DNA from: Candidatus Uhrbacteria bacterium
Lineage (GTDB): Bacteria; Patescibacteriota; Patescibacteriia; JACQRZ01
Direction of reading: 5' to 3'
NCBI GenBank assembly: GCA_016206145.1
Contig: JACQSA010000020.1
Coordinates: forward strand, 1 to 40,301
DNA length: 40,301 nt
Shown here: positions 1 to 40,301 of the stretch, in pieces
How the letters are laid out: every line of letters starts with the position of its first letter
How positions within the stretch are numbered: the first letter of the stretch is position 1
The notes under the pieces: model-generated
Seen by the model: the letters and a program-made list of their open reading frames with translations, nothing else
The model's database searches: none
What the model was told of the DNA's origin: nothing
Program-made: the position numbers and the translations under genes

Positions 1-7801: not shown

Positions 7802-8035
7802 ATGATCGAAACCATCATCTTCACCATTTTTGGAATACTGTGCGCGATTTGGTTTCTCTTGAGCGCGTTGACCATTTTTCTAATGATCAAATATAATGGA
7901 CTCTCTGTTACTGTCTGGATTATTATTATTCTCTACGGCATTATCACTCTGCCGATCCTCATATCGGGGATATCGGCTACCATGCAAAGCGACATTGACT
8001 ACCAATCGCTTATTCCAAAAATCCTGATACAATAA
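7802..8035 (+). CDS. Small membrane protein with two TM helices
   Basis: 77 aa, two long hydrophobic segments, tight spacing to neighbours. Confidence 0.7.
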   Translation: MIETIIFTIFGILCAIWFLLSALTIFLMIKYNGLSVTVWIIIILYGIITLPILISGISATMQSDIDYQSLIPKILIQ

Positions 8036-8042
8036 TCTCTCC

Positions 8043-8579
8043 ATGTCTCTTTTTATTCACGACCATACCATTCTAAAAGTACGAAGGCATCCTTTGACCT
8101 TTTTCATGCAAATTATTATTTTCCTTATTTTGCTTTCACTGCCATCGCTATTGGATTTAGGGCTGAAAATCATTGATTATCCTATTCCTGATGACGAAAT
8201 CGTTCAATATTTTCGAAAACTAATCGGGACCATTTACTACCTTTACATATTCCTTTTCATTCTCTATTCGTTCTTCGATTATTTTCTCGATGTCTGGATT
8301 GTTACAGATCGATATATTATCGATATCGAACAGCGCGCGCTCTTTTTTCGATCAATAGTAAAACAAGAGATCATCCGAATCCAAGATGTGACTGCCGAAG
8401 TACGAGGTATCATTCCCACGTTATTTAATTATGGCGATGTACACATTCAGACTGCAGGTGCGCTTGAACGCATTGTCTTCCATAAAGTGCCAAACCCGAA
8501 TGGAGTTGTCAGTGTGGTGTTAAAAACGCTGGAAGAGCAACAAAAAAAGATGGGTGCTGCGAGCCCTATGGGGCATTAA
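8043..8579 (+). CDS. Membrane-anchored bacterial PH-domain protein (bPH_2-like)
   Basis: VRRHP, two TM helices, WIVTDRYIIDIEQ...RIQDVT...FNYGDVHIQTAG...FHKVPNP. Confidence 0.8.
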   Translation: MSLFIHDHTILKVRRHPLTFFMQIIIFLILLSLPSLLDLGLKIIDYPIPDDEIVQYFRKLIGTIYYLYIFLFILYSFFDYFLDVWIVTDRYIIDIEQRALFFRSIVKQEIIRIQDVTAEVRGIIPTLFNYGDVHIQTAGALERIVFHKVPNPNGVVSVVLKTLEEQQKKMGAASPMGH

Positions 8580-9284
8580 TTATTCCCAACCCTTTTCGTG
8601 AAGCGCTGCGCGGGCAGCTTCTTCTTGAGCTTCTTGTTTGGAGGTGCCTTCGCCGGTTGCGACATGCTCTTGTCCGAGAAAAATGCCGATTCGAAATTTT
8701 TTTGCGTGATCAGGCCCTTCTTCATGCAACACTTGATAATGCGGAGTAATTTTCATTTTTTCTTGCGCAATTTCTTGAAATCGGCTTTTCGGATCAATGT
8801 CAAGACGTTTCTCAAATACGCCAGGAAGTTCTATAAGTATGAATTTTTTAATAAATCTCGCCGCGGTATTGTATCCACGGTCAAGATAGATCGCTCCGAT
8901 CAATGCTTCTAAGGCGTTTGTCAGAATATATGCGCGCGCTTTTGAAAATCCTGCTTTTGCTTCCCCGCGGCTTAAATAAAGAAGGGATTCTATATTGAGC
9001 TTTTGCGCAACAGAGGCAAGCATTTTACTATTTACAAGGCTTGCGCGCCAATTTGTCATTTCACCTTCAGCGGCTTTAGGAAATGTTGCAAATAAATAGT
9101 CAGTAACCACGAGCTCAAGTACGGCATCTCCAAGAAATTCCAGCCGCTCATTATGCGAGAGCCGAAACGAAGGATTCTCGTTTATATATGAACGGTGCAC
9201 CATTGCATGCTGCAGAAGATCGACATTTTTGAATGTGATGCCGATCCGCTTTTGTATGGATGAAAAATCTTTCTCACTCTGCAT
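8580..9284 (-). CDS. rnc: Ribonuclease III
   Basis: [19 protein letters not shown] signature; ds[11 protein letters not shown]...[14 protein letters not shown]; ATG 9284 chosen over TTG 9302. Confidence 0.96.
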
Positions 9285-9771
9285 TTTTTTTCTGCTCTTC
9301 AATACGTTTCTTATCTTGTTGCACTTTTACGAGACGCTCTTCCTTTTCTTGAATCTGCGGCAAGATGTCTTTATAGAGAGATCCCAACACTCCATTCACA
9401 AATTTGGAAGAGGAGGGGCCGCCATATGCTTTTGCAAGTTCAATGGCTTCATTGATTGCAACGCGCGCGGGAATTTCAGAGTCGTATATCATCTCATAAA
9501 TCCCCAAACGCAAAATATTCCTGTCAACCGTCGTGATCTGAGAAAGCGGCCACTCAGGCGCATATTTGACAATGAACGCATCAATTGATTCTTGATGCGC
9601 AAATACCCCTTTCACCAGACTCTTGGCAAAGCCGTCATCGGAAAAATCAGGAGCAAATTCTTGAAAATTATATTCAATCAGCTGAGGAACCTTTTCCCGT
9701 TCGTACACGCGAAAATCCCACTCGTACAACGTCTGTAAAGCGAGAGATCGGGAGAGATACCGATTTGCCAT
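9274..9771 (-). CDS. nusB: Transcription antitermination factor NusB
   Basis: [52 protein letters not shown]. Confidence 0.96.
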
Positions 9772-9785
9772 ACCGTAGAGTGACG

Positions 9786-10010
9786 TTAGTTTTCCTTTTG
9801 CTTCGAAGAAGCAAGCGCTTTCTTTAATCCCTTTACTTTGGGGACAAGTACAGATCTTCCTTTATAGGTGCCGCATGACGGACAGACACGGTGAGGCAGG
9901 ATCGGTTTCGAGCAGTGTGCGCATTTGACGAACACCTGTTTTTTCAAGGCAAAGTGCGATGCTCTTCGGCGTTTCGATGAACGTGATAATCGTTTTCCGG
10001 GTAAACCCAT
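9786..10010 (-). CDS. rpmF: 50S ribosomal protein L32 (Zn-ribbon form)
   Basis: [23 protein letters not shown]...[13 protein letters not shown]. Confidence 0.95.
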
Positions 10011-10049
10011 AAAGAACTTATAAGAAAATAATAATATCTACGCACAAGA

Positions 10050-10078
10050 AAGATAGCACTGATTCCAAAAAGACTCAA
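10050..10078 (-). promoter_or_regulatory. Sigma70 promoter for rpmF-nusB-rnc
   Basis: Minus strand TTGAGT-17 nt-TATCTT with extended -10 TG. Confidence 0.5.
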
Positions 10079-10151
10079 GGGGTCATCGGTATAAATTGCT
10101 GTGAGTGTCGATCACTGAATATAATCTTCATACGAAAGATCCGCGAACGAT

Positions 10152-12668
10152 CTATATCATGGTCACGGAAGCGACTTTGTCAGCGCTTTCTTTGGATCGC
10201 ATAAGACGCACACCCTGAGTAGCGCGGCCTGTGATAGATACGCTCTTGACGCTGATGCGAATCACCTGGCCTTTTTCAGACATGATAAGCAGATCTCCTT
10301 TTACGCCCTCGGGAAGATTGTTGGGATCTACGATTCTTGCCATCACGATTACGCCTGTTTTTGCTGTAATCTTTGCTGTTTTAATACCGCTCCCTCCTCG
10401 ACCCTGTACTTTGTATGCTTTGAGGGTTGATCGTTTCCCGAATCCCTTCTCCATCACAGTAAGTACATGGGCATCCCTTAAAGAAGAAGAGCCGGTGATA
10501 ATATCCATACCAACCACCACATCATCGCGCTTGAGACGGATCGCACGCACTCCTGCTGCGGTGCGTCCCATTGCGCGTACATCACTTTCTTTAAATCGAA
10601 TCGCCTGACCCTGCGCCGTAACCATAAGAACCTCGTCTTTGCCTGTAGTCGGCTTCACCCATTCAAGCATATCGTCATCTCTTAATGTAATCGCGATAAG
10701 GCCGGATCTGCGCACTGATTTGAAATCTTCAATATCAGTTTTTTTTGTAAGCCCATTCTTCGTGACCGCCATGAGGAACTTGTATTTTGTAAGATCGGCA
10801 AGCGAAAGAATGGCAGTAATCTTTTCATTTGCGGAAAGTTGCAAGAAATTCACAATCGCTTGTCCTTTTGCCGTACGCGATGCAAGTGGGACATCGTATG
10901 CTTTGAGCTGGAACACTCTTCCACGCGTAGTGAAAAAGAGAAGATCATTGTGCGTCATACAACTAAAAAGGTGATCTACTGTATCTTCTTCTTTTGTGGT
11001 GAGGCCTAGTACGCCTTTGCCGCCACGCTCTTGAATGCGGAATGTGTCGGGAGGAAGCCGTTTGATATATCCGTCACGGGTAATGACAACGATGGTTGAT
11101 TCATTTGGAATCAAATCTTCTTGCTGAAATTTATCTACTCCTCCCTTGACGACCTGAGTTCTACGCTCATCGTGATACCTAGTGCGAATTTCTTCAGTTT
11201 CTTCTTTGACTACGCCTAAAATTTTCTTCGGAGATCCAAGCAACGCTTCGAGCTCGCGAATCAATGCACGTTTCTCTTTGAGCTCTTGTTCAATCTTAAG
11301 GCGTTCAAGATTTGCGAGTTGTTGTAGGCGCATTTCGAGGATCGCAATTGCCTGACGCTCAGAGAGTCTAAACTTTTTCATCAAGTTCGCTTTTGCCTCA
11401 TCGCGATCTTTGGACTGCTTGATTGTTTTTATCACAGCATCAATAGCATCAAGAGCCATCTTGAGGCCTTCGAGAATATGTGCACGATCACGAGCTTTTG
11501 CCAAATCATATTCTGCCCGTTTTACCACGACGAACTTACGATGCTTAATAAATTCTTCCAATACGGATTTGAGTGTGAGAGTCCGCGGCTGGATCCCATC
11601 GACAAGCGCAACCATATTGAAATGGAACGTGTCTTGTAGTTGTGTTGATTTAAAAAGTTGGTTGAGAATTTTCTTGGGATACGTGTCTTTTTTAAGCTCT
11701 ATGACAACCCGGATGCCTTCTTTATTGGACTCATCTCGAAGATCTCGAATGCCTTCGATTTTTTTTGTTTGCACGAGCTCTGCAATTTTTTCGAGTACGT
11801 TTGATTTATTGACTTGATAGGGAATCTCTGTGATGAGGATTTGAAACGCGCCGTTTTTTGCCTCAACAATCTCCGTACGTGCGCGTACCACAATACCTCC
11901 ACGACCAGTGGTATATGCCTGCGTGAGAGCTTTGATGTCATACATGATTCCACCAGTGGGAAAATCCGGCCCTTTGACATATTCCATTAAATCGTCCACA
12001 TCAGCTTCCGGATCTTGGATCAAATGGATGATCGCGCCACACAGTTCGCCAAGATTGTGCGGAGGGATATTGGTTGCCATCCCAACCGCGATACCGGAAG
12101 TGCCATTTAAAAGAAGGTTGGGCAGTTTTGCGGGAAGCAGAGTCGGTTCTTTGTGTGTGCCATCATAGTTTGGGACAAAAGGAACAGTTTCTTTATCAAT
12201 GTCGTAGAGGAGCTCCTCGGCAATCTTGGAAAGTTTTGCTTCGGTATACCTGTACGCAGCCGCAGAATCCCCGTCAACCGAACCAAAATTGCCTTGTCCG
12301 TGAACAAGGGGGCTGCGCATGGAAAAATCTTGTGCCATACGCACTAATGCGTCGTACACAGAAATGTCGCCGTGAGGATGATATTTTCCAAGACATTCGC
12401 CAATGATCGTTGCGGATTTGCGAAATTTCGCGCTTGCCTTTAAACCCATGTCCCACATTGCATACAAAATGCGGCGGTGTACCGGCTTGAGCCCATCGCG
12501 CACATCCGGTAACGCGCGGGAAATAATAACCGACATCGCGTAGTCGAGATACGACTCTTGCATTTCGTCAACAATGTTTCTTGGTATTACGTGCGCTGCC
12601 ACGACCTCCACCGATGGTACAGATGGTGCGCTCGTATGTTTTGATTGCAATCTATGCTTTTTTTTCAT
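10152..12668 (-). CDS. gyrA: DNA gyrase subunit A
   Basis: [31 protein letters not shown] (catalytic Tyr), GyrA-box-like QERGGKG, C-terminal pinwheel repeats. Confidence 0.96.
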
Positions 12669-12677
12669 ATCGAATAG

Positions 12678-12998
12678 TTATTGCGTGCTTGTTGCTGAAG
12701 AAGAAGCGTTTTGTAATAGTTGATCTTTCAAGCTTGCAGTGAATTCAGACAGAGGCGGCTGAATTGAGTGAGTACTGCTCCCAAGTCCTGATATTTCATT
12801 GATGATCACATTGATTTCTTGCCTTCCTTGCGTTTCCCATACTTTTTTTGCTTCTTCGCTTGTAGTCTTTGTCTGTTCAGAAAGAGATCCAAACATGTCT
12901 TTCATTCTTTTGAATGTAATCGGTAGCCAGGTAATCACCACAACAGAAAAACAAATACCGACAATAACCCAAAAAGTCAAAGGATTCTTTTCTTTCAT
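12678..12998 (-). CDS. Hypothetical protein with N-terminal TM anchor
   Basis: 106 aa; hydrophobic FWVIVGICFSVVVITWLP; ATGA overlap with the upstream gene. Confidence 0.7.
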   Translation of the reverse strand: MKEKNPLTFWVIVGICFSVVVITWLPITFKRMKDMFGSLSEQTKTTSEEAKKVWETQGRQEINVIINEISGLGSSTHSIQPPLSEFTASLKDQLLQNASSSATSTQ

Positions 12999-13624
12999 GC
13001 GGGTTGCAATACTACGAGCTGCATTTCACCTGCAGGCAAATCTTTTTTGAGAATCTTGTATTTATCTTGCGCCTCGGGTGGCTTTATTCCAAGAGCTTTA
13101 AAAAATGGATCAGCGGGTTCATGCACGGTTCTAAGTCCAGTAAGGCGATACTGCATTGGGATCACAATACGCGGCTCAATCTCACTGACGATTTCATTTG
13201 CTTTTTTTGCATCCAATACATTCCCCCCGCCAATGGGAAGCACAAGAATATCAACACGACCGATATTATCAAGCTCGGATTCTGTAAGTTCGCGATTGAG
13301 CGACCCGCAATGGAGGATTGTCATTTCGTCCACGCGGATCACAAAGATCCTGCTTGATAAAGAAAGAGGAATGCCGTGGATAAGAGCTCCGCGTACTTCA
13401 TATTCTCCTGCCTCTTGAATAATGAATGGCTCTTTGCCTTCCCCTTTTTTTACCGTTTCGAGAGCATTATGTTCTTTTGTATCTGTGCTTACCAAGACAA
13501 CATCTGCCGACAAACGAGGGAGTTTCCAGCCGATACTTGCATCAAAAGGATCTATAAGGATTGCTACATCAGTACTGTTTCCTTGGATCCGAAAACACGC
13601 GTGTCCGTACCATTGAATGACCAT
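12995..13624 (-). CDS. Metallo-beta-lactamase-fold protein (Lactamase_B_3-like) with degenerate metal motif
   Basis: MVIQWYGHACFRI, LIDPF, GEYEVRG, VDILVLPIGGG, EPRIVIPM; start 13624 supported by a promoter. Confidence 0.85.
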   Translation of the reverse strand: MVIQWYGHACFRIQGNSTDVAILIDPFDASIGWKLPRLSADVVLVSTDTKEHNALETVKKGEGKEPFIIQEAGEYEVRGALIHGIPLSLSSRIFVIRVDEMTILHCGSLNRELTESELDNIGRVDILVLPIGGGNVLDAKKANEIVSEIEPRIVIPMQYRLTGLRTVHEPADPFFKALGIKPPEAQDKYKILKKDLPAGEMQLVVLQPA

Positions 13625-13647
13625 AAAATCTATAATTGAATGGATAA

Positions 13648-13676
13648 ATTTTACCATGCCCGAAGGAGAAGTACAA
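13648..13676 (-). promoter_or_regulatory. Sigma70 promoter for MBL-hypothetical-gyrA
   Basis: Minus strand TTGTAC-17 nt-TAAAAT with extended -10 TG. Confidence 0.55.
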
Positions 13677-13823
13677 GGGGAAAATGGAGGAAAAATACAT
13701 AAAAAATAGGAGCGTGCGTACGCCTCACCAATGGCAATAAATTTTACAGGCATCTTTAACTTCATGATTCAATGAAGGTATGGCTATAGACAACGTAGTA
13801 TTTATCATGATAATTTCTAGCAT

Positions 13824-15128
13824 ATGAACATCACAATCATTGGAAGCGGGTATGTGGGCCTTACGGCAGGTGTAGGATTTTCTCATTTTGGACACTCTGT
13901 CACCTGTACGGATATCGATGCGGCAAAAATAGAAAAACTCTCGCAGGGTGTCTGTCCGATCTACGAAATCGGCTTGGAAGACCTCCTGAAAGAAAACCTC
14001 CAAAAAGGCACGATCACATTCACAACAAACACAATCGAAGCTGTCAAAAATGCAGAGGCTGTGTTCTTTGCAGTGAATACGCCCCAAGGAGAATACGGCA
14101 AGGCAAATCTTACCTATCTACTCAATGCGGTAAGGACAGTATCGCCCGCCTGCAAGCCCGGCACATTGTTTATCAACAAATCAACAGCGCCGGTCGGAAC
14201 TATTGAAAAAATTCGAGAAGTGATCCGAGAGGCGAGAGGCGATGATGCTTTTTTTGTAGCTTCAAATCCGGAATTTTTAAAAGAGGGGACTGCAGTCGCG
14301 GACTTTCTCAAACCAGATCGGATTGTTGTGGGTGTCAATCATCCCAACGCAGAGGAAAGACTTCACGCTCTCTACCGCCCCTTGATCGAAGATGGAATTC
14401 CATTTATCGCTACGAACATCCCAACTGCTGAACTCATCAAATATGCAAGCAACTCCATGCTTGCCCTTCGCATTTCTTTCATTAATGAAATTGCTGATTT
14501 TTGTGAACTTGTAGGGGCAGACGTGAATGAAGTAGCGTATGCAATCGGACTCGACCAAAGGATCGGTCCGCATTTCTTGCGTGCGGGTATTGGATATGGC
14601 GGAAGCTGTTTTGGCAAAGACGTAAAGGCTCTCGCACTGAGCGGAGAGGAACACGGGTATGAATTTAGAATCATCAAAGCGCTTGCAACAGTAAATGATC
14701 TGCGATACCGTATTGTGATTCAAAAACTCACCACCCACCTGGGGCAATTGAAAGGAAAAGTAATTGCTGTTCTTGGACTTGCATTCAAGCCCATGACTGA
14801 TGACGTGCGCGACGCCCCGTCTTTGCGCATTATCTCAGAGCTCCTTGATCAAGGCGCAGTGATCCGAGCGTATGATCCTGTTGCAATTGAATCCTTTAAA
14901 AAACTTTCGAGCCGCGCACACGAGATCGTATTTACTTCTACGATCAATGAAGCGTTTCAAAAAGCAGACGCACTGCTTCTATTGACTGCGTGGGATGAAT
15001 TTAAAAACATGGATCTCTTTGAAGTAAAAAAAACAATGGGTGGAACGCTCATTGTCGATGGAATGAATATACTTGACCCTCACGCGGCAAAAAACGCAGG
15101 CTTCACATATGAAGGTATCGGGAGATAG
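13824..15128 (+). CDS. ugd: UDP-glucose/GDP-mannose dehydrogenase family protein
   Basis: IGSGYVGL, KSTAPVGT, NPEFLKEG, AELIKYASN, GYGGSCFGKD, LGLAFKPMTDDVRDAPS. Confidence 0.93.
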   Translation: MNITIIGSGYVGLTAGVGFSHFGHSVTCTDIDAAKIEKLSQGVCPIYEIGLEDLLKENLQKGTITFTTNTIEAVKNAEAVFFAVNTPQGEYGKANLTYLLNAVRTVSPACKPGTLFINKSTAPVGTIEKIREVIREARGDDAFFVASNPEFLKEGTAVADFLKPDRIVVGVNHPNAEERLHALYRPLIEDGIPFIATNIPTAELIKYASNSMLALRISFINEIADFCELVGADVNEVAYAIGLDQRIGPHFLRAGIGYGGSCFGKDVKALALSGEEHGYEFRIIKALATVNDLRYRIVIQKLTTHLGQLKGKVIAVLGLAFKPMTDDVRDAPSLRIISELLDQGAVIRAYDPVAIESFKKLSSRAHEIVFTSTINEAFQKADALLLLTAWDEFKNMDLFEVKKTMGGTLIVDGMNILDPHAAKNAGFTYEGIGR

Positions 15129-16017
15129 CATTCACAAGTACCTGTCCTGCGGATATCACGTGAATACCGGGAAGCGCAGCGACTGATTGTGAAAGAGGGA
15201 TAGTGTCAGAGACAAAAATATGAGAAAAACCCAGAGCGCGTATACGATCTGCGGCGTCTCCTGAAAAAATCGGGTGCGTGATGCAAAGGGAAATATCCTG
15301 AAACCCTCGTTGCCGAAGAACCCGTACGGATTCCTGAATCGTACCGCCCGTATCAAGCATATCGTCGAGAAGCACTGCGCTTCCATTATGATCAGCTCCA
15401 TGAAATGCGCGGTACTGCACTTTGCCAGTATGCGGATCGCGTTCTTTTTCTATCCACACACACTTCTTATCTTCTTGCAGCAATGAGGCAAATGTATCTG
15501 AATGATCCTTTGCGCCTTTGTCGGGAGCCACAACTGTCACGTCTTGCGGTATATTCGGCTCTTTCTTAAATACAGACGCGAGCTCTTCGACAAAAGAGAT
15601 GCTTGCCAAAGGAATCGGGCTTGCGTCTTGTATACGCTTGCTATGAAGGTCTATTGAAATGATCTGGCGTGCGCCACTGCTCGCAAAAAGCTGAGCAAGT
15701 AATGCGCCGGAAAACGGTTCGCCTTCCAGGCGTTGGCGATCTTGGCGGGAATATGCAAAATATGGCAGGACAAGTATAATATGTTCTGCTCCATTTTGTT
15801 TGGCAGTATGAACTAAAAGCAAGGTCCTCCAAAGATTGTCTGCACTGCCCCACGTACGTCCGACAATCACAACTTTTTTTTCAACCCTCAAAAGACGGAC
15901 ATAAAACTCACCGCTTGGAAACGTCTTCCACACTGCCGACTCGGAAAGATCGGTGGATACATGATCTCGAATGTATTGTTCGCACGATGTGGGGTCGGGA
16001 AGTGTGTAGACGATCAT
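15103..16017 (-). CDS. prs: Ribose-phosphate pyrophosphokinase
   Basis: FPSGE, PYFAYSRQDR, IDLHS, VAPDKGA, LLDDMLDTGGT, THPIFSG. Confidence 0.9.
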   Translation of the reverse strand: MIVYTLPDPTSCEQYIRDHVSTDLSESAVWKTFPSGEFYVRLLRVEKKVVIVGRTWGSADNLWRTLLLVHTAKQNGAEHIILVLPYFAYSRQDRQRLEGEPFSGALLAQLFASSGARQIISIDLHSKRIQDASPIPLASISFVEELASVFKKEPNIPQDVTVVAPDKGAKDHSDTFASLLQEDKKCVWIEKERDPHTGKVQYRAFHGADHNGSAVLLDDMLDTGGTIQESVRVLRQRGFQDISLCITHPIFSGDAADRIRALGFSHIFVSDTIPLSQSVAALPGIHVISAGQVLVNAISRYLHM

Positions 16018-16039
16018 GAACGTAAGCGAGAGGATTAGA

Positions 16040-16684
16040 CTACAAGGTGTAGAATAGAGGGTTGAGAAGTGTTATTACTTCATTGTCTTCTACTTGACCG
16101 AATTCTTCATAGAGCTGGCCGACTGCATAAAACGTATCTGGAATCTCAAGTACTACAACCTCATGTACACTACTCTCTTTTTTTAGCATATCAATAGTAT
16201 CGGCGGGTCCTCCCGGAACTGCAACAATAATAGTTTCTGCTCCCAATGTCTTCACACTTTTAATTGCCGCGCGCATTGTCAGTCCTGTTGCAATCCCGTC
16301 ATCAACGAGAAGGATGATTTTCCCGCGCCAGTCACGCTCTTTCATACCTTTGCGATACACTGAGAGTCGCCGTTTTGCTTCGCGATATGCTTTTTCAATA
16401 TTTTGCGTAAGCAATTTTTTGTCCGTATGTGCATACTCATCTTCGTTCCAGATTGTGTCGCCAGTTTCGGTAATGGCTCCGATCGCATACTCTTCATTGC
16501 CGGGATATCCGATCTTGCGAGGTACGACAATATCAAGCGGCAATCCAAGAGCGTCTGCAATCACGCGCCCTACCACTATACCGCCGCGAGGCAATGCAAC
16601 AACAACAGTATCGTGTGTGTCTTTATATTGTATGAGGGCTTCTGCAAGTTCTTTTGCACCGGCCGCGCGAGATCGAAAAGTCAT
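16040..16684 (-). CDS. Phosphoribosyltransferase of unknown substrate
   Basis: FRSRAAGAKELA, ALPRGG, VPRKIGYPGNEEYAIGA, LVDDGIATGLT, FYAVGQLYEEFGQV. Confidence 0.9.
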   Translation of the reverse strand: MTFRSRAAGAKELAEALIQYKDTHDTVVVALPRGGIVVGRVIADALGLPLDIVVPRKIGYPGNEEYAIGAITETGDTIWNEDEYAHTDKKLLTQNIEKAYREAKRRLSVYRKGMKERDWRGKIILLVDDGIATGLTMRAAIKSVKTLGAETIIVAVPGGPADTIDMLKKESSVHEVVVLEIPDTFYAVGQLYEEFGQVEDNEVITLLNPLFYTL

Positions 16685-17889
16685 AACACGCGATCCAAAA
16701 TCGCAACGGCCGCGTCTGCAAGTTCTTTTGTAAAAATAAGAGAAGGGGTCATAAATAATGTATTATCGGCAACTTCCAAGAGAAGCCCACGACGCGCGCA
16801 GGCATTTTGAAGAAACAATGCTTTGACGATATGTGGTGCATTATTTTTTTTATTTTTTACAATCTCAATTCCCAATACCAAACCAACGCCTCGTATGTCG
16901 CCTACATTCTTACGATCTTTAAACTTCTGCAACTTTTCCAAAAAATACGCCCCGACATATTTTGCATTTTCCCACACACGATCCCGAACAATGATTTCCA
17001 CATTTGCACGCGCTGCAGCCAAATCCAAAGGAACCCATCCAAACGTCACATACGACGGCATACGAAATGTTCTCAAATAAATGGATTGAGTGATAAGGGT
17101 CGCTGCCAATGTGCTATACCCGCCAGTGATTGCTTTTCCAAGACAGAGAATATCCGGTTTCACACCCCATAATTGGCTTGCAAATAATGTCCCGCAATGA
17201 CCAAATCCTGTTGCTACCTCGTCCATGATAAAAAGGATGTTATTTTTTCTGCAAATGCGCTCGATTGTCGGATAGAAAGAAGGAGAAGGCACAATTGCGC
17301 CTGCATTGGTCCACACAGGTTCACTCAAAAATGCGGCTATGGTTTTTTTGGTAGCAACAAGTTTTTCAAATTCAGTGATGACAACGCTTTCCGATGGCCC
17401 ACGAAGCGGATGAGGAAGCGGAAGTTTTAAAAACCCAGAAGGGCAAGGATCAATGCCGCTTCCTTTACGCAAGCATGCTTCTCCTACAGCGGCTGCTCCA
17501 TACGTATGGCCATGATACACGCCATCAATGGATACAATATCCTGTTTCCCTGTTGCTGCACGCGCGCACTTTATGGCAAACTCCACTGCTTCTGATCCAG
17601 AAGTACACCGAATCGCGCGCGCAAGTTTCGGATTCGGTGAAATTGTAATCAATAATTTTGCAAATTCTTCCCACCCTCTAAATTGCAAAAAGGCCGGCAC
17701 ATATCTTCCAAATTCAGCTTCTGCGATAATTGCTTTTTTTATTTCTTCATTACCCCACCCCACCGAACCGACACACCAACCGGCAATGCAATCAAGATAT
17801 TCTTTGCCACGCTCGTCATATAAAAAACATCCCTTTCCATGATCAATGGGAATACGACGGGAAAAGTAACTTGCAAGTTTGTGCGGCAT
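16681..17889 (-). CDS. Class III PLP aminotransferase
   Basis: GKEYLD, SGSEAVE, YHGHT, IMDEVATGFG, PDILCLGKAITGG (PLP Lys), DIRGVGL. Confidence 0.92.
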   Translation of the reverse strand: MPHKLASYFSRRIPIDHGKGCFLYDERGKEYLDCIAGWCVGSVGWGNEEIKKAIIAEAEFGRYVPAFLQFRGWEEFAKLLITISPNPKLARAIRCTSGSEAVEFAIKCARAATGKQDIVSIDGVYHGHTYGAAAVGEACLRKGSGIDPCPSGFLKLPLPHPLRGPSESVVITEFEKLVATKKTIAAFLSEPVWTNAGAIVPSPSFYPTIERICRKNNILFIMDEVATGFGHCGTLFASQLWGVKPDILCLGKAITGGYSTLAATLITQSIYLRTFRMPSYVTFGWVPLDLAAARANVEIIVRDRVWENAKYVGAYFLEKLQKFKDRKNVGDIRGVGLVLGIEIVKNKKNNAPHIVKALFLQNACARRGLLLEVADNTLFMTPSLIFTKELADAAVAILDRVL

Positions 17890-17920
17890 ACGTTGGATCT
17901 TACACTTAAAGAAATCTCCA

Positions 17921-19996
17921 CTATAAAATCTCTTTCAGCTTATCCTTATACTTTGAATACAAAAAAGATGTCCCAAGTAATATGCCTCCGAGGAGCATAA
18001 AAGAAATGGTCCGATAGAGCGTGCTGAACTCTCGAGTGTCGTAAAGAAACACTTTAAAAATGGTAAATCCGAGAAGCACAATGCCCTGATATCTCAACTG
18101 TCGCCGTCCTTGATAAAACCCAACCAACAAAAGAAATAATCCGAGCGCACCCCAACCAAAAGAAATCCAATAGTTTTTGAGCTCCAATAGAATAAGAAGC
18201 ACGCTGGCAACTGTACCAAGTATGCTATAGATCTCAATTAAAGAATTAGTATCTTTCTCTGTCCCTTTTCCTCTCTGTGCGTAGAGATAGCTGCTCGCGC
18301 AATAGAATAATGCGATACCTGAGGCAAACGCAAACACTCTCCAATTCATTCCAAGCAGGTATGCGCCAGATGTCACTATGAAGCCATCAAAAAAAATAAC
18401 TTTTGCCGCCACGATAAAACTCAGGGTAATTCCTTGATATTTAGATTCGCGAAACGGTGTATTGAGGAATAGGCAAAGTAAGATAAAAGCACACAACGAC
18501 CACAAGGCCGTGATCAGATGCGGATACTCTATGAATTCAAGAAATATTGTAACGCAAAGTAGGAATGAAGCTGAAACCGAATATACCAACGGAGCGTGTG
18601 ATATGCCATATCCGCTGATTTTTTTGTTCTTCCATGCGACGAAGGAGATGATAGCAAAACAGATTGTTGTAAAAAGAAAAGAAAAAAACCTTGTACTATC
18701 CATGAAGGCATCAAAATGCAATGGGTGAAGTTCCCACGCGTCATAAAAGATAGTTTTAAGTAAGGTGATGCCACCAACAAAGTAAGAGGAATAGAGATAG
18801 GCGTGATAGCGAAATCGAATGCCAAGCATCGTGAAAAGTAAGGTCAATAAAGACCATGCGGGCGTTATCCATGGCTGATCAAATTGCAATGGAATTGCAA
18901 TCGTTAAAAATAATATTCCTGCGTACAGGCTCGTATCCATGACAGCTCGCCGATGATACACGCGTGAGATATAACTGAGAAAAAAATAAAAAACAGCTAA
19001 GGAAACACTAAACAGCGCATCGGCGGCAGGAACATGAATTCGTATCAGATAGAATCCGAAAGCAAAAAAGCAAACCGCATTGATAACAGTTATGATGCTG
19101 TTTGTAATCTCAATAGTAGAGGAGTCATTCTTTTCTTTTGATGCAAGGAGGAGTGTCTGAATAGTGTGCGCTAAAAAATAGAGCGAGAGGAATGAAAGTG
19201 CAATCCAAAAATTCTCTGCCCCATGATTTGTTTGCCACATGCCATAGAGAATGTAAGTACCTATCAACCCGCCCATACCAATCAATGGCCATTTCTTATA
19301 CGCAACAACGAAAATAAGGGCGGATACCAAAATAAGACTGTATAGAAGCGTTGCAATTTGAAAATCTCCACCGAGTAATGCCGTAATAAAACCTAGTAAA
19401 AACGCTTCCGCCGCAATGATTTGTGAATTGTCTCGCAAAGAAAAAAATACTGTTGCTGCTGCAACAATGCCGAGTAAGGCAAGGTCTGTGCCTTGCGATA
19501 TTCCGATCGCATTGCGGTACGCAACAAAATGATACGCCGCATATACTATAAAATATATAATCGCTAATCCGCCACCGGTAAGTCCCCTTCCCCATCGTAG
19601 ATATTTTTCCTTGCGGGCGGCGTATTCTCCACCGATAATCAGTAACACACCAAACACTCCTCCGATGAGAATTCTTGCAAGATAGCTGATAAGATTATTG
19701 TCAATTGCGTATTTTATAAAAAAACCCACACCAATAACCAACGCCGCAATCCCGATCCAACTAAACCACTTGATTCCAATATTTTCTTCAAAATTTGATG
19801 CTTTCTTTTCAGTGCTAATGCTAAGCGCTGGTTGGATTGAAGGAGAGCTTGTCGTCGGAACAGTCGCTACTATTGGAATGGGTGTAATGATTGATTCTTT
19901 CTTGAGTATGTTATTTTTTTCAAGCAAAGAAAGGATACGCTCGTTTTGCTTTTTTAGGTCATCAATCTGTTGCTGAAGCGACTTTAGAGTGGACAT
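17921..19996 (-). CDS. DUF2339-type polytopic membrane protein
   Basis: FEENIGIKWFSWIGIAALVIGVGFFIKYA, many TM helices, C-terminal KVFLYD...YRTISFMLLG..SFLY. Confidence 0.85.
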   Translation of the reverse strand: MSTLKSLQQQIDDLKKQNERILSLLEKNNILKKESIITPIPIVATVPTTSSPSIQPALSISTEKKASNFEENIGIKWFSWIGIAALVIGVGFFIKYAIDNNLISYLARILIGGVFGVLLIIGGEYAARKEKYLRWGRGLTGGGLAIIYFIVYAAYHFVAYRNAIGISQGTDLALLGIVAAATVFFSLRDNSQIIAAEAFLLGFITALLGGDFQIATLLYSLILVSALIFVVAYKKWPLIGMGGLIGTYILYGMWQTNHGAENFWIALSFLSLYFLAHTIQTLLLASKEKNDSSTIEITNSIITVINAVCFFAFGFYLIRIHVPAADALFSVSLAVFYFFLSYISRVYHRRAVMDTSLYAGILFLTIAIPLQFDQPWITPAWSLLTLLFTMLGIRFRYHAYLYSSYFVGGITLLKTIFYDAWELHPLHFDAFMDSTRFFSFLFTTICFAIISFVAWKNKKISGYGISHAPLVYSVSASFLLCVTIFLEFIEYPHLITALWSLCAFILLCLFLNTPFRESKYQGITLSFIVAAKVIFFDGFIVTSGAYLLGMNWRVFAFASGIALFYCASSYLYAQRGKGTEKDTNSLIEIYSILGTVASVLLILLELKNYWISFGWGALGLFLLLVGFYQGRRQLRYQGIVLLGFTIFKVFLYDTREFSTLYRTISFMLLGGILLGTSFLYSKYKDKLKEIL

Positions 19997-20116
19997 ACTA
20001 TTTCAGTTGATAATAATGAGTAAACCTTATCAATTACAGTATAGCATATTTTCATTACATGGATCCGCTTTTGATTTTATCCGAAGGTAGCCTACATTCT
20101 ATCCACAGAGTAATCC

Positions 20117-20148
20117 TTGACCCTCCATATCGTATGATATAGTATGAT
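20117..20148 (+). promoter_or_regulatory. Sigma70 promoter with tandem GTATGAT boxes
   Basis: TTGACC-17 nt-TAGTAT; GTATGAT at 20132 and 20142. Confidence 0.5.
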
Positions 20149-20165
20149 GAATAGAAAAGTTACCT

Positions 20166-21002
20166 ATGGACCGCGGACGCCTCACAATCACGCTCAAAAA
20201 AGAAATTCTCAAAAAACTCGATGACTGCATCGACGGTTCTCGCATTCGCAACCGCTCCCATGCCATTGAGTATGTGCTGGCGCGATATTTTGCTCCGAAA
20301 CTCAAAAAAGCTCTCATTCTTGCGGGCGGAAAAGGAGTGAAGATGAGGCCATTTACATACGAAATGCCGAAATGCCTCATACCAGTCAACGGCAGGCCAG
20401 TCCTTGATTATACGATAGAAAACCTTCGAAGATATGATATTCGCGATATTATCATCTCAATCGGATACCATGGAGAAAAAATACGCGAATATGTCGGCGA
20501 TGGAAGCCGCTACGGAGTAAAAATTACCTATATAGAACAAAAGGGATCAGAAGTCGGGACGGCGGCACCATTACGGCAAGTAAAAAAACTTGTCGGCGCC
20601 GAGCCGTTTGTCCTTTACTATGCTGACGTGCTTGCCAAAATCAATTACGACGATATGTTCGATTTCCATATTGCAAATGATGGAGTTGCCACTATGGCGC
20701 TGACATCGGTCGCGAAGTCATCGGATTGGGGGGTCGTACGCGTGCAAGGAAGCAGAGTATACTCATTCCTGGAAAAACCGGATCATCGCAAGGATCTTTC
20801 AAAAATCATCAATGTCGGAATCTATATTTGTGAACCGAACATCTTTGATTCCGTCACCCCGCACGCAAAAAGATTGGAAAAGGACGTATTTCCAAAACTT
20901 GTGGAACAACATAAGCTTACCGGCTATATCTTCGCGGGACAGTGGTTTGATGTCGGTAATCCCGAAAGCTATAAACAAGCAGTGGAAGAATGGAAAGTGT
21001 AA
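20166..21002 (+). CDS. Ribbon-helix-helix domain fused to sugar-phosphate nucleotidyltransferase
   Basis: RLTITLKKEILKKLD...NRSHAIE (RHH), then ALILAGGKGVKMRPFTYEMPK, GTAAPL, FLEKP, WFDVG. Confidence 0.85.
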   Translation: MDRGRLTITLKKEILKKLDDCIDGSRIRNRSHAIEYVLARYFAPKLKKALILAGGKGVKMRPFTYEMPKCLIPVNGRPVLDYTIENLRRYDIRDIIISIGYHGEKIREYVGDGSRYGVKITYIEQKGSEVGTAAPLRQVKKLVGAEPFVLYYADVLAKINYDDMFDFHIANDGVATMALTSVAKSSDWGVVRVQGSRVYSFLEKPDHRKDLSKIINVGIYICEPNIFDSVTPHAKRLEKDVFPKLVEQHKLTGYIFAGQWFDVGNPESYKQAVEEWKV

Positions 21003-21039
21003 AAACCTCTATAATTCATAGTATGTAACCAATCGAGAT

Positions 21040-22278
21040 ATGCCAATGCCAAAGATACAATACGTAGATGAGAGCGAAATAAAAAACAAGAAAGTTCTTT
21101 TGCGGGTTGATTTTAATGTGTCCATGGATTCAACCTCTGAAATAGCGGATGATACGCGCATGCAGCAATCGCTCCCCACGATCCAACATCTTCTCAAAAA
21201 CAATAATCGGCTTATTATTGTGTCCCATCTTGGCCGTCCCGAAGGGCGAGATCCAAAATATTCCTTGAAGGTAGTGGCGGAAAAACTCCAGCAGTATCTT
21301 CCCTCTTATAAAATCACAGTGGTAGATGATTTCCTTACAGAGCTGGTGGTTGAAAAAACCGAAGAAGGCGAGGCGAAAAAACACATCCAGACCTATCCGA
21401 AAGATCAAGCTCAGAATCAAATTCTTTTGTTGGAAAATATCCGCTACTACGCAGAAGAAAAACAAAACGACCAAGCATTCGCCCGCAAACTTGCATCTCT
21501 TGCGCAAGTGTATGTGAATGACGCGTTTGGCGTAAGTCATCGCACCGATGCATCGGTTGTTGGCGTCCCGCTGTATCTGCCTTCCTACGGAGGGCTTCTG
21601 CTTAAAAAGGAAGTGGGGATGATCGGAAAGCTATTAGACGATCCCGAAAAACCATTTGTTGCAATCATTGGTGGCGCAAAGATCGCCACCAAAATTGCGT
21701 TGATCGGAAGGTTGCTCGAACTTGCGGATTACCTTCTCATCGGCGGAGGACTTGCAAATACATTTTTGGCGGCGCAAGGATATGAAGTCGGAAAAAGTTT
21801 CTGCGAATATGAACGCATTGAACATGCACGAAGACTGCTTTTTGTGGCAGCGCAAAAAAATACTGCCGTAATCCTGCCTTCCGATGTCGCAGTTGGAGAT
21901 CCTAAAGATACGAATAACGGAAGTAAAATCAAAAGAATCACCGACCTTACCAAAGAAGACCAGATTCTTGATATTGGCCCGGAAAGCCAAGCAAAATATG
22001 GCGCCCTGATCAGTAAAGCAAAAACAATTATATGGAATGGCCCTGTCGGATATTTTGAAAATTCTCAATATCGAAGGGGGACAGATTTCATCTATTTCTC
22101 GATCACGGAAAATAGTGATGCGACATCAGTCGTAGGAGGAGGAGATACCCTTGCCGCAATTTCAAAAAAAGAATATCTGGAAAAAATCTCGCACGTATCT
22201 ACCGGCGGTGCAGCGATGTTGGAATTTATGGAAAAGGGGAGCTTACCCGGAATCGAAGCGCTTGCACTCAAGACTTGA
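21040..22278 (+). CDS. pgk: Phosphoglycerate kinase
   Basis: RVDFNV, SHLGRP, LLENIRY, VNDAFGVSHR, IGGAKI, WNGPVG, GGGDT, HVSTGGAA. Confidence 0.97.
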   Translation: MPMPKIQYVDESEIKNKKVLLRVDFNVSMDSTSEIADDTRMQQSLPTIQHLLKNNNRLIIVSHLGRPEGRDPKYSLKVVAEKLQQYLPSYKITVVDDFLTELVVEKTEEGEAKKHIQTYPKDQAQNQILLLENIRYYAEEKQNDQAFARKLASLAQVYVNDAFGVSHRTDASVVGVPLYLPSYGGLLLKKEVGMIGKLLDDPEKPFVAIIGGAKIATKIALIGRLLELADYLLIGGGLANTFLAAQGYEVGKSFCEYERIEHARRLLFVAAQKNTAVILPSDVAVGDPKDTNNGSKIKRITDLTKEDQILDIGPESQAKYGALISKAKTIIWNGPVGYFENSQYRRGTDFIYFSITENSDATSVVGGGDTLAAISKKEYLEKISHVSTGGAAMLEFMEKGSLPGIEALALKT

Positions 22279-22317
22279 AGAAACAAACAAAGAGAACCAC
22301 ATAATAAATAACTCGCC

Positions 22318-22483
22318 GAACCGATACCCCTTTCAATACCTTTGAGTCGATACGAGAACGAAGTGGGGTTTTTGGAGTTGAGCGTGGAAGATATCTTATT
22401 GTCAGAAAGAAAAAGTAGAGATCAACGATAAAAAACTCCCTTCGTTCTTTGAGACGACTGGGTATTGAAAGGAGTATCGGTTC
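22318..22483. repeat. Long imperfect inverted repeat (166-nt hairpin) between convergent pgk and yvcK
   Basis: 22318-22340 pairs with 22461-22483 (1 mismatch); AGTCG/CGACT; 22354-22373 pairs with 22431-22449; GTTGA/TCAAC. Confidence 0.85.
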
Positions 22484-22485
22484 TG

Positions 22486-23478
22486 TTATCTGACACAATC
22501 AAAAATCGCTTTTGCGATTTTTTCCGAATCGTGGCGCAAAATGCTTCTTTGAAGACTGTCGCCTTTCACTTTTTTAATTGTCCCGTTCGCAATAAAATCC
22601 GAAGCGATAACTCGCGCTCCTTTCTTTCTACATTCATCAATATCTGGCTGTACAAATTCCGCTTTTCCCAATTTGTATTTTTTCAAAAGAGCAGAGGTGG
22701 GTTTTTTTGTGTTCACAATCACGACATCAATACCGTCTTTGCCATTATGAGCTCCAAGATAGCGATTTAATGTGGTAAAAAAATCTGATGCAGCAAAACC
22801 ATTTGTCTGGCCGAATTTCGTCATAATGTTGGCAACTAAAATCTTCTGAGCTTTTGAGGACCGTATCGCATCTGCCATGCCGCGCACTAAAATATTCGGC
22901 AGCGTGCTCGTATAAAGATCACCGGGGCCAAACACAATTGCATCCGCGTCATGGATCAATCGAATCGCACGATGATTCGCAGGGCCCACAGGTGAAAGTT
23001 TCATTGCAACGATTTTTAAATTGCCATTATACCGTGGTTCGTCAATATGATGCTCACCCATGATGCGTATTCCGTTTTCCAATGTGGCGGAAAGTTTTGT
23101 CGAGGCGAGCATCACCGGTACGACCTGCCCTCGTACATTGAGTAATTTTGCACACAATTTCAACGCCTCTTCGATATTGCCGGTAATTTTTTCCAATGCG
23201 GCAATCAAAATATTCCCAACAGTGTGGCCAAGCAGTGACCCCCGATCAAAACGATAAGAGAACAGTTTCTGTAAAATTGGATCGGTAAACGAGAGCCCAA
23301 GCAGACACTGCCGCAAATCGCCAGGCGGCATGACATTCAATTCTTTGCGAAGTCGCCCCGTTGACCCTCCATCATCTGCAGTAGAAACAATTACGCTATT
23401 ATTCGTCGGAAACGATCGCAACCCTTTCAAAAGAGTAAGAGTCCCTGTTCCGCCTCCGATGATTACGATATTTTTCAT
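22486..23478 (-). CDS. yvcK: YvcK/GlmR (CofD-like) family protein
   Basis: [45 protein letters not shown]. Confidence 0.92.
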
Positions 23479-24653
23479 GAATTTTCTTTTATCTCTTTAA
23501 ATGCGTGCAAGGCCGTATCGAGATGTTCCTTTGTGTGTGCCGCAGAAATCTGCACGCGAATGCGGGCTTTTCCTTTCGGAACCACCGGGTAGGTGAAACC
23601 GCGCACATAAATGCCTTTTTCAAATAAGGCAGATGCCATCTCTGTGGCTAGTTTTTCTTCAAACAGCATAACCGGCGTGATAGGATGCGTGCCATCGCCT
23701 CCTAATGTAAACCCCAATTTTTCCATTCCCGATCTAAAATAATAAGTATTTTCAATCAACTGCCCACGCAGATGAGAAAACGTGCCGTCAAAATTCTGTA
23801 GCACATACAAAGCCGCGGCAGTAATGGCGGGAGATACACTGTTAGAAAATAATGTCGTACGGCTTCTTTGCCGTAAAACATTAATTATTTCTTTACGACC
23901 CGCGGTAAATCCGCCTCCTGCTCCACCCAAAGCCTTACCAAATGTCGAGGTTACAATGTCCACTCTGTCCATAACTCCAGCCTGCTCTATGCTTCCCCTA
24001 CCGGTTTTACCCAGCACTCCGCTGGCATGAGAATCATCTACCATAACCGATGCCCCGTATGTATCAGCTAAATCGCAAATTTCTTTAAGCGTTGCCGTGA
24101 TGCCATCCATACTGAATACGCCATCAGTCGCGATTAATTTTCTCCGTCTGTTTCCGGAAGTTTTCAATTGATTCTCTAAATCGTCCATATCACAGTTTTT
24201 ATAACGAAATCTTTCGGCTTTACACAAGCGAACGCCGTCAATAATAGAAGCATGGTTTAATTCGTCGCTGAATATAGCGTCGCCTTCTTTCAAAATAGTT
24301 TCAAACAATCCAGTATTCGCGTCAAAACAAGAAGTATACAAAATAGCATCTTCCTGACGAAAAAACCTTGCAACCTCTGCCTCCAAATCTTTATGTAACG
24401 TATTGGTGCCACAAATAAAAGGAACGCTCGCCATGCCAAAACCGTACCGTTCCATTCCTTCCTGCGCGGCTTTCACTAACTCCGATGAAGACGCAAGTCC
24501 AAGATAATTATTGCCGCAAAAATTAAGTAATTTTTTCCCGTCAATCATAATCTGAGCGCCTTGCCGGCCTTCGATTACCTTTTCTTCCTTATACATTCCT
24601 GCCGATTTTATTTCCTCGAGTTCTTGTTGTAATTGATCTTGAAAGGAATACAT
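23475..24653 (-). CDS. kbl: Glycine C-acetyltransferase (2-amino-3-ketobutyrate CoA ligase)
   Basis: [66 protein letters not shown]; adjacent to tdh. Confidence 0.93.
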
Positions 24654-24670
24654 ATGATAGGGTGCAGATA

Positions 24671-25825
24671 CTAAAACTGGATTAAAATCTTTGGATGGTG
24701 GAGCATCATCTGCTCAAAGCGCTCTACTGTATAGTCTTTGATGGGCAAGATTGTCCCTTCACCACGCTGCAAAATCACATTAAACATTTTCTCTTGAATT
24801 CCATTGCGTGTATCCTCAAGAAGAGAACGTGTTGTTTCCCACGTTTCAAATACACGACGACCGATGACTGCATGCAGAGTAAGTCCTCGCACAATAAGAC
24901 GATCGTAGTGTTCGATCGTAAAGTTTCCCGATTTGATACCAAACAGAATAACATCGCCGCCTCTTCGTGTCGAGAGGATTGCATTGTTTACGGAAGAATT
25001 AAACCCCGCCATCTCGAATGAAACATCAACACCAATGCCACCTGTTATTTCAAAAATCTCTTTTACGATATTCTGGTCATGCTCAAATGGGTGTGTTTTT
25101 TCTTGCGGCTTCAAAGGAATCACATAATCAACACCGAGCTCGCGCGCCATGGATGCAGCTTTCTCATTCGGTTCGATACCGATAATTGTAGACGCGCCAA
25201 GTCCTTTTGCTACAAGCGCCGCAAAAAGCCCGATAGGGCCCAAGCCGCACAAGGCAACTGTTTTACCTCGAAGATCCACCTTGCGCGCGGCGTGGACAGC
25301 ATTGCCAAACGGCTCCTGCATAGCGGCAACTTCCGGACGAATCTTTGATGTGTTAGTCTTCCACACAATATGGGCAGGCACTTTTACCAATTCCGCAAAT
25401 GCTCCGTCGTGGGAAATACCTAAAATCTTCTCGTTCGTACATACGTGCTTCTCACCCCGCACGCATTGAAAACATTGGTTGCAGATAACATGGGACTCAC
25501 AGGACACAAAATCGCCTTTGCGTATATGGTACTCTGCTTCGACCCGAGATCCGACTTGGACAACTTCACCAAAGAACTCGTGCCCGACAATGCGATGCTC
25601 CTTTTGCTCCATTTCAAGACTCCCGAGAATTTGATCGCGGAATGCGTGACGCAACCATATTCCCCGATCAGAACCACATACGCCTGCATAGTGCACCTTA
25701 ATGATGACGGCGTGCGCGTCAGTTTTGTTTTCTTTTTCATTCAGTGCAGGAGCGGATACTTCTTTCATTTCAAACCCCTTTGAAGTCTCCCATCCATTTT
25801 TTTTGTTGAAAATAAGTGCTATCAT
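24671..25825 (-). CDS. tdh: L-threonine 3-dehydrogenase (Zn-dependent MDR)
   Basis: [24 protein letters not shown]...[16 protein letters not shown]; adjacent to kbl. Confidence 0.85.
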
Positions 25826-26562
25826 ATTTTTTTATTTTTTCCTCCCGTATACTCATACTCATCTTCGCGTAAGCGTCGCAGTCCAGGGCCTTGAGTCATT
25901 TCCTCATGAATGTGCGCAATAAGACCCGGTACTCGTCCGATAAGAAACACCCCTCTTGCCTGAATGGGGTCAAATCCCATATCAAGAAGGACTGCCGCCA
26001 GTGCTCCGTCTATATTCAGTGGCAATTTCTTTGACGAAACTGCATTGAGCGATTTTTCTACCATCAACGCAAATTCGCAATATGTTCCAAAAAAACCCAG
26101 TTCACGCGCCTTGGCACACAAGGCAGTCACGCGAGAATCTTCCAAAAGAACTTTATGGCCGTACCCCGGAACACGAATCTTTTTTTCTTTCAAGGATCCA
26201 ATCAATACATCAATGTCTGCTGTGTCTTTCTGCGACGAAAAAAATTCTGCCGCATCCTGTGCTGCTCCGCCATGGAGTTTCCCAAACGCAAGGATCCCGC
26301 TTGCAAGCGCAGTGTGCAGACTATTGCCTGTCGATGCCGTAAGCCGAGACACAACCGCTGACGCAACTCCAATACCATGATCAATACACGCAACGAGCAA
26401 CGCATCCATCATTCTCGCTTCAGCTGCAGATGGCAATGTGCCGCGCAATACTAAAAATACCACATCGCTAAAACTTTTTTTTGCCATCAATGAGGTCAAC
26501 TCATAGCCACGGATAGATTCTTTGCCGTGTTCCACTTCGCTAATTGCTGTGCGCCATTTCAT
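25822..26562 (-). CDS. Citryl-CoA lyase (citrate-synthase fold)
   Basis: MKWRTAIS, IRGY, IDHG, HGGA, VPGYGHKV, LNIDG, GRVPGLIAH. Confidence 0.88.
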   Translation of the reverse strand: MKWRTAISEVEHGKESIRGYELTSLMAKKSFSDVVFLVLRGTLPSAAEARMMDALLVACIDHGIGVASAVVSRLTASTGNSLHTALASGILAFGKLHGGAAQDAAEFFSSQKDTADIDVLIGSLKEKKIRVPGYGHKVLLEDSRVTALCAKARELGFFGTYCEFALMVEKSLNAVSSKKLPLNIDGALAAVLLDMGFDPIQARGVFLIGRVPGLIAHIHEEMTQGPGLRRLREDEYEYTGGKNKKI

Positions 26563-26687
26563 CCCGTTAGAGGGCTGTCGCCTTATGATTTATGATAATT
26601 GCTATAGTCATAGAGTATTATGTTACAATGTCGTTGTTGCCGTAAGGAAAAATTTAAGATTTTTCCTGTCGAGACCCTCTAACGGGA
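26563..26687. mobile_element. MITE-like element with 12-bp terminal inverted repeats, flanked by TTCAT direct repeats
   Basis: CCCGTTAGAGGG (26563-74) / CCCTCTAACGGG (26675-86); TTCAT at 26558-62 and 26688-92; internal 9-bp hairpin 26645-26667. Confidence 0.65.
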
Positions 26688-26688
26688 T

Positions 26689-27582
26689 TCATACCACATC
26701 CTTAATTACGATGGCCATATCTTCGTAACGATCAACGACTGTTGCCCCACTCGCGCGAAGAGCTGTTTCTTTCTCTTGCACAGAGCCCTTCCCTTTTTCT
26801 ATCAATGCGCCTGCATGGCCGATCGTCATACCCTCAGGAAGTTGTTGCGCGAATTTTCCACCGATAAAAACAACCAAGGGTTTTGTAAACTGTTTCTTTA
26901 AAAGCATTTCGGCGACAACACATTCATATTCTCCGCCTACTTCTCCAAACAATACAACGCCTTTGGTATCCGGATCCGCTTCAAAAAGTTTCAATGCGTC
27001 TGCATAGGGCGTACCGATCAAGAGATCACCGCCAACGTGAATTGCAGTAGAGATGCCAATCCCTTTGCGTCGAAGCTGCCAAGAAACTTCGTTCATCATG
27101 CCGCCGGATCGTGAGATGACTCCGACAGTGCCGAGAGCATAGATCGCATCAGGATCATCTCCTCCCGCGACTCCGATACGCCCCTTTCCAGAACTGATAA
27201 TACCCAAAGATGCCGGCCCCACGATCCTCACTTTATGCCGATGAGCCAATGCAAGGCACTCCGCAGTGTCCCGAATCGGAATGCGCTCAGTCATCACGTT
27301 GATAAGAGGAATCCCGGCTGCGATTGCTTCTCTGATGGCATCTGCGGCAGCAAAAGGAGGTACATAAATCGCTGTGGCATTGATATCGGGATGATATTTG
27401 AACGCGTGTTCAATGCTGTCATATACAGGGATACCGTCAATGTTCTGGCTGCCTTTGCCGGGAGTGACACCTGCAACTACGATCGTATGATACGCGCGTG
27501 CGGCAATGCTTGCTCGCCGCCCCTCCTTGCCCGTAATGCCTTGAATAAGAAGGCGGGTAGATTCATCTATCAAAATGCTCAT
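26689..27582 (-). CDS. SucD-like CoA-ligase alpha subunit (citryl-CoA synthetase / ATP-citrate lyase part)
   Basis: IQGITGKEG, GVTPGKG, IYVPP, SRSGG, GEVGG, phospho-His motif IGHAGA. Confidence 0.85.
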   Translation of the reverse strand: MSILIDESTRLLIQGITGKEGRRASIAARAYHTIVVAGVTPGKGSQNIDGIPVYDSIEHAFKYHPDINATAIYVPPFAAADAIREAIAAGIPLINVMTERIPIRDTAECLALAHRHKVRIVGPASLGIISSGKGRIGVAGGDDPDAIYALGTVGVISRSGGMMNEVSWQLRRKGIGISTAIHVGGDLLIGTPYADALKLFEADPDTKGVVLFGEVGGEYECVVAEMLLKKQFTKPLVVFIGGKFAQQLPEGMTIGHAGALIEKGKGSVQEKETALRASGATVVDRYEDMAIVIKDVV

Positions 27583-28760
27583 ATAGAAATTTTATCCATA
27601 AGTATTTTTGCCGTATCCGTCATGGAAACTTCTCTTCCGTACCACGAAAGGTTCAAATTTTTTTCTCGAGCGGTTTGCTCCATACGCGATCGACCTTCTT
27701 CTTCAAAAGGGCCTGCGCGGCGCACAACGATTGGCACTGAGGGAGCGACATCGCGCAGAGCATCTGCGATTCCTGCCATTGTTTCTCCGATGTGCGTAAA
27801 ATTTGCAACACCCCCGACGATCCATATTCCTTTTACATTGGGTTTTGAAAACACAATCTTTGCAAGCTCATAGACTTTTTCACGTGGAGGATTGCCGGAA
27901 TACTCTGTATAATTTGCGGCCCGACCGCCAACTGCCTCAAGCGCGTCCATCATGCTGATACTTGCTCCTCCTCCGGAAAAAAGGCATGCGATGTTTCCAT
28001 CGAATTCGATATATTTTCCTGCGGTACCGCGATAATAAAATTCACCCGTATCAATAACTCGTACGGCTTGCTCCCGAGGAGTCGGCGCGCGCCCCATGAC
28101 AGTACGCGAAGGGTAGTGCCATGTATGCCGATATTCGCTGTCGTCATCAAGTATTACCTTGGCATCAAGCGCTCGAAACTCTCCTTCACTGAGCCGCACC
28201 AACGGATTTATTTCTGCCAATCGCGCGTCTTCTTCCGAAAAAAGCGTATACAGCGAACGCGAAAGAGAAACAAGCGCAAGAAGATCTTTTCCACGCACTC
28301 CGCACTTAAGAAAAAAATTGCGAATCCGAAATTCTTCAAATCCTCGCACCGGGTGGATCACTGTTTCAAATATGTCTCTTTGCTCCTCAACATGATTTCC
28401 GCCAGAAAAAGAAAAAAGTAACACGGGAGAAAAATATCTTGTCGAATAGGTCATGGAAAGATACCATTCCGCAAGTATGGAAATTTTTTCTTCGACCAAA
28501 ATTGCACACACCTGCTCTCCTTGAAACGGCTGAGCAAAAAGCATTTCACCCTTTTGTGACAAGTCTTCCGTATTCTCAGCAAAAAAAATACCGCTATGCA
28601 ATCCTCGTTTCCCTTTGAGCACCTGAACTTTGAGAACGCACGGAAATATGTCCCACACGATATGTGCAAGCTCTTCTCGCGCAGAAACGAGCACACTCTG
28701 CGGAGTCTTTATGCCATAGGAACGAAACAAATTTTTCCCTTCATGCTCGTAGAGAATCAT
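27579..28760 (-). CDS. ATP-grasp subunit with citrate-binding domain (ATP-citrate lyase / citryl-CoA synthetase large subunit)
   Basis: LYEHEGK, KVQVLKGKRG, EINPL, DAKV; SGGGAS, ANYTEYSGNP and GGVANFT match ACL-type rather than SucC-type motifs. Confidence 0.82.
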   Translation of the reverse strand: MILYEHEGKNLFRSYGIKTPQSVLVSAREELAHIVWDIFPCVLKVQVLKGKRGLHSGIFFAENTEDLSQKGEMLFAQPFQGEQVCAILVEEKISILAEWYLSMTYSTRYFSPVLLFSFSGGNHVEEQRDIFETVIHPVRGFEEFRIRNFFLKCGVRGKDLLALVSLSRSLYTLFSEEDARLAEINPLVRLSEGEFRALDAKVILDDDSEYRHTWHYPSRTVMGRAPTPREQAVRVIDTGEFYYRGTAGKYIEFDGNIACLFSGGGASISMMDALEAVGGRAANYTEYSGNPPREKVYELAKIVFSKPNVKGIWIVGGVANFTHIGETMAGIADALRDVAPSVPIVVRRAGPFEEEGRSRMEQTAREKNLNLSWYGREVSMTDTAKILMDKISI

Positions 28761-28771
28761 TCACGCAAGGG

Positions 28772-29440
28772 TTAAAGGTTAGTGTAGGGTTGGACCAGAT
28801 TCTTAATTTCTTCACGTCCATACACTCCCGATGTTACTCGATATGATGAAAGAAACCATACATCCTTTTCAAAAATAATTCCCGGACCTACTGCAGTATT
28901 CACACCAAGTTGGCACCGATCACCCAGGATCACTCCAAATTTTTTCAGTTCTGTGTCTTTGCCATCAATCACGATCTTAGCCTCGTCGAATCGCAGATTC
29001 GCCACCTTGGCGCCGGCACCAAAATGAACGTTATTGCCAAGCACTGAATCACCCACATAATTAAAGTGATCAAGCCTTACTCCGTCAAATAGGATCGATC
29101 GAATCAACTCTGTGGTATGGCCGATAACACAATTATCTCCTGTAATCACGCTGCCGCGAATATATGCGCCAGAACGGATTTCACAATTCTTTCCAATAAT
29201 AGTCGGCCCTTTGATCACTGCGCCATGTTCAATGGTGGTACCCTCACCGATCTCTACAATGTCTTCGATATGCACATCACCATGAATGACGCCACGATTC
29301 CCGGGCTTGATGATGAAACGAAGGTATTCTTCAATTCGTGGAAAAAGAATCCACATCTGACCTTCTGGCAATCCTTCAAAAAGAGACTGTACTCTCTCTG
29401 GTATGTATGTAAAAAACTGTTTCATGTGTTTCGTTGCCAT
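28772..29440 (-). CDS. Left-handed beta-helix acetyltransferase like the archaeal GlmU C-terminal domain
   Basis: Hexapeptide repeats; IKGPTIIGKNCEIRSGAYIRG; HFNYVGDSVLG; ANLRFD; KFGVILGD; no nucleotidyltransferase domain. Confidence 0.85.
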   Translation of the reverse strand: MATKHMKQFFTYIPERVQSLFEGLPEGQMWILFPRIEEYLRFIIKPGNRGVIHGDVHIEDIVEIGEGTTIEHGAVIKGPTIIGKNCEIRSGAYIRGSVITGDNCVIGHTTELIRSILFDGVRLDHFNYVGDSVLGNNVHFGAGAKVANLRFDEAKIVIDGKDTELKKFGVILGDRCQLGVNTAVGPGIIFEKDVWFLSSYRVTSGVYGREEIKNLVQPYTNL

Positions 29441-29443
29441 GCA

Positions 29444-31267
29444 CTATTCCACTGTTACGCTCTTTGCCAAATTCCGCGGCCGATCGACATCACGCCCAAG
29501 CGCTACTGCCATATGATAGGCAAAAAGTTGCAACGGCAGAGTATTGAGAAGTGGCTCGAGAAGCTCCATGGTGGGGGGGGCAAAAATTATATCCTCGGAA
29601 AAGTCACGCGCATCCTCATCGCCTTCGGTTGCGAGCAGAATAATCTTGCCTCCTCGCGCGCGGACTTCTTCGATATTGCTTCGCATTTTTTCGTACAAAG
29701 AATTCTTAGTCATGATGGCAAAGACCGGAAATGCAGGATCCAAAAGTGCGTTCACGCCATGCTTCATTTCTCCGGCAGGATATCCTTCACTATGGATATA
29801 AGAAATCTCTTTGAGTTTCAGAGAGCCTTCCAATGCGACAGGATAATTTACGCCTCTGCCCAAAAAAAGGAAATCTCGATACTCCTTATGCTTTTCAGCC
29901 AGCGTTTTGATATGCTCGCTTTGTTCTAACATCTTTTTCATTTTTTCTGGAATCTCATAAAGAGCATGGATCATGCGTTGTCCGGCTGCCACATTCATTT
30001 TTTTCATACGAGAAAACTCCAGAGCAGCAAGGAGGAGTACTGCGATCATGTTTGTGTATGCTTTGGTGGAAGCAACTGCAAGCTCCGGGCCTGCATGAAT
30101 GTATGTCCCGCCCTCTGTTTCGCGAGCAATCGTGGATCCCACTACATTTACTATGCCGCGTACAATCGCACCTTTTCGTTTTGCCTCGCGCACCGCAGCG
30201 AGCGTGTCTGCAGTTTCACCGGATTGAGAAATCACAAAAACCAACGTATGCTCATCGAGTACACAATCGCGATAGCGAAATTCAGATGCCACATCAACTT
30301 CGCAGGGTATTTCCATGAGGCGTTCAAATATGTATTTCCCGATCATGCCCGTATGATATGCGGTGCCACAGGCAACGAACACAATGCGATTTACGTTACG
30401 GATCTCTTCAGGAGTGAGATTTAATCCACCAAGATACGCAGTGCCTTCATCTTCGATAATACGACCCCGAAGCGCATCTTTATACACCGTGGGTTGATCA
30501 AAAATTTCTTTGAGCATAAAATGCGGATATCCTTGCTTTTGAGCTTGCTCATCATCCCAATCAATATGTTGGATGTCTTTATGGATGCGAGTTTCACGAA
30601 GCGTATATATGTTGATCCCTTCTCGTGTAAGTTCTGCAATCTCTCCATCATCAAGAAACGTAACATCTTTTGTGTGGGTAAGAAGCGGCGTGGGGTCAGA
30701 TGCGACATAGTATTCTCCATCCGCCATGCCGATTACAAGCGGACTTCCCATACGTGCGCAGATCAGAGTATCGGGATGATCTCTGTGCATAACAACCAGA
30801 CCATAGGTGCCATGTACGTGTTGCAACGCCTGCGCAACACTGTGACGTAGGTTGCCATCGTAATGGGACTCGATGAGATGCGCGAGAATTTCCGAATCAG
30901 TCTGCGAAACAAATGTATGTTTTTCTGAGAATTCTTTGCGAAGCTCACGATAATTTTCAATAATGCCGTTATGGACAAGAATGATATCTTCGCCACAGCC
31001 CCGATGAGGATGAGCATTGAACTCTGTAACTCCCCCATGAGTCGCCCATCGAGTATGCGCAATACCCATGGTGCCTTCGATCGTGTGCCCGCCAATTTTA
31101 TCTATCAAATTATCAATACGCCCCACAGCTCGCTCTATACTAATGCCATGCTGTCCCAAAACAGCAATGCCTGCGCTGTCGTATCCTCGATATTCAAGAC
31201 GGCGCAACCCTTGCAAAAGAAGAGGGGTCGCTTGTTTTATTCCGATATATCCGATAATTCCACACAT
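29444..31267 (-). CDS. glmS: Glutamine--fructose-6-phosphate aminotransferase
   Basis: MCGIIG, LEYRGYDSAG, HTRWATHG, SQSGETADT, VASTKAY, PRNLAKSVTVE. Confidence 0.98.
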   Translation of the reverse strand: MCGIIGYIGIKQATPLLLQGLRRLEYRGYDSAGIAVLGQHGISIERAVGRIDNLIDKIGGHTIEGTMGIAHTRWATHGGVTEFNAHPHRGCGEDIILVHNGIIENYRELRKEFSEKHTFVSQTDSEILAHLIESHYDGNLRHSVAQALQHVHGTYGLVVMHRDHPDTLICARMGSPLVIGMADGEYYVASDPTPLLTHTKDVTFLDDGEIAELTREGINIYTLRETRIHKDIQHIDWDDEQAQKQGYPHFMLKEIFDQPTVYKDALRGRIIEDEGTAYLGGLNLTPEEIRNVNRIVFVACGTAYHTGMIGKYIFERLMEIPCEVDVASEFRYRDCVLDEHTLVFVISQSGETADTLAAVREAKRKGAIVRGIVNVVGSTIARETEGGTYIHAGPELAVASTKAYTNMIAVLLLAALEFSRMKKMNVAAGQRMIHALYEIPEKMKKMLEQSEHIKTLAEKHKEYRDFLFLGRGVNYPVALEGSLKLKEISYIHSEGYPAGEMKHGVNALLDPAFPVFAIMTKNSLYEKMRSNIEEVRARGGKIILLATEGDEDARDFSEDIIFAPPTMELLEPLLNTLPLQLFAYHMAVALGRDVDRPRNLAKSVTVE

Positions 31268-31280
31268 AGATAAAGAAGGT

Positions 31281-32054
31281 CTAATGATCTAGGGAGTGGC
31301 CAAGAGCCTTCCAAAGATGATCAAAAATAATTAATTCGGTACGATAGATCGCATCATCTTGCACAACAAATGCATGCAGTTCATCATCTTGTGAGTTTTG
31401 GCTGATCGTTACTACTGTTCCTGCATAGAGAATGCGGTACGTCGGAGTGCCATGGTCTGTGGGAAGCCAGCGCCGTTCGGAAAGATCTTGGTATTCACCG
31501 CCGGCACCGACCGCAATGACATTGACTGATATTCCCCGACGAATGCGTTCTTGGGTAAAAGAAGGAAAACTATGATACAAGCTATCGCGAATTTCAACCG
31601 ATGAGTACACCCGATATAATTTTTTTTCTTGCGCACCGACAATATCAAGGACATCTTCAAGGATCAAACGAATCCCTTGACGCCCTTCATACGAACGCAC
31701 TGATGTTTTTGCGACACCGTCGCTGCGAAGCGCATTGAGCTTAGGAAGTTGCGCTTGAAGCTCTTGATAGTTTGCTTGCATCGCAGAAAGGGAGTCTTGA
31801 AAAAGAGTTACGATTTTTTCAGGACTTTCCGCAACAAAGTATTGTCGCTTCTGTTTATGATAATAGCTCACTAACCCACGATCAATGAGTGAACGAAGAA
31901 TGGTATGGGTGGTCCCTCGATTAATGTCAGCTACCCCTGCGATCTTTCGTACAGGGGAGGGGCCGGAGGTAAGTAATGCAAGGTATACACGGGCATCTTT
32001 GTCATCAAGTCCGCAACGAATAAGTAAGTTTTGAAATTCAAGTGTAGAAATCAT
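31281..32054 (-). CDS. TrmB-family transcriptional regulator
   Basis: GLDDKDARVYLALL..GPS..INRGTTHTILRSL..GLV (wHTH); VRSYEGRQGI; C-terminal IFDHLW. Confidence 0.85.
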   Translation of the reverse strand: MISTLEFQNLLIRCGLDDKDARVYLALLTSGPSPVRKIAGVADINRGTTHTILRSLIDRGLVSYYHKQKRQYFVAESPEKIVTLFQDSLSAMQANYQELQAQLPKLNALRSDGVAKTSVRSYEGRQGIRLILEDVLDIVGAQEKKLYRVYSSVEIRDSLYHSFPSFTQERIRRGISVNVIAVGAGGEYQDLSERRWLPTDHGTPTYRILYAGTVVTISQNSQDDELHAFVVQDDAIYRTELIIFDHLWKALGHSLDH

Positions 32055-32071
32055 AATAAAACTGTCATCAA

Positions 32072-32100
32072 ATACTATCGTGAGCCTCCTAAGCTGTCAA
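32072..32100 (-). promoter_or_regulatory. Sigma70 promoter for the trmB-glmS operon
   Basis: Minus strand TTGACA-17 nt-TAGTAT. Confidence 0.65.
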
Positions 32101-32201
32101 GAGAGTTTTGACTAATATCTGTTGAAAGATTGAATTGAAAGTAAAAAATGGTGTCCAAAAATTGTTGCAATTACTATAAAAAAATAGAGTAGGGTGGGTA
32201 G

Positions 32202-32230
32202 TTGCATAAACTAATAAATAAATGTAAACT
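32202..32230 (+). promoter_or_regulatory. Sigma70 promoter for the hypothetical gene
   Basis: TTGCAT-17 nt-TAAACT. Confidence 0.45.
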
Positions 32231-32256
32231 ACGTTCATAAATCATAAAAATATTTT

Positions 32257-32580
32257 ATGACTGGGAAACAAGAACGTGGGGGGATAAAACCTCTTTCAAA
32301 CGAAGAGTTAATAAAAATAATCGACCAAATAGCTGAAATGGAAGGCAAACTCGCCCTTTCGAAAGAAGAACAAGGCAAGCTCGATACGCTAAAAACTACG
32401 CTATCCGATCAAGAAATGATGCTTTCGACAGATAAGGTGAAACACCTACATGATGAGGCGAGTAAAGTAGCTATTTCCCCGGATTCAAAAAAAATTTTTG
32501 ATGAGACTACAAAGTTTATGAAACAACGAGGCGTGGAGGACCTTACCGATAAACCGTACAAAGAAAAGAGTGGAGAGTAG
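32257..32580 (+). CDS. Hypothetical charged helical protein
   Basis: 107 aa ORF with its own candidate promoter in an AT-rich gap. Confidence 0.65.
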   Translation: MTGKQERGGIKPLSNEELIKIIDQIAEMEGKLALSKEEQGKLDTLKTTLSDQEMMLSTDKVKHLHDEASKVAISPDSKKIFDETTKFMKQRGVEDLTDKPYKEKSGE

Positions 32581-32589
32581 TTTGTGAGT

Positions 32590-33666
32590 TTAGACAACCG
32601 TCACCTCTTTACACAAATACACATCTTGCACTGCTTGCACAATTTTTATTCCTTCTTCGCGGGGTTTTTGAAACGCCTTACGACCTAAGATGAGGCCGCT
32701 ACCACCTGCGCGTTTATTGATTACGGCTGTTTTGACCGCGTCTTTAAGATCGTCATTACCGCTTTCTCCCCCGGAATTGATCAAACCAATTCTTCCCATA
32801 TAACAATTTGCGACTTGATACCGCGCCAGATCAATGGGATGGTCGGAAGATAACTCGGTATACATACGCTCGTCATATTTCCCATACTTCTTTTCGCCCG
32901 CATTCAACGCCTTATACCCACCGTTGTTAGTCGACAATTTTTGCTTGATCAAATCCGCTTCAATTGTTACGCCCAAATGATTCGCTTGGCTCGAAAGGTC
33001 AGATGCAGAATGGTAATCAACGCCGTTTGCTTTAAAACCATTATTGCGAAGATAACACCAGAGTACGGTAAAGAGACCAAGACGGTGAGCTTCCGCAAAT
33101 GCTTTACTCGCTTCCTGCAACTGCCGTTTTGATTCTGACGATCCGAAATAAATCGTTGCGCCAACGCCTCGCGCTCCCATATCGTACGCTTGCTGAGCAG
33201 AAGCAAACATAGTCTGATCGTAGTCATTGGGATAGCGTAAAAAATCATTGTGATTCAGTTTTACAATGAAGGGAATTTTATCAGCATACTTTTTTGCCAT
33301 AATTCCTAACACTCCAAGCGTAGACGCAACAGCATTGCATCCTGCTTCATGGGCAAATGAAATAATATATTCCGGATCAAAATAGTCTGGATTTTTCGCA
33401 AAGCTTGCACCTGCGGAATGTTCGATTCCCTGATCTACGGGAAAAATGGAAAGATACCCTGTACCTCCGAGTCTTCCGTGTGCGTATACCCTTTTTAGAC
33501 TCTCCTGCACTTTAGCGGATCTATCTGATTGCGAAAAAATATTCTCAACATGTTTTGCGCTTGGTACAGTAAGTCGCTCTTTTGCAATTTTTGGACTGCT
33601 AAATCCCAATAATGATTCAGCATCTTTGCCTAACATTTCTTGAATCTCTGTGTATGAAGAGGACAT
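32590..33666 (-). CDS. fbaB: Class I fructose-bisphosphate aldolase
   Basis: [67 protein letters not shown]. Confidence 0.95.
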
Positions 33667-33677
33667 AGATAAAAAAA

Positions 33678-34637
33678 TTAATGGATTGTTGAATGAGAAT
33701 CGAAACGATGATACGTCTCCAAAAACCGAATGGTTTTTGTTTTTACTCGCATCACTACTGAATGGGTAATGCAGTACTTATCCGTGTATCGTACACCTTG
33801 TAAAAGAGGCCCGTCAATGACACCTGTCGCCGTAAATGTCAGATCTTCCCCTTTGGCCAAATCATCAAGTAATAATTTTCCGTCAATGTCTGTAATGCCC
33901 ATGTTTGCGAGTGTTTGTTTTTGTTTATCATTTTTTGGAGCTAATCGAACTTGAAAACCGCCCCCAAGACATTTGATTGCAGCGGCGGCCAACACCGCTT
34001 CTGCGCTTGCCCCGACACCCATGAGCATATCAATGCCGGAATCAGGAAGAGATGGCGCAATCGCTGCAGCAACATCGCCGTCAGAGATAAGCCGAACCCG
34101 GGCATCAACAGCTCGAATGTCTTTGATGAGTTGTTCATGACGCGGACGATCTAGCACCACTATCATCATATCACGCACGGGCTTTTTCAACCGAGCGGCA
34201 ACACGAGTAATGTTATCGGCAACTGTTGCATCAAGATCAATTACATCTTTCCCTGCCGGACCGCATGCGATTTTGTTCATATACATGTCTGGTGCATGAA
34301 ACAACGATCCCTTAATGCCGGTAGCAATGACTGATATCGCATTGGGTCTGCCATTTGCCACGCTGTCCGTGCATTCGAGCGGATCAACGGCAATGTCAAT
34401 CTCTGGACCATTTCCAGTGCCGACGACTTCATTGATATAAAGTTCCGGCGCTTCGTCTTTTGCGCCCTCCCCGATCACAACGACTCCACGAAAATCAATG
34501 TAGTTAAATCTGTCGCGCATCTCATCCACCGCAGCGCCATCAGCTGCTTTGCCGTCTCCTCGACCAATAAAACCCGCAGCCGCAATTGCCGCGGCTTCGG
34601 TAACACGAACAAATTCGAGAGCTAAGTTTCTATCCAT
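33678..34637 (-). CDS. glpX: Class II fructose-1,6-bisphosphatase
   Basis: [61 protein letters not shown]. Confidence 0.95.
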
Positions 34638-34665
34638 AACTGGTATTTAAAAATGATATTTTCTT

Positions 34666-34741
34666 TGGTGGACCGTACCGGGATCGAACCGGTCGCCTTC
34701 GCCATGCCATGGCGACGCTCTACCAAATGAGCTAACGGCCC
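34666..34741 (-). tRNA. tRNA-Ala (GGC)
   Basis: Minus GGGCCGT...ACGGTCC-ACCA with G3:U70; anticodon arm TCGCC-ATGGCAT-GGCGA; GGTTCGATCC. Confidence 0.96.
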
Positions 34742-34865
34742 AGAATCTATAAAAAATCATCGAACTCACTCCTTATATTGTCTCAATGAGTAATTTTGTC
34801 AATTGCTCCAATTCATGTACAAAACAATTCATCTCTATATTGCCTTGAAGGTGAAGTGTTTTTTT

Positions 34866-35138
34866 CTAAAGGTATTTATAGATGTCGTGTGTGCCAATAG
34901 AAATGAAAAGAATGTCACCATTCTTCTGACGTTCAAATATAATCCGATAATTCCCTGATATTGAGAGTGAATATATGCCTTCCAATTTGCCACGCAGAGC
35001 ATGGAGACGCAAAGATGGATGAAGGGGATTATTCCGAAAAATTCTCTCCTTTACAATAGCAAGTCTGATAATTTCAGTTGGCAACGTTTTTAATTCTTTT
35101 ATAAATTTCGACGAATAGAAAATCGTCGTAACAATCAT
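34866..35138 (-). CDS. RelE/StbE (YafQ-like) mRNA interferase toxin
   Basis: YSSKFIKELK, NPLHPSLRLHALRGKL, YSLSISGNYRIIF, IGTHDIY; ATG 35138 lies 4 nt after the antitoxin stop. Confidence 0.88.
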   Translation of the reverse strand: MIVTTIFYSSKFIKELKTLPTEIIRLAIVKERIFRNNPLHPSLRLHALRGKLEGIYSLSISGNYRIIFERQKNGDILFISIGTHDIYKYL

Positions 35139-35142
35139 ATCT

Positions 35143-35370
35143 TTATAGAAGATCGGCGAGTGATCGTGCTTTAATCGCTTTGCCTGCCCTATATTCCTTC
35201 CGAGACTCACGCACTGTTTTGATAAGCTCTTTTTCAGAAATAGTATCTTGGTCCGCACGAAGTAAATACTTCACATAAGCACTCATGGAATCAAACCCTT
35301 GTTGCTTTGTTTTTGTTTTAATAAATTGTGCCTCTTGGGGTGAAAGCGAAAGTGTTACAACCTGTCGCAT
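35143..35370 (-). CDS. Putative RHH antitoxin
   Basis: RQVVTLSL...GFDSMSAYVKYLL (RHH); C-terminal RKEYRAGKAIKARSLADLL; directly upstream of the toxin. Confidence 0.8.
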   Translation of the reverse strand: MRQVVTLSLSPQEAQFIKTKTKQQGFDSMSAYVKYLLRADQDTISEKELIKTVRESRKEYRAGKAIKARSLADLL

Positions 35371-35397
35371 AGGCGTATGAACAATGATTATAGAGAT

Positions 35398-35427
35398 AAT
35401 GTATTACAGATGTATTCCAGTTGTCAA
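35398..35427 (-). promoter_or_regulatory. TA promoter with tandem operator-like repeats
   Basis: Minus TTGACA-18 nt-TACATT; plus-strand repeats TGTATTACAG (35400) and TGTATTCCAG (35411) lie between the boxes. Confidence 0.5.
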
Positions 35428-35452
35428 ACGAAACAAAACATCTATTACCGTC

Positions 35453-35698
35453 TTACATGTCATTTCTTTTTCTGCCAATATTTTTCCCATTCACTAAATT
35501 CCGTGAGGGTTTCAAGTTTTTTACCCTATCTGTTAGGAACTTACCGTTGAGATAATCTACTTCATGCTGAAAAACTCTGGCGTGAAAACCTGATAGTTTG
35601 AATTGTATAGTCTTACCATAACGGTCTAAGCCAGTTACTGTGCAGGAATTTGCTCGTGGCACAAGAGCTCTGATGTTTGCTGATAGATCACCTTCCCA
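35453..35698 (-). pseudogene. def: C-terminal remnant of peptide deformylase
   Basis: In-frame WEGDLS..VPRA...ARVFQHEVDYLNG (compare EGCLS and QHExDHLxG); N-terminal half absent. Confidence 0.8.
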
Positions 35699-35701
35699 TT
35701 T

Positions 35702-35778
35702 TGGTGGGCATTGCAGGATTCGAACCTGCGACCTTTCGGATGTAAACCGAACGCTCTAACCAACTGAGCTAAATGCCC
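35702..35778 (-). tRNA. tRNA-Val (TAC)
   Basis: Minus GGGCATT...AATGCCC-ACCA; anticodon arm TTCGG-TTTACAT-CCGAA. Confidence 0.96.
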
Positions 35779-36612
35779 TTATGAAAGATACTGATTTATC
35801 TCGTCTCGCAGCTTCAATGTCTCGCGTCGCGCAGCATCGGAAAAATCTTTTTTCTTTGATGCAAAAATAATACCACGAGATGAGTTGATGATCATGCCTT
35901 GTCCCTTGCTATTTTTTCCCGCTTGTACTGTTTTTTGTACATCGCCACCTTGGGCTCCAATACCAGGAATCAGGATGGGTATATCGCCTACGATCGTTCG
36001 AACTTCTTCCAACTCTTTAGGATACGTTGCGCCCACGACAACCGCACAATTTCCATTGACATTCCATGTTTCTTTCACTTGCCGCGCTACCTTTATATAA
36101 AGAGGTTTTCCGTCTACAAGTAAATCCTGAAATTCGCCAGCGCCATTGTTTGATGTGCGGCACAGAATAATACAACCTTTATCTTTCTGGTCAAGGAATG
36201 GTTTTAGTGCTTCGCCGCCCAAATACGGATGAAGAGTAATGGCGTCGTAACCGAATACATCAAATGCTGCCTTCGCGTAGGCATCGTTTGTCGATCCGAT
36301 ATCTGCTCGTTTTGCATCCAAAATAAGCGGGATAGCAGAATACTTCTCGCGGACATATTGCGCTGTTTTGATGAGTGCGAAAATCCCTTCTGCGCCACAT
36401 GCTTCATAATACGCAATCTGTATTTTGTATGCACACACTGCATCTGCGGTCGCATCAATGAGAGCTGTATTAAATAAAAACAACGCCTCTTGGACACTAC
36501 CACTTTTCAAATGTTCGGGAATTTTCCCATAATCGCTATCAAGCCCTACGCACACAGCCGTGCTCTGTGCCCATCGATCTTGAAGAAGTGAAATGAAATT
36601 CCGCGTATTCAT
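35779..36612 (-). CDS. pyrF: Orotidine-5'-phosphate decarboxylase
   Basis: VCVGLD, YKIQIAYYE, LDAKRADIGST, TLHPYLG, LCRTSN, VVGATYP, IPGIGAQGG, NSSRGI; ATG 36612 (the longer start lies inside tRNA-Leu). Confidence 0.95.
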   Translation of the reverse strand: MNTRNFISLLQDRWAQSTAVCVGLDSDYGKIPEHLKSGSVQEALFLFNTALIDATADAVCAYKIQIAYYEACGAEGIFALIKTAQYVREKYSAIPLILDAKRADIGSTNDAYAKAAFDVFGYDAITLHPYLGGEALKPFLDQKDKGCIILCRTSNNGAGEFQDLLVDGKPLYIKVARQVKETWNVNGNCAVVVGATYPKELEEVRTIVGDIPILIPGIGAQGGDVQKTVQAGKNSKGQGMIINSSRGIIFASKKKDFSDAARRETLKLRDEINQYLS

Positions 36613-36621
36613 ATCGAATTG

Positions 36622-36708
36622 TGGTGCCCAGGAGAGGACTCGAACCTCCACACCCTGGCGGGCAACAGCCCCTCAAGCTGCCGTGTATACCAGTTTCACC
36701 ACCTGGGC
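36622..36708 (-). tRNA. tRNA-Leu (GAG)
   Basis: Minus GCCCAGG...CCTGGGC-ACCA; anticodon arm GCAGC-TTGAGGG-GCTGT; long variable arm. Confidence 0.96.
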
Positions 36709-36713
36709 ATAGT

Positions 36714-36929
36714 TTACAAAACGGGTTGAAGAAACCCTTCCACCTGAACTGCAAAATCCTTCGTTTTTAAAAAAACGTTTTTTCGGGCAGACAAAATCTC
36801 AACTCCGGCAACATGATTGTCTGCATCGTAATCAATAGCAATATCATCAGTAAGACGCTTTGTCGTCACTGTTGTATCTCGAAACTCTACATAAAGCACA
36901 TCACTCGTTGGGTCATATTTAATTTTCAT
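36714..36929 (-). CDS. DUF2283 family protein (putative antitoxin)
   Basis: MKIKYDPTSDVLYVEF...DYDADNHVAGVEILSA. Confidence 0.88.
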   Translation of the reverse strand: MKIKYDPTSDVLYVEFRDTTVTTKRLTDDIAIDYDADNHVAGVEILSARKNVFLKTKDFAVQVEGFLQPVL

Positions 36930-36946
36930 ACCGTAACTTTTATTTA

Positions 36947-40301: not shown

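Follow-up and report, generated by a model that had tools for sequence, protein, structure and literature searches.

The window analysed here is a stretch of 40,301 nucleotides from a Candidatus Uhrbacteria bacterium, a very small inhabitant of groundwater. Within it, two host genes on the minus strand are separated by a short inserted element, whose parts are listed below in the direction of transcription.

26689..27582, minus strand: upstream host gene, a CoA-ligase alpha subunit resembling those of ATP-citrate lyase and succinyl-CoA synthetase (297 aa, intact)
26688..26691, minus strand: target-site duplication, upstream copy, TGAA, in which 26691-26689 is the upstream stop codon, TGA
26562..26687, minus strand: inserted element, 126 bp, non-coding, 39% G+C, bounded by a rule from 56 copies elsewhere
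26675..26687, minus strand: terminal inverted repeat adjoining the upstream gene, reading T-CCCGTTAGAGGG on the minus strand
26654..26692, minus strand: 12-codon mini-ORF (MNPVRGSRQEKS, then a stop) that starts from what was the start codon of the downstream gene before insertion and runs into the element
26645..26667, no strand assigned: subterminal perfect 9-bp A/T-rich hairpin, AGGAAAAAT / ATTTTTCCT (arms 26645-26653 and 26659-26667, loop of 5)
26562..26574, minus strand: terminal inverted repeat adjoining the downstream gene, reading CCCTCTAACGGG-A on the minus strand
26558..26561, minus strand: target-site duplication, downstream copy, TGAA, whose TG forms an ATG (26562-26560) with the terminal A of the element
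25822..26562, minus strand: downstream host gene, a protein with a citrate-synthase C-terminal domain, citryl-CoA-lyase-like (246 aa, intact)

On the coding strand, the junction reads GTGGTA-TGAA-T-CCCGTTAGAGGG...CCCTCTAACGGG-A-TGAA-ATGG. The two 14-nt arms of the inverted repeat (26561-26574 and 26675-26688) are 100% complementary and stand 100 nt apart. Taking out 130 bp leaves an ATGA overlap, as is confirmed for the neighbouring junctions at 27579, 25822 and 23475. An earlier note on this DNA had placed an inverted-repeat element exactly within such a stop/start overlap, and the arms and the duplication bear this out. The 130 bp can be divided as 125 + 5 or as 126 + 4. While the total given in the earlier note stands, its division into 125 bp plus a duplicated ATGAA gives way to 126 bp plus TGAA under the rule from 56 copies elsewhere, in which one variable, complementary terminal base lies outside CCCG...CGGG and is followed by the 4-bp duplication. 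With the boundaries so placed, the final A of the element (26562) is also the A of the downstream start codon. Since the TGA at 26691-26689 survives and the ATG at 26562-26560 is rebuilt from the terminal A and the duplicated TG, both host genes are whole, as had been claimed. The downstream product aligns with its sister-species orthologue across residues 1-246.

The interior of the element (26575-26674) has a G+C content of 33%, against 38-50% for the window, and holds the perfect 9-bp hairpin that had been described in it. In position and type, this hairpin matches that of the other Uhrbacteria copies. As RNA, the element is predicted to fold at -46.5 kcal/mol, compared with -26.5 +/- 3.4 for shuffled sequences (z = -5.9; 0 of 200 shuffles as good). 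With at most one mismatch allowed, its terminal 12-mer is present twice in the window; the shuffle mean is 0.10, and 1 of 100 shuffles reached two. Stops are present in the frames read through the element, leaving the 12-codon remnant ORF as its only coding capacity. A search of Rfam over 26300-26950 returned zero matches at E values up to 10, and a scan of the whole window returned tRNAs only. A promoter and terminator scan of the element gave two promoter-like sites against 1.1 +/- 1.1 expected, and nothing above chance. Short, non-coding, and bounded by terminal inverted repeats and a target-site duplication, the window copy has the features of a MITE.

Four relatives carry the operon, and none of the four has the element at the orthologous junction. 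In three of them (G001, G007 and G011), the lyase-like gene opens with ATGAAATGG as in the window but has no such element ahead of it, and the junction spacers are 4 nt, 21 nt or an unrelated repeat. In the fourth (G032), the lyase-like gene has a different start, after about 29 nt. These junctions provide the unoccupied site for comparison, as the earlier note had proposed to seek among relatives; the public runs gave no empty allele. Those holding the locus are four DNA runs from one study, available as contigs only, and none of them shows a joint across the element. From a second sample, one contig spans the gene-element boundary (26450-26626). No public RNA runs were listed with the locus.

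Searching with the element by BLAST in its own genome and in 16 genomes of the same family yielded no close copy, a result that counts against the MITE reading in so far as it gives no sign of recent transposition in this lineage. The genome holds one copy of the window subtype; other subtypes are represented by a pair on contig C60 and by single exact ends on C19 and C9. Identical 12+12-nt termini occur at three other sites in public genomes, two of them in a Ca. Uhrbacteria MAG and with the same interior layout. That MAG also holds a third copy, in which both arms have changed in a compensatory way. A metagenome scan returned five loci, which proved to be the same three sites already known from genome contigs, and a scan of viral contigs gave 0 matches.

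A wider census covered 401 genomes of the host's class with the pattern CCCGTTAGA-N65-130-TCTAACGGG, using the reversed pattern as a control. Short elements of 65-170 bp with these termini were found in 64 of the 401 genomes, and the control gave 0 in every genome. Their distribution is patchy, ranging from 0 to 72 per genome. The window copy is not unique, despite the picture in its own genome. The 618 kb of genome G066 contain the terminal 9-mer 71+76 times, against 2.4 expected per strand. Identical 4-mers stand one base outside CCCG/CGGG in 37 of its 56 elements; elsewhere, the count per offset is 0-4 of 56. In 54 of 56, the extra terminal base is complementary. In G075, the 4-bp duplication is present in 11 of 13 copies. 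G258 departs from the rule: 1 of 10 copies conforms, and the repeat reaches further outward there. The family is shown to have conserved termini, N-CCCGTTAGA.../...TCTAACGGG-N', and to make a 4-bp target duplication. That these termini recur across many genomes, at unrelated loci and with target-site duplications, upholds the earlier view of a non-autonomous mobile element.

Copies whose duplication is TATG lie on the start codons of genes in 20 of 21 cases (13 of 13 in G066 and 7 of 8 in G075, for ORFs of at least 80 aa). Among non-coding TATG sites, the share at starts is 26% in G066 and 29% in G075 (binomial p = 2e-8 and 1e-3, respectively), with genes called as simple longest ORFs, a procedure that favours the first ATG after the element and carries a chance in-frame rate of about one third. 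A same-strand upstream gene ends within 20 nt of 8 of the 13 TATG copies in G066; two of the remaining copies face a divergent gene and three have 100-306 nt upstream. An upstream gene is as tight in 2 of the 8 copies in G075. The target of the family is the start codon, in TATG or ATGAA contexts, and not the stop/start overlap proposed in the earlier note. The window copy lies in an overlap because the start codon that it struck happened to overlap a stop. A rule of orientation was considered and dropped: the hairpin end is proximal to the gene in 11 of 13 G066 copies but divides 3 against 5 in G075. In the window, the hairpin-bearing end faces away from the downstream gene, opposite to those 11 copies. 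Separately, a TATAAT-like box was spotted by eye in G066 copies, and some pairs of termini bracket tRNA genes in a manner resembling a processing stem.

Pairs of termini standing 240-340 bp apart were found in 22 of the 401 genomes. When the two censuses are cross-tabulated, such long pairs occur in 17 of the 64 genomes with short copies versus 5 of the 337 without. Sixteen long loci were read, with termini 273-319 bp apart; 11 contain an ORF of 83-94 aa and five a truncated one. All 16 thus have, as the coding content between their termini at these spacings, a GIY-YIG ORF or what remains of one; the earlier note had asked whether longer copies carry cargo or a transposase or recombinase. All three of the ORFs tested match the Pfam GIY-YIG family (PF01541) with E values of 4e-14 to 2e-16, and the best solved relative is 1ZG2, a UPF0213 protein. 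In NCBIfam, none of three element proteins scored above cutoff, and one gave a weak sub-threshold match to TIGR01453.

The nuclease ORF is closely fitted to the element. It starts in the duplication and continues through the inverted repeat. In L126, L132, L134, L139 and L141, the left flank reads ATGAAT and then CCCG, exactly as in the window copy, and in L126, L134 and L139 the right flank likewise reads CGGG and then ATGAA. The ORF opens with MNPVR in L126, L132, L139 and L142 (the last with flank ATGAGT), an opening that the window mini-ORF shares. Next to ten of the 16 long copies is an ORF of 137 aa or more that starts 0-4 nt from the element end. Compared by eye, the window hairpin appears to be the counterpart of the 3' coding end (..NRLKFFF..) of the nuclease-bearing relatives. 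The earlier note saw no mobilising enzyme in the window, which holds, and a scan of the window's own 95%-complete genome at spacings of 240-340 bp found no nuclease copy with these termini.

As a whole, these observations are best explained by taking 26562-26687 as a MITE, which lacks genes and derives from a very small transposon family of ultra-small bacteria of the CPR/Patescibacteria type, and this reading is regarded as highly probable. The element struck the citryl-CoA-lyase-like gene at its start codon (context A/TGAA), where that codon overlapped the preceding stop (ATGA). A staggered 4-bp duplication spared the TGA upstream, and the terminal A and the duplicated TG restored the ATG downstream. 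Mobilisation may have occurred in trans by the only known gene of the family, the single-domain GIY-YIG nuclease of 83-94 residues. Its association with the termini suggests that this protein is the transposase of the family. In full-length copies (about 273-291 bp), the nuclease would be read from the host start codon through the inverted repeat, and its ORF would end in a TGA overlapping the rebuilt host ATG.

Expression of the downstream gene after insertion would presumably need read-through transcription. The earlier suggestion that the element folds out of the mRNA, with its stem juxtaposing stop and start, is speculative. If it does so, the 14-bp terminal stem might bring the old ribosome-binding site (AAGGA) near the rebuilt ATG and thereby aid initiation. 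Alternatively, and equally speculatively, translation of the 12-codon mini-ORF might melt the stem and aid initiation in that way. A broader proposal is that the family represents a novel type of insertion sequence and might include the smallest known autonomous transposon (~275 bp), with a 90-residue GIY-YIG transposase that homes to start codons, borrows the ribosome-binding site and ATG of the host and returns translation through a rebuilt ATGA, and with gene-less copies made tolerable by rebuilt codons and a coupling stem. This proposal is put forward tentatively, with its chances placed a little short of even.

Terminal inverted repeats with a 4-bp duplication are the classic signature of DDE transposition, and the family could be a MITE moved by a conventional DDE-type transposase, with the GIY-YIG gene either carried as a passenger or selfish in its own right and sharing the ends. 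The literature searched on GIY-YIG enzymes yielded no biochemical link to such duplications, and the genome of the window has copies of the family yet no nuclease copy with these ends. However, a GIY-YIG ORF or its remnant is the only coding content in all 16 loci read (spacings up to 340 bp), and it is built into the ends, starting in the duplication and crossing the repeat. Self-BLAST of the 618 kb of G066, the genome with the highest copy number, likewise found no multi-copy repeat of transposase size, and none longer than 311 bp except for internal gene repeats. A DDE enzyme is considered improbable. Y1 (HUH) transposases are less likely candidates still. REP/REPIN and IS200/IS605-type elements are not known to duplicate their target, and REP/REPIN elements flank a cognate Y1 transposase gene (RAYT), whereas 37 of 56 copies here have a duplication, and the ends are long-range inverted repeats rather than paired local palindromes. 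A palindrome of REP/REPIN type or derived from IS200/IS605 would account for a many-copy, hairpin-forming intergenic repeat, and a parallel with REP/RAYT is drawn for the Ssn nucleases in the discussion of PMC11893778; even so, this reading is given the lowest probability of those weighed.

A further possibility is that the element does not move and is instead a structured RNA or DNA element encoded by the host as part of the operon, such as a processing stem, an intercistronic regulator or a terminator-like hairpin. The strong fold (z = -5.9), the compensatory change that preserves arm pairing in one Uhrbacteria copy, the pairs that bracket tRNA genes and a modelled stem that would juxtapose stop and start all lend themselves to this view. 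It is disfavoured and appears very unlikely: all four operon relatives have the orthologous junction without the element, the same ends recur at unrelated loci with variable 4-bp duplications, the spread is patchy (64 of 401 genomes, 0 to 72 copies), Rfam gave no match, and coding relatives exist. Two other candidates were rejected. A DNA-uptake sequence does not fit a motif that rarely occurs outside inverted pairs and is missing from most genomes. For an integron attC site, the GTTAGAG/CTCTAAC cores fit only 6 of 7 positions of the consensus, bulged bases are lacking and the setting is a conserved metabolic operon.

With the MITE reading preferred, the window copy is ordinary in itself and offers a clean case of an insertion that splits an overlapping stop and start while harming neither gene. 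The family to which it belongs is widespread and apparently undescribed: the literature listings gave no CPR MITEs, no mention of this motif and no bacterial GIY-YIG elements with inverted repeats and duplications. Genome-reduced CPR bacteria are usually regarded as poor in mobile DNA. In some CPR genomes the family is abundant, reaching roughly one copy every 11 kb in a genome of 1.2 Mb, and its insertions lie almost only on start codons. For annotation, such elements yield long operon 'spacers', false small ORFs and breaks in metagenome contigs. No description of the GIY-YIG fold as a transposase was found in the literature searched, and if the nuclease is the mobility enzyme, it would add a new catalytic class to the bacterial insertion sequences.

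Among bacterial MITEs that are co-transcribed with genes, Correia/NEMIS of Neisseria and ERIC/IRU of enterobacteria offer the closest comparison. Like them, the elements described here are non-coding, measure 100-150 bp, have terminal inverted repeats that form a long RNA hairpin, duplicate their target, lie inside operons or next to genes and reach many copies in some genomes. Correia/NEMIS elements have 26-bp inverted repeats and a TA duplication, whereas the elements here end in unrelated termini of the CCCGTTAGA type and duplicate 4 bp of a variable, T-rich target. Neither group is known to share the strict association with start codons (20 of 21), and the only coding relative here carries a GIY-YIG nuclease instead of a DDE transposase. 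GIY-YIG enzymes also serve as homing endonucleases of the I-TevI type, in group I introns or free-standing, which have added DNA-binding domains and copy themselves into one cognate site by double-strand-break repair. The family would resemble these in relying on a GIY-YIG mobility enzyme for a selfish element with sequence-specific targets. It differs in having inverted repeats, duplications and MITE derivatives, none of which is known from GIY-YIG homing endonucleases.

The nearest published system is that of the Ssn proteins, single-domain GIY-YIG nucleases of single-stranded DNA that come with hairpin repeats termed NTS/SRM (Chenal et al., Nat Commun 2025, PMC11893778). Ssn proteins belong to the CDD clade cd10448 and cut single-stranded DNA at specific sites close to the repeat. 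Their gene is flanked by two separate local hairpins of 20-50 nt, and the authors call the NTS-ssnA-NTS architecture IS-like. In both systems, the gene for a single-domain GIY-YIG protein of ~90-100 residues has its own repeat on either side, a likeness that concerns the coding relatives and not the window copy, and in both the repeats have multiplied, to tens or hundreds of copies. The base of the stem here, AATCCCG...CGGGATT, also recalls the dRS3/NTS core ATTCCC..GGGAAT. Compared with Ssn as described there, one long-range inverted repeat encloses the gene here, its two arms forming the flanks in place of local 20-50-nt hairpins; the family also has 4-bp duplications and an ORF that borrows the host ATG. 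The available text (PMC11893778) describes neither a target duplication nor terminal inverted repeats nor insertion at start codons and has 0 occurrences of 'start codon', 'Patescibacteria' or 'candidate phyla', while its supplements may list CPR homologues. If the nuclease described here is a mobility enzyme, the Ssn nucleases would become tied to true transposition. The window's own genome contains, at G000:C12, a separate gene of the SRM-flanked type with local hairpins on both sides.

The insert lies between a CoA-ligase alpha-subunit gene and a citryl-CoA-lyase-like gene, where the minus (coding) strand reads ...AAGGATGTGGTA-TGAA-T-CCCGTTAGAGGG...(100 nt)...CCCTCTAACGGG-A-TGAA-ATGGCGC. 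The following features of the window are relevant here.

902-976, plus strand: tRNA-Ile, anticodon TAT
25822-26562, minus strand: ORF, citryl-CoA-lyase-like with a citrate-synthase C-terminal domain, ATG at 26562-26560
26561-26574 and 26675-26688: inverted-repeat arms, 14 nt, 100% complementary (repeat finder)
26645-26653 and 26659-26667: internal perfect 9-bp hairpin (repeat finder)
26689-27582, minus strand: ORF, CoA-ligase alpha subunit of the ATP-citrate-lyase/succinyl-CoA-synthetase type, TGA at 26691-26689

The arms, the duplication and the flanking TGA and ATG confirm the earlier note's description of an inverted-repeat insert at a stop/start overlap, and the three neighbouring junctions that it named are all ATGA overlaps. 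Its proposed boundaries of 125 bp plus ATGAA are redrawn: the 130-bp gain stands, and the 4-bp rule taken from other copies gives a 126-bp element (26562-26687) with TGAA as the duplication. The host stop and start codons are both intact around the element, and removal of the element and one duplication would yield the ATGA overlap presumed to be ancestral in this species. The stretch has a predicted fold of -46.5 kcal/mol, compared with -26.5 +/- 3.4 for shuffles (0/200 as good), returns no Rfam match, and retains a 12-codon ORF remnant (MNPVRGSRQEKS, then a stop). Surrounding it is a ten-gene cluster on the same strand (22486-31267, minus) that includes genes for a GlmS-like amidotransferase, a hexapeptide transferase, an ATP-grasp citrate-binding subunit, the CoA-ligase alpha subunit, the citryl-CoA-lyase-like protein, a Zn-dependent dehydrogenase, a class I/II aminotransferase and a CofD-like transferase; such surroundings are unusual for ATP-citrate-lyase-like genes in a reduced genome.

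The host genome, G000, is bacterial (922 kb, 95% complete, with bacterial GyrA, GlpX and bacterial-type TyrRS), and its class comprises genomes of 0.6-1.6 Mb, among them a Candidatus Uhrbacteria MAG. A BLAST search for a second copy of the element was negative in G000 and across 16 genomes of its family. The exact 12+12-nt ends occur at three further sites among 185,579 species genomes; a metagenome scan returned only those three sites again, and a viral scan found none. These sites and further ends in G000 are listed below.

Uhrbacteria MAG: exact ends between mreB and mreC
Same Uhrbacteria MAG: exact ends between a 470-aa ORF and a beta-CASP RNase gene, TAG-C-[element]-G-T-ATG
Armatimonadota MAG: exact ends of a GC-rich palindrome between convergent genes
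G000, C60:9913-10027: second pair of 9-nt ends
G000, contigs C19 and C9: single exact ends

The Uhrbacteria copies share with the window copy a layout of arm, AT-rich stretch, A/T hairpin and arm, and in a third copy from that MAG the arms still pair through a two-sided change (GGGT/ACCC to GGAT/ATCC). The Armatimonadota site (L043:1494-1633, also L047) is a 140-nt near-perfect palindrome with an unrelated interior, and its identical ends may reflect chance, convergence or transfer. At C19 the end is part of another element, which sits on an ATGAAC start codon and whose left flank is ATGAAT/CCCG. When the ends were cut to 9 nt, the pattern CCCGTTAGA-N65-130-TCTAACGGG was found in 64 of 401 class genomes, while the reversed-pattern control gave 0 in each. 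Copy numbers are very unequal, with 0 in 337 genomes and 72, 52, 43, 41, 28, 28 and 20 in others. In 618 kb of G066, a high-copy genome, there are 71+76 occurrences of the 9-mer where 2.4 per strand would be expected (control, 1 and 7), and 56 elements of 27-155 bp were delimited, about one per 11 kb.

These 56 elements define the target-site duplication. The base next outside CCCG/CGGG is complementary in 54 of them, and the 4-mers past this extra base are identical in 37, compared with 0-4 at other offsets. The duplicated sequence varies (TAAA/TTTA in 18, TATG/CATA in 13, also TCAA, TGAA, TCTA, TAGA and CGAG). The rule also fits 11/13 elements in G075, a high-copy genome from another family of the class. 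It fits only 1/10 in G258, a class genome whose 75-100-bp elements have an inverted repeat reaching six bases further out (GTCAAC...GTTGAC), and is therefore not universal. Family membership and the duplications in other copies uphold the earlier reading of a non-autonomous mobile element, and the window element fits the generic definition of a MITE, a gene-less, non-autonomous transposon. Correia, ERIC and REP elements were considered and rejected, as ends, duplication and absence of local palindromes all differ.

The earlier note had proposed stop/start overlaps as the target, which is better replaced by the start codon. Among elements with a TATG duplication, the gene-proximal ATG opens an ORF of 80 aa or more in 13/13 copies in G066 and 7/8 in G075. 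Unoccupied non-coding TATG sites are called as starts in 26% and 29% of cases, respectively (p = 2e-8 and 1e-3). The gene calls take the longest ORF and are thereby biased to the first ATG after an element; even then, the in-frame rate expected by chance is only about one third. An upstream gene ends within 20 nt in 8/13 and 2/8 of these copies; stop/start junctions are therefore frequent, not the common denominator. The start codon is thus the family's target, an association seen in the sequences of both genomes, and in the window it happened to overlap a stop. The hairpin end is gene-proximal in 11/13 G066 copies with 2 ties, a uniform orientation; orientation is mixed in G075 (proximal in 3 versus 5), and in the window copy the hairpin end is distal. 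Tandem elements sharing one TATG occur in G066 (C2:31745/31760 and C15:20533/20673). Because an element recreates its target on insertion, successive copies can accumulate as arrays.

Some G066 copies lie inside long called ORFs, namely AGAGAA-subtype copies (C4:70811-70912, C20:20306-20407, C21:21133-21228 and C3:7769-7859) and 27-nt hairpins with the same ends (C1:45085 and C11:13795). One possibility is in-frame insertion, as with Rickettsia palindromic elements; another is that the ORF calls are wrong.

At the orthologous junction, the lyase-like gene is present in 4/40 relatives and adjoins the alpha subunit in all four; the window element is absent from each, and none has an ATGA overlap there. 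The spacer is 21 nt in G007, 4 nt in G011 and about 29 nt in G032. Since the lyase-like gene begins ATGAAATGG in G007, G011 and the sister species G001, as in the window, these relatives show the target's downstream half without an insertion. In G001 the spacer is about 230 nt, spans two contigs overlapping by 55 nt, and consists of an unrelated inverted-repeat unit, family B (about 180 bp, ends TTGACCTT...AAGGTCAA; L013:1-115 plus L009:1-176, on contigs C106 and C3). Family B is multi-copy in G001, where it breaks the assembly at this 55-nt overlap and recurs at contig ends, and has two copies in G000 (C50:3573-3753 and C46:4345-4437).

Coding relatives of the element were sought as the same ends 240-340 bp apart, and such pairs occur in 22/401 class genomes, some being merely two adjacent short copies. 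They are found in 17/64 genomes with short copies versus 5/337 without. Sixteen long loci were read: 11 have an ORF intact at 83-94 codons, and in the other 5 it is truncated. All three ORFs tested match Pfam GIY-YIG (E 4e-14 to 2e-16), the closest solved relative is the UPF0213 protein 1ZG2 (E 2e-8), and nothing in NCBIfam exceeded the cutoff. Five loci (L126, L132, L134, L139, L141) have the left flank ATGAAT/CCCG, identical to that of the window copy, and L126, L134 and L139 additionally have the right flank CGGG/ATGAA. In L126, L132, L139 and L142 (flank ATGAGT), the ORF opens at the host-side ATG and runs through the repeat (MNPVR...); L136 (flank ATGAT) starts in the same way with MIPLE. 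The ORFs of L126, L132 and L139 end in ..LTG-TGA, with the TGA overlapping the rebuilt host ATG. Ten of the 16 coding copies adjoin an ORF of 137 aa or more that starts 0-4 nt from the element end. The same 618 kb of G066 showed no long repeat in multiple copies. The GIY-YIG nuclease is the putative mover of the elements. The family is of the MITE/IS kind with an unusual putative enzyme.

The closest published system is the Ssn family of single-domain GIY-YIG single-stranded DNA nucleases. Amplified hairpin repeats border their genes, with local hairpins on each side; the authors remark on the IS-like layout and propose domestication (PMC11893778). In the passages of that paper covered here, target duplications are not described, whereas they are present in the element family, and there is no mention of 'start codon', 'Patescibacteria' or 'candidate phyla' (PMC11893778). 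A search of literature listings found no published description of the element family. An SRM-type arrangement exists in G000 itself: a 93-aa GIY-YIG gene (C12:12827-13024) lies between GTCATCCCGA..N..GGGATC local hairpins on both sides, a motif with 29 sites across the genome against 1.8 expected. The arrangement resembles the published NTS-ssnA-NTS layout (PMC11893778).

As a consequence of the insertion, a Shine-Dalgarno-like AAGGA is now 130 nt further from the downstream ATG. The 14-bp stem could bring the two close together again, or ribosomes translating the mini-ORF could melt it. Both routes to expression of the downstream gene are speculative. Phage T4 has genes in which a hairpin is known to reduce the SD-AUG spacing. 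By eye, a TATAAT-like box lies 7-9 nt before the subterminal hairpin and is kept in many 120-135-bp G066 copies. This box is possibly a promoter directed outward; in the window copy its direction would be antisense to the upstream gene. In three other class genomes, CCCGTTAGA-end pairs bracket a whole tRNA gene (G006:C5:111636-111752, G010:C24:3541-3652 and G144:C59:22-133; read by eye over 80 nt). Each pair may be a processing stem, a case of captured cargo or simply two ends that lie side by side.
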